Of a stretch of DNA of 64,000 nucleotides, positions 1-64,000 are shown piece by piece. The translations under genes and the position numbers were made by a program. Below the pieces are notes generated by a model. The model was not told where the DNA came from. It did no database searches and saw nothing but the letters and a program-made list of their open reading frames with translations. Numbering within the stretch: position 1 is the first letter of the stretch; the number at the start of each line of letters is the position of its first letter. The stretch comes from Octopus vulgaris (taxonomy: Eukaryota), in assembly GCA_951406725.2 (NCBI GenBank), contig OX597819.1, positions 40,734,001-40,798,000 on the forward strand. The letters run 5' to 3'.

Positions 1-1580
1 GCCACGGTCTGATGGTGCTTTTTACATGCCACCGGCATGTAAGTTCATATTCCACTGATGTGGATTTTTTGCCTTTTATCCTTTCTGGGTTGATGAAATA
101 AGTACCAGTTGAGTACTGGAAATGATGTAATTGACTACTTCCTCCTGCCAATATTTCAAGTCTTGTGCCTATAGTTGAAAGGATTATCCATAAACTGAGT
201 ACAGCAGTCAACAGACAGAATCAACAAGATAACAAAAAAAAAAAAAAAAAAAAAAACTGCCAAATTCACTCTTACTTTTCATTTGTCCAATGTCAATCAG
301 GGTCCATAAGATAATCAGAAGTAATTATGCAGGGATCAATTGAATGGACTATACTCTCTAATATACTAATATACTAATGTAAGAAATCATTATGATTTCA
401 GAAATATAAAAATAATATCGATCATGCCTTGTGTTATAATCAGGGGTTCTGAGTGAAATAGGTTGTAAAACAGAACAAAAATGCTTTTGGACCCCAGGGG
501 CAGATCCTTTGAAAATTCAAAGGGAGAGATTGTTGTGTTGAGAAAAGAGCCCATCAAATATTCCTTGGTTTTCTTGACCCTTGACTGTCTCCACCACTCA
601 TATAGGCCTTGGCTATAATCACAAAAAATTTGGCACATTTTGGAGATAATAAAAGTGCTTTGTTAGAATCTGTCATTTTAATGTCCATTTTTCCAAACTT
701 CATGGATCAGAAAGAATTCACTGTGGTAGACTTTCTATGGCCAAACGTGTTTCCAAACAAGGTAATATTTCCCTGTGGCTGGACAGGTTTACACAGAAGA
801 TTGAAAACAAACAAAACATCTTTTGCTTGCAAGATCATTATTTACAACCAGCAACCACACATGAAGATGAGAGAAAATATGAATTGAATCCACACACACA
901 TACATTTCTTTCATTCAGTTTCCATCTAACAAATTCATTCACAACGCTTTGGTCAATCTGGAGTTACAGTAAAAGATACTTGCCCATGGCATCACACAGT
1001 GGGTCTGAACCAGGACCATGTGATTGGTAAAGAAACTTCTTAACCACACAGTCAAATGATATCTAATGTTGCCATGTTCTGAAATATATATATGTGTGTG
1101 TGTGTATTCTTTTACTCGTTTCTGTCATTTGACTGTGGCCATGTTGGAGCACTGCCTCAAAGGGTATCAGTCGAAGAAATCGATCCCAGGACTTATTCTT
1201 TGTAAGCCTAGTACTTATTCTATCGGTATTTTTTTCCAAACCACTAAGTTACTGGGACATAAACACACCAGCATCATTTGTTAAGTGATGGTGGAGGGAC
1301 AAACACACATACACACACACAAATATATACATGCACACACGTATATATATATATATATATATACACATACACACACACAATGGGATTCTTCCAGTTTCTG
1401 CTTACCAAATCCACTCACAAGGCTTTGGTTGGCTTGAGGGTATAGGAGAAAACACTTGCCCAAGGTGCCATGCAGTGTGACTGAACCCAGAACCATGTGG
1501 TTGGGAAGCAAGCTTTTTACCACACAGTCACATACATACATGCATGCATACATGCATGCATACATGCATGCATGCATACA

Positions 1581-1613
<33 letters not shown>

Positions 1614-2569
1614 GTCTATGACCTACAAACGTTATGTATCACTGTACTAACAAAAATATTAGGTGTAGCTATACCCTGCTGGTCACAATGCTTCCTCATA
1701 TTGTTGTAGTTTTTGAGTGATGTCATCCTGCTGGCAAGGCAGTCCAATTACCCTTGAACAAAATGCCAGTCGATCGTAGGGTTACCCATTTACAGCCGAG
1801 TGGACTGGAGCAACAGGATATGAAGTGTTTTACTCAAGAACACAATGCATCACCAGTCTGGAAATTGAAACCATAATTTCAAGATTGTGAGTGCAACATT
1901 CTAACCACCAGGCCACATACTCCTTTTAACAGAATTCATATTACCTTTCTGGAACCCAAGGTTCCAGGACGACAGAATGCAACATTTGTTCAACCAGAAT
2001 TCAAATCACAAATCACATTCTGCCATTGTAGTTGATGGGAGACACTCCTATCAGTGACAATGGTAGAGTTTTATTCAGATTTAGAAATTTGGTTGAATAA
2101 ATGCTGATTTCTGTTAGTTTGTAACTGTGAATTCCAGAAAGGTAACATATATTCTATTAAATAGAATTGTTCATCTACATTCCTGGTGGTGGTATGCATG
2201 CATGTATGTATGTATGTATGTATGTATGTATGTATGTATGTATGTATGTATGTATGTATGTATGTATGTATGTATGTATGTATGTATGTATGTATGTATG
2301 TATGCATGTATGTATGTATGTGTGTGTGTGTATATATATATAAAGTTAATCCAAACATGAAAACACAAAGAGAAAACAACAACGCGAGGATGTGGAACAA
2401 ATATAGTATTATTGGACGATCAGGAAGGAAGGGAAGGAGGGTTTTACATTTCGAGTGGAGCTCTTCATCAGAAACATAGGAAATGGAAAGATCCAGAGAA
2501 GGGAAGACGGAGGAAAAAAAAAATTGTCAATGGTACACACGCGGTCATGTATATATATATATATGTGAC

Positions 2570-2627
<58 letters not shown>

Positions 2628-2634
2628 GTGACAG

Positions 2635-3105
2635 CACTGCATGTCTGGCACCCGTGCTACTGGAGTGCTAAGAGCACCAGCCGAGCATGATCATTGCTAG
2701 GGCCGCTGACTGGCCCCTGTGCTGGTAGCATGTAAAAAGCACCATTTGAGTGTGATCGTTACCAGCGTTGCCTTACTGGTACTTGTGCCCGTAGTATGTG
2801 AAAAACAACATTCAAGCGAGGGTGTTGCCAGTGCCGCTGGACTGGCTCCTGTGCAGGTGACATGTAAAAACACCATTTGAATGTAGCTGTTGCCAGTACC
2901 GCATGACTGGCCCTCTTACCGGTGGCATGTAAAAGCACCTACTGCACTCTCGGAATGGTTGGCATTAGGAAGGGCATTCAGCTGTAGAAACTCTGCCAGA
3001 TCAGATTGGAGCCTGGTGCAGCCATCTGACTCACCAGTCCCCAGTCAAACAGTCCAACCCATGCCAGCATGGAAAGCGGACATTAAACGATGATGATGAT
3101 GATGA
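2635..3105 (+). mobile_element. RTE 3'UTR-derived repeat with (GAT)n tail
   Basis: Homologous to 19480-19797. Further copies on the minus strand at about 7738-8200, 9643-9950 and 16620-16880. Confidence 0.8.
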
Positions 3106-3454
3106 TATGATAAAGAAATTATAATTAAAATCCAGGATCTGTGAGCTTTCTGACTGGTTTTTAGGTGCCTGTTTACTTTTGATGACATATTTTGGTTGTT
3201 TACATCTGTTGTATTCTATTACACATGACATAACCTCTCCACTCCATGGTTTCGTATTGTGTACACATAATGTTCACTCTCCTTCATTGCTTCTCTAACA
3301 ACAAAATAACTTATCAGTATCATTAGGGCAGTAGATAAGGAGAATTAGTGTCAAAATGACATTATGACAAATGACTCAGTATTTATTCAGGCTCTTTGCC
3401 TTATCAGTTCAAATCTTGTTGAAGCCTTTCATCCTTCCTTGTTGATGAAGTATT

Positions 3455-3925
3455 CTTCTTCTTACAGCATTTACCCGGGGTGGGTTGAGCTGGCATCATT
3501 CATCCTCAATGCTGCATCTCTCACAAACGCTGACCAGACCTGGCGATTTGAGGCTAATGACCGCGTGATCTCCAACCACTCCCTATTCCAGCGGCGAATG
3601 CCATAGATTTGGGGGCCTAGGTTGGGTTCCAGATCAGCCTTGACTGTCATCAGCCAGGTTTTTCGTTGTCCACCACATCGCTTTCACCAACCCTGAAGGG
3701 GAGCTGGGGCAATTGCTTTGTAGATGAATTCTCCTGGTTGACGACGGAGGGCATGACCCAACCAACACAAACGTCTCGTTAGGACGACTTGTCGGAGGGA
3801 GGTGATTCTGCACTGGTGTCACACCGAATTGTTGGGGACAAAGTGATGCCATCGGACATGAAGGATGCGGCGTAGACAGAGGTGATCAAAGGATTCTAGT
3901 CGCTTAATATCTTCCACCCTAATTG
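3455..3925 (-). mobile_element. RTE-like LINE 3' fragment
   Basis: RRLCWLGHALRRQPGEFIYKAI..PLQGW.KRCGGQRKTWLMTVKADL, with an (AAG)n-like tail. Confidence 0.7.
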
Positions 3926-4278
3926 TTGATGAAGTATCAACCAATTACTGAAGCTGATGCAATAAACCGTTCCTCTTAAATCCATAGTTTTGTGCTTGTG
4001 TTGTTGCATCATGTCATATTGAGTGCTCATGTCATATTCCATTGTTCAGTCCTTTACATGCTTCCCTGTTCTCCAACATTTCTGCAACACAGTTTCCTTT
4101 TTCAAGGCTTGTGTCTTCCTACAACTGCACATTTGGTTGACAACATCTGTCTCTTCTTTTACAATGTACTGGTTTCTATAGTAATAGGGAGAGTTTACAA
4201 AAAAAAAACAAAAGACGAAGACAGGTGGTGTACAAAACAAACAGATGTATTAGTATAATGCTCAGGAATAGAAAAAGT

Positions 4279-4314
4279 CTTTTACGTTTCGAGCCTACAC
4301 TCTTCTACAGAAAG
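4279..4314 (-). ncRNA. Minimal hammerhead-like motif, second copy of the same family (element about 4185-4420)
   Basis: cttt-CTGTAGAA-gagt-gtag-gctc-GAAACGTA-aaag; the adjacent ~100 bp is clearly homologous to 49078-49180. Confidence 0.5.
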
Positions 4315-4717
4315 GGACACAGAAAAAACAAAGAGAGAAAAAAAAGGAGAGAAAAAAAGGAGAAAAACAAGAAGAGAAAAAACATTTGTGTAGTGGCTAA
4401 CGATCTATCATGGCAACTAGTGCTATAGTAAAAACTGATGTAAAACTTAATCCTTCCTTTGTCAACAGAGTCTTATAAAAATAAGCCTATGTTGTTTGAG
4501 TGTTTCTGTTAACAATGATACATTTCCAAATTAGATGCTGTTCAGTAAATGTAACCTCCAGGAAACATATTTCACTCTCCTCAACATTTTGATTTGTGTT
4601 CCTTTTGTCTTGTTTCATATTGCTGTTATAAGTGTCCAACATTCAGATCCACACATCAATATGCTTTCTACAACGACTCAAGAAAACTGTAATTTGAGGT
4701 CACGAGATAGATATTTG

Positions 4718-5128
4718 GGATCTTTTCGGTTTGACCGGCAGTTTTTTCTAGTGGTGTCCTATGAAATTGTCACCCATAATTATGACCCTAGTATCGATCT
4801 ATTGTATTTCAATCTGTTTTAGGGTTAGGGGTGGGGGGGGAGGGTATCTTTTTTCTTCAGAAATGTAAATAAACCCAATCTGTTTCTTAAACAAGAGACA
4901 TATTCATACGGCACGGAATGTTTTTTACCTCAATGGACGTTATTGATTGGTTGAAATTGCAGAAATTGAAGAAAAAAAACATCAAATATCTTACAAACTA
5001 TAGAATTTTCTCAATAGAGCCAAAAGAAAAAGATGTTTTATAAACACATTCTACCAGTATGCGAAGTTTAAAATTTTTTAGTTACCTAGAAATTATGTTA
5101 AAAATTGCCGTTCAAACTGAAAAGATCT
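4718..5128. mobile_element. MITE with about 28-bp TIRs
   Basis: GATCTTTTCGGTTTGACCGGCAGTTTT ... AAAATTGCCGTTCAAACTGAAAAGATC; a truncated left end recurs at about 25596. Confidence 0.8.
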
Positions 5129-5169
5129 GATATCTGTTTTCCATATTACAGACATCTTATTCATTACTG

Positions 5170-5510
5170 ACCATGCCAATTTGATTCCCATTTCACAGTC
5201 CGTCTTCAAGCTTTCCATCCATGATCCCAGATATTTGAAGTCATTTACATGTTTAAGTTTGCACTCTTTGATGATATAATGTGTTCTTCTGGTTGACTGG
5301 AAACCACAAACTCAGTCTTATGCTGTCCTATCTGTTTTTCAGCTTCCTTGTCTAGTTGAAGCAGGAGCTGTGCTTCCTTGGTAGTTTTAGAAGTAACAAT
5401 TATATCATCTGCATAATTTGTATCAGTAATTATAGTTGCTGAACACATTTGCTTTTTGTCATTGAGAGGAACTACATGCCAACCTGTTTCCTCTGCATTT
5501 GATATTCCTT
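5170..5510 (-). mobile_element. LINE reverse transcriptase fragment
   Basis: DTNYADDI...EAQLLL...VNDFKYLGSW (YADD and FKYLG motifs), frameshifted. Confidence 0.75.
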
Positions 5511-6312
5511 ATGGTAGAAGCAGTTATTTCATTGCTATTGCTATTGTTGTTGTATAGATTATTCATGTAGTTTCATAATTATTGTGTAGAACCAGAAGGT
5601 AAAAAATACAGTGGTTATTAATGGTTACTGAAGATTATCATGTGCAGGAATGATTATGACACTGCTATAGCTACATGCTACGATTAGCTGATGAGAGCTG
5701 GGTAAAGAAACATCATGGGCTGGTAGTGTGCTGTATAGTGAAACTCTATACCCCTAAAAAGTGATAGCCAGCCATTATAAATAGGCCAGTAGCTGGTCAA
5801 CAGGAGAAGGTCAGGAAGGTCAAGAGTATGAGTAGACTGAGTAGATAGTGCTGATATAGAAATTATACTGTGATACTGATTGGATGTTATAATGATCCAA
5901 CCCTTTGAGGATAATAACATTGTATGACTGGGGGGTTATACAGTGCCAGATAGAACCATTCTATTGATGTTTTGGGAATATAACAACATCTGTCAGAGTG
6001 ATATACAAAAGGGGTAAAAGACTGCTTTACAACACAATGGAAGATACCTAAAGCAGAGGAAGAAATATTGAAGTCAGATCTCACAATGTTGGACATTACA
6101 AAAGACATAAAGCAGGACCAAGATGGATAATGATTCACTAAAGAATGGACCCATCGTCTTCATGCATAACATTCATTGAAAGTGAATGTTAAGTTTGAAG
6201 ACAATATAAAATATTAACAAAATTTGTTTTGTCATTACTTCTGTCATAAATCAATCAAACAACAACAACAACAGCTATAACAAGCCATCAATGTTTAAAA
6301 TAAGATACTAAC

Positions 6313-6443
6313 CAACACTGTGGCCTTGGTCTTCAAAGCTTTTGTAGAGATTCCTGCTATATGTACAAATGTCAGTTTGAACTTTGCGACTTCTTATTTG
6401 TCCAACCAGTCCTGCAGCATGCCAACTTGTGCCACAGCCAATC
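6313..6443 (-). CDS. PDPR: Coding exon 2 of the PDPR-like gene
   Basis: Acceptor ttttaacag, 131 nt, phase 2 in and phase 1 out, donor gttagt. Joined to exon 1 it reads R-IGCGTSWHAAGLVGQIRSRKVQTDICTYSRNLYKSFEDQGHSV(G), containing the family G-T/S-WH-x-AGL motif. Not in the ORF track. Intron 1 is 16,490 bp. Confidence 0.9.
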
Positions 6444-7033
6444 CTGTTAAAATTCAAAAGAAATAAACACATATTTTTACGAAGAAAACAAGAAAAAATA
6501 AAGCATGGATATTTATCATTTTGTTCTTTTTAAACTGGGCAGACAGAAAAACTTTGATGTTGGGATGTTGAGAAATCTAATGTTTTCTGAATCTGGAAAT
6601 TAAGCTACTTATTCTAAAGCAATGCTCTCCCATTTTTTTTGGATATAAATCTATTTACTTTTCATGGTAGGAAACATATTACAGCACTTTGATCTGATTT
6701 TATGCTCAACATAATATTTCCAGGTTGACAAACAGTGTTTTTCACACAGCAAAACATGCAGAAGTCACTTTATAAATAGCAGCAGTTAACATAACACGAG
6801 AATACTTTTAACTTCATATGTAATCAATACATTCACCAGAAAAGATACAATTGAAAAAACAGATTGCTGTTCTAGATAAATATCTGCAATACTTTTTGAA
6901 ATTTTAAGATGGCAAGGTTAGCAGAATGGTTAGCATGCCATTCAAAATGCTTAGCAGCATTTCGTCCATCTTCACGTTTAGAGTTCAAATTCTACCAAGG
7001 TTGACTTTGCCTTTAATCTTTTTGGGGTCAAGT

Positions 7034-7252
7034 ATAAGGGGGTGATGAAAAGTTTCTGGATTTGGGTAAAAGAAAATACAGGAGGATCAGTTAATTATGA
7101 TTTTATTCAACACATTCCCTTCTCAGATTCACATATTTATTGCAGTGATCCTTCAGTTTTCTAAGCCCTGTAAAAGAACTCGGAAAGTTGGGCCTGCAAC
7201 CAGGCCTTTTGTGATACCCTTAAAACTTGGAACTTTTTAATATTCCCTTGTA
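7034..7252. mobile_element. mariner-derived MITE
   Basis: Imperfect TIRs aagggggtgatgaaaagttt / aactttttaatattcccttg; right end duplicated at about 7270-7340. Confidence 0.55.
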
Positions 7253-7436
7253 CCAAACAAGCATTGAGGAAAGTTGGGTCCCCAGCCAGGCCTTTTGCAG
7301 TACCCTTAAAACCAAGAACTTTTCAGCACTCTCTCACACCAAACAAGCATTAAGGTCAATGCAATCGACTTAGCACCTCCCCTCAAATTGCTGACATTGT
7401 ACCAAAATTTGAAACCAATATTTTTTGATCTAGTTC

Positions 7437-9380
7437 GAAATTAGTTGAGGTGCAGCTTCAGAAAATTTTTAGCTGTTTAATATTTAATATTGTGTAAAAG
7501 GAAACAAACATATAAAAAGAAAATTTATACATAAACTTCATTGGTTTGCATTTTAGCCACTGCTGGGTAGTGTGTTTAATTTGTTCCCTGAACACTGTCA
7601 TGAATTCCCCCTTGTTTTTCAAAAATCCCCCCTAAATCACAAAATAAGTGGAGGAAATGTGTCCTATTTTTTAAATCCTAGCAGCAACATTGAAGCTGGA
7701 AGCATGACAATAATCTAATTCTACACTTTACCCCATTCATCATCATCATCATCATCATTGTTTAACGTCCGCTTTCCATGCTAGCATGGTTTGGACGATT
7801 TGACTGAGGTCTAGCGAACCAGATGGCTGCACCAGACTCCAATTTGATCTGGCAGAGTTTCTACAGCTGGATGCCCTTCCTAATGCCAACCACTCCAAGA
7901 GTGCAGTGGGTGCTTTTACATGCCACTGGCACGAGGGCCAGTCAGGTGGTACTGGCAATGGCCACGCTCAAATGGTGTTTTTTATGTGCCACCTGCACAG
8001 GAGCCAGTCCAGTGGCACTGGCAATGACCTTCCTCGAATGTTTTTTCACATGCCACCAGCACAAGTGCTAGTAAGGTGACGCAGGTAACGATAACACTTG
8101 AATGGTGCTTTTTATGTGCCGTCGGCACGGAGGCCAGCTTGTTGCTCTGGCAACAATTACGCTCGTATGGTACTCTTAGCACTCCACTAGCACAGATGCC
8201 ATCAAGAATATAAATTCACTGAACACCATAGCAAATTCCCCCTTGTTTTTCAAAAACCCCCACTAAATCACAAAATAAGTGGGGAAAATGTGCTCTATTT
8301 TTTAAATCCTAGCAGCAACACTGAAGCTAGAAGCAGGATAATAATCTAATTCTACACTTTATCCTATTCAAGAATATAAACATGTTTTTAAGCACAACAC
8401 ATGCAGAATCAAAAAGAAACACTACCTTTCTGAATTTGAATGTTATCAGGATCGATAACGTAAGTTACTTTCATAGCATTTACCAATTACTTGGGATTTT
8501 AAATATGCAGCCTAATGATTTTTCTATTTAAATTCAACTCAACATATCAGTGAAAACAGGTGCCCTACCCAAGAGTAAATAACAGAAAGTTGTTTTTATA
8601 GTAAAAATGTGTCATTTATGACAATATTTATTTAGAAAGTGAGATAAGTAAACAGTTTGACCCAAACACTGTATGTATACTTATCTCTTCACTATACTTC
8701 CCACCAGTGGCAGCTCATGTATAGGAACTGCGGAACTGCAGCATCCCCTATTTCCACTCAATATTATCAATAAAATTCAATATAATGAGTCCTGTTTTCT
8801 TTAATTCTTTCTTTATACTTGTACATTATATAATCCTTAAGCTTAATGTCAGTAGCCATCTCCTAGTTTGTGAAAACAATACAAAAATCCTTGTATAGAA
8901 CCGCGTGCTTCACAGTTCCAGTGATGCGGCGTTTGGCTGTTGTGCACATGTTCACATGTCCGAGATAGGAAGCTTCACACTAGGGAGAGAGAGCACTGCA
9001 TGGACAACAGTGCTAGGTGAAAAGTGGTGTTTCTTTTTGTCTCCGCATGTGTTGTGCTTAAAAACATGTTTATATTCTTGAAGGTGATAAAGTGTAGAAT
9101 TAGATTATTATCCTACTTTCAGCTTCAGTGTTGCTGCCAGGATTTGAAAAATAGGGCACATTTCTCCCCACTTATTTTTGTGATTTAGGGGGTATTTTTG
9201 AAAAAGATGGGGGAGTTTGTGGCAGTGTACAGTGAACAAATTAAACACACTATCCAGCAGTGGCTAAAATGCAAACCAATGAAGTTTATGTATAAATTTT
9301 CTTTTTATATGTTTGTTTCCTTGTACACAATATTAAAACAATGGCTAAAAATTTTCTGAAGCAGCACCCCACTAATTTTC
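7437..9380. mobile_element. Long-TIR (fold-back) non-autonomous DNA element with nested insertion
   Basis: 7437-7740 plus 8215-8407 are inverted relative to 9040-9380; part of the left arm (about 155 bp) is directly duplicated around an RTE-tail insertion. Confidence 0.75.
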
Positions 9381-10009
9381 TTGTGTGTGTGTTGTGTGTG
9401 TGTGTGTGTGCATGTGCACATGCGTGTGTTCGAGATAGTGAGAATATAGAAGTGTTATTACCTTAGTCCCCTAACATACTCAATACTAACACATTCATAG
9501 TATATCACTAGATATTTTTCCCAAAACTGGAGGAGATTTAGCTGTTGTATATAACAAATTCAGTTAATATTATTCTTTTACTAGTTTTAGCCTGTGGCTG
9601 CGCTGGGACTCAACCTTCAAAAATTTTTATCAATTATATTAATCATCATCATCATTTAACATCCGTTTTCCATGCTGGCACAGGTGGGATGGTTTGACAT
9701 GGAGCTGACCAGTTGGGAGCTACCCAGGCTCCAATTGTCTGTTGTGGCATGGTTTTCTATGGTCTGGGAAGCCAGGAGGCTGCGCCAGGCTCCAGTCTGA
9801 TCTGGCAGTGTTTCTACAGCTGGATGCCTTTCCTAACGCCAACCACTCCGTGAGTGTAGTGGGTGCTTTTTGCGTGCTACCAGCACAGGGGCCAGAGCAG
9901 GCTGGCAAATGGCCACGATCGGTTGGTGCTTTTTATGTGTCACCAACACAGACACCAAAGCTGTATTTGAAATAAATTAGTAGAAATAATCTTGAGAATC
10001 CTTTTATTA

Positions 10010-11010
10010 CACCTGTTCAATGACTCCACCATTACCATCAATGGCTGCTTTAATATGGGGTCAGAAGCATTGACATGCTTGAATCAGATGATCTTTATCA
10101 ATTTTGGACATGGTGAACTTGAGGGATTGTATGGTGTTACTGGGGAGTTGATTGACCTTCCTCTCGACTATGCCCCATACATAATAGTCTAGTGGATTGC
10201 AGTCTGGTGAACTAGGAGATCACGTGTCTGGGGGAATATGATCATGAGGATTGCCACACATCCATACTTGGTTTCTACTAGCCTTATGAGGTGGCATAGG
10301 GTCTTGTTGGAAGATGTATGGTCTTCCATTGCAAACTCTATCTACCCAGGGCTTCACAACTTTCTCCAACACCTTTGCGTAGATAGTAGTATTGACTCTT
10401 AAGCCCTGTTGCTGAAGACTTCCAAAACCATAACAGTTGCTGGAAACTTAGTATGCATGACCGTTGGAACCTCATTTGGGTCTCTGCATAACCATCTGTC
10501 CTTCCCTCAGTTTACCCTTTAGGCTTGTTTGATGTTTTTCTCATTGGAGAAAAACCAAAGCATTCTAGTCTCTTAGTAGTTTAACTTGTTCAGCAAGCAC
10601 TTTGCATGGATTGGATGATTCTCTTGTCACATCCAACATAAACTGCCCCTGCCCTTTGTATCACATATGACTTGTAGAGGACATTCTCATACAGAACTCT
10701 TGATAGCGCAGTCTGAAAGCTTGAGGTCTTTTGCCAAGGCTCCGACTGCATTCCCGGGGATTTTAGCGATTAGCTTTTGAACTGTTTTGTACAAAGTTAT
10801 GAGTTCTGATGGTATTAGGACTCTGTGCATGTGTTTTGTGTTTAGCTGCTGGTGGATCCCTGTCAGCAGCTTCTATCTTCTTTCAAACTTTGATAAATCA
10901 AGCAACTTTCAGGAAGTGAGCTATCTCTGTATCACTATACTGTACTTTTAAGGCAACAATTACAACATTGCCTTTTCAATTGCTGAGTTAGCCTGATATC
11001 TGACATTATT
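10010..11010 (-). mobile_element. Degenerate Tc1/mariner-superfamily transposase
   Basis: TKFPATVMVL, YAKVLEKVVKPWV, YIFQQD, SPDCNPLDYYVWGIVE motifs with stops and frameshifts. Confidence 0.8.
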
Positions 11011-12649
11011 TATCTGAAAAGTGGAAAAAGATAAGGTTGAAGAAAGTTAGAGATCTTGAGAGAAGTGTCCTAGAACCCCCTTCCCCCCACCAACACCCTG
11101 AAGAACCTTGTAATATATATAAAATTACATTTTTTAATATATATTACAAGAATTTTAATCTGAAACTGTGGTGAAACTGATATTTCTGTACTTTAGGAGG
11201 GCCAAGGGTCATACTGCCGATAAAGGCACACATGATGGTTGTAGTACGAAGTACAAAAACATACATACACACAAAATCATCATCATCATCGTTTAATATC
11301 CACTTTTCTATGCTTGTGTGGATTAGAATTAATTTATTAAAGCAGATTTTCTATGGCTGGATGCCTTTCCTGTTGCCAACTCTCATGTTTCCAATATTTT
11401 CCCATAGCTAGACATGTTTTTCAGGAAACGAGTAACAACATTTGTATGATGGTGATGCTCTTTCACAACCAACACATGATGTCTAGACACTTACAGTAGG
11501 GTTGAACCTGAAACCAAATGGTTGGGAAGCAAGCTTCTAAACCACACAGCCACACCTGTGCTATTTGTATTTGTGTGCAAATGTAGGTAAATAGAGTTTC
11601 TTATTTCTTTATTGCCCACAAGGGGCTAAACATAGAGTGGACAAACAAGGACAGACAAAGGGATTAAGTTGATTACATCGACCCAAGTGCGTAACTGGTA
11701 TTTAATTTATCAACCCTGAAAGGATGAAAGGCAAAGTCGACCTTGGCGGAATTTGAACTCAGAACATAACGGCAGACAAAATACTGCTAAGCATTCCACC
11801 CGGTGTGCTAACGTTTCTGTCAATGAAAAGCATTAGTCAATCTGAGGTTATGAAAGAAGACATTTCCTCAAAGTGTCAAGCATTGGGATTGAACCTAGAA
11901 TTATGTGATTGTGAAGTAAACTTCCAAACCATGTTGCAGTAGCTATGTCACTGAATTTTTTTTGCTGTATTCTTTCTGTTACCAAAATTCTATGGACTCC
12001 ACCTCCAAACAAAAACAGGAAAAAAATTAACACAACCCACCCATTATATCAAAGTGGATACATGAACCAGTGATATCTGTTCCAAGTATTTTACTTGTTT
12101 TATGTTAAAACTGGCTCTCACACCGACCCTACAATTTTCATTCTAAAAATATACATTCACATGTTTGAAATATTTGAGTTACAAGATAATGCATGATTAA
12201 TTAAAAACTATGTGAATAAACAAGCATTACATTTGACAGAGTAATCTGCATGTTAAAGGTTTAAGAAAGTAAGCATCGTTATAGAAAAGATAGAATTTGA
12301 GAGACAACAGTTCTATAATACTTTAATCCACATAAAACCAATTAAGTATTATTATGGTCTTGGGTTACAAGAATTACTTTACTAATGGGATATTTTCATA
12401 TTAAAACTTCCAAACAGAAAATTTTCAAAATGTAATATAGATTAAGTGATTTCTTTATGAATGCAAGATATATCCCTAATTAAAAAGAAAGTACGATGAA
12501 AGTGAGTCATAAGAGGGGAGGAGCTTTTGGCATAAGTACAATTTACTGTACTTATGTTAAAAAAATGGACAGAATGTTCATGGCTGGAATACTTTTAAAA
12601 AAGACAGGCATTTGCAAACACAGACAGTATACTCTTCCTCTTTTTTTTT

Positions 12650-13067
12650 TTTACTCTTTTTACTTGTTTCAGTCATTTGACTGCGGCCATGCTGGAGCAC
12701 CGCCTTTAGTCGAGCAAATCGACCCCGGGACTTATTCTTTGTAAGCCCAGTACTTATTCTATCGGTCTCTTTTGCCGAACCGCTAAGTTACGGGGACGTA
12801 AACACACCAGCATCGGTTGTCAAGCAAATGCTAGGGGAACAAACACAGACACACAAACATATTCACACACACTTATATATATATATATATATATACATAT
12901 ATACGACAGGCTTCTTTCAGTTTCCGTCTACCAAATCCACTCACAAGGCATTGGTCGGCCCGGGGCTATAGCAGAAGACACTTGCCCAAGATGCCACGCA
13001 GTGGGACTGAACCCGGAACCATGTGGTTGGTTAGCAAGCTACTTACCAAACAGCCACTCCTGCGCCT
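12650..13067 (-). mobile_element. tRNA-derived SINE family A with internal (TA)n
   Basis: Head AGGCGCAGGAGTGGCTG..GGTAAG...GGTTCAGTCCC (A/B boxes), tail (GTAAAAGA)n. Other copies at about 1108-1530(-), 14250-14403(+), 17728-18047(-), 19995-20285(+), 32782-33165(+), 44710-45153(-), 60200-60600(-). Confidence 0.9.
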
Positions 13068-14404
13068 ATATTGTCAAATGTTTAAAACATTCAATGTTTT
13101 AAAACTGCAACTGACTTTCTGTTTGAAACAGAAAAAAACCCCCCTATAATTTCATCATAGTCATCATCCTAACCCCCTAACTCTAATCTTTAACAAACTT
13201 AAGTTTTTATATAATACATATTTTTGTATGAGCAAAGGAATTGACCAAATTATTTTCCATCTTGAAAATTTTCTGTTTCAGAGCTTAAACTCCAGGATGT
13301 CCATATAATGTTCTTACGTCATGGTTAAATGGTCGTTAAAATTATCAAAAACATTTTAGCTGTAAAATGACATCTGGTTCAACCATTCATGCAAATATCA
13401 AAGTTTTCAACATCCAATTCATACCAACAAAGAAAAGTGGATATTGAAAACAACTATGATGGTAAGAACAAAAATGAAACAAAATATTAAAGAATAGAAA
13501 AACCCATAAGATTATCATAGAATTCAAAATCATGCCTGATACAAATAAGTTAAGGTACTGGAGAAAGAGAGGAAAGATAAAATGTGTGTTTGTCTTGTAG
13601 TAGTAAAAAGATATCAAGGTTCATATTTAAACAGTATTTTTTTCTCTTTGAATGGTCTTTTCAAATGTAATGTTGTTACTTATAAATATAGTTGTTATCA
13701 CAACAAGTTTACTCTCAATACATTGTTGTAGTGATTTAAAGAGGGTCTAGCTGTTTGACCTAGTAAAAGAAACAGTCAAGTCTCTCATAAATCTTACCCT
13801 GTAATTTTTATATAAGACAGGATATACTAGACAATATAGTACTACATAACCATAAAAAAGACAAGCAAGATGGTTATAGCTATAATAATTTATGCCATAG
13901 GGCTGTTTGATCAATGGCTACCTAGGGCTAAACATTAACAATATCTTCTTGACGTAATGTAAAAAACCTCAGAGGAAAATTTTGTAAGGTAAAACAAGAT
14001 TGCTTTTGGATACAGAGTGATACTCTCCAAATACAGGAGATCTGTGAGGATTTTTCAGGGAAGAGCTTGTCAAATATTTTTGGGCCCTTCCATAACTTTC
14101 AGGGCTCTGGATTGATATACTGAATGGACTACCTCTTGTAGGCCTGGGCAATGTATATTGCTTATTTTAGGTAACAGAAAAAAAATACAAAGTTCTGTTT
14201 AACAATTGGGAGGTTAGAATTAAGTAAAACAACCAACTAAAAATCCTCGCGGCAGTGTAGTAAGAAGCTTGCTTCCCAATCACATGGTTCCAGGTTCAGT
14301 CCCACTGCATGACATCTTTGGCAAGTGTCTTCTACTATAGCCTTGGGCTGACCAAAGCCTTGTGAGTGGATTTGGTAGATGTAAACTGAAAGCAGCCTGC
14401 CGTG

Positions 14405-14530
<126 letters not shown>

Positions 14531-14574
14531 CACATATACATATATATACACACACACACACACACACATATACA

Positions 14575-15450
14575 AAGTTTGAATTTTTGTCCATTCTTCA
14601 GCTAAAACAGTCTCTAGTTCTTGTAGTGATGATGGTGGAAGATATCAACTTCTTACTTGTTTTTCTAAAATGCACCATAAATGTTCAATAATATTGAGAT
14701 CTGGGGACTGTGGTGGCTAGATAAAATGTTCAACTTCATTAGAATGTTTGTCGTGCCATTCAGTAACAACTTTAGCTGTGGGAAATGGGTGCATTATCAT
14801 CCTGAAAGATTGCGTTTCCCTCCGGAAACAGTTTTGCAATCATAGGATGAATTTGATCAGATAAAATGCTTAAATAATCTTGACTATTAATTCTGCCATA
14901 AAGGGAAACCAATGGGCTGGCAGATTTCCAAGATATATCTCCCCCAGATCATCACAGATTCTCCTCTATGTTTAACAGTTGGAAGAAAGCAGTCTGGGTC
15001 AAATGGTTCTTTTGACTGTCTCCACGCGTATACTCAGCTGGTGGTCAGAAATAAGGTAAAGGATGACTCGTCTGAGAAAATAACATTCTTCCACTGCTAT
15101 AGGGACCAATTCTGTAGGTTTTTACTCCACTCTAAATGCTTTGCAACGTTTCTTTTTGAAAGTAGTGGTTTCCTGATTGCAGCCCTCCTGTGAAATCTGG
15201 CTTTGTGCAGCTCCTAGTGAACCGTTTTTGTGGAAACTGGGTTCTCAAGGAAGTCATTAAGCTCTGCAGTAATTTTGGGAGCTGTACTTTTGTGATCCTT
15301 TCTAACAATTCGCGTAAGAGTCTGATGGTCCATCTGAATGTTTTGGTTTCCTTCCGGAGTTTTGTTTCAATGAGGAGGTTTTTCCCTCTTTCTCAGAATT
15401 CCAGAACTTGACGCCTTCTGACCAGAGAAATCAGATTACTGCTCTTAGTT
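14575..15450 (-). mobile_element. Degenerate Tc1-like transposase
   Basis: WKNVIFSDESSF, PTVKHRGESVMIWG, IFQDDNAP and [14 protein letters not shown] (DD34E-type) motifs. Confidence 0.85.
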
Positions 15451-16025
15451 CTTCTTTGGTACACATTGCTAGTGGAACTGCCATGCTTACACTGTACAGC
15501 CAGAAAGAAAAATGTCCTGATCAGGCTCAAACTTCGATCACGTGACCACAATAATACCAACTATAAGCACGCATGTGCAGAAGGCAGTGTGACAATAACA
15601 AAGATATGTTATGACAAAAGTGCAGATAATTTTGACTTCCCCTCGTGTATATATATATGTATATATATACATATACATATATGTATGTATGTATATATAT
15701 ATACATACATACATATACATATATATATACATAACGTGGAGTAGATGAAATTAAGGCGACTGAAGAAGGGGAATTTTCCTTGTTTTGTATGTCCTGTACT
15801 CTATTTTTTCGTTGTTTTAAAAAAATGTCCATTTCCTTGGTTTTGTGTTTATGTTTTCGTTTCTCATTGTGTTCAACGTTTTTTTGGTGTCCTGTACCCA
15901 TATATGCATGTATATATACATGTACAGGTAGGTACGTACATATATGTATGTATATATGCATATGTTTTATTTATTTATTAATTTATGTATATATATATAT
16001 ATATATATGTATATATCTATATATA

Positions 16026-16588
16026 TCTATATATAAAACTGTAGTTGTGTGAGTGTCTGTCCCCTTCGATTTAGATTCCTAACTACTCCCACATTTTGCG
16101 GTGCAGTTTAACCAAAACCGGGTATCTTATAGTTGTGATTCATATCGAGCCTGTCTGGGTATTAGCGCACGTCTACGATGAGTCTACGATTTTAAAAATA
16201 ATTTAGCATAATTTTTTATTCCATTTTAATGCATATTTTTTCGTGTGTCGATGGCGGCGGAGTTGGTGTCCACGCTCACGCCTGCACCTGTGTTGCTTCT
16301 CCCCCTTCTTCCCTCACTCGTGAAGCTATGGGGAAGGGAGTGTAAGGAAATCAACGTCGTAAAGCGTTGTCAAGGAGACCAGCGTTCTTTTAGAACAACG
16401 ACTTCATGGCTTGAAGACACCAAAACAGAAAATGTCTACGATGAGTCAACGATTTAAAAAAAAATTTACCATAATTTTTTTTCCATTTTTAATGAATTTT
16501 TTTTGCTATTTTTTGGCTATAACTCTCTAAAAATGCTTATATAGTTATTTCCCTTACAAACCCGAGCAACGCCGGGCGATACTGCTAG
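16026..16588 (+). mobile_element. Non-autonomous Helitron
   Basis: A|TCTATATATAAAA 5' end, 3' hairpin cccgagcaacgccggg then CTAG|T; inserted between A and T. Confidence 0.8.
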
Positions 16589-18707
16589 TATATATATATA
16601 TATACACACACACACATACATCATCATCATCGTTTAACATCTGCTTTCCATGCTAGCATAGGTTGGACGACTTGACTGAGGTCTGGCGAACCAGATGGCT
16701 GCACCAGGCTCCAGTCTGATCTGGCAGAGTTTCTACAACTGGATGCTCTTCCTAATGTCAACCACTCTGAGAGTGTAGTGGGTGCTTTTACGTGCCACCG
16801 GCACGAGGGCCAGTCAGGTGGTACTGGCAATAGCCATGCTCAAATGGTGCGTTTTATGTGGCATCTGCACAGGAGCCAGTCATACATACATATATATATA
16901 TATATATATAAAGCCTGCATCACTGAAAGACAGGAAAATCAAAAAAAGTCTAGAGATACTCCAATAACAACAAAGCTTCATTCAGAATACTTCACATACC
17001 ACTGTAAATTTGACAAAAGCTTGTAGAGAAGTCTCAACCAAAGGAAAGTTACTATTAAGAAACTGAAATGAGATTTTGAACTTTAAACATTTAAACTTTT
17101 ATGTAACACTAATATTTTGAACTCTATGTGTACACTGTTTTGTTTATTTATATAAAGTTGTGGTAAAGCTGATACTAATAAGACGATACAAAGTGTGTAT
17201 GCGCAGTAAAAGTAAAAACATATCAATGTTCATATTTAAACAATGTATTGAAGAGATTAGGTGTTTTTCTTCCCTTTCTTCTTTGAATTATTTTATTACT
17301 TTGTAAAAAAAATATAGTTGCTATCACAACACCTGTACTCTTTAAATAACATTGTAATGAGTTAATAAGGACGTCTGTGTGTGGTAGGATGTTAGAACAA
17401 GTAATCAATTACTCCTTCAATCACACACAACCATCTTAACTATGGTTAGATTCTGTTTGATAATGTAATCCTATTTAACTCTAGCAATATGATAGCACTG
17501 GCTTGAATGATCTAATTAGTCTGATTGATCAACAACAATAACAATATATCACTGTCAGAGCCAAAACTCTTATAAATTACAAAGAGCCACATGATTGCAA
17601 AGCAAGCATCTAAACCACACAACTATGCCTTTTTTTTTTTTTTTACATAAGTTATTTATATTTTGTTTAAATACTAGTGTACTAAATGAATTATTAGCCA
17701 ATATAGGTTATAATATATTATAGTACGTTTTTACTTCATGCTGGAGCACTGCCTTTAGTCGAGCAAATCGACCCCAGGACCTATTCTTTGTAAGCCTAGT
17801 ACTTATTCTATCGGTCTCTTTTGCCAAACTGCTAAGTTACGGGGATGTAAACACACCAGCATCGGTTGTCAACACACACACATGCATATATATACATATA
17901 TATATATATATACGACGGGCTTCTTTCAGTTTCCATCTACCAAATCCACTCACAAGGCTTTGGTTGGCCCGAGGCTATAGTAGAAGACACTTGCCCAACT
18001 ATGTGGTTGGTAAGCAAGCTACTTACCACATAGCCACTCCTGTGCCTAAGTAGATAACTTCATAATTATATTTATGAGAAAACTGTCCTATTTTCAAGCA
18101 GTTTGCTCTCTTTTTCTTTTGTTTATATTTTGCTGTGTGATGTCTCTCTGCTCTTATTACACGAAGCACATGAATTGGAATAAACAAAAGTAAATAGTCA
18201 AATAAGTCTGAATCATGAGAATAACTGACTGGATCCTGATTCTGAAAAGTTTGAAAGATAAATATTTTAAAAGCTTTCATTCTGACCTTTTTATTTCTAG
18301 AAATCATCCCTCTCCCTGCCAGTGTCTCACTGTTTACACATTCAGAAATTGAAACTTTCACTTCAATGTTGATCATATGTTATTGCTTGTAAATGATAAG
18401 CAATTTTGAAGGCATGACTTCTCTGTGACCACATTATGTCAGGGTGGCAGTAGTCTGAAAATTTTCGACTTGAATGACAGCTCAACGAAAAATAAATGAT
18501 TTGTGTCTATAAATTAAACAAATATTGCCCTGTAAGTCATTTTATGAAGGTCAGTTGTATCATATCCAACCACCAAAATTAGATTGTTTATATCAGGTGT
18601 AGGTATGGTAGCGTGGTAAGAAGTTGGCTTTTGAACTAAATAGATGGAAACTGAAAGAAGCTTGTCTTATATCTATATGTATGTACATATATGTATGTGG
18701 TCTGTGA

Positions 18708-19797
18708 ATGTCTGTTTCTTTCCGCTACCTAGGTGACCAAGTTAGTAGTGGGGGTGGATGCTCAGAGAGTGCTACCACTAGAATAAGAATGGCCTGGGCA
18801 AAATTTAGAAAGCTCCTACCCCTACTGGTGACAAAGAGTCTCTTGCTCAGAGTGAAAGGTGGATTGTACGACGCATGTGTGAAAACTGCCTTACTTCACG
18901 GCAGTGAAACATGGGCTGTGACTGCAGAGGACTTGCGTAGGCTTGAAAGAAATGAAGCTAGCATGATCCGCTGGATGTGTAATGTCAGTGTGCATACACG
19001 ACAGAGTGTAAGTGCCCTGAGAGAAATGCTGGACATAAGAAGCATTGGATGTGGCATGCAAGAGAGACGTCTGCTCTGGTATGGTCATGTACTACGGATG
19101 GATGAGGAGAGATGTGTGAAGAAATGCCACTCCCAAACAGTTGAAGGAATCCGGGGTAGAGGTAGACCCAGGAAGACATGAGATGAGGTGGTCAAGCATG
19201 ACCTTCGAATGTTGGGTCTCACAGAAGCAATGATGAAAGACCAAAACTTCTGGAGATATGCTGTGACTGCGAAGACCCAACAAATAACATGAGTTCATGG
19301 CTGTTTCCTGCACCAGCTTCACATAGAAGCTCCAGCCCATCCAAAATGCCTTGGATCGCAGGATGGCCTGCTGTGCTTACCTTGGATCATAGGATGACCT
19401 GCTGTGCTTGAGGAGACCTACTGAGTCAAGTACATCAACATCAAAAGATCAAATGGAAATTGTAGTTGTGATACCTGTGCTGGTGGCACATAAAAAGCAC
19501 TACCCGTACCTGGCCGATGCCAGCACCGCCTTGACTGGCTTCCATGCTGGTGGCACGTAAAAAGCACCAATCGATCATGGCTGTTGCCAGCCTCCGTTGG
19601 CACCTGTGCCGGTGGCACATAAAAAGCACCCACTACACTCACAGAGTGGTTGGCGCTAGGAAGGACATCTAGCTGTAGAAACACTGCCAGATCAGACTGG
19701 AGCCTGGTACAGCCTCCTGGCTTCCTTGACCCCGGTCGAACCATCCAACCCATGCTAGCATGGAAAACGGACATTAAACGATGATGATGATGATGAT
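18708..19797 (+). mobile_element. RTE-clade LINE 3' end (ORF C-terminus, repetitive 3'UTR, (GAT)n tail)
   Basis: FRYLG...RIRMAWAKF...LLHGSETWA...RRLLWYGHVLRM...GRGRPRKT; 3'UTR with repeated gtggcacgtaaaaagcac units ending in (gat)n. Confidence 0.9.
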
Positions 19798-19810
19798 ATA
19801 TTTGTACATA

Positions 19811-19848
<38 letters not shown>

Positions 19849-20446
19849 TATATATGTCTATATATGTGCATATATATGTCTATATATGTATATATTGATA
19901 TATATGTACATATATATTTATATAAATGTATGTATATATGTGTGTGTGTGTGTATGTATATGTGTGTGTATATATATATGTATATGTATATACTTTTATG
20001 TCAGGCCAACCAAAGCCTTGTGAGTGGATTTCATACATGGAAACTGAAAGAAGTCTGTCATATATATGTGTATATTTGTGTGCGTGTGTGTGTCTGTGTT
20101 TGTACCCCAACCATCACTTGACAACCGATGTTGCTGTGTTTACGTCCCTGTAACCAAGCAGTTTGGCAAAAGCCACCAATAGAATAAGTACTAGGCTTAC
20201 AAAGAATAAGTCCTGGGATTGATTTGTTTGACTAAAGGCAGTGCTCCAGCATGGCTGCAGTCGCATGACTGAAAAAAGTAAAAGAAGAAGAAACTATGCC
20301 ATTGTAATCCCGAGCAACAGTGGGCACCTCTGCTAGTCAGTCACTAAATCTATTCTCAAAATACAAATAACAACTCCACCCTGCCTTTTCCCCAACCTTC
20401 ATAAATTTTCCCTCTTATTTACCCTCACTACCACTATGTATTAAAC

Positions 20447-20633
20447 CAGGGTTCCGCCAGTACAGTCCAGGGGTTCCGCAAGAAGTTACAAAACTGCTAA
20501 AATCGGCAGTAATTTTTAATTCTCCTGTCCAGATATGTGTGCATAAGACTATTAAATTATTGCACAGGGGTTCCTCGAGCCAGTGGAATGTTTCCTTGGG
20601 GTTCCGCTCCAGCAAAAAGTTTGAAAAGCACTG
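20447..20633. mobile_element. hAT-type MITE
   Basis: CAG...CTG ends flanked by a perfect 8-bp TSD tattaaac (20439-20446 and 20634-20641). Confidence 0.75.
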
Positions 20634-20880
20634 TATTAAACCAACAATATATTTTCCCTTCAATTCCTTATTGTCATTTACATACCTCCCTCTGTATTTT
20701 TTCTTACCATTTAAAAATTTTTTTTCTTTTATTTCACCTACCTCCCCTTTCCTATCCCCCTCCCTTCATAAACTTACAAGTACATATGCCAACATACTAC
20801 TATTTCATACCGTAAGCATGCTTACTGCACACATATACACTCCTCAATCGAAAACCACAATTCTTCCCCATTCTCCCCCT

Positions 20881-21200
20881 TGACCAAAAACATCTCTCCA
20901 TCCTCTTCCCTCCACATTATTTTATTTTTCTACAACCACTCCCCTTGCTAATTTCTGTAATGTGGCCAAAACAGCCCTATTGAATACTAGTGGTCAAATG
21001 ATCATGCTCAAATTTCTCATTCTCTCTTGCTTTCTTCCTGCACACTTTTTATCTCCACCTTGATCAAAAATATTTCCCCACCTTCTTCCCTCCACACCAT
21101 CTTTTTCTCAAATACCACTCCCCTTGCTAATTTCTGTAATGTGGCCAAAACAGCCCCATTGAATACTACTGGTCAAATGAATTTGTTAAATTCCTCATTA
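20881..21200. repeat. Diverged direct duplication, 180-bp period
   Basis: ccactccccttgctaatttctgtaatgtggccaaaacagccc..ttgaatacta.tggtcaaatg at about 20936 and 21115. Confidence 0.8.
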
Positions 21201-22933
21201 CCTTATATTCCCTAAATTCCCTCCCCCAACTCCCTTATATTTTTTTCTTTTTTCCTTTTAATCCTTATCTCTCTCTACATTTATTTTCTCCTCTCCGACA
21301 GTGCTCTGATTGAATCTTCCGCGTGTTAATATGTACCTCCTTGTGACAATGTAAACTTTCATTTAATCAAGATATCCTTGGATACCACTTCTGAGGTTCC
21401 ACTTGCTATGAAACATATGTAGTCCGGATCTTATCTACTCCATTCCTTAACTCTTGTATTCTTACTTGCATACCCAGCAACCCTGGTCGCCTACTGTGAA
21501 ATATAAAAAGTATTTCTTTCAGTTTATCATACTTCAATACATAAAAAATCCACAACCTTCCGGCTCAGTAAACCACTATTGTCCCTGAAAGTTGTTTTTT
21601 ATATTTACTATGCTATTTTCTATTCAAATTCCTACCAACAACCAACAATCAAGCATACAACAGTCACTGTACATCTCTCAGACACTATCACTCCTACTAC
21701 CACCCATCTTTCTTGCTTTCCACCACTTACTCTCTCATAGCGTGACACATCTTTATTACTATCTGATCAAACTGCTTATCCTGTTTTTCTATTCAATCTT
21801 TTATCAACTACCAACAACCAATATACAGTTATCCCTGTGTCTCTTCCATTACCCCATCTCTGACCATCTCATTGCATGCTTACTCTCTCCTCTATCACTG
21901 TGTTGGTCATCACTTTCTTTCTCAGGTTTTAAAAGAACTGAGACAATGTATAATAGGAAGGACTCCTAAGTTTCACAAGGAACAAAACAACCTCCCTTAT
22001 GTAGGTCTCATGATAGAATGTACCCAGTACACTCTGTAAAATGGCAGTTGGCATTTGACCTGAGATTATGTAGGAAAATGAGTATTCTTTAGTTGTGTCA
22101 AGGACATGGCAACCTCTCAAGTGCTGGTGCCACAAGAAAATACCCTCAGTATATTTTGCAAAATGGTTGACATTAAGAAGGGCATCTGGCCATAGGAATC
22201 CTGTTTAAAATGGAATGTACAAGTGATATGTTGTCCCCCAACTTGTCTATGAGGGTAGTAATTCCAAATAAGAACTTGGACTGTGGCAATTCACCCTATT
22301 TAAGTCAACATAAAAAAACAGGCAAATATGATGATGATGGTAAATACATACATATGTACACATATACAGCAATAAACAGGGGGTTTAAAATCCAGACAGA
22401 TACTTTATAGGCACTCTGTTGTAATCCAAACTTAGCTAATTATATTGATCAGTAGAAAAACACAGGGAACCTTACAGTGCATACAGTTACAGTTGTATTC
22501 TTGTTCAATTAGTAAATCTAAAGTTTACTTCCAAGAATTATTTCATATATTTACAAACATAAAATCAGAAGAAAGAGAAAAGAAAATGTAAAATCGATAG
22601 TATTTTGTTTTATTAGCTGAGGAAATCCATAGGAGTTCCTCAAGGGCTGACAGTTTCGTTCCAAATTATTTGATATGTGCTTTTGCCATGTAGTCTAGGA
22701 CCCCTACTCTTGTAACTGTCTTTAGCTAATATATTATAAAATTACACGTACACATTCAAAGATGTAATTAGAGGTGAAATAAAGGTGAAAAACTGATGTT
22801 GAAGGGGGTCGTAATGATAGAAAAAATATTGGATTCCTCGTGTTGCACAAACAGCTCCGCGTGTTAGTGTGTGTGTGTGTGTGTTTGTGTGTGTGTGTGA
22901 GAGAGAGAGAGAGAATAAATATTCTTAAAATAC

Positions 22934-23295
22934 CTTCCTTGCTCGAGTACAACCACATCACTCCATCCTCGTTGACTGAGATGGTAGGCAACAGACAAGC
23001 CGACAACACCGCCGCCACAGATGACCACCCTGGCTTGATCGGGAACCTGTACTGTAGATGAACTGGACGCCGTTGATGTTGATGACTGTGCTGATGATGG
23101 GGATAATGACGATGACGATGATGGAGATAACAAGGATGAAGACGAAAAACATCGAGTGAGTCCATGAACACAGCGTCTGCTCTGAGCTCCAGTAATATTG
23201 CCGGTGAAAATCAATGAGGAGTAACACGTTTTCCTTTTTAAACAAGCGTAACGTAGTTTCCGTAGAGTGGGTTGGACGAGTTTAAAGGGTTTCAT
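22934..23295 (-). CDS. PDPR: Coding exon 1 of a pyruvate dehydrogenase phosphatase regulatory subunit-like protein (FAD-dependent DAO/GcvT family)
   Basis: Arg/Lys-rich, acid-free N-terminus (mitochondrial presequence-like), a Ser-rich linker, then [37 protein letters not shown] (GxGxxG FAD Rossmann motif). Ends at donor AG|gtattt, phase 2 (362 nt). VVICGGG and LEQGR fit PDPR better than SARDH/DMGDH. Confidence 0.85.
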
Positions 23296-23926
23296 ATTGA
23301 CAACTGTATTATTACCAATAAACTGTTGCTTACAGTTATGAGAGCCAACAAGAAAATCACTTTAAACAGCGTTGTCTGGAACGACGTTCTTTAATCAACA
23401 ACCAAATCGTTTTTTTTTACGCGACAATTATTGGATAATTTATCATAAGTATTTTACATAATTCTTAAATATATTTATATATATTTTTGGAATTGATATT
23501 CATTTTACTTGTAATTAGTTAGCGACTATTTACTCCTTACAGACCGCAATAGGATGTACCCGAGAACTTGTTTATGTTAATATCATGTGATAATAATAAC
23601 AGAAATCGTTGATTATACCCAGCCAAAATATTTCACAAATAAATTCATAGGAATACTTCGTTAAATATTGAAGTGGAATAGTAAATAGCAAAGCAATCCA
23701 AGCGGTTCCAAATTAAAAAAATATATATAGGAATGTTTTCTTATAGTGAAAACTTCCAGATGATATTTCTCTATAACTGATCCTGTTTCTCTGTTTACTT
23801 AAAGGACATCGCCTTAGTTCACTTGTAGTTTCACTCTACTGGTTGTTATTGTTGTGTATTTTGCTTTTTATACTGGTGCCTCGTCTCGTGCTTAAATGCT
23901 GTCCTATCACAGCTGTTGTTGTGGTT

Positions 23927-23937
23927 GCTGCCATCTT
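23927..23937 (-). promoter_or_regulatory. YY1-like motif in the putative PDPR promoter/5' region
   Basis: AAGATGGCAGC (YY1 consensus AAGATGGCGGC) about 640 nt upstream of the PDPR ATG, in repeat-free sequence. Confidence 0.4.
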
Positions 23938-26599
23938 CGAATGTCAAGGAGGTTATTCAATCATTTCAAACTACTAGACGGGCAGATAACTTACACAGTA
24001 TTCAACCCTCAAAATAAAAATAACCTCCACACTTTCTATCTGTCTGTCCCCATTTCACGCGCTTTCGTTTTTTAATCGTTTAATAATGTTCATCCTCAGT
24101 GTCATTCTTATTTGCATTTTCATTTTCATAAACAACGAACTGTGAACAATATATAATAGTTTCCAATTGAAAAATCTAAAAAAAAAATTAAAAAAATTCC
24201 CCCGACAATAAAATAAGTTATATTAAATATTCATATCCTTCGCATGAGTCTTTTTATAGGCCAGTACTATGGGATTTCTCGAGTATTGTTTTCTTCTTTC
24301 TACAAAAGTGCACAAATGTAAATTTTGTAAATGCATAGCTAGCTCACATTACCGACAGCTGATACGAAATAGATCAGGAATCGGTGTCATACGAATGTAG
24401 TTACCTGTAATACATTTTCCATTACGTTACCGTTCTACGCTTTATTTCGTTTATTAATTCTTCCACCGAGAATATATAAAATAACAACTTGAATCCATTT
24501 ATTTATTAATGTTATTTTTTTTGCACTTCCAATGTTCATTATTTTTCAAAAGAGTGTCGGATAAACTATTAACTATGAATTTCGCTGCAACCTTTTCCTT
24601 TTTTTTTCTATACAACCTTCAAAAACACCAAACATTATACCGCCAAAGAAAACAAATGCAATATTTAAAGGAATAGTAGGTATTATAACTCTCACAGCAC
24701 ATTTGTTCACAACAAAAAGAAATAACTACAGTGGTATACAGGCGATACATTAGAACTAACAAAGATTACTCCAGCCATCTTTGGGCCCCTATTCATCTTG
24801 CAACTAATCGCAAGAACACTTCGCATCATCATAGGTTTCACTCCGTTTAGATCTATACACACAATAAAACAAAAATATTAAAAATTAAAGAATACAGGGA
24901 TGTGCGATGGGTACAGCTTGTTGCAAATTTGTCATAGCTACTACAAATAAAAAGTTAGCTCCGAAATACACTGGCATGTCTACAATACGACTAAACACAA
25001 CATCACTATCTCTCACACGAATTCCCGTACAGTACAAACGGTTCAGTTGTGTTATGCCTTTTATTCAATTAGACTCCACAAGATTTTCTCAAATCCAACA
25101 CAGACAACAGAAACTTCTCTAACATACACTGAACATATCCAAAACCGCACTTAAGAAGCAAAAGGACACTTATCACTTAACATATGTAAAAACAGATGTT
25201 CTCAACCTTCTTTAGCTCAGCTTACGCAACTTTCATGGCATGGCATTTTACAAATGCCTCTTCGCATGTTTTTGGGCAAAAATAAAAATAAATAGTAAAA
25301 AAGAAAAACATGAAACATCTCAGCAATTGCAACAATAAAAGAGAAGCTAGTTTTATGCAGTTTTATTTTCCACATTTTCCTACCCTTTCACAACTAGCAT
25401 GTACCTTTCTTGGATGTTTGCGTGGACTAATACTCCCGATTATGCTAAATTTTTATGGAAATTACTAAACAAAGCGAAGCTTATACAGCGAATTTATATT
25501 GGAGCTTACGTACCTTAGCCGTGTTGTGTTTCTGCCCAATGATTACAAAATGTTCTCAAATTCAAATCTCAACAAAGATTTTAAAAACAATATTAGGATC
25601 TTTTCGGTTTGACCGGCAGTTTTTAAAAATAGTTTCCACGTAACTAAACACTTAGCCCTCCCCCGAAATTGCTGACCTTGTGCCAAAATGTAAAACCAGT
25701 ATATAAACACTACAGGCCCAAATGCACTGATTTGCCCAGAGGCAATTAATGCAATTAATACTCATTTCTACAGTTATTTCATCTGCCATTACGTTCTGAG
25801 TTCAAATTCCGCCGAGGTCGACTTTGCCTTTCCTCCTTTCGAGGTCGACTTTGCCTTTCCTCCTTTCGAGGTCGATAAATTAAGTACCAGTTACGCACTG
25901 GGGTCGATATAATCGACTTAATCCGTTTGTCTGTCCTTGTTTGTCTCCTCTATGTTTAGCCCCTTGTGGGCAATAAAGAAATAAGAAACGTTAGAACGCC
26001 AGGCGGTTCTAAAAAACGATAGATTTCGAAGAATTATTTAGCATATGTAGATCTGATTGTCGACAGCTTTATCGAGGGTATATTGCGACCAGGCGTGACT
26101 TTGTGCCAAGAAGGTTGCTTCTCAACTACATCATCCCGGGTTCAGTTCCATTCCGTGGAATTTTGGGCAAGTGTCTTCAACTATAGCTCCGGGTGGAGCT
26201 ACTAAGCATTTCGCCCGGCGTGCTAACGTTTCCGCCAGCTCGCCGCCTTTTCGCATGCCTGTTCACTATATCAATGACCTTCGTTAAATCAATAAAACCT
26301 ACACTAAATCTTGATTTTCTTCTCGATATTTTTCTTATATCTGACGTGCAGAAAAGATCATTTCAAGGGCCCCCTATTTTGGTCTTTAAGATTCTAGGAG
26401 AACTTTCGGTGAAATCTTATCGTTTAATCGCACAAGGAGAACCCCCCAGCAAATACTTTGCTGTCTAAGGAAAAGAGTGTGATTCATCTTGAATGTCCAC
26501 ATTTATTTCGTGTTCCTTTTCTCTTATAAATGGGGATTATAACACCATCACGCCTAGCTTTGGCATTGTTCCTGTCTTCCATACATTACAAATTATTTT

Positions 26600-27935
26600 A
26601 TGCTGGAATTCTTTCAGAAGCTTTTAAAATGGAAGATAGAGGCAGGGAGATATTTTCGGATTAACGTTATTTTCTCTATACTTTTCGGCTGTGCTTGCAA
26701 ATGCTGAAAAGGTGTATATATTATAGAAATACTGTTAAATTTTTAAATTTGGGAAGGTTGTCAACAAAAACAAGAACGCTTGTCTTTCTAATAAGAGAGT
26801 TATTGTATGTAGATAACTGTGACTTGGTAACCCATTCAAGCAATGACACGCAGCACCTAATGCTTAAACTTGATGAATTCTGTATGGCCTTTGGGCTAAC
26901 AAAAAGTTTAGATACAGCTGTTACGTTTCAACCAGCTTCCATCTCATATTATGACTCTGAATTTTTTTTCAAAGTACAAAATTGAATGTTGTAGATAAAT
27001 TTACATATCTTGGGAGTGTGCTGAACCGTGTTTGTTCTTTAGGTGATGAACTAGCGAATCGCCTTCAAAACGCATCTCAGGCTTCTAAGAATCTTGAAGG
27101 CCAAATTTGGTCAAACAGAGATGCTATCAAACGCATAAAAGATGCAATGTACAAGGTTTATGTACTTTCATCCATTTTCTTTCTCGTGTTAGACATGGGC
27201 AGTAAATAGGAAGCACCTCAGATTACTGGAACGATTTCATTAACGATGTTTGCGCGCTATACTGAAGGTCAAATGGGTGCATAAAGTACCGGATGCTGAA
27301 GTACTTGAGTGTGCTGATGTGAGTGGAATTGAAATTAAAATTCATCGACACTGACTTCGCTGGACTGGCCTTTGATAAGGGAATCTGATCAACGCGTGCC
27401 CAAACAAATGTTATAATGTCAGATAAAAGGAGTAAAGAGGCCTCAATGTAAACCAAAAATGTGTTTCAAAGACTTAATAAGTAGCTCTCTAAAGAATTTC
27501 AAAGTGACGCATGCAAACTGGGAGAATGGATGCAATGCCCACTCAAAATGCCTTGTTTGAGGATAAGCAGAAGCATGCTCTATTGAAAAGAAAGGCAAGA
27601 AAGGAATTGTCTGTGGTCAATGACTCTTCTCTCTTAACTTATAATGGCTGTAACAGCATTTATCTCTCTCAAGGGGGGATTAGTTAGTCATAAGCGGAAG
27701 CACGTATATCGGCCCCCTACTGACTTGCTATAGTCTCAATCTGATGAATTATCTTGCCTTGTCTACAATATGATCTGTTGAAGTAAATCTGAGTTGACAA
27801 GGAACGTGAATTGTCACAATAAAAAGATTTCCAGTAGTCTTCAGAGGGAAAACAAACATTTTCATGTCGTCTGTGTGGAAAAATTTGTAAACCGCTTGCT
27901 AGGCTAAAAAGCCATTTCTGCTCACATAACATGTA
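26600..27935 (+). mobile_element. Degenerate RTE/BovB-like LINE with C-terminal C2H2 fingers
   Basis: IRELLYVDNCDLVTHS, VVDKFTYLGS, LERFH-RCLRAILKV.W, HRH-LRWTG, and terminal FSCRLCGKICKPLARLKSHFCSH. Confidence 0.8.
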
Positions 27936-28323
27936 AACTATCTCTAACCATCTTCTAGTAATTTTAAACTGTAAATATTCAGCTCCATGTTACCTGCGAG
28001 TTTGTGTGTTGTTGGATTTTAATTAATTTGGTGCCTTTTTGTGTGTACTCTGCCAGTACACGCCCTCCATGCACTTTAGTACTAGCACCGATGGTACTGA
28101 GTAATCAATCACCTTCACTCAAAATTGCTGGCCTTGTGCTTAAATCAAAACCATTATTATAAGGAGGTAAATATCGTGAACTGTCCAGATGATTTGTTTA
28201 TACTGATCAAATGTGGTTTAGTCCCTCATCAAATCGACATTGCCCGTACACGTTCACGGTGTACCACAAGCAGATTAACGTGAGATGAGATCTTTTGCTC
28301 AAGAAAACGACGCAAATCCAAAT

Positions 28324-28604
28324 CACGCGTCCTCATAAAGAGGCCACGTCCCCATAAAGAGGCCACGGTCCTCATAAAGAGGCCACGGTCCCCATAAAGA
28401 GGCCACAGTCCTCATAAAGAGGCCACGCGTCCTCATAAAGAGGCCACGGTCCTCATAAAGAGGCCACGGTCCCCATAAAGAGGTCACGGTCCTCATAAAG
28501 AGGCCACGGTCCCCATAAAGAGGCCACGGTCCTCATAAAGAGGCCACGCGTCCTCATAAAGAGGCCACGGTCCTCATAAAGAGGCCACGGTCCTCATAAA
28601 GAGG
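28324..28604. repeat. Minisatellite, about 20-bp unit x14
   Basis: Unit gtcc(t/c)cataaagaggccacg, with occasional 1-bp length variants. Confidence 0.95.
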
Positions 28605-28919
28605 TAAATAACTCCATTATAAAGAGGTAGACAAGTTTAATATAAAAGGCAAAAACAGTAAAATCTAGCTGTAGAGAGGAATGTCACTTGTTTCTACTAT
28701 ACGAGTGTTCTAGGTTGTCTACCAGGAGTCGAAAATAATGATATTATAAAAACCTTTATGCGATGTTTCACTCAGTATTAAACCCTGGACACAAATTCCA
28801 CACTTAGCCATCCATTCACCCATCCATCCATCCATCCATCCATCCATCCATCCATTCATCCATCCATCCGTCCGTCCGTCCGTCTGTCCGTTCGTCCGTC
28901 CGTCCTTCATCTCTGTCCA

Positions 28920-29440
28920 TTGTTTCTTGGAGGGCAGTTGGGGGTAGAGCCCTCAGGAATCTCTTTCATAGGGTCCTATCAGAAGCAACTATCATTAAAC
29001 TTTTCAGTTGGATTCTCAAGCATGCTTAGCTGAGACTATGGATGTTAACCAACCATCTCATTCTTAGTTTACCTCTAGGTCTCTTGCCGGTTGGCTCGGC
29101 TTGAAGATTCTTTCTGTGACATTCTAATCATATGACCGTAGTACCGGAGGTGTGACTCGCTAATACCGAGAAATAGCGGCTCAACATGGAGAGAACTCTC
29201 TGATTTCTCTATCAAGTATCGTTACTCCAGGGACCATTTCGGTCATTTGTATTTACTCATTGTACTCTTTCAGTCATCACCCAATACCCATGATCATGAG
29301 AATAGGCACGAAAACCGATTTGATGAAAACAAGTTTGACTTTTTCGCCAACCTCTCCTCTTCTGGGGATCGAATGTATTACAGTGCCAGAACCTGCAATT
29401 TTAGTATCCAATTCAGCTTTTCGTTTCCCATCACTCGTGA
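28920..29440 (-). mobile_element. RTE-like LINE 3' fragment
   Basis: FTSDGKRKAELDTKIAGSGTVI...KVKLVFIKSVFVPIL, then YGHMIRM and GKRPRGK; (GGAT)n tract at its 3' end (28808-28910). Confidence 0.65.
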
Positions 29441-30686
29441 ATAGACACATATAACCGGTTATCAAAAACGGCACTATGATACCATTTCTGAGCTAGGTGA
29501 ACCGAATTCTTTTCTAAAAAATTAGCGAAAGAAAAAAATTTGGATCTTTTGAAACCTTGACAGATTCATAAAGTAATTGTGTTTCCAGAAACGGAGAATG
29601 AAAACAAATTTTGAGTGAAATGGTGTAAAGCAAAGGTTCTCAACCCATTTTGGCCAAAGTCTCCTTTTTGGCCCTTGGAGTCACAAATGTACCCCCCGGC
29701 CCCTAGAAAATACTACTTATACTACTTATTTTGATGTCAGAAGATAATGATTAAAAAATAAAGAACGTCGTTTTACACATGCACTTGTACGCAATCGGGA
29801 GTACAAATGTACAAATTGAAATGCAATAAAAAAAAAACAAAAAACCGAAATAATGACTTGAAAGTTTGGTAATTGCGTTTATTTCCACCACGTGACACTT
29901 ATGTGATCAACGTGTTGTCTATCAAAAGAGTGCTCTTTGGTACAAGTAAATGCCGATGAAATCATTTCAAACCCTTTTGATTTCCCTTATCAAAACAGCT
30001 AGAACTTGTGTAACAATCTGACATATAAGCTATTTTCACCCAGGAAGAGGATTTTTTTATGCTCAAGAAAGCGAGCGTATTTGACAGAAATTGTTGAAAT
30101 ACATATGTACTTCATATGAATAACAAATTGTGGAGGATGGTATTCATTGTACTTGGATCTAGTTAGTTTAAGTCACAAAATCAGCCATTTTTTAAAATGA
30201 TGTAAAAAAATCTGAAAATTTCTCATATCAAACATTCATTTCTTATTCGGGATTTTGTTTGTTTCATTCATAAAATCTGAATTTTTTAAAAGGAAGTAAA
30301 GAAATCTGAAAATTGGTTATCTTGACGCTGTTTTCCTCGCTTATTCCTGTGAAGCCATGAACTTCTGGAGAAAAAATTTGACACACACAAAATTATTTTT
30401 TTAATTTGTGGTTTTAAAATACGGACAGTCCGAATCTACCATTTGTTTCTCTTTATAATTTCCAAATAATTTGTTAAATACTTCAAAATCAGATGACGTA
30501 AATATGTGTGCCAGAAGCAGTAGATAAAAATTAAAGCAAAAGATTTTTGGGAGATCTCTTATTGCGACCGACTTTTATTCCATTATTCTGTCAACTGAAA
30601 CTTATACATGTATAAATGCATACAGAAACATACAAATATATATACACATACATACATTTTTACAGAGTTAGTTTTATATACATCCT

Positions 30687-30746
<60 letters not shown>

Positions 30747-30832
30747 TAAATGGATGAATGAATTATCCTTTATTTACCGTTAGCAGTCATCGTTATTGTT
30801 ATAATGTCTTGTTGTTGAGATAGGCTCTCTTT

Positions 30833-30914
30833 CTTTCCTGATGAGAAGATTGCATTTTACACCGTTTATTCCTTTGGAATAAAACCATGTTGTCTTCGAA
30901 ACATATGTCGAAAG
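30833..30914 (+). ncRNA. Type I hammerhead ribozyme, canonical core
   Basis: ctttc-CTGATGA-gaaga...tcttc-GAAA-C-ATAT-GTC-gaaag: perfect stems I and II, palindromic stem III ACATATGT, GUC site at 30907-30909. Confidence 0.85.
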
Positions 30915-30952
30915 TAAAAGAATTTTAATAACATCTTCGTTCCATTTATTTA

Positions 30953-31019
<67 letters not shown>

Positions 31020-31579
31020 TATACAAATATTTCGGCATATCTATACAATTGTGCCCCAAAGATTTGCTTCTTCATAACCTTGAGAAAATTAAATATTTCT
31101 TTTCTACAAATATACTTCAGATCAAGTAGATTCCGATTAAGTTGGAATTCATTGTGAAAACCGTTTGTTCTTAAAGGAGTTTTAGAAAATTCGCACCATT
31201 AGGCTTTGTTGTAAATATATATATGTATATATACGTGGGTGTATACTTATTGTTTTAATTATATCTTTATACACGCACATACACACATAAAAAACAGGCA
31301 CACCGTCGGTTACGACAATTACAAGTATCCAAAACTTCTTCACCAGTCTTCCAACTTCATTTTTCCTCTTAAAAAGAAGGCTTTTGTCTACCTTGGACTA
31401 TATGTCTGCTAATATTGCTGATGGACATGCAGCATGTCACTGGCATTTCACATATGTGAAGTCCAGGATTACGTGAAAAATCGTTGAGATTTTTTTTTTG
31501 CATATCAATTCCATTATGCAGAAGACACAATCGAAAAACTTTTGTGAAAATTCATAAAAATACATAATTCCACCCAGTC

Positions 31580-31619
<40 letters not shown>

Positions 31620-31647
31620 GAGAAAGAAGCAACAAGAATGGATTAGT

Positions 31648-31738
31648 TTTTAGTACAATTGTTTCATACAAAGACAGGCTTTATTAAAAGTTGCAAATAT
31701 TGCAGCAGATAAAAGTGTCCCGTACTCATCAGCTAAAA
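31648..31738 (-). ncRNA. Type I hammerhead ribozyme in the left arm of the inverted repeat
   Basis: Reverse-complement copy of 32327-32426 with a shorter loop II. Confidence 0.7.
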
Positions 31739-32326
31739 CACATATGAGTTCTCCAAACATCTTAGTGGGTGAGGCTATACTCATGAAGTAAATTTCATTA
31801 AAAGCAGATTTAGGTTGTAAACCGACTTCCGAAGTTCTTTAATGATGATGCACAGTCTTATCACATTTTTTAAAAAAAGCTTATTAGCTTCACAGAGAAG
31901 GTGAATTAATCCGTAGTGTAGATGTAAATTTCCAGAGATATGAGGAGGAATTTTTGTGGAGCAAAAAAAATTCCTTCAGCCTTTAGAAGTCATAACATAG
32001 CAGTCTTGTGAAGAGAACAGTAATGTGACAAATACCTTATCATATAGCATGAAATTATACCCACCTCATTGTGGATTAACCATGGATAAATTCATCGTCT
32101 GTGAGTATGAAATTCCTCCTCATATCTCTGGAAATTTACATCTACACTACGGATTAATTCACCTTCTCTGTGAAGCTAATAAGCTTTTTTTTAAAAACCT
32201 GTGATAAGACTGTGCATCATCATTAAAGAACTTCGGAAGTCGGTTTACAACCTAAATCTGCTTTTAATGAAATTTACTTCATGAGTATAGCCTCACCCAC
32301 TAAGATGTTTGGAGAACTCATATGTG

Positions 32327-32426
32327 TTTAGCTGATGAGTACGGGACACTTTATCTGACACAATATCTGCTGCAATATTTGCAACTTTTAATAAAGCCTG
32401 TCTTTGTATGAAACAATTGTACTAAA
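32327..32426 (+). ncRNA. Type I hammerhead ribozyme in the right arm of an inverted repeat
   Basis: tttag-CTGATGA-gtacgggaca...tgtctttgtat-GAAA-C-AATT-GTA-ctaaa; GUA triplet; extended stem II with G-U pairs. Confidence 0.7.
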
Positions 32427-32567
32427 AACTAATCCATTCTTGTTGCTTCTTTCTCGTTTATAATCACCCCACATTACTGTATGGTTAACACCATATAGTT
32501 TTCTGGTGCATCTAAGTTAAGTACCGCATTCAAGTAAATTCATTAGAATTGACTTGAATCTTAATTG

Positions 32568-32614
<47 letters not shown>

Positions 32615-32675
32615 ATATATATGTATATATATATATATGTGCATGTGCATATGTATGTATACACCCCCCCCCCAC

Positions 32676-32717
<42 letters not shown>

Positions 32718-33620
32718 GTGTGTGTGTCTGTGTGTTTGCTAGTGTCTGTTTTTCTGTTAGTTTTTGTTTACTTATACACATCAGGAGTGGCTGTGTGGTA
32801 AGAAACTTGCTTACCAACCACATGGTTCCTGGTTCAGTCCCATTGCGTGGCACCTTGGGCAAGTGTCTTCTACTATAGCCTCGGGCCGACCAAAGCCTTG
32901 TGTGTGGATTTGATAGACGGAAACTGAAAGAAGCCCGTCGTATATATATATGTGTGTATGTGTTTGTGTGTCTGTGTTTGTCCCCCAACATCGCTTGACA
33001 ACCGGTGTTGGTGTGTTTACGTCCCCGTAACTTAGCAGTTCGGCAAAAGAGACCGATAGAATAAGTACTGGGCTTATAAAGAATAAGTTCCGGGGTCGAG
33101 TTGCTCGATTAAAAGGCGGTGCTCCAGCATGGCCGCAGTCAAATGACTGAAACAAGTAAAAGAGTATCAACAAATGATCCAATGAGGTACTCTCTGCGTG
33201 GTTGTTCAATTTGCTTGAAATAACACCCAAATCTCCATCATACTATGCTCTTGTTAGTATTTAGGAAAGCGAAAATGTTTACTCCTCTCCACCATTACGA
33301 TTAAAATTAGTGTTTTTGATTTTGTTCGGCCCTATGAATTAAATGTTTTTAAAATTCTTCTGTCCATTGCTTGATACAGGAAATTAGAAGATTCTGAGCA
33401 AATCAGAGAAATTTTAGCTTAACAAAAAATATAGAAAGAAAAGTTCTCTTTTCCAAATCCCCCCCCCAAAAAAAAAAAACAAAGGGTTTTTAGCTGGGGT
33501 GTAATTTTATAATTAAAAAAAATTCAAAATTTAAATTTCAGAACATAAGACTTACCACGTTATTTGGTGTATAGCCGCAGTTCAAATGAGTACAAAACCT
33601 AAAACAAATGTGTATGTGTA

Positions 33621-33656
<36 letters not shown>

Positions 33657-34650
33657 TGTGTGTGTGTGTGGTTGGGTCTTTAATAGTCAGGGGTCAATTT
33701 AAGTTCAAACGCAGAAAGGAATTCAAAACAGCAACACACGCTATCATATACATACACAGATACCCATACATACACACATACACAAATACATATCTATCAG
33801 CCACTTCCCAAAGCCAGATTGATCCAAAATTTTGGCTGCCATTCTTTATATATTTGCACACAAACACACACTTGCACATACACATTTAGCTTTTCGCTTT
33901 TATTCATTACTTTTTCTTTTAATCGCCTGTCACTATTCATCTGTTTTCAGTTTTTGTTTTTGAAGTTTCATTTTAGCGACACCAGTTACACATGGTACCA
34001 GGAATTTGCTTTGGTATCATCAAAGTGGAAAAAGTGTTTTTAAGTTTTCGAAAATTTGAAACAAAAAGGCAGAGATATTTTCACTGAGATGTGAAAATAT
34101 GGCTACTACTTGTTAATTTCAAATTGAACTTACCAAAGACGTGGGTCTTCCAGCGACCCCCTAGTGCCCCCAAGTCTCTTAACGCCCCTCTAGTGCCCCT
34201 TTGCTCCAAATCCCCTCAAGCTCCAAATAGCCCCCGTTGAGAACTTTTGGTGTAAAATATAGCCATCACTGTGAAGGCGCATGGCTTAGTGGTTAGAGTG
34301 TTGGACACTGGGTCGTAAGATGGTAGTTTCGATTCCTGGGCGATGCGTTCTGTTCTTAAGCAAAATGCTTCATTTCACTTTGCTCCTGTCCACTCAGCTG
34401 GTAATAATGAGTAATCCTGTAACGGACTAGCGTCACATCCAGGGAGTAATATTATACACCAGAGAAACTGAGAAACGAGAAACCGGCCCTATGCTGTTTA
34501 CGGAGTAATGTAGACTAACTCCCATAGTCATTCACTCGCCGGGGAATCTGATTTGCTCTCATGTACCATGTCTTTGCTAGTTGTTTTTAGTACTCTCATA
34601 GCTCTTTCCATTCTTTACCTGGCCGAATATCGAGGATGTGACGGCTGGAT

Positions 34651-34692
<42 letters not shown>

Positions 34693-34952
34693 AAGAGAGG
34701 GAAGAGAGAGAGAGAGGGGGAGAGAGAAGGAGAGAGGGGGAGAGAGAGATATGCATTAACACATGGCTGCTATATATTTTCAGCTGACTAGACTGGTGTA
34801 ACGTGAAATGAAGTGCCAAGGTACGGGACTAAATGCACCATCCGGTTCAGGAGTCAAAGTTATAACCTTGAGGCCAACATTCCTAATAACTAGGCTTCAT
34901 GCCTTCATGATATTCGTGAAGAACTTATTTGAAATGAATAATTAAAAGCAAA

Positions 34953-35350
34953 AGGCGGCGAGCTGACAGAAACGTTAGCACGCCGGACGAAATGCTTAGC
35001 GCAATTTCGTCTGCCGTTACGTTCTGAGTTCAAATTCCGCCGAGGTCGACTTCGCCTTTCATCCTTTCGATGTCGATTAAATAAGTACCAGTTACGCACT
35101 GGGGTCGATATAATCGACTTAATCCGTTTGTCTGTCCTTATTTGTCCTCTCTGTGTTTAGCCCCTTGTGGGCAATAAAGAAATAGGTATTTCGTCTATCT
35201 TTATGTTCTGAGTTCAAATCTCGCCGAGATTGACTTTGTCTTTCATCCTTTCGGGGTCGATAAATTAAGTACCAGTTGCGTTCTGGGGCCGATCTAATCG
35301 ACTGGCTCCCTCCCCCCAAATGTCGGGCCTTGTCTCCAGAGTAGAAAAGA
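34953..35350 (+). mobile_element. tRNA-derived SINE family B (internally duplicated copy)
   Basis: ggcggcgagctg..cagaaacgttagcacgccgg...gagttcaaattccgccgaggtcgac. Other copies at about 11600-11822(-), 25775-26005(+), 36836-37067(-), 38057-38286(-), 40008-40520(+), 47160-47325(-), 53660-53845(-), 61281-61510(-). Confidence 0.9.
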
Positions 35351-35397
35351 ATACTTAAAAGAAAATAACAATTTAATAATGGTTTTTAAAAATCCGT

Positions 35398-35403
35398 TTT
35401 ATT
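35398..35403 (-). terminator. Candidate polyadenylation signal of the secreted-protein gene
   Basis: AATAAA on the minus strand shortly after the TAG at 35449. Confidence 0.5.
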
Positions 35404-35448
35404 TAAGCTATTAAATAAACATAAGATTCATCTCCTAAAAACACTGCT

Positions 35449-35643
35449 CTAAGACTCATTGAACATACTTTGGGCTGTGTGTAATGCTTTCGCTTTTACA
35501 TTTTTATTTAAACCGTCTATTACGAGATTCTGTGGTCTGAAAACTATTGATTCGAACGAACCTCTAATTCCACTTGTCGCTTGATCATCTCTTAATGGAT
35601 CTGACGAACTTGTTTTTGTAGCTAAGATCTGGATACGGAAAAG
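35449..35643 (-). CDS. Exon 5 (terminal) of the uncharacterised secreted protein
   Basis: tttttctag acceptor; LFRIQILATKTSSSDPLRDDQATSGIRGSFESIVFRPQNLVIDGLIKNVKAKALHTAQSMFNES-TAG; AATAAA about 45 nt downstream. Confidence 0.85.
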   Translation of the reverse strand, partial: LFRIQILATKTSSSDPLRDDQATSGIRGSFESIVFRPQNLVIDGLNKNVKAKALHTAQSMFNES

Positions 35644-36275
35644 CTAGAAAAATAATAAATTATGTAAGAAAATTTAATATCAATATATAGTCAAAGCAAA
35701 TTGTAGTAGCACCGAAAAATTACCTTAAAACGAAACACGCTGCCACCACCACCCTCACCATCCCCACCCTCATCATCACCACCACCACCATCCTCGTCGT
35801 CGTCGTCGCCATCACCGTCGTCCTCCTCTTGCCCCTGTTCCACTTCCTGCTGCTGCCGCGTCTCCTCTTCATCGTGATCTTCGTCGTCGTAATCGTCACC
35901 ACCATTATCATCATTATCCCCAACAACAACGTTATTAACACAAAAATTTCAACCATTAAATATCACGTTACATTCATAGAATAAATTGCCGAATAAAGTT
36001 ATTCTATCTCTCGCAATATCCACGTGGATATAATTCAGGAAATATTTTTACACAGTATAGAAAATCTAATATCCTTAATTAATCTCATATGAGGTTTAAC
36101 AGACCCTGTCGCTATAAATGAAGCCTCATAACACTAAAAAAAATCATGTGATCGTTATTTGATAAGTTAATAACTGATGATACCACTCCAAGAAAGCAAA
36201 CATTCAAAATAAAACCAGCAATACAAGATATTATATAATAAACACGCACACATAGGCACTCAACTACACACAAGA

Positions 36276-36329
<54 letters not shown>

Positions 36330-37489
36330 GCATAAATACATACATACACACACATATTTAGGATTTATTCCATCTCAAATCACAGAGTTTTTAATATTTT
36401 TTTTTTTTAACTAAACAGTTTGAAACTTGGAATACTGGTAGAATTTCTCACGTAGAACACGGTTTACTCTGAACGTTTTTAACCAAATTTCGTATTTTAG
36501 AAGTTATTTCGTGTTAAAGTTGTCGTATTTGGGTAATTTCAACCAATCAACAACGTGTATTCGTTGAAGAAAGTGACTACTGTTTGAGGTAGAAACAACT
36601 TCTGGGTCATCTCTACTAAATGTCACCACTCTGTTGTATTCGTATGTTGTGCGAAGACGATGTCACCTTTGTCCTTTCTTCCTCTCTAGTCATCATTGTG
36701 CATTCCTTACTCTTTCTACACTATCAGCTAGCAACCAGCGAACGAACTTGTAATTGGAGATGGAATAGATCCCATATTTATATACATATTTGTGTGTGAG
36801 TGTGTGTATAGACACATACATGCACACATGCATATATTTCTTTACTGCCCACAAGGGGCTAAACATAGAGGGGATAAACAAGGACAGACAAACGGATTAA
36901 GTCGATTACATCGACCCCAGTGCGTAACTTGGTACTTAATTTATCGACCCCGAAAGGATGAAAGGCAAAGTCGACCTCGGCGGAATTTGAACTCAGAACG
37001 TAACGGCAGACGAAATACTGCTAAGCATTTCGCCCGGCGTGCTAACGTTTCTGCCAGCTTGCCACCTTCACACATGCATATACCACACACATACATATAA
37101 TCATACGTGTATGGACACGTTTTGGTCACTCTGAGCTATTTGTCTTTGTTTTCGTTTAATTTATGCAAATTACCTATACCATAAATATTTTCTACACTTT
37201 ACCCCTTTTAGCACACAAGCCTCCACACCGACAACTAAATTATTTTTCAAAATACTACAAAAATACTCTCACCCAACCACTTTCACATAGACCTAAAATA
37301 AAACATTATGAAATACCCACGTTTGAAACAGAATTGAGGAAATAATTATAAATACACAGCCTACAAACTCAGCCTCCATAAAACATAAGGATTAAAATCT
37401 CTATATACCAAACAAATTGCTTATGGAATAATGAACATCTTGAGTGAAACATTCAAATCAACAACCTCTTCATCTAACCAAATCCTTTT

Positions 37490-37830
37490 GTTAGTTAGTT
37501 AGTTAATTTTTTGGCTCAAAAAGCAAAAAGCAAGGCCATGTAGGGGGACATGGAGTTATGTACAGGGTGGTGTTCATGTAAAGAGTTCAGCCCACTTGTG
37601 GTCAAGGGAGACTTTGAACCGAGCGGTCGCCGGCATCTTCACTATCTCGTCCGGCAGCTTATTCCACGGATCCGCAAGCCGGCCGGAGAAAGCCCCTCTC
37701 CTTCGATTGAGATGAAATCGTCGCAGATAGAGCTTTTCGGAGTGACCCCGCAGCCGACGCTCTGGAGCAGGAGTGAAGAACAGCTCTTTCGAGAGGTTAC
37801 ACTTTCCGCTTATGATGTTGTGAGCAAGAA
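37490..37830 (-). mobile_element. CR1/L2-like LINE 3' end
   Basis: RRLRGHSEKLYLRRFHLNRRRGAFSGRLADPWNKLPDEIV...FKVSLD; (CTAA)n tail. Confidence 0.75.
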
Positions 37831-38525
37831 TGAGAATATTAAAGCACAAGAGAAACACTTTTCTATATTAACATGACATGCCTGCCTAATAACTATCACC
37901 TTCCAAATGAAATAGGAAATGCCCTAAATAGCAACAACAATAAGTAATGGTATTTCCCACCCACTCGTCATTCATATTACGTTTACCCTCTCTATTGCTC
38001 AGCCCCTCCCTCACAAACCACTTCACCTAGCCTTTCCAACTCACGACTTAAACCAATTTCTTTACTACCCACAAGGGGCTAAACACAGAGGGACAAACAA
38101 GGACAGACAAACGGATTAAGTCGATTACATCGACCCCAGTGCGTAACTGGTACTTAATTTATCGACCCCGAAAGGATGAAAAGCAAAGTCAACCTCGGTG
38201 GAATTTGAACTCAGAACGTAACGACAGACGAAATACCGCTAAGCATTTCGCCCGACGTGCTAACGTTTCTACCAGCTCGCCGCCTTAGCCAGCTCATCAA
38301 CCTTCTGGAATTCCTCCTCTGTCTATGTTTACCACTCATCCTCCATCAACTTGCAGCTGTTTAACATGACGATCTCACATCTTGGAGGTTTGGCAATGTT
38401 TAGGAACACAACCCTGTCCTCATCACCAAACCTTAAAAATTACCAACAAAAACGAAAACAGAACAGAACAGAAACAAGACAGAAACAATAGTACATTACA
38501 TTAATAAACTTTTAAAACCTTTTAC

Positions 38526-38756
38526 CTTAAAGTAAGCCTGTTTTGAATCTGGGTAACGGATGACACTTATATCAACGATTGAGCTTTGGACGTAAGGTTT
38601 ATTGACCAACACGCCTTCATATCGTTCAAAGTGGTCGAAAGCTGCATTGGTTGCCGTGACAATATTCCTGAAGTCAACTTGGTTAAAAGTTGTATCTTTT
38701 AAGGCTTCATCGTCTTTGATAAGTGTGTCCTTAATCCATTTTGTAATTAACTCATA
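38526..38756 (-). CDS. Exon 4 of the uncharacterised secreted protein
   Basis: Poly-T ccag acceptor, 231 nt open: YELITKWIKDTLIKDDEALKDTTFNQVDFRNIVTATNAAFDHFERYEGVLVNKPYVQSSIVDISVIRYPDSKQAYFK; donor AAG|gtaaa, phase 0. Not in the ORF track on this strand. Confidence 0.85.
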
Positions 38757-39099
38757 CTGGAAAAAAAAAAAAAAGAAAGGAAAAGATTTATAATCAGTAA
38801 CTTTATTTCAATTTACACTGGATGTTAATGTTACGATTAATGTAAGGAGCTGATATCATCACTATTGTGCCGTGTAAAATGCTTATAAGTACCAGTTGAA
38901 GGAGTGGAACTGACACGTTAGCACTTCGGGCAAAATGCTTTGTCGCATTTCGTCCATCTTTACGTTCAACTTCTGCTTACGTCGACTTTGGCTTTCATTC
39001 TTCTGGGGACGATAAAATTAGTGCCAGTGAAGCTCTGGGGTCGATGAAATCGACTATCCCCAATCCGAACTTGTTGGCCTTGAGCCAAAATTTGAAAGC

Positions 39100-39520
39100 G
39101 AAATTTTTTTTCCCACGTGAGTTCCGGACTCCAATAATGAACTCATTTCCATTCAGCCAATCAGAGCTCACCTTGAAAATCCACATACTGTGTACTACGA
39201 CAGTACGGCCAGTCAGGCATAGAATGGTGTATGCCATTCTGTGAATACAGCATAGCAGGTCTCACATAAGCACCACATTCCTCTATATTGGAAACACTTA
39301 TGACATCATCGGTGAGCAGCTCTCCATTCACTTTATACACTAAATATCACATTTGACACCCCTATTAACCCGTTTAGAATAGTTAGTTTTTGCTATAATG
39401 CACATTTTCCATTGAACTCAGCCAGAGTATTTTAGTGACTAGGTGGACACTAGTTTGATAGTTGAGCTCTGATTGACTGTAAGCAAATGAGATCCGGAAA
39501 CTCGTGGGAAAAAACAATTT
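39100..39520. mobile_element. MITE with about 70-bp TIRs
   Basis: ttttcccacg..ttccgga..ctcattt..ccaatcagagctca and its reverse complement at the other end. Confidence 0.7.
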
Positions 39521-40540
39521 CGCAGTCGGTTACCTGGTTTCCATGGCGTATATATAGCCAAGAAAAGAACATTCTCTTTGAACGGGGCGCCAGTCCGTCA
39601 CAAGAGTGAACTACAGCAACGTGAAATGAAGTATTTTGCTCAAGAACTCAAAACACTGTCTGGTCCGGTGTTCGCGAGAGCAAAATCATAGCCTCTAGGC
39701 CATGCACATTCACTAGAATGCAGGGACTATTGTCCGAAAATCGGAATGTTTGGGCTCTCTACTTCTGATCAAAGACATTTAATATGTGACTATCTTTGTT
39801 GAGATTCATTTTTGAATTTTACGTTTTACATATTCAGAGTTTTATCTTATGTCCAAGGTTTTGTTAGATCGTGTATGCATCGTTGTTTGTCAGGTTATTT
39901 AATATCACTTCAATATCATTTGCTTAGCTGCTTTGTGTGTATCACTTTAATATCGTCTGCTTAGTTGCTTTGTGCGAACGATAGTAGAATATTTGGTCTG
40001 TGTGTAAGGCGGCGAGCTGGCAAAAACATTAGCACGCTGAGCAAAATGCTTAGCGATATTTCGTCTGTCGCTACGTTCTGAGTTCAAATTCCGCCGAGGT
40101 CGACTTTGCCCTTTCATCCTTTCGGGGTCGATTAAATAAGTACCAGTTACGCACTGGGGTCAATGCAATCGACTATTTCCGTTTGTTTGTCCTTCTTTGT
40201 CCTCTCTGTGTTTAGCCCCTTGTAGGTAGTAAAGAAATAGGTATTTCGTCTGTCGTTACGTTCTGAGTTCAAATTCCGCTGAGGTTGACTTTGACTTTCA
40301 TCCTTTCGGGGTCGATAAGTACCAGTTACGTACTGGGGCCGATGTAATCGACTTAACCCGTTTGTCTGTCCTTGTTTGCCCTCTCTGTGTTTAGCCCATT
40401 GTGGGCAGTAAAGAAGTAAGAATCGTTAACACGTCGAGCAAAATACCTTTCGTCTGCCTTCATGCTCTGATTCAATTTGGTCTGAGTTTGACTTTGCCTT
40501 TTATCCTTTCAAGGTCGATGGAACACCCTTTCAGAATTCA

Positions 40541-40579
<39 letters not shown>

Positions 40580-40979
40580 ACGTATACATACATTTATACA
40601 TACGTGTATGTACGCACACACACATGGATTCTGAAAGGTGGACCAAGGTTTGACCGTGTACAACTTGATTTCACCAAGGCCGTCTACAAAGTTAAATAAC
40701 GTATCGACGGCTACTTTCTTGTTCACTTCTATTTAGCGTGTACATATGTGAATGTGTGTTTATATTTGTGTGTGTGTGTGCGCGCGCCTGTGTGTGCAAG
40801 TATGCTGTCGATAGCTTAAAAGGTGATTTTAAGCGCTCCGTATGTATGCATGTATGTATGTATGTATGTATGTATGTATGTATGTATGTATGTATGTATG
40901 TATGTATGTATGTATGTATGTATGTATGTATGTATGTATGTATGCATGTATGTATGTATGTGTGTATGTAGTGCGTATG

Positions 40980-41520
40980 TTCTGTTTTATTTTTAATTAT
41001 TTGAAGTTTTCCTGTAAGGTTTTTATCTACATTCCAACGACGTTGGAATGTTGATAAAAACAACGTCACGTTTTGAACTTAAGAAACGTTTTGGATATTC
41101 TCGCTGTTCTGCTTATATATTGTATCTGTAATATACGTGTTAACTGGTTGACTTCTGTCTACCTTTTTTTTTTTAAACTCTAGCTTTACTAGATTGTCAC
41201 ATTGGCATTTACTAACAAAACTAAGTGCACCAACTATTATTGGTATAAATGTGAATTTACAATTTAGGTTTAGCAGCTTTAGGTTTCGAAGCAGTTGTCC
41301 GTAGTTATCTGTTTTTTCTTTGAATTTTAAAGAGATATTCACATCAGCTAGGCAGCTGACCTCTTTGATGCTACGCACTTTTCATGTACATCCCAAACAA
41401 CTTTATCCAGGCCTGCTATGTTTGCACCTGGTAGAAGTTGTGATGGGGATGTTCCACCAATATTTCTGGTGTTGATGTTTATAGAGGCATTCAATAACAG
41501 GGGTTTCTCTATATCTATCC
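40980..41520 (-). mobile_element. R4/Dong-like endonuclease 3' fragment
   Basis: KYWWNIPITT..CKHSRP, EVSCLADVNISLKFKEKTDNYGQLLRNLKLL..FTFIPIIVGAL, homologous to 55000-55300; followed on its own strand by (CATA)n. Confidence 0.75.
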
Positions 41521-41559
41521 AAGGATGGTCTTTTTTTAGATAGCATTGTTTTTTTTTTG

Positions 41560-41720
41560 TTTTTGCGATAACAGACTGAAATGATCCGCAACTAATGTGC
41601 ACATCCTCTGATAATTCACGGATGGTGATTCGACGATTTCTCCTCACAGATGCATGCACATCTGCAGTGTTTTTCTCAGTTCTCATACAAAGATGCCCCT
41701 CCATCACCACATCATTTCGA
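41560..41720 (-). mobile_element. mariner transposase HTH fragment
   Basis: TEKNTADVHASVRRNRRITIRELSEDVHISCGSFQSVI. Confidence 0.65.
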
Positions 41721-43721
41721 AGGCTGTGGTTTAAAAAAAAAATTTTTAAGCCCTGAAAAAAATTTTCACAACAAATTTCTTTATAATCGTAATCTATGCC
41801 GTTTGAGAGGGTTTTTGTATAAATTTTCATTCATTATTTCATTCATTGTTTGCAATTTTCTCTCTCCCCTTCTCTCTCACACGTATTGTAAAGCTTACAG
41901 ATGGGCTGCTGAATTGAAATCTCTATGTTGCTTTGAGGGGAAGGTAAAACTTGACAAACTGCTTTCCCCTCTGTTGTTGGACTACCGTGATGTTTGTTTA
42001 AAAAAGAGAAATTATGACTGTGATAAAATAATGAAAGCAAATCTTACTAAGCAATTGAGCACCATTATACAAAGAAATAATTAGACGTAAAATATAACAA
42101 TTATTAGAACTGGGGATCAAATGTGAAAATATCAAGGGACAAGCAGGAAACCGCCCGGCGGGCGGTCTTTCTGCTAGCTAGAATAATTAAGATATATGTT
42201 TATGTTTTCCAAACGGTTGCTACTTATAAATCATATGGCAAATTCTGAATAGTAGAAATTACCAGTCATTAGTCAACTACATATTGCTTTCAAGTTTTGG
42301 CACAAGGCCAGCAATATCGGAGAAGGGAGTAAGTCGCTTACATCAACCCCAGGGCTCAAATGGTACTTACTTAATCGACCCCGAATGGATGAAATGCAAA
42401 ATCGACCTGGGAGGAATTCGTCAGCTAAGTATTAATTCCAATCTCCAGTAAGCCTTAAATTTTCTTTCTCTGATTACACCATCGAATAGTCGATTACTGA
42501 AGACGAACCCATTCATGATTTGAATTTAGAATGCAAAAAGTCGGAAGGAATACTGCAATGCGTTTTAACTATTTAAAGGAGCCGTATCTGAACCAAATAT
42601 TCCATCTGTTTTATGTTCAAACCAGTCAGATCCGGCCTGTCACACCTACCCTACAATGTTATTCTAAAAATAAACAATCACATCAGAGAAATCTCGAAGC
42701 TACGAGATAGTGCATGATTAATTAAAAATCTATAACAACAACAATATAAATAATTAAGCATCACATCTGATAGAGCAATCTGAATGTGAAAAGACTAAAG
42801 ATTCTGCCAGTCTGCGGTCTTTGAGCCATATTTGAAATGTAAAGCAGAGCAGGACTATTTCGACTTGATTCTAACAATTTCATTTCTAATTCCTATGCAT
42901 CTTGTACTTATATCCCTTCATTTACTTCTAGGTGTATAGTATTAAACTAAGCTTCTCTTTTAAGAGATGACCTTAGTTCAATTCTATATTTAAGAGATGA
43001 GGAATTATGTACATTATTTACATTTGACGGATATTTGTCCTCATTTTGTTTGTTGTTAACACGTTTTGGCTGATATACCCTCCAGCCTGAAGAAGGCTGG
43101 AGGGTCTAATTTAAACTTAAAATGTACTGAGTCGGAAGGAATAACGCCAAGTACCCGGATACTGGGATTCAAGTGTTTTGGTCAACCACCAAGTTCGTCA
43201 TTGCTCTCATTGTCTCTAGACTGTTGCTTTCGCTTTCTCGCGTTTATTACTCTTGACATTTTGCTAGATATGAAAAACCACTTTGTTATTAATTCATTGA
43301 TTTGGGCATTCACGTCAAACTAGTTTCGGTGTTTTCTTGTTATGTGACCCATGTACCCTGGAGAAGCTGCAGATCTGCCTGTCTTTACAGAGGTCCACAC
43401 ATTTTAAACTGTGATGCAATGTATCTGCTTTATGTAAGCATGTATGTATGTATGTATGTATGTATGTATGTATGTATGTATGTATGTATGTATGTATGTA
43501 CGTACGTACACATGAGCAGAAGTCATTGCACATGCGGATTTACATATTTTAATTTATATGTGTTCGCACACACATATTTACATATATAGAAAATTTGTCT
43601 CTATGCGTGTATGCACCAACTAGAGACTAAAGTATGCATGTATATTTATGTTTGTGTACGTGTGTGTGTATGTATGTGTGTGTGAGTGCGTGTGTGCGCA
43701 CGCGTGCGTTTGTGTGTATAT

Positions 43722-43758
43722 TTCTCTGAAGAAGATCCTTGCCCCCGAAACGTCAGAA
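43722..43758 (+). ncRNA. Degenerate minimal hammerhead-like motif
   Basis: ttct-CTGAAGA-(14 nt, poorly paired)-GAAACGTC-agaa. Confidence 0.4.
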
Positions 43759-43916
43759 GTCACCTCTTTTCACTGCATACGATCTTATCCCGTTTAATGA
43801 AGTTTGATCGCATTTATGATATATTAGACATCCATCAGATCACATAAGCGCACAAATATGTTAAACTCTTAATTTCGAAAAGTATATTTTAGGGAAGAGG
43901 CGATTCTATAACTTAC

Positions 43917-44111
43917 CCCATCTGTCACCAGTTGTTGTCGCCTGGAATCATACGCGTGAAAATCTTTGTATTCCCCTCGATAAATGTTATCGGTAATTTC
44001 TGTTTTTAAAAACGGGTTGCTCTTCAATGCGTGTACATAGTCTACAAACTCCATCCGGCCGCTATCATTGTACTTTTTCTTGAAGTGATTAATTGTAGCC
44101 GCAATAATCAC
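43917..44111 (-). CDS. Exon 3 of the uncharacterised secreted protein
   Basis: ttttcag acceptor, 195 nt open: VIIAATINHFKKKYNDSGRMEFVDYVHALKSNPFLKTEITDNIYRGEYKDFHAYDSRRQQLVTDG; donor gtaagt, phase 0. Confidence 0.85.
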
Positions 44112-44411
44112 CTGAAAATTAAAATATTTGTTAACGTCATAAGAATTTACAAAACTTCAAGAGAACGTGAAATAATTTGTTTAGGAACAGTGAAACTCGA
44201 TGCAAATAAAGCTGTAAATAACAGCGCATAAATATTGGGTTAGAAAAAGTCGAAGGCTTCTATTTTAAAGTTTCTTTTTAACCGAATATTTACACGTTAT
44301 TGTTTATAGCTTTATCTACTTCGAGTTTCATCGTTCCAAAAACATACTTGTATTTAATATGTACGGTATATATTACATACACGCGCGCACGTGCTCACTC
44401 ACTCACACACA

Positions 44412-44488
<77 letters not shown>

Positions 44489-44932
44489 ACAGAGGTACAG
44501 ACTCGCACTGACACACAGATAAACAGACAACCACACACACATGCATAAGCTCACACACAGAGTTTTTGGGAACAATAACCCACAAAAAAGTACTGTTATA
44601 GAAGCTAGTTGCATTGCGATGGGGAATATTTCAATAAAAATCAGTGGGAAAGAAAATATTTACAGTCAACTACTTCAAAACTATCAATTTCTCCTTGCAG
44701 ATTATATCTCTTTACTCTTTACTCTTTTACTTGTTTCAGTCATTTGACTGCGGCCATGCTGGAGCACCACCTTTAGTCGAGCAACTCGACCCCAGGACTC
44801 ATTCTTTTGTAAGCCCAGTACTTATTCTATCGGTGTCTTTTGCCGAACCGCTAAGTAACGGGGACATAAACACACCAACATCGGATGTCAAGCAATGCTA
44901 GGGGGACAAACACAGACACACAAACACACACA

Positions 44933-44994
<62 letters not shown>

Positions 44995-45204
44995 TATACG
45001 ACGGGCTTCTTTCAGTTTCCGTCTATCAAATCCACTCACAAGGCTTTGGTCGGCCCGAGGCTATAGTAGAAGACACTTGCCCAAGATGCCACGCAGTGGG
45101 ACTGAACCCGGAACCATGTGGTTGGTAAACAAGCTACTTACCACACAGCCACTCAAATATATATTTATAATTGATTCTATTGATAATGTTGTAATTTAAT
45201 TTTT

Positions 45205-45520
45205 TTTTTATTTATGTGCCCTTTTCAAGCCTAGCCAGGCTCATGGGCCCGGTTTCCCGGTTTCTGTGGCGTATGTGTTCCCCCCACAAGCTGAACGGGA
45301 GGCCAGTCCATCGCAGTGTTACTCAAGAAACAAGAAGAAAGAATGAAAGAAAGTTGGGACGAAAGAGAACAACAGGGGTCGCCACCCCCCCCTGCCGGAG
45401 CCTCGTGGAACTTTAGGTGTTTTCGCTCAATAAACACACGCAACGCCCGGTCTGGGAATCGATACCGCTATCCTCCGACTGCGAGTCCGCTGCCTAACCA
45501 CTGGGCCATTGCGCCTCCAA
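45205..45520 (-). mobile_element. tRNA-derived SINE family C
   Basis: ggaggcgcaatggcccagtggttagg...ggtatcgattccc head with an A-rich tail; related heads at about 34273-34490(+) and 1745-1920(-). Confidence 0.7.
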
Positions 45521-45801
45521 CGTTGTACTTATGTTATTAAAAAGAAAAATAGAAATGAAATTTGAATGCAAGTTATATCACCTCAACAAACTTGACATAT
45601 CTTAACAGAAAGGAGCTTCAAATACGATATTCCTTGACAAAAGTTGGATTGGTATATAAAACTGCTTTCATCAGTTAAGGGAGTAAGGAAATTTTGAGTG
45701 AATATATCTACTTTCCGCAGTAAAAGGGTTCAGAAACAGAAACTGCAGTTTCAGGTAGTGCCATCTTAAGGCATGGACATATTGGACGGTGGCCCGGGGG
45801 C

Positions 45802-46345
45802 GAAATCTTTTTCCCGCGAGAATTCCGAACCCCAGTTATGAACTCATTTGCATACAACCAATCAGATCTCAACTATCAAACTAATTTATTAGCGCATAAG
45901 AATTGACAGACAATAAGATAAGGTCACTTGGGTAAGGAATGACCATGCTTCTTTTCACTTTTAATAATGCTTGTTGTTCTTGTTCTTGTTTCAACCGTGG
46001 CTGCCTCTGCGTAGTTATTTGTGTTGTTGTTTAATATGTAAAACAGTAAAGGGAGAAGGTTGCTAGCACATTACCCTCTATCCACATTTTCCCCATCCAC
46101 ATCTTCACCATATGGGGCCCTAACAAAATCTGATAATAGGTATAGATGCAAATCTATCTAATTACTTGTCTCCTATAATCAGTCATAACTTGGCGATCGG
46201 TCGACTTACAATTCCGTTCTTCGTCTCGAGTTTACTTGGTAGAGTGTGTTTGTTAACTTGACAACAAGATCAAGGTGAGCTCTGATTAGGTGTATGCAAA
46301 TGAGTTCATTATTGGGGTCCGGAACTCTCGTGGGAAAAAATTTCA
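45802..46345. mobile_element. MITE of the same TIR family, opposite orientation
   Basis: Same TIRs; the asymmetric subterminal flanks (ctcaactatcaaact vs ctcaccttga) are swapped relative to 39100-39520. Confidence 0.7.
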
Positions 46346-46527
46346 CTACCCAGGGCCCTCACGGATCTAGGGGCACCAATGTTTTTCTCTGATGTGGTGT
46401 ATATAAAAACCCAACTCTTTTTGCTTTGTTCTGGCGGCCCGTGTGAACAGACCATTCATACTCTATTAAAAAGATCAGCCTGTAATTGCAACAAAAGCAT
46501 TAAAAGCTTTTCTAATACATACATACA

Positions 46528-46563
<36 letters not shown>

Positions 46564-46567
46564 TATG

Positions 46568-46628
<61 letters not shown>

Positions 46629-47388
46629 ATACATATATATATATACATACACACACACACATATATATATATACACACACACACGTCCTACATAGATACA
46701 TACATACATGCATACATACATATATGCATACTTACGTACGTACGTACGTATATGAATGTATGAATATACAGTGTGTGAAACAAATGTTAGTGCAAGTGCA
46801 GAAGTCATCAAAGTAGTGTTCAGAGAAAGCAAATCCTTAAACTCCAGCTTTTTAATCAGGACGGGGTCATTCAGATGTAGAACAGTCGGTTAGCAGAATG
46901 ACCTAAATGAACGTATATCAATGAGGAGAGACAAACAAACACATTATAGGTTTCAGGAATGTATTTGTATAAATTACTGTGTATACATTTTACAGGATGT
47001 TAGCAGGCCTTGTTTTTATAGTTGTTTCAAGTGATCAATCAATAGTTGATATTAACACTGCATATTATGTTGATAAGTGTAATAGTTAGGTAATATTAAT
47101 TAATCTTAAACACATAAGAAAAGAAGATACATGCTTAGATGTTTATGATTAATATTCTTTATTGCTCTAGGCACAAGACCCGAAAATTTTGGGGAAGGGG
47201 CCAGTCGATTAGATCGACCCCAGTACGCAACTGGTTCTTAATTCATCGACCTCGAAAGAATGAAAGGCAAAGTCGACCTCGGTGGAATTTGAACTCAGAA
47301 CGTAGAGACAGGCGAAATACCAGCATTTATGATTAATATTGCCCCAGTATTACATCTGTCCACAGAATATGCATTATTATATCAATTA

Positions 47389-47779
47389 CTACCAGTATCG
47401 CCCGGCGTTGCTTGGGTTTGTTTCGACCCATTAGAATTGGAATTTTTGAAAAGTAAAAATTTTGCATTACGTAGCTTTTTATTCTCTTTAAGTGGACTTT
47501 TTCTGGTTGAAATACACCGAAAAATGGCGACACAGCAGTCAAAACATCGTAAAAAATGGGGATTTTTATAGAAAAAAAAGCACCTTATTGATGTAAATAA
47601 TTTTTGGTCTTAACATGGTTCAATTTGAATTTTATCTTCTACGGAAGGAAGAGCAAGCCTTCTTCTATCATACTCTCAATTTTGGTCAACTTGCGCTGCA
47701 GGGTCCGGGGGAGATAGTGTTAGTTGAAGGCTACCAAACCTGCCACGCACAGACAAATTCAACTTTATATATATATAGA
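47389..47779 (-). mobile_element. Non-autonomous Helitron
   Basis: A|TCTATATATAT 5' end; 3' cccaagcaacgccgggcgatactgGTAG|T, nearly identical to the 16561-16588 terminus. Confidence 0.75.
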
Positions 47780-48175
47780 TTTACTAATCATTTTAAACAA
47801 AGCCAGCTTACATCATACAATTTTCCATACAAATAGATTCCTAACATCTATAATTGTTTGTCCGTCATTCCTTCTGCTCTCTCTGTCTCTTTCTCTGTTT
47901 GTCTTTATTTCTTTCTCTTCTTTTCTCCCCCACACTCTCTCTATATATTGTTGCTATTATGTTAAACTGTCGTATGTCCAAATTTGGCCAAATGTGTTTT
48001 TTTTTTCTATAGCCGGTTCTTTTAGTCAAACTATCGTATCTCATGCTGCTTCAGATGCCAAGATAGCAAAAATTATCAAAGTGTAGTAAAACGGTTTTGC
48101 TACGGAATGACGAAATAGTTTTTTCGTTTTCTGAAAAAGCAACGCTTTGGACTTACGACACTTTTGTATAACAGC

Positions 48176-48217
<42 letters not shown>

Positions 48218-48476
48218 ACGGTGTCGAGCCTTTCTGGTGACGTCGATGTTCGCCTGGGGCTAAATGCAACAGTAACACCCCCACCACCCTGCCCTGTCCC
48301 TAGCCATATTCAGATGGCTTTAGTCCCTTATGTTATCGAGCAGTTACTGTCTATATCCCTTTTAGAGAATTATTATTGCTTTCGAACAGATTTTCGAAAT
48401 CAGCAAATGTATTTTGCTTGAAAATCTATATAAGAAAATCCTGCAGAGAGAGAATTCGTCGAGGAAGCGGAGGCCT

Positions 48477-48528
48477 ACCACACGCCGATGATAGGCAATA
48501 CACCTTGAAACCATGGTCCGTGTGTGGT
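48477..48528 (+). ncRNA. Type I hammerhead ribozyme (variant core), array unit 1
   Basis: Stem I acacg/cgtgt, core CCGATGA, stem II t-agg-caataca-cct-t, GAAA, palindromic stem III ACCATGGT, GUC triplet at 48516-48518. Confidence 0.75.
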
Positions 48529-48836
48529 TTCCGCTTCATCGGGGAATTACCTCCCTTTGCAGGTTAAGGGCACCGTGACGGTGTCGAGCCTTTCTGGTGA
48601 CGTCGATGTTCGCCTGGGGCTAAATGCAACAGTAACACCCCCACCACCCTGCCCTGTCCCTAGCCATATTCAGATGGCTTTAGTCCCTTATGTTATCGAG
48701 CAGTTACTGTCTATATCCCTTTTAGAGAATTATTATTGCTTTCGAACAGATTTTCGAAATCAGCAAATGTATTTTGCTTGAAAATCTATATAAGAAAATC
48801 CTGCAGAGAGAGAATTCGTCGAGGAAGCGGAGGCCT

Positions 48837-48888
48837 ACCACACGCCGATGATAGGCAATACACCTTGAAACCATGGTCCGTGTGTGGT
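48837..48888 (+). ncRNA. Type I hammerhead ribozyme (variant core), array unit 2
   Basis: Identical to unit 1; predicted cleavage after 48878. Confidence 0.75.
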
Positions 48889-49175
48889 TTCCACTTCATC
48901 GGGGAATTACCTCCCTTTGCAGGTTAAGGGCACCGTGACGGTGTCGAGCCTTTCTGGTGACGTCGATGTTCGCCTGGGGCTAAATGCAACAGTAACACCC
49001 CCACCACCCTGCCCTGTCCCTAGCCATATTCAGATGGCTTTAGTCCCTTATGTTATATATATATATATATATATATAACGGGAAGCTTTATGAAAATAAA
49101 CAAAAGACGAAGGCAGGTGGAGTATAAACAAACAATTGTATTAGTATGGCGCTCAGGAATATAAATAAAACAAGT

Positions 49176-49211
49176 CTTTTACGTTTCGAGCCTACGCTCT
49201 TCAACAGAAAG
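49176..49211 (-). ncRNA. Minimal hammerhead-like motif in a Penelope-type terminal repeat (element about 49078-49330)
   Basis: cttt-CTGTTGAA-gagc-gtag-gctc-GAAACGTA-aaag; core has one extra nucleotide, stem III reduced to the ACGT palindrome. Confidence 0.55.
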
Positions 49212-49717
49212 ATACACAGAAAGGAAACACAGAAAGAAAAAAAATGCGTGCAGAGGCTAGCGGATCAACATGGCGATCTGATTTCGGCCAGAAGTCAAAG
49301 ATCAAACGTGAGACACAAGAGCGAAATTAGGGGAGATGATTGGGTTAAATGACCTCGCCCCAACATAAGAGTGTGTGTGTGTATGAGAGAGTATGTATGA
49401 GAGAGTATGTAGTGCGTATGAGAGGTCTGGACGTGTGTATGTATATATGATGTGATGTGTAAAGTCGGATGGTGTAGTGTAGAGAGAGGAGATGAGGGGG
49501 AACACTATACATATATTTACTACACACACACACGCATTTGTGTGCACGCATGTGTGTGTATACGTGTACATATATGTTTATATATAGATATATATATTGG
49601 CCTGCTCGCTTAGCCAGCGGTGTGGCCTCATTTCAAGGCTAAAACAATGTGAAGCCCATTGTGACCAGCGATGTGTAGCCTGGTCGGTCACGTGATATAT
49701 ATATATTTGTATGTATG

Positions 49718-49767
<50 letters not shown>

Positions 49768-49820
49768 TACGTATACACATATGAATATATATATACACAT
49801 AGATATGCATATTTTATATA

Positions 49821-49896
<76 letters not shown>

Positions 49897-50174
49897 GTCT
49901 GTCTGTCTATCTATCTATCGTCAAGCAATGCATGTGATAGCATATAACTGGCCAGAATGTTACCGCCAGTTCACATCGAATATTGCCACTAGATAATGTT
50001 GACGACTTTTCAGACTTTCTGGCCGGAAGTGCATGTCCTCTTTTATGCTAGCGGTATATACACTGTACGTTGTGACAAAACTGGAACGAAGCATAGTGAA
50101 AAATACATTTTGGGAGAAGAGTTCTTCTCCATAATTTGGTGATAGCCATGGGTGGTGGAGCGTGTAAACTATGC

Positions 50175-50232
<58 letters not shown>

Positions 50233-50339
50233 GAGAGAGGAAGAAAGAGATTGCTCATAAATTGAGATGATCATATCGCCAATTGAGATTATCATATTAC
50301 CTTTATGTAGGGAGCCTCCAAGAATTTCACTTTTCGATT

Positions 50340-50620
50340 TTAGGAAAGCACTCTCAGCGAAGCACAGTCTGCGTCTTCCAACTTAAGATACAGCCCAGAA
50401 CGTTCCAGCAGTCTCCAGTTCATGTTATATGATATTGCTCCCCCTTTTACTCTCCATATATGGAAAGTTAACTCTGTAATACTCTCCTGGATTTCAAAAG
50501 AGGATCCATGATTATTTAACCTGGTCTTAAAGAAACGCTCTGTAGTTCCGACACATTTCTGTAAAGGTGTCGTTCCTTTGGTGTTGTTCGATATTTCTGC
50601 TTCGTTGACCACGGCGTCTG
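50340..50620 (-). mobile_element. Penelope-like GIY-YIG endonuclease fragment
   Basis: CVGTTERFFKTRLNNHGSSF...TELTFHIWRVK...YNMNWRLLE matches the PLE pattern YIGxTxxxFKxRxxNHxSSF...TELSxHIWxLK...IxWxIL. Confidence 0.75.
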
Positions 50621-50839
50621 CGTTAACCTTTCACTGGGCTTGTACTTTAAACTATACGCGAGCATCCTGCTTCTACCCATAGTTCAGCAGTACTAATATT
50701 TTTTGACACTAAGTGCACAGCTGAATGCAACTCTTAAGTTGGATATTTTATTATATCTACATATCTTAGGATCATAAGTCGCGAATGCCCCAACCATTAA
50801 ACTACAAACGAAGAACAGAAAATATAATATATTGCTTAC

Positions 50840-51021
50840 TTGTAAATTTTCGTTCAGTGTTCTAATAGTAGCGTTGTTGAGGTCACCATAGTTGACAGCC
50901 ATTTTACAGTAATAAGGAACACGGTCTGAATTCATGAGGTCATCAACAGAATTGCTTCTCCATAACTTTCGGGCATTAATTACAACATCGGATATTTTAT
51001 CCAAGTCAAGAATATCAGTAC
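50840..51021 (-). CDS. Exon 2 of the uncharacterised secreted protein
   Basis: Long pyrimidine tract plus ttttag acceptor; (G)TDILDLDKISDVVINARKLWRSNSVDDLMNSDRVPYYCKMAVNYGDLNNATIRTLNENLQ; donor gtaagc, phase 0. Confidence 0.8.
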
Positions 51022-51776
51022 CTAAAATTGTTGGTAAGATGAATGACATAAAAAGAAATTTAGTAAAATGAGAAAGTGTAACCGTAGCATTTTATACAGG
51101 ATTCTTTTGAGAATTGATATGAAAACAAATTAATTATAAAAAAAAAAAAAAAGTGACTGTGAATTGTTCTCGTTATGTCTATCACTGCAGTTTTATTTTT
51201 AGCTACAAAAAAATGTGCTTAAATATTTATTTGTAACTGACTGAATGTTTAACTTTCGAACACTTAGATTTTTGCGCCACACACAAACACGAAACAATCA
51301 ACAATTAGTTAATAACTCAGTGAACAAGATTCGTAAAATGAGAAAGCAAACTCCAGATTGGTTACCTGAAAATCTATAATCCTTTTCATATTACCTTTTA
51401 TAACTACAATAGTTTCTGTATTTATCATATATCTTGTTTTATTTTGCAAACTGATTGTAAAATCTACACTCCTAGGCCCTATTTCAAGTCATACAAAGAA
51501 AGCAAATATTCAGTTTTTAATTTGCACTATGCTATTTCTAGCTTTCTTCCGTAAAACATTCCCTTAAAACTATGTCCAATGTTTTACTGTGAATGCATTA
51601 ATTTTTTTTAAAGATAAGCATTCGTTTTTGTAGATAATTCAGTGAAAAAGAAGAAAAAAAAGAGAAAAATAATTAGCCACCATATTTACCTCAGTTTGGG
51701 TCAATAATGATGCCTAAATCCAAATATTGTGTAAATTGCTTTTAATTACTGAATCACACACGCACACACAAACACA

Positions 51777-51928
<152 letters not shown>

Positions 51929-52163
51929 AGTTTTATGATGGTTAAGTTTCCAACTATTCTAAGTAGCAACAAAATAAGCTATTTTTTGTTTTACAGACAG
52001 CTTTTTAACTGATGGAAAACAGCTAATTTTGTTTGTTTTTTTTTTTTGAATAAATACTCTACTCACCCTAAAGGCATTAGTAATAATAAATGTAGTACAA
52101 GATACGTTAAGGTTTGGTTTGAATTTCTATTAAAATATCTCTGTTGGAATATTCGGTACGTAC

Positions 52164-52215
52164 CACTTGCGTACACAACCGCAAAAAGGAAAAAGACTGG
52201 AGCTGAAAACTTCAT
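52164..52215 (-). CDS. Exon 1 (signal peptide) of an uncharacterised secreted 284-aa protein
   Basis: aaaccATG start, MKFSAPVFFLFAVVYAS-G, donor G|gtacgt in phase 1, matching the phase-1 acceptor at 51021. Confidence 0.7.
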
Positions 52216-52348
52216 GGTTTGTTTTGGTCGCCTGATTCGTTTCCAACTTACAGAGGCCTTTCACTTTGAGCTTAGTTTATATTACTTATTCTAGCAGATG
52301 GTTCATTCTCAAGACAATTGTTCATTGAAAGTGAAAAGGTCACGCCCA

Positions 52349-52356
52349 CTTATATA
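52349..52356 (-). promoter_or_regulatory. Candidate TATA box of the secreted-protein gene
   Basis: TATATAAG followed by GC-richer tgggcgtg, about 135 nt upstream of ATG 52215. It lies at the edge of a (TA)n run, so it may be incidental. Confidence 0.3.
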
Positions 52357-52875
52357 TATATATCCATATCTACAGCTATATCTATATCTATATCTATATC
52401 TATATTTATATCTATGTCTATATATATATATATATATATATGATTTTAAATTTTAGTTAAAATCTATTCTCATCTTCGTTAATTTCTTCAGTGTAGTAAG
52501 TGATATACTGTAAAGAATTGAACTAAAGGAAAGAGAATAAAGAATTGAGCGGTAATGCTGATAGTCAACAGGTGTTTTCTGTTTATTAGATTATGCCTTT
52601 AGTTCTGATACACTTTCACCTCAATAAACTATTCTTCCAGTTATGTGAGAATCAATGCAGAGACTTAAAAAACTACAAAAGCGCCATTGCTCATTGGACA
52701 ATTTAAACCTAGCACTACAAATGGCCCAATTGTTAGCCCTGTATAACTAGCTTTTATTTAGAAAAAGAAATCACCCTCGCATTATTGTTGCTTCGGAGTG
52801 TTTACTTTTGTATGCAGCGCAAAATCGAAAATATGAATAGAATTGCTTTACATCTTAACTCTTTGAAGTTTTTAA

Positions 52876-52935
<60 letters not shown>

Positions 52936-54400
52936 TATATGTGTATAAAATAACATGTGCTTGCAAAATTATGTTAAGTATCATATAAAATTAAATCCAT
53001 TCCTTAAAACTGTTCATTTTTAATTTTAATTTCTGTGTTATATTGTTTCTAATTTCTTGATGCTATAGAACATAAAGGGTGACACAAAAGCAATGTCAGC
53101 TACACGAATTGCAGGTTACCATTTTGACATTAGAAGATCATGTTTAAACGTATTTCATCTATCGTGTATTTTACTCATATAGCAAAAGTGTAATAGTATA
53201 TTTTTGATCGAGAGATCTTCTTTTTCTGCTACATTTTTTGGGGACTGGAAGTGGTGTCTTTAAACTAACATTTTTGAGAGACATTGAAAGGCCTGCTTCT
53301 GCATAACATTTGAAAAGAATTAAACGGATATCCGGGAAATATACTGAATGTAAAAAAAGAAAAAGAAAGAACAAGAAAAAAAAAGAAGAAAAAAGAAAAA
53401 AGAAAAAAAAACCCAGACTATCTCTCTAGTTAAATAAGATATATTTATTGGTTAACCAATTATTAAAAGAAACCAAAGATTTGTTCAGCACATCTAATTT
53501 ATGAAGGGACATTTTAATGCAGTTCATAGCAAATCCGTCTGTTCGATATAGTTAAATATATTTTCAAGCAAAATGTTAAACTTTTAACTAAAACAGAAAC
53601 ACATTTTCATACTAGAGATCTGTTTCAAAATAAAGGATTGCAATGCTGCAAAAGAATACTGGTTTCTAATTTTTGCACAAGGCCAGTAATTTCGATTACA
53701 CCGACCCTAGTACTTATTTTATCGACCCCGAAAGGATGAAAGACAAAGTCGACTCCGGTAGAATATGAACTCAGAATGTAAAGACGGACGAAATGTCGCT
53801 AAGTATTTTGCTCGGAACGCTAACGACACTGCCAGCTTGTCGCTGGTAAAAGAATATTATTATGTCTTTATATTAATCAATATTGACAAAATTTATTCTT
53901 CTTTATCATAAATTTTAATCTAGAGTCAACGTGGCGTATAACAGTAAAAAGAATAGATGTCTACCTAAACTATATTTGCTATATTTCTTCTACTTGTGTA
54001 TTTAAATTTTAAGAATGGTTACAGGTGCCTGATAGGCCATCCACTGGTTCGCTGCATTTCTAACCGCGAGATTGACACAGGTGGCACAGTGAAGATCTGT
54101 ATGACATTCCAAAAATACTCCATCTGAGATTCTTATGTGAATAGATGCACACACTTGGATGTATGCTTCAATATTTAAAACAACACATCATTTCAAACAT
54201 ATATTTAGAAACACCAGGAACTCTCTTAACTCAAGAAGTCTTGTCGCTTTGTTAGCGACTGTCTTGAACTTTCCCAAGAAGAATTAAATTAAACTCAAAG
54301 AAAAATCATATATACATACACACATATATACATACATACATGCATGCATGCACCCATGCACGCATACATACATACATACATACATACATACATACATACA

Positions 54401-54432
<32 letters not shown>

Positions 54433-54479
54433 CACATGTCGCATGTTTGCCTACATGAGGCTGATAACATCATAAGACT

Positions 54480-55640
54480 TGGAAGGTAGCTCCTTGAACA
54501 ACACTCTTTGTCTGATAACCTAGAATACATGTCCAAAGAAGCAGCACGACTCTACTGCAAAGTATCATCAGATGAAAGGATGAGTCTATATGAAGAGAAG
54601 ACTATGCATGGATACGTTAGTAGAAAGCTCCGTGATGATAGTAACATCGATCATCAAAGCAATTTATCATGGACCAATAGCAGGATTACTACCTCCTACT
54701 TTGAAGGGTATGCGTTTTCAAACTAGGAAAGGAAATATCAACCAAGTACCTGATTCACAAAAGGGATAAAGATGCAATAAAAGCCGCACAATGTGACAAC
54801 TAATGCAGACTTTGTGGAGTTTACACTGATGGTATCACCCACATCATAAGCAGTTGTCCGAAAATGTCATCACGGTATTATCTACCGATGAGACATGATG
54901 TTGTAACTAGGACACTCTATAATGAAATCCGTCGGAAGGATGATCCCGAGGACAAAGAAATAAGAATCCACAATATGGTAGAAGTCATAGCCACTCATAA
55001 TAAAAAGGAGTACTGGTGGAATGTCGCAGTGAAGACCTTAATAAAATGTGAGCACAACAAACCCAATATAATGATTTGGGATTGAGAAGAGAAACTGTGC
55101 ACAGTTGTGGAAATTAGCTGCACAGCAGATGTTAACATAAAGCTGAAGATCAGTGAAAAAGAGAACACTAATACTGAGCTATTGAGAAATCTGCAGTTAC
55201 TCTATCCAGATTACAAGTTCAAGTTTATAACTGTAATTATTGGGGCCCTGGGATATGTAACACACTGCCTAAATACCAATCCTGAGAAATAAGGCTTCTC
55301 AAAACCAGAAAGAAGAAAGCTAATTCGAAGACTATAGATCCAATCCATCACTGGAACTGTAAAAATCTGTAAGACTTTCCAGAAGTTTATGATTTAAATA
55401 TATATAAGCATGTCTAGATATGCATATATATGCATGGGAATACATACATAAAACATACAAGTCTGCACATACATACATACATACATACATACATACATAC
55501 ATACATACATACATACATACATACATACATACATACATACATAACCTGTTGTTGATGTTGAAATTCCAATGAAGGAGCCTTGGATCTAGGTTAGAATCGG
55601 TTCTTTATTGGCAAGAAATTTTGAAATAAACTGAATAATG
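54480..55640 (+). mobile_element. 5'-truncated R4/Dong-like non-LTR retrotransposon (CCHC finger plus restriction-like endonuclease), degenerate
   Basis: CRLCG...ITHIISSC zinc knuckle, RHD motif, YWWN...HNKPNIMIWD...VVEISC, KISEKE, FITVIIGALG; in-frame stops; (CATA)n tracts upstream and near the 3' end. Confidence 0.8.
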
Positions 55641-56330
55641 ACATACATACATATTTACATGAGCATGTCTAGATATGCAGCTATATGCATGAGAGTACAC
55701 ACATAAAACAAAACATACATGTCTACACATATACATACGAAAATATCCTGTTGATGTTGTTGAAATTCCAATGACGGTACTTTGGATCTAGTTTAGAAAC
55801 TAGTTCTTCCTCTATTGGCATGTGTGTTTGTATATATGAATATATACAAACACACACATAGATAAAAATAAATATAACACCACCTTCGGGAATTGAAACT
55901 TTTGCTTCCTGTAAACCCTGTAGTCGAGTCAACCACTACATCAGTATGACATTGCGGGCATAACAACAGTCGATATAAGAAGTCGCAATGTAACTTAACA
56001 AACAACCGTCTACAAGCGACCTATTAACAGGTGCTGAATATTAATTTATGGTATGATGCATATTGAATAAGAGGCGGCGAGCTGGCTGAATTGTTAGCAC
56101 GTCGGGTTAAATGCTTCGCAGCTTTTCGTCCGTCTTTACGTTTTGAGTTCAAATTCCATCTGGGTTGACTTTCGGGGTCGATTACATCGAATATCTGCTC
56201 TCCTCCAAAATTCAGACCTTGTGCTTAGAGTAGAAAGGATCATATATATCTGATATAGCAGACATTTGTGTGTGTATGTGTGTGTCTGTATATATATATA
56301 CAGACACACACATACACACACACATATATG

Positions 56331-56401
<71 letters not shown>

Positions 56402-57424
56402 CCCGGCAACGACGGGTCATAGTGCTAGTGCATGTATATATGTGTATATATATGGGTACATGTATATATATGGGTACATATTACATGTACATATATATAT
56501 ATATATATAAACATCTACACATAAAATACAAAATACAAAGTTATATCTTGATATCGCTAGTGATAACAATACTCAAAATATATAACAGACTGGAATTGCA
56601 AGCCCGTCTCTTGCACTTTCGATCAATTGTATCTTGTCCTCCATCTAGTATAGAAATGTGGCTACAATCCAGCCTACCTCTACTGCTATTGGGTGGGGGT
56701 GACATTTTAAATTTTTATCCGGGACGTCCTACGTCCCAGATATAAAGGTAAAAATAAAATATTTCCACTTTGCAAGTTCGAGTCGAGTACTCCCTTGCAT
56801 GCTCCGTTGACTCGAACCTTGCTTCTATTGTGGCGAATTTACCGCCTCTGGTTAGCTATCTTTCATAGTCGCACCAAGACACTTTTCGATGGTGCTTTCC
56901 TCCAGGTGTTCAAATTTTTTTCTCTACATTGTATACTTTATAGACAATAGTCTTTTCTTTAATTTAATTTTTTATTATCCATCTGGACTATTCCATTTCT
57001 GCACGCTAATTTTATTTTTAATTTATTCCCATTCATGTGAAACCACTTATTCAAGTTCAAGTCATTGATGCAATTTTATACCAATTGCTATTTTTACTTT
57101 TGTTATGTTACGATTATATTATACTTTAGTTTGATTTTAATTATTACTTACCACATATAATTCAATTGTTATTATTATTTTTATTTTTAAAGTGAAAGTA
57201 TCTGACATAAAATAGAGAAATGTTTTTTTTTTCACTTTTAACACGTAATACTGAAATAGTGGAGAATATATGATATTGCTACGGGCTCGCTCTAGGCAAG
57301 AAGTTGAACATTTTTTTGCCCATGAAACTACATGGACCCTAAGTAAGGCATGTGTAAAATTTGAATGAAATTGGTTGTGTAGTTCTCAAGTTTTAGGGAA
57401 ACACACAGACAGACACATTCTCAG

Positions 57425-57479
<55 letters not shown>

Positions 57480-57970
57480 TAAATGGCCATTTATCTATTT
57501 ATCTATTTATCTATTTATCTATTTATTCCCTCCACCTAACAAACCGCCTACCTCTTCTTGACCACCAAAAAGCAATTGTCTTCTAATTTACCAAAAAACC
57601 CCATCCCATATATCTGTTGAATTTCTATTCATTTATTCTATTTATTCATTTATTTATTTTCTTACTGATTCTTCTCATTCCAAAAATGCTCTGGCCTTTT
57701 GACCACTCCCCTAAGAGCAATAGCCTGTGACCTGTTTATCTCCTAAATACCAACCTACCCAAAAAACGTCCCCCCTGCCACCACCACTCCATTAAATCTG
57801 CCTAAATGAATAAATACCAGAACTTATTTTGATAGCCAGCTTCCTGAAGATTTCATCTGAATGAAACAGTTCTAGTCCTGTAGAAGCTCCTTCTATAAAA
57901 TAAATTAATTTACTCTGCTATGTACTGAGTACCTTATTTACTGTGGTTTACCCCGACTCAACCCGGGACC

Positions 57971-58020
<50 letters not shown>

Positions 58021-58025
<5 letters not shown>

Positions 58026-61000
58026 GTGGGCACCGTTAATCGAAAGCTAACTTCGTTAAGGATTAACTTGTTATCCAAAAGGTTAACTTCGTTAAGCCCT
58101 TAATTCTTTGAAAGTGTAACGGAAGTTAATGCTAATCCGTTAACGTTAACATGTAGTGAAAAGGCATAACTAATACCCCACCAACTTCGTTGCCTTATAA
58201 CTTCCAGAAAAATTGACACCGTTTAACAAACTTTTACCAAATAATCGCTTATATCCTGTAGATTGAGTGTAAGTAAAAATTTGTTAGAAATTTTTTTCCG
58301 AGGGGTTAGGGAGACGAGTTTCAGAAAATTCACATGACTCGACATTTCCCACCTCATATTTTCTGGAAAATAGGAATTTGTATATGAAATTCTATACAAA
58401 TACCTTTTAAACGATGTAGATTACTATTATAAAGAAATTTATAGGAAAATTCTTTGGAAGGGGGAGAGATGGAGGAGTTTCTGGAAAACAGATTTTCGGA
58501 CCAGACGGCCTACATAAGTTGAAATGTCTCCGTTTTGAAGGGGAATTTTTCCAATGTTTTTCACCAAAGTCTTCAGAATGATGGGAGACACCTTTTCACG
58601 AAAAACAGAAAAAAAAAATTTTTTTCACTCCCGCCGCCCCTTCACTATCCCAGTTCGAAACGAGTTTGGCCATTTATTTTTCACTATGCACTTAAAACCG
58701 GTGAAACATTTTCAGTTTTAAAAAATTGCCAATAATTTCAGAGGAAAATGTGTGATTTAAGGGATATCTGGCTGTTATTTCTAGCACATCTCAAAACCTC
58801 CCTCCTTGTTTCTTTCTCACTCACACATCTATTGATATTTTTCAATATTTTTCTCACCATAAACAAATTTTATGGAATGATGATGTCAAATTGACACACG
58901 TGTAGTCCCAACCGATCGAGGCCGTGTTATGTGTGTATGTGTAAGAAAAAAAACACACACCTAAACACATCTTTAGTGTTCATATTAATCTGTCAAATGT
59001 AATGCTTATTTGTTCACGTTATTTTGAATTATTCAGGTTTAAGAGGCATGTCCACAATATTTGCTTGTAACTTTGTAAATTTTTTACATACAGATTTGAA
59101 ATTTTGTCAGTGGGTGCTTTATATACCACTGGTTTATTGTTATGTAAATTTAGCTGATCCTGCTGAGTAAATTTGACTTTTATGGGCAGGTAAATTTAAT
59201 TAACAGGTGTAACAGCAATAACATTATGGATAAACACTAAAATTGAAATTCTAAATGCATCTTACCTGTTTGATTTGTTACTAAAATTCAACTGACAAAA
59301 ATGTTGCCACTTTTCAAGATGAGGTACATTAATTTGAATTATTTAAAAAAAAAAAGCAGTTATAATCGGTACAAGATTTTATTCTTTCGGTAAATATTTC
59401 GTACCTCGGTGTGGAATAATTTTTTTCATAGTTTTTTTCGGGTGCATTCAACGTATCTGACCTCCAAATCTGCCGCAAGCCACTTTTTTCCAGAAAAGAA
59501 AGGTAGGAAGGGTGGTGGGGACCTCTAAGTTTCCCACCGAGGGAGTATTGTTTCGCGGGTCTTTTTCTTTTCCAGGTTATTTTGCATGCTTTCAACGAAT
59601 GTGATACCAAGCGTAAACGGCTCCTTTTTCCAGAAAAAGAAAGATTTAGCTGCTATTTCTAGCGTACCCTGCTACCACGTAACAGCTATTTGCGTTCACA
59701 CCGAAATATTTACCAACTTTTTTCCTTCCATTTACTTTTTCCACTTTGTGGAAGTCAATATTTTCTCTGTTGACATCCATCTCATTTAATTTTGCGTTTC
59801 TCCCGGTTCTGAGCTTTCTGGAAGAAAAGCCTTCACATTATCTCAAAGCTACGAAATTTTACTAACGTGATTTGTTTATTTTCTAAAAGATTTCGTAGAG
59901 GAATTAGATACAACAGGTTTTGGCCGGTTTAAACACTATAGGGTTAAAAAGTGCCATAACTATAAAGTCAGCTTTTTTAGCCTTTTTGAGGGCCTTAGAA
60001 CCCCAAAACTATAAATGCTGACTTTATAGTTTTAAATTTCAAAGGGGCTATAAAATGCTGATTTCATAGTTTTGGCATTTTTTAAAGATTTTTAAAGGCT
60101 TTTAGAGCCAGAAAAGGGTAAAAAAAACTCAAATGAAATACAATATTGTATTATTGATAAAGTGGCCGTAAAAAAAAAAAAAAATTTTTTAAATGATATT
60201 CTTTTACTCTTTTTACTCTTTTACATGTTTCAGTCATTTGATTGTGGCCATGCTAGAGCACTGCTTTTAGCCCCAGGACTTATTCTTTGTAAGCCTAGTA
60301 CTTATTCTATCGGTCTCTTTTGCCGAACCGGTAAGTTACGGGGACATAAACACACCAGCATCGGTTGTCAAGCGATGTTGGAAGGGGGGGGGGCGGACAA
60401 ACACAGACACACAAGTACATATATATATACATATATACGACTGGCTTCTTTCAGTTTCCGTCTACCAAATCCACTCACAAGGCTTTGGTCGGCCCGAGGC
60501 TTTGTACAAGACACTTGCCCAAGGTGCCACGCAGTGGGACTGAACCCGGAAGCATGGGGTTCGTAAGCAAGCTACTTACCACACAGCCACTCCTACGCCT
60601 ATATATACATAATTTAATTTTTCCTCTTCTTCTCATCCATTTTGTTGATGAGATTCATGTTGACCTTCACGAAAATTAACATACTAAAATTTTCATCAGA
60701 CAAGGACGATCTCATGGCACTCAAGATGTCCTTGCCCAGGGAAAATAAACGCTCAGCTGCAGCACTGGGAAAGATGTTGAACTTGAACAAGACCACCAAC
60801 ACTTGCTCACCCAAGAAGACAGCAGCCAGTTGGCATTCCTCATCGTCCAGGAGGGTCGCAAATCTTTTGTCGATGCCTTCCAAAACTGCATTGACCAAAG
60901 GGATGCAGTAGACGAGTTTTGAGCTAGCGGAGTTGTGTTAACGGAAGCTAAATGTAACGGAAGTTAATTAGTCCGATAATGATTTTCAAAGTTAACTTAA

Positions 61001-61075
61001 AAGTTAAATCGTTAACAAAAATGTTAACTTCGTTAATTACCGATTAACGGATTAACGGACTTACGCCCCGCGCTG
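58021..61075 (-). mobile_element. Internally deleted hAT transposon with nested repeats
   Basis: CAG..CTG imperfect TIRs, subterminal aacttcgttaa repeats at both ends, hAT dimerisation domain SAAAERLFSLGKDILSAMRSSLSDENFSMLIFVKVN at 60614-60898. Confidence 0.75.
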
Positions 61076-61540
61076 TATCCATATACACATATAGAGCGTG
61101 AACAAAGGTACTTCCCCTGCCATAGGCTCATAAGGCCTGTCTGTCGCAGGATTACTCAGTTTTGCCGGCTGAGGGGACTGGAGCAAAGTGAAATGAAGTG
61201 CTTTGCTTAAGAACATAAAGTATCGCCTGGTCCAGGAATTGAAACCACTAGATAACGACCATAAGAACAATACCCTAACCTATTTCTTTACTACCCCATA
61301 GAGGGGACAGACAAGGACAGACAAGGACAGACCAACGGATTAAGTCGATTATATCGACCCCAGTGCGTAACTGGTACTTAATTTATCGACCCTGAAAGGA
61401 TGAAAGGCAAAGTCGACCACGGCGGAATTTGAACTCAGAACGTAACGACAGACGAAATACGGCTACGCATTTCACCCGCCGTGCTAACGCTTCTGCCAGC
61501 TCGCCGCCTTCCACTAAGTCACGCACCTCCACACACACAC

Positions 61541-61635
<95 letters not shown>

Positions 61636-62055
61636 AGGCTTTTGCAGAGTTTCCGTCTATTCAGTTCCACTCGCGGCGTATTAGACGATCCGAGGTTAAA
61701 ACTCGCAAAAAGTGCCCTTTAATGGGATTGAACACATGAACAAATTTGGTTACTAAGCAAACTTCTTAACCGTATAACAATGTCTTCTCTTTTTATAAAC
61801 CGTAGATAAGTCTACATCGTCAATTCGCATTCTTTGTCTTATATATTCAGAAGAAGCAGCTGTGATACTTTAAAATATGTATCAATCGTTGTTTACGATG
61901 TTTTACAATATATTCTGTATTGAAGTATATTTTTTTGTCCCGTTTCATATAAAAGGAAAAAAAAATCAGTTAAGAAACTGGTTGGCTTTTTTTTTTTTTT
62001 TTAGCTGATACCAATTGTGAAACAAACTTCAAGATGTATGTATGATATGTAGTAT

Positions 62056-62129
<74 letters not shown>

Positions 62130-62588
62130 ACATACACACACACACAAGCAACCTCCCCACACACAACTTGCTGAATCTACAAGAAGGGACAGTGCGCATT
62201 ACATTTGCAGATCCACCGAGACCGGTGTGATCGATGTCGTTAATATTCAGTTTGAACTATTACAAGACAACACCTGCAGGTAAAACATGAGAGGGGACAA
62301 TATTTCAGCGGGATGGGGGGTGGGGGAGTGATGTCCTGGTGAAAAAAAAAAAAAAAGGACCGTGCATATTGGATCTTGCAGGGCTTGAAGTATTGGACGC
62401 AGCAAGTGTGATGGAGCGATGGGAAGAGAAGTGGGATGAAAGTGCCCAAGCAGAGGAGATGCAAGACCAGTTAGATACAAAGAACAGAAGATACGTTCGC
62501 ACACACATGAGAGAAGAAAGGGAGAGTGAGTGAAAGAGAGAGGAAGAGAGAGAGAGAGAGATAGAGAGGAAAGGTTTAAATTATGCCT

Positions 62589-62627
<39 letters not shown>

Positions 62628-63014
62628 AGATAGAGAGAGTGAATGAGTGAGGCAGTCTGAAGACTCGAGGTACAAAGCTAGTAAATTACTGAGTTCTCTT
62701 TTGTGCTTTTCATTTCACAAAATGAATATTTCTCTATACGCAGTTTTGAAGTATTTATGAGTACTTCGGAAGTGTCCCCTAACTAGGGAGAAATTCCTAG
62801 CTATGTTTGCGGAGATATTTACATTTAAAGGAAGATTCATCTAGATTATTTTCTCCTTCTTAACGCTCTTCGGAGGTGGAAGTATGGAGTCCTTTATGTA
62901 CATTAACTTATTAAAACCGCTCGTCGCTAACACCTCTTGATAATAATGTACAAATCTGTCGAGGATAACTCTATATGCGGATATATCGGAGATTCTTTTA
63001 CTGTTACCAGCAAC

Positions 63015-63086
63015 GGACATATGGCGTAGTGATTAAGAGCGCGGGCTACAAACCCCAAGATTCCGAGTTCGATTCCAGGCAGTGAA

Positions 63087-63157
<71 letters not shown>

Positions 63158-63290
63158 CAAACAACAACATCGAAAAACACGTTAGGAATGAGAACCCAGG
63201 CTGGAGGGTATATCAGCCGAAACGTTGTGTTAACAACAAACAAGATGAAGACAAATATCCGTCAAATGTAACTAAAGTAAATAATGTACA
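63015..63290 (+). mobile_element. tRNA-derived head plus (AAT)n plus hammerhead-tail remnant
   Basis: A box TGGCGTAGTGA (63022), B box GAGTTCGATTCC (63065), (AAT)n, then ggctg-gagggtatat-cagcc-GAAACGTT; tail is homologous to 43000-43088 on the minus strand. Confidence 0.6.
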
Positions 63291-63299
63291 TTAGAATGG

Positions 63300-64000
63300 T
63301 ATTGATTAGAATTCATATGAATATCTATAGTTTTCCCGTTGAACTATTTTTAGGAGCATTATTTGTTTGTCTTGTGGCGAGGTCTAAAGAAATGTCCGTC
63401 CAAGAAGCTGATTGTGATTAAATTGGCGGTGATAGTTATATTTAAGTCATACTTGTAGAAGATTCTTATTAAGTTCTTGTATCTATCTATAACTTGACTT
63501 AAAATTGTTAGACCATCGTCTCCGTTCACATTTGAGTTGGTAGTAGATGTACCTTTTTGAAAGTATCAAGAACAGTTCAACGAAGTCTGCGACCTTAGTT
63601 CCGTTGTAACTCCCCATGAAGGCGTCGAACAGCAGATCACTTTCCATTTTGGTCTAGTAAAAGTCATTCTAATATAAAAGTGATTTCCTACCGTTCAAGA
63701 CTATTCAAATATCAAGGTCGTTTATCTTAGTGAATTGTCTCCGGAGATCCAGGGCTTTAATGAAGAGAGGTTTCAATGTGAAAAAATAAAAATCCACACG
63801 ATATTACACTGGGTTAATCTTCAGGTTGGTTTGTCGTAGATACCGCGGAACTAGTTGATAACGGATAAGCTTCGCTTCTATTGTACTAATCCAGTCGCTC
63901 TTTTGACATCAGAATTGATGGTCCTGAGGATTCTTAGTATGCGTAGTTCACTTTTAGAGGCGTTGATCAGCCAAGCACATATAAATACTGCAAGTTTTTA
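63300..64000 (-). mobile_element. Degenerate Penelope-like element reverse transcriptase fragment
   Basis: Translatable pieces LINASKSEL, FDAFMGSYNGTKVADFVELFLI and GDDGL match Penelope RT motifs (FDVTMGSYDGAEVCELVG, YRDDGL); stops and frameshifts present. Confidence 0.7.

Follow-up and report, generated by a model that had tools for sequence, protein, structure and literature searches.

The 207-bp insert at positions 30749-30955 of the window, by which we mean the whole 64,000-nt stretch of Octopus vulgaris DNA analysed, is best read as the 5'-truncated pLTR end of a high-copy EN+ Penelope-like element (PLE) family that targets (TA)n, and we put the probability of this reading at about 75%. 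So read, the insert is a PLE stump, an unexceptional product of a known class. A solo Penelope pseudo-LTR had been proposed in the first-pass annotation, and the proposal holds up as the best reading: the insert belongs to a dispersed high-copy family, has (TA)n flanks and a palindromic mini stem III, shows variable junctions and opposite-strand joints among its copies, and has a PLE-shaped neighbour 660 bp away. The PLE link itself is likely rather than proven. Pfam detected no PLE reverse transcriptase (RT) or GIY-YIG domain among 145 ORFs of the window, a set of 144 from the 151 longest non-repetitive stop-to-stop frames to which one 53-aa frame of the neighbour was added. PLEs account for 6.83% of the O. 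vulgaris assembly and fall into 190 families, according to excerpts of the supplement to PMC13282606.

The insertion lies inside (TA)n, as in (TA)n-targeting PLEs, and the flanking tracts noted from the start were recovered as (TA)25 at 30689-30738 and (TA)28 at 30957-31012, the left and right parts of the inferred target; a target site duplication is unreadable inside (TA)n. A TA-like linker (30739-30748) makes the left boundary ambiguous between 30739 and 30749. The estimate of about 210 bp for a single mini-element was correct in size (207 bp), but the insert consists of two parts and its left boundary is ambiguous. The right part is a 173-nt plus-strand arm (30783-30955), the hammerhead-bearing end and putative pLTR stump, which ends 46 nt past the predicted cut site; near 30941, other copies have about 4-5 nt that this arm is missing. 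The left part is a 34-nt segment (30749-30782), apparently in minus orientation, that forms a separate high-copy family module; other copies diverge behind 30782 and before 30783, leaving loose ends at both points. The left segment is, at somewhat better than even odds, an inverted and truncated 'tail' arm; that it is instead the true 5' end left by internal deletion of a longer copy we place somewhat below even odds. The tail so inferred would be at least 64 nt long, versus the usual 30-40 bp.

It is very unlikely that the two parts are unrelated insertions into one TA tract, of which only 30783-30955 belongs to the hammerhead family. The TA tracts here are crowded with inserts, and the 14-mer at 30740-30753 recurs once in the window (shuffle mean, 0.11), at 57473-57486, so that the same word opens two unrelated hammerhead inserts at their left edges; but no TA repeat separates 30749-30782 from 30783-30955, and four other contigs join the same modules at different points. 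The word AATGG occurs within 16 nt of 3 of 72 TA-tract edges, all three being ends of these two inserts. The 14-mer and AATGG at insert ends are possibly a shared priming signal.

The plus-strand motif at 30833-30914 is a type I hammerhead with intact core boxes and an open helix I. Its CUGANGA, GAAA and UH boxes are all in place, and three helices surround the core. Stem I consists of 5 Watson-Crick pairs between 30833-30837 and 30910-30914, with a pair probability of 0.86-0.88 locally and 0.53 within the 207-nt RNA. The core boxes CUGAUGA (C3-A9; 30838-30844) and GAAA (G12-A15.1; 30898-30901) are separated by a branched stem II of 53 nt (30845-30897), composed of 6 bp, 4 bp, an internal loop and an 8-bp hairpin, with pair probabilities of 0.66-0.99. 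At its base, 30845-30849 pair with 30893-30897 (5 Watson-Crick pairs, plus U-G 30850/30892); beyond the U-G lie a 1x1 mismatch and 4 pairs (30852-30855 with 30887-30890), and the inner 8-bp hairpin (30865-30883) is closed by a UUU loop. The structure thus contains both the 5-bp stems I and II and the long loop II with its own hairpin that had been recognized at first sight. The GUC triplet occupies 30907-30909, with the predicted cut after 30909. It overlaps the 8-nt palindrome ACAUAUGU (30901-30908), which had been called a palindromic stem III; the palindrome is present, but in the monomer it yields a stem III of only 2 bp with a tetraloop, and in a dimer it would form an 8-bp intermolecular stem III. 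A small palindromic helix III is described for pLTR hammerheads of EN+ PLEs (Cervera and De la Pena 2014, PMC4209133; reportedly also Lunse et al. 2017).

With a strict hammerhead descriptor, the window yielded 3 motifs, whereas 100 shuffled windows (block-wise shuffles, dinucleotide content preserved approximately) yielded none, confirming the claim of an intact conserved core (CUGAUGA, GAAA, GUC). The folding energy of the whole element was unremarkable (z -1.33), and that of the 95-nt core gave z -1.99. An Rfam search of the whole window at the gathering threshold returned no matches, hence no hammerhead, and a local Rfam search at E<=10 returned 24 matches without a hammerhead, the best being microRNA families on TA repeats. 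The only unusual trait of the hammerhead is the 53-nt spacer between the catalytic boxes, and the Rfam miss is probably due to this 53-nt stem II. A loose long-stem-II pattern matched at least 120 metagenome stretches and gave 39 viral matches; among the 159 matches listed, both stems reached at least 3 bp in 4 and at least 5 bp in none, and BLASTN of the listed matches against two window elements gave no hits. These metagenome and viral matches were therefore dismissed as chance rather than kin. A family-specific pattern had no matches in metagenome contigs. Six-frame reading of 30749-30955 revealed no ORF, the ATG in the CUGAUGA box opening 14 codons before a stop, and a sigma-70 scan, a model irrelevant to this host, stayed at chance level.

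We then considered whether the RNA is predicted to cleave itself. In the best monomer fold, the core box is paired with the palindrome; stem III had a pair probability of 0.01-0.02, and the active monomer fold accounted for 21-41 of 5000 sampled structures (<1%). The unconstrained homodimer MFE was a double hammerhead (-37.0 vs 2 x -14.8 kcal/mol), with both stems I and II formed and a shared 8-bp stem III, and the palindrome duplex came to -7.0 kcal/mol in models that leave out tertiary contacts and magnesium. These predictions suggest that efficient self-cleavage probably takes place only when the RNA is paired with a second copy. No same-family partner exists within the 64-kb window. A heterodimer with the neighbour's hammerhead was rejected, because the heteroduplex of the two palindromes is too weak (only -1.2 kcal/mol). 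The ranking of this motif above all others in the window as a candidate for active self-cleavage is accordingly unsupported; moreover, it overlooked two equally intact cores 0.7-1.5 kb downstream. By analogy, some monomer cleavage of the solo copy is possible, because monomers with a 2-bp stem III cleave in coral and, to a weak extent, in axolotl: excerpts of PMC7229834 report fast cleavage of coral retrozyme monomers, 22% cleavage in an hour for an axolotl motif whose stem III has 2 bp, and cleavage of mussel retrozyme monomers too. For a minimal PLE hammerhead, single motifs gave no cleavage and dimers low cleavage (PMC4209133, partial text), and the PAc ribozyme required protein (PMC11167929, partial text). 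The solo copy at 30749-30955 probably has little activity and is a passive by-product.

To analyze the copy family, contigs from 4 of 24 listed public runs were aligned to 30749-30955 at 80% likeness. Three large runs with three organism labels gave 1466 (X1), 1507 (X2) and 1136 (X3) aligned contigs, and a fourth run, X14, only guessed to be RNA, gave 181, which were not counted as evidence of expression; most of the aligned contigs were 90-99% alike. Single-locus contigs had depths in the tens and summed depth reached 10^4-10^5 and more, a ratio of 2,400-26,000 that is not a copy number and is inflated by overlapping contigs. The family probably has a copy number in the thousands. Contig depth peaked over the two catalytic halves and dropped in the flanks, where the loose ends are diverged subfamilies. 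The 3' end of the family is common to the copies and, in short contigs, enters TA-rich sequence.

Seven joints were listed among these contigs, each in one contig with sides of 21-42 nt at 80% likeness, and joints of this kind often arise from repeats. Four of the seven connect the left segment to the right part, each at a different point: 30769 to 30812, 30772 to 30856, 30777 to 30890, where 15 letters prolong the left segment, and 30782 to 30783, where letters of unknown identity intervene. Two, at 30822/30887 and 30839/30901, are opposite-strand (head-to-head) joints with 42-nt sides, each in one contig; a head-to-head copy is not visible within 30749-30955 itself. The remaining joint skips from 30863 to 30905 inside the ribozyme, indicating that internal deletion is real in the family. 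Two further replacements were listed, their kind not given.

These joints bear on the suggestion of a monomeric retrozyme, the other origin put forward in the first-pass annotation. A non-LTR retrozyme would normally be tandem, self-cleaving, circularised and reinserted by a PLE enzyme, and the insert would be a solo copy. Its small size and low GC content (31%) fit this, and it resembles metazoan non-LTR retrozymes in being short, non-coding and AT-rich, with a type I motif; a 2-bp stem III with a tetraloop also occurs in invertebrate retrozymes, of which coral and mussel monomers cleave (PMC7229834, partial text). Monomer derivatives are common and metazoan retrozymes are related to pLTRs, according to excerpts of bioRxiv 10.64898/2026.07.22.740005, and the window also contains a retrozyme-like 360-bp array. 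However, none of the 7 listed joints goes back to an earlier position in head-to-tail fashion (short contigs would miss units well over 207 nt), the insert is a single copy in the window, inverted joints were seen in the family but tandem ones were not, and its two parts run on into different sequence in other copies. Canonical hammerheads have a helix II of 4 bp (PMC4209133, partial text), unlike the long branched stem II here; the insert lacks a canonical short helix II for loop-loop contact, and the canonical helix I/II loop-loop geometry is absent, with a 53-nt stem II and a distal stem I broken by common variants. A retrozyme origin is therefore unlikely.

A (TA)n-targeting, MITE-like DNA transposon with variable internal deletions, which had captured a PLE hammerhead, would account for several of the same observations. 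The insert ends share a 9-nt inverted match (30746-30754 vs 30941-30949), both ends recur together with varied internal junctions, internal skips occur, and the summed depth of the two ends is similar in 2 of 3 runs. By contrast, 6 nt separate the right inverted match from the insert end, the head-to-head joints together with the conserved RNA catalytic core point to an RNA intermediate, and the neighbouring family has PLE anatomy, so we consider this origin distinctly improbable.

The family contigs also revealed how the ribozyme varies. Twenty variable positions were listed, and for 15 of them variation reached >=3% in two or all three of the large runs. By this threshold, core plus stem II positions within 30833-30914 varied at 0/23 compared with 11/59 others (Fisher p=0.020), for a position set picked after the table had been seen; for the core alone, a set that leaves out N7 and the cut base, the comparison was not significant (0/15 vs 11/67, p=0.09). 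The CUGAUGA box had no substitution at >=3% among the family contigs, and the cut-base variant C30909T was present at 18% in X1 and 2% in X2 and X3. Pairing was kept in several one-sided changes: A30911G and A30912G create U-G wobbles in stem I, A30881G leaves a wobble in the hairpin, and T30890C converts G-U to G-C in stem II. With a share of 6% in two of the runs, G30892T disrupts the final wobble pair of stem II, and A30905G (7-33%) introduces G-U pairs into the palindrome. T30821G and T30926G, at 33-67%, break the distal stem I extension, and the extended distal stem I of the MFE was rejected for this reason. Covariation in stems among copies, to which the first reading had looked as a check, did not appear; the unphased variant table contained no two-sided change, only one-sided ones that keep wobble pairing. 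Separately, the common variants within 30859-30912 include five that are A>G when read on the strand of the ribozyme, three of these lying in stems, and three T>C, numbers too small for any claim of editing-derived changes.

A PLE origin is favored by the layout of the nearest neighbour, a 953-bp insert between (TA)n tracts at 31619-32571 that is built of inverted and direct arms plus a 115-nt tail. The inverted arm (31619-31953) is about 95% identical to 32110-32456 of the direct-arm portion (31954-32571). Its hammerheads, at 31648-31738 (minus strand) and 32327-32426 (plus strand), are intact, with a stem II of 60 and 71 nt, respectively, and the palindrome ACAAUUGU. The neighbour is a different family with a different sequence and the same long-stem-II hammerhead type, and by analogy it displays the full layout described for EN+ PLE insertions. 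Excerpts of PMC8557442 and PMC3846280 describe such insertions as 5'-truncated and targeted to (TA)n, with an inverted copy next to them and in some cases a tail; for PAc, two internal RT start sites create the tail in vitro (PMC11167929, partial text), and PLE hammerheads have a palindromic mini helix III and depend on dimers (PMC4209133, partial text). The hammerhead at 30833-30914, with its minimal palindromic helix III near the element end, conforms to what is expected of a PLE pLTR.

If the insert arose in this manner, a PLE RT/GIY-YIG protein made elsewhere would have cut the (TA)n tract, and reverse transcription would have been primed at two internal RNA sites. For the right arm, the cDNA would start about 46 nt past the cut site and stop after 173 nt; for the left arm, it would start at the end of the downstream 'tail' and stop after 34 nt, in inverted orientation. 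The ribozyme would be under selection in master elements. There, two copies, either tandem pLTRs or two RNAs, would pair via the 8-nt palindrome into the double hammerhead, possibly with the assistance of a protein. Thousands of short two-armed insertions would make both RT start sites mappable from genome sequence alone, and would allow the tail model of PMC11167929 to be tested in the same way.

The hammerhead resembles known PLE pLTR hammerheads (PMC4209133, partial text) in being type I, with a 5-bp helix I, a larger helix II, G10.1-C11.1 and a palindromic helix III suited to dimers. It differs from them in its 53-nt branched spacer and in having no extra nucleotide between A9 and G10.1. 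The same excerpts describe pLTR hammerheads as mostly solo, with some opposite-strand pairs 100-700 bp apart. The insert shares a (TA)n target, an unreadable target site duplication and an apparent 5' truncation with the Hydra, Naiad and Neptune PLE clades (including Hydra-1_Obim, Naiad_Obim and Naiad_Ovul), in which the inverted arm and the putative tail also have counterparts, and a hammerhead near the 3' end with the Hydra clade (PMC8557442, partial text). Unlike ours, the Hydra loop 2 is 3-10 nt in the available part of PMC8557442 File S2; for an animal PLE, a stem II of such length is unusual, though spike mosses provide a precedent. As parents, Hydra-1_Obim, Naiad_Obim and Naiad_Ovul were rejected by eye on differences in their hammerhead or 3' regions, Naiad_Ovul having only a 9-nt terminal word in common with the family, as far as excerpts of PMC8557442 go. 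A long stem-loop II between intact boxes is also present in the spike-moss elements PLE-X1_sMoe and PLE-X1_sTam, with 9 bp and a loop of about 35 nt in PLE-X1_sMoe (PMC8557442 File S2, partial text); the likeness is one of layout, and these elements differ in being from plants, EN-minus and targeted to 28S rDNA. Poseidon_Ac (PAc; PMC11167929, partial text) serves as a model for AT-rich target cutting, two RT starts and a protein-assisted hammerhead. It differs in that its ORF starts at stem II, where the octopus ATG gives 14 codons.

Searches of openly accessible papers turned up no published description of this family. Four 12-13-nt family motifs had no matches in the available part of the PMC8557442 supplement, where line breaks may hide some, and five had none in the 5,371 characters available from the PMC13282606 supplement, the TE library being separate on Zenodo. 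For octopus hammerheads, just PMC8557442 surfaced in the openly accessible literature, in partial text.

Within the window alone, four hammerhead families lie inside TA tracts, and two unrelated ones have a long branched stem II and are missed by Rfam. Long-stem-II hammerheads escape both Rfam and short-spacer descriptors, so PLE ribozyme counts in such genomes are maybe too low; a published survey, in the part available, counted 235 Rfam hammerheads in giant squid. Excerpts of PMC8557442 report Naiads as lacking canonical hammerheads and mark half cores with 35-50-nt spacers in eight of them. It is conceivable, though doubtful, that hammerheads with a stem II of 50-70 nt form an overlooked class of thousands, maybe a (TA)n PLE lineage scored as hammerhead-less. 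If so, the element protein could dock on the stem II arm and in this way gate cleavage, and a single UCCAUUUAU signal may serve both RT start sites.

The remaining two hammerhead families are of other types. The 2.3 x 360-bp retrozyme-like tandem between TA tracts (48216-49056) contains two hammerhead-like motifs on one strand, their cores lying at 48485 and 48845. In these motifs the core shows a U4C change, stem I has 6 bp, stem II is weak and the palindrome is strong (-11.2 kcal/mol); the tandem is predicted to be able to dimerise in cis. As had been stated, the insert is unrelated to this array: BLASTN gave no hits, and the plus-strand score did not exceed chance, with 64 of 200 shuffles scoring as well. 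On the minus strand, one 32-column AT-rich patch beat 200 mononucleotide shuffles and was taken as chance. The insert of about 490 bp between TA tracts at 57482-57974 opens with a 16-bp palindrome and has a fourth hammerhead-like motif near 57840-57888, with a Hydra-clade-like layout, a CUGAAGA core, a U before GAAA and a 4-bp stem III; its MFE lacks a hammerhead fold.

Finally, we asked what the surrounding locus contains. The microsatellite load and SINE-like repeats of the window resemble those of an Octopus genome. The only clear part of a host gene is the minus-strand frame at 22867-23361, which combines a Ser-rich leader with a FAD-binding motif (Pfam DAO, E 9.9e-11) and resembles, by its sequence, the initial coding exon of a gene for a mitochondrial oxidoreductase. 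Recruitment of the ribozyme by the host, to act on a host transcript at this locus, would agree with the intact core and with the presence of this exon (FAD-oxidoreductase, DAO family) about 7.5 kb away. Yet the exon is on the opposite strand and seems to be the first coding one, which would place the insert upstream, and a young high-copy family explains the intact core, so host recruitment is extremely improbable. Elsewhere in the window, a weak hAT dimerisation-domain match (60617-60937, minus strand; E 0.0012, below the cut-off) is likely a transposon remnant. Two stretches of 260-440 bp between microsatellites, at 52441-52879 and 49920-50178, were empty in hammerhead scans. The window also contains a 20-bp minisatellite of about 14 copies (28324-28605), 66-bp tandem units at two places (2694-2939 and 7909-8063) and a 179-bp SINE-like dimer (40057-40415).

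What the first reader, a model, noticed from the sequence alone, without database searches (positions are those of the whole stretch)
48216..49056. Retrozyme-like 360-nt hammerhead tandem array: candidate self-processing circular RNA element
Seen: a non-coding 360-bp unit repeated about 2.3 times, almost identical between units, bounded on both sides by (TA)n. Each full unit has a type I hammerhead fold. Stem I extends into a long imperfect rod (gaagcgga/tccgcttc, aattc/gaatt, cctgca/tgcagg). Established: tandem hammerhead repeats of this size in metazoans (non-LTR retrozymes) self-cleave to unit-length RNAs that circularise, and they are linked to Penelope-like elements. Inference: cleavage after 48518 and 48878 would release an exact 360-nt monomer. 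The non-integer copy number and near-identity fit a recent insertion made by rolling reverse transcription of a circular RNA. I do not recognise this as a described family.
Basis: partly seen in the sequence, partly recalled or inferred. Interest (0 to 1): 0.9.

Follow-up and report, generated by a model that had tools for sequence, protein, structure and literature searches.

The report
Retrozyme inserted by Penelope-type copying
This 360-base repeat is one of hundreds of young, scattered copies of a parasitic element with a predicted self-cutting RNA fold, and the shape of its insertions suggests that a Penelope-type retrotransposon enzyme likely copies it round and round from an RNA circle, which would make the unexplained spread of such animal elements testable.

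Summary
In detail: 2.3 near-identical 360-bp units between (TA)n, each with a type I hammerhead fold, predicted cuts after 48518 and 48878. It is a young family (793 exact hammerhead copies genome-wide) of a known class, animal non-LTR retrozymes. What is new is the insertion footprint. 3' ends fall at two fixed internal sites 44 nt apart (unit positions ~121 and ~165), not at the cleavage site. 85 of 93 two-armed insertions are inverted pairs with one end of each kind, the Penelope-like element (PLE) 'tail' signature. Arms reach 15 units. Three variants tested occur in every covering unit of one insertion and nowhere else in the assembly, pointing to a unit-length, likely circular template. 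The genome holds a young, intact Neptune-type PLE with the same footprint, and a relative is fused to a PLE fragment in one insertion. Not shown: cleavage (core is a weakened U4C variant; no Rfam hit), the circle, or the exact partner. Some arrays suggest multi-unit templates. The scan had no look-alike sequence, but noted similar ends on a ribozyme-free tandem element in another genome.

The parts
48216..49056 (+). One-armed retrozyme insertion: two full 360-bp units plus 121 bp, 5'-truncated at unit position 1
48179..48215 (.). (TA)n, left half of the target
   Evidence: 94 of 112 family insertions have (TA)n on both flanks
49057..49077 (.). (TA)n, right half of the target; shared tail-to-tail with the neighbouring element
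48479..48524 (+). Type I hammerhead 1: core CCGAUGA (U4C), U.U at base of stem II, palindromic stem III; predicted cut after 48518
48839..48884 (+). Type I hammerhead 2; predicted cut after 48878
48440..48563 (+). Extended stem I rod around hammerhead 1
   Evidence: z -7.15
48519..48878 (+). Predicted 360-nt monomer / circle
   Evidence: inferred from two cuts
49054..49056 (+). Short 3' end site S (unit position 119-121), inferred start of reverse transcription; exact base blurred by overlap with (TA)n
   Evidence: 526 exact S-(TA)n junctions
48697..48740 (+). 44-nt 'tail' (unit position 122-165) ending at the long 3' end site L; also at 48337-48380. Internal in this copy, terminal in the inverted arm of most other copies
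   Evidence: 756 exact L-(TA)n junction patterns (1 of 19 unpaired ones inspected was a chance match)
48302..48319 (+). Small hairpin just upstream of site S, conserved in families A, B and C (also 48662-48679 and 49022-49039); candidate RT recognition element
   Evidence: role inferred

Best explanation
This is a young, dispersed, non-coding 360-bp element with a predicted dimer-type hammerhead in every unit, which is likely cut from multimeric transcripts, likely closed into a circle, and likely copied into (TA)n sites by the reverse transcriptase-endonuclease of a Neptune-type Penelope-like element. Shown in the DNA: high copy number, (TA)n targeting, two fixed 3' ends 44 nt apart, inverted S+L arm pairs, scattered 5' breaks, arms of up to 15 units, and one haplotype per insertion. 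Inferred steps: (1) read-through transcription of an array; (2) cleavage after GUC, probably with two neighbouring hammerheads pairing through their palindromic stem III; (3) ligation to a 360-nt circle; (4) the PLE enzyme nicks both strands of (TA)n; (5) one nick primes at site S (119-121) and the enzyme rolls round the template; (6) in about four of five events the other nick primes at site L (165), giving an inverted arm with the tail; (7) the two cDNAs, or cDNA and target, are joined at a scattered break. The window copy is a one-armed S event of 841 nt, about 2.3 turns.
For: Copies: 637 candidates; 793 exact 42-nt hammerhead cores, control 0. Fold under selection: across 14 copies of three related families 94% of cells pair, 6 of 12 pairs change on both sides, slid controls 21-53%; pair 3-8 covaries C-G/U-A; the common loop III forms CATG, CTAG, TCGA are all palindromic; stem III self-duplex -12.6 kcal/mol. 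Ends: 43 of 66 listed S ends have a divergent L end within 8.4 kb; of 114 insertions 93 are two-armed and 85 of these S+L; in the 40 chosen blind to their ends 27 of 32 two-armed are S+L and 8 of 8 one-armed end at S. PMC11167929 shows a PLE RT nicks and extends both strands and starts at two internal sites whose spacing is the genomic tail; PMC8557442 lists inverted 5'-truncated copies, a 30-40 bp tail and (TA)n preference for PLEs. Unit-length template: within-insertion unit difference 0.39 vs 4.37 between insertions; three variants tested genome-wide lie only in one insertion each, in 7 of 7, 8 of 8 and 6 of 6 covering units (with 60, 63), two of them in both arms; no pile-up of 5' breaks at the cut site (4 of 209 at 304-305, one of them spurious, other positions reach 6). 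Partner class: intact 781-aa RT-GIY-YIG ORFs, about 25 of 58 scored copies at 98-100% without stops, ending in (TA)n with a short and a tailed end; a family-B insertion is fused to a mid-ORF PLE RT fragment between two (TA)n runs (L145).
Against: No cleavage, circle or expression shown; the four runs laid are contigs only guessed to be RNA. U4C 'considerably decreases activity in vitro' (PMC3088659); the axolotl hammerhead with the same U.U base cleaves weakly as a monomer (PMC7229834); 8 of 9 Xenopus retrozyme dimers did not cleave (10.64898/2026.07.22.740005); hammerhead cleavage was dispensable for PLE insertion in vitro (PMC11167929). 6 variants in 30 long arrays are shared by a minority of units, two of them at the same unit index in both arms (L025 T241C, L200 G307T), and L207 and L257 are mosaics: multi-unit templates, template switches or arm-to-arm conversion occur. 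No PLE pLTR homologous to the unit was found and no family-A/PLE chimera among the loci held, so the specific partner is not identified. The tail stem-loop is not significantly stable locally (z -1.2) and not kept in family B.
Confidence: 0.72

Rival explanations
1. Same PLE-driven insertion, but the template is an uncleaved linear multimer transcribed from a genomic array; the U4C hammerhead is weak or dispensable and no circle is involved.
For: U4C and U.U weaken the core (PMC3088659, PMC7229834). Unprocessed RNA was the dominant PLE substrate in vitro (PMC11167929). Index-matched variants in both arms of L025 and L200 and mosaic arrays fit a multi-unit template.
Against: Variants present in all 6-8 units of one insertion and nowhere else need a one-unit bottleneck at some step. 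Repeated 5' truncation would shrink arrays, yet dispersed insertions reach 15+9 units (L050). Stems and palindromic loop III are kept across three families.
Confidence: 0.15
2. The unit is the pseudo-LTR of an autonomous PLE not sampled here, and the arrays are its truncated or recircularised ends.
For: 24 of 57 Xenopus retrozyme families match repeat termini, 21 of the 22 matched elements being PLEs (10.64898/2026.07.22.740005). 6136 GIY-YIG candidates exist and only 150 were scored.
Against: None of 114 family-A insertions leads into a PLE ORF. pLTRs of the PLE families seen show no homology to the unit.
Confidence: 0.07
3. The mobilising enzyme is another microsatellite-targeting retrotransposon (R4/Dong or Tx1 clade; their microsatellite targeting is recalled, not tested).
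For: Dong-R4 and L1-Tx1 are among the most numerous recently active elements in an octopus repeat survey (PMC13282606, table passage).
Against: [quoted passage not shown]
Confidence: 0.04
4. A satellite grown in place by unequal crossing-over from a single unit, as proposed for vertebrate retrozymes in 10.64898/2026.07.22.740005, or an assembly artefact.
For: Period-2 variant patterns in L016 and L252 could be local duplications.
Against: Hundreds of dispersed loci with the same two ends and inverted arms; both arms carry the same haplotype; 12-bp target duplications at two non-(TA)n sites (L192, L253).
Confidence: 0.02

Closest known systems
Animal non-LTR retrozymes (PMC7229834: coral, mussel, axolotl Rtz_353 / HHR_Amex2)
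   Same: 150-450-bp tandem units with one type I hammerhead each, non-coding, GC below 50%, stable self-paired monomer, no LTR; 2-bp stem III with tetraloop and U.U at the base of stem II as in HHR_Amex2.
   Different: U4C core. Fixed two-site ends, inverted arms and (TA)n targeting are not reported in the parts I read; those papers only propose PLEs as partners. Circles were shown there, not here.
Penelope-like elements (PMC11167929 Poseidon PAc; PMC8557442 Neptune, Naiad)
   Same: Two internal 3' ends separated by a tail, inverted 5'-truncated arm, AT-rich or (TA)n target, type I hammerhead with palindromic stem III.
   Different: No ORF; hammerhead is canonical-sized with a long stem I rod; tail 44 nt against 30-40; no detectable homology to the pLTRs seen in this genome.
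Non-autonomous Chlamys elements such as MRC1 (PMC8557442, passage)
   Same: Non-coding PLE parasites with multicopy head-to-tail insertions.
   Different: They resemble their autonomous partner at the 3' end and belong to a clade described as lacking canonical hammerheads; this element has a hammerhead and no found homologous partner.

Membership tests
Animal non-LTR retrozyme | Tandem units of 150-450 bp | tested here: met
   360 bp; arms up to 15 units
Animal non-LTR retrozyme | Type I hammerhead motif in every unit | tested here: met
   core variant U4C; Rfam models do not detect it
Animal non-LTR retrozyme | Non-coding, no LTR, GC below 50% | tested here: met
   no ORF of 110 aa or more; 40% GC in the 2-kb bin holding it; ends are not LTRs. 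PBS and PPT were not searched for
Animal non-LTR retrozyme | Stable self-paired monomer fold | tested here: met
   z about -5 linear and circular
Animal non-LTR retrozyme | Dispersed multicopy, mobile | tested here: met
Animal non-LTR retrozyme | Target duplications longer than 4 bp when present | tested here: met
   12 bp at L192 and L253, 2 of 3 loci without (TA)n on either side; unreadable inside (TA)n
Animal non-LTR retrozyme | Self-cleavage of the RNA | not testable with these tools
   needs an in vitro assay
Animal non-LTR retrozyme | Expressed as unit-length circular RNA | tested here: inconclusive
   2 of 4 runs give a 390-nt contig (one closed 360-nt cycle), but contigs of guessed RNA cannot tell a circle from a tandem
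PLE-mobilised element | Two 3' ends separated by a short tail | tested here: met
   S 119-121 and L 159-167
PLE-mobilised element | Inverted 5'-truncated arm | tested here: met
   93 of 114 insertions
PLE-mobilised element | Homology to the pLTR of an autonomous PLE | tested here: not met
   none among the PLE loci held; sampling incomplete
Autonomous PLE | RT plus GIY-YIG ORF in the element | tested here: not met

The most novel reading that the evidence does not exclude
These insertions record the whole missing mechanism of animal retrozyme spread: a Neptune-type PLE enzyme nicks both strands of (TA)n, primes in fixed order at two sites on a 360-nt RNA circle that shares no sequence with the PLE's own ends, and rolls up to about 15 turns; the young intact 781-aa RT-endonuclease family in the same genome is the enzyme, so circle and enzyme can be reconstituted. 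Bolder still (about 0.1): the insertion-private variants arose in the RNA itself, so circles change before they insert.
Probability: 0.4. Interest if true: 0.82.

Novelty: new member of a known kind. Interest (0 to 1): 0.62.

Why it matters
The retrozyme papers I read propose, but do not show, that PLE enzymes copy retrozyme circles into tandem arrays; the 2026 preprint calls the mechanism unresolved and leans on local expansion. This family is young enough that its ends and haplotypes are intact. They give base-level predictions (start sites 119-121 and 165, (TA)n target, opposite strands, more-than-unit products) and a candidate enzyme with many intact copies. A positive test would show target-primed rolling-circle reverse transcription of a natural circular RNA and explain the PLE tail and inverted arm as ordered twin priming.

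Tried and rejected
Rfam: no hammerhead hit. ARAGORN: no tRNA. Pfam family PF26215 not in the library. Sequencing runs: no RNA holder listed on record; 14 holders are guessed RNA. Four were laid: contigs only, depth about 2-250 on the array, no ends or joints that inform on a circle; not used as evidence for expression level. Idea that the tail is one conserved hairpin: seen in the circular fold but not significant locally and absent in family B; rejected as a general feature. Idea that 5' breaks cluster at the cut site: not supported. Search for a homologous autonomous pLTR: none; long 'ORFs' next to L063 are microsatellites. Dimeric-circle reading of period-2 variants: fits L252 (units -2 and -4), fails in L016 at unit -5; left open. 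G307T is not private: 2 of 4 genome matches lie elsewhere. Dropped before counts: L036 (chance 18-nt match) and a second, separate insertion in L069. Literature searches for this family or for retrozyme insertion ends found none; Dfam and Repbase could not be checked; the supplement of PMC7229834 and those of the preprint could not be read and may list related sequences; PMC5785218 is not held.

Full report
Observation. The array is as described: 48216-49056, period 360, 2.3 copies, 99% matches, (TA)n on both sides, one substitution between units. Each full unit has a type I hammerhead arrangement with C17 at 48518 and 48878, inside a rod that folds far better than shuffles (z -7.15). The monomer between the cuts is 360 nt and folds at z about -5. 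The core reads CCGAUGA (U4C), stem II has a U.U at its base, and stem III is 2 bp plus a palindromic loop. The active monomer fold lies 7.4 kcal/mol above the minimum, while two stem III strands pair at -12.6 kcal/mol, which favours the dimeric form. Rfam does not detect the motif.

The fold is under selection. Older subfamilies (85-95% identical) and two sister families, B (2621 candidates) and C (2724 candidates, 362-nt period), align with the unit. Over 14 copies, 94% of cells in the 12 hammerhead pairs are paired and 6 pairs change on both sides; slid controls give 21-53%. The copies fall into about three lineages, so these are few independent events, and the shuffle control does not correct for relatedness. 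Pair 3-8 switches between C-G and U-A, and the common loop III forms are CATG, CTAG and TCGA, with family C one pair shorter but also palindromic. U4C also occurs in the hammerhead of a PLE family of this genome (L108, L110). PMC3088659 (passages) says U4C lowers activity considerably in vitro yet permits viroid infectivity.

A young dispersed family. The window lies at G000:C6 in a 2.8-Gb genome; its repeats look octopus-like to me (recall, no call shows it). The unit has 637 candidate regions, with 239 matches in the 40 scored, and 793 exact copies of the 42-nt hammerhead core.

Fixed ends and inverted arms. 3' ends sit at unit position 119-121 (S; 526 exact junctions) or about 165 (L; 756), both running into (TA)n; the cut site is position 303/304. 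Of 66 S ends listed on C1 and part of C2, 43 have a divergent L end within 8.4 kb. Of 114 insertions examined (40 chosen blind to their ends, 74 through end or motif patterns), 93 are two-armed inverted structures, 85 of them S+L and 8 with one off-site end; 21 are one-armed, 15 S and 6 L. Two of the 8 are near-exceptions (L188: 121+125; L184: 165+158). In the blind 40, 27 of 32 two-armed are S+L and all 8 one-armed end at S. Both flanks are (TA)n in 94 of 112, and two non-(TA)n sites show 12-bp duplications. In the haplotype with G at position 120 the terminal copy carries the target's A (L050, L053, L215), so the true S end can be 119. Family C has the same layout with ends about 60 nt apart. 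PMC11167929 (parts 1-2 of 4) shows that a PLE enzyme nicks and extends both strands and starts at two internal sites whose spacing is the genomic tail. PMC8557442 (passages) lists inverted truncated copies, a 30-40-bp tail and (TA)n preference. I infer ordered twin priming: S first, L second.

Template. Arms cross the cut site repeatedly, up to 15 units in one arm and 9 in the other (L050). 5' breaks show no peak there (4 of 209 at 304-305, one spurious), so cleaved linear monomers are not the usual template. Units differ by 0.39 substitutions within an insertion and 4.37 between insertions. All three insertion-wide variants tested against the genome occur in one insertion only: 7 matches, 8 and 6, in every covering unit; the first two span both arms. 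This needs a one-unit bottleneck, which a circle supplies. Against a pure monomer circle: in 30 long arrays, 6 variants are shared by a minority of units, two at the same index in both arms; L207 and L257 are mosaic and L218 has an arm-specific variant. Multi-unit templates, two template molecules or arm-to-arm conversion must also occur. Donor loci may be missing from this single assembly.

Partner. A GIY-YIG search gives 6136 candidates, 150 scored. One family has a 781-aa frame with RT and C-terminal GIY-YIG domains and a cysteine cluster before the endonuclease, as PMC8557442 describes for Neptune and Nematis; I built no tree. About 25 of 58 scored copies are full-length, stop-free and 98-100% identical. 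It ends in (TA)n with a short or a tailed end, paired in inverted form in L106 and L083 (101 exact tailed ends). Its pLTR has a minimal U3-A8 hammerhead but no homology to the unit. In L145 a family-B array is fused to a mid-ORF RT fragment of another PLE family between two (TA)n runs, best read as a template switch in one event; that family's pLTR is not homologous either. This is one case, in a sister family; none was found for family A. So the partner class is well supported, the specific partner only a candidate chosen for matching youth.

Expression. No holder is on record as RNA. Two of four runs laid give a 390-nt contig, one closed cycle of the unit, but this cannot tell circle from tandem or RNA from DNA.

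Comparison. It meets every testable feature of animal non-LTR retrozymes (PMC7229834, parts 2-4 of 6; PMC7761336, passages; PMC4209133, parts 1-2 of 4). Those papers suggest PLEs as partners from co-occurrence; 10.64898/2026.07.22.740005 (parts 1-3 of 5) adds pLTR homology in Xenopus, found cleavage in 1 of 9 dimers, and favours local expansion. None of the parts read describes two-site ends, inverted arms or insertion-wide private variants for retrozymes; searches found no description of this family, and an octopus repeat survey has no occurrence of 'hammerhead' or 'ribozyme' (PMC13282606, passages). The scan has no look-alike sequence but noted PLE-type ends on a ribozyme-free tandem element in another genome (unchecked).

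Verdict. Real; a new member of a known class; valuable because its footprints turn the open question of retrozyme mobilisation into a defined experiment. Interest 0.62.

Noticed in passing
window 49078-49235, - strand (motif 49175-49212): Neighbouring high-copy repeat with a minimal PLE-type hammerhead-like motif (A6U variant, palindromic stem III) whose 3' end abuts the same (TA)n tail-to-tail; contigs over it reach depths of thousands in all four runs laid.
   Followed up: partly
L145:880-1733 (G000:C10): Chimeric insertion: PLE RT mid-ORF fragment fused 5' to more than one unit of retrozyme family B, between (TA)n runs.
   Followed up: yes
L121-L150 and L151-L180: Two further retrozyme families in this genome: B (canonical CUGAUGA core, about 90% identity, 2621 candidates) and C (U3-A8 core, 362 nt, about 97% identity, 2724 candidates).
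   Followed up: partly
L104:2268-5968: Young Neptune-type PLE with an upstream frame of up to 479 aa overlapping the 781-aa RT-endonuclease frame across a T run, suggesting a frameshift (inferred).
   Followed up: partly
L108:3490-6690, L110: Another PLE family whose pLTR hammerhead has U4C and U.U at the base of stem II, with inverted short and tailed ends.
   Followed up: partly
L252, L016: Variants in alternate units (period 2), which would fit a dimeric circle in L252 but not fully in L016.
   Followed up: partly
L030 flanks: The sequences beyond the two (TA)n runs are about 13-bp inverted repeats of each other.
   Followed up: no
window 28324-28604: 20-bp minisatellite, 13.9 copies, 92% matches.
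   Followed up: no
window 40057-40415 and 7182-7355: Tandem dimers of 179 bp and 86 bp, probably copies of interspersed repeats.
   Followed up: no
window 47400-47770 and 47960-48178: Two more repeat-like stretches left of the array that end in TA runs; possibly other (TA)n-associated elements.
   Followed up: no
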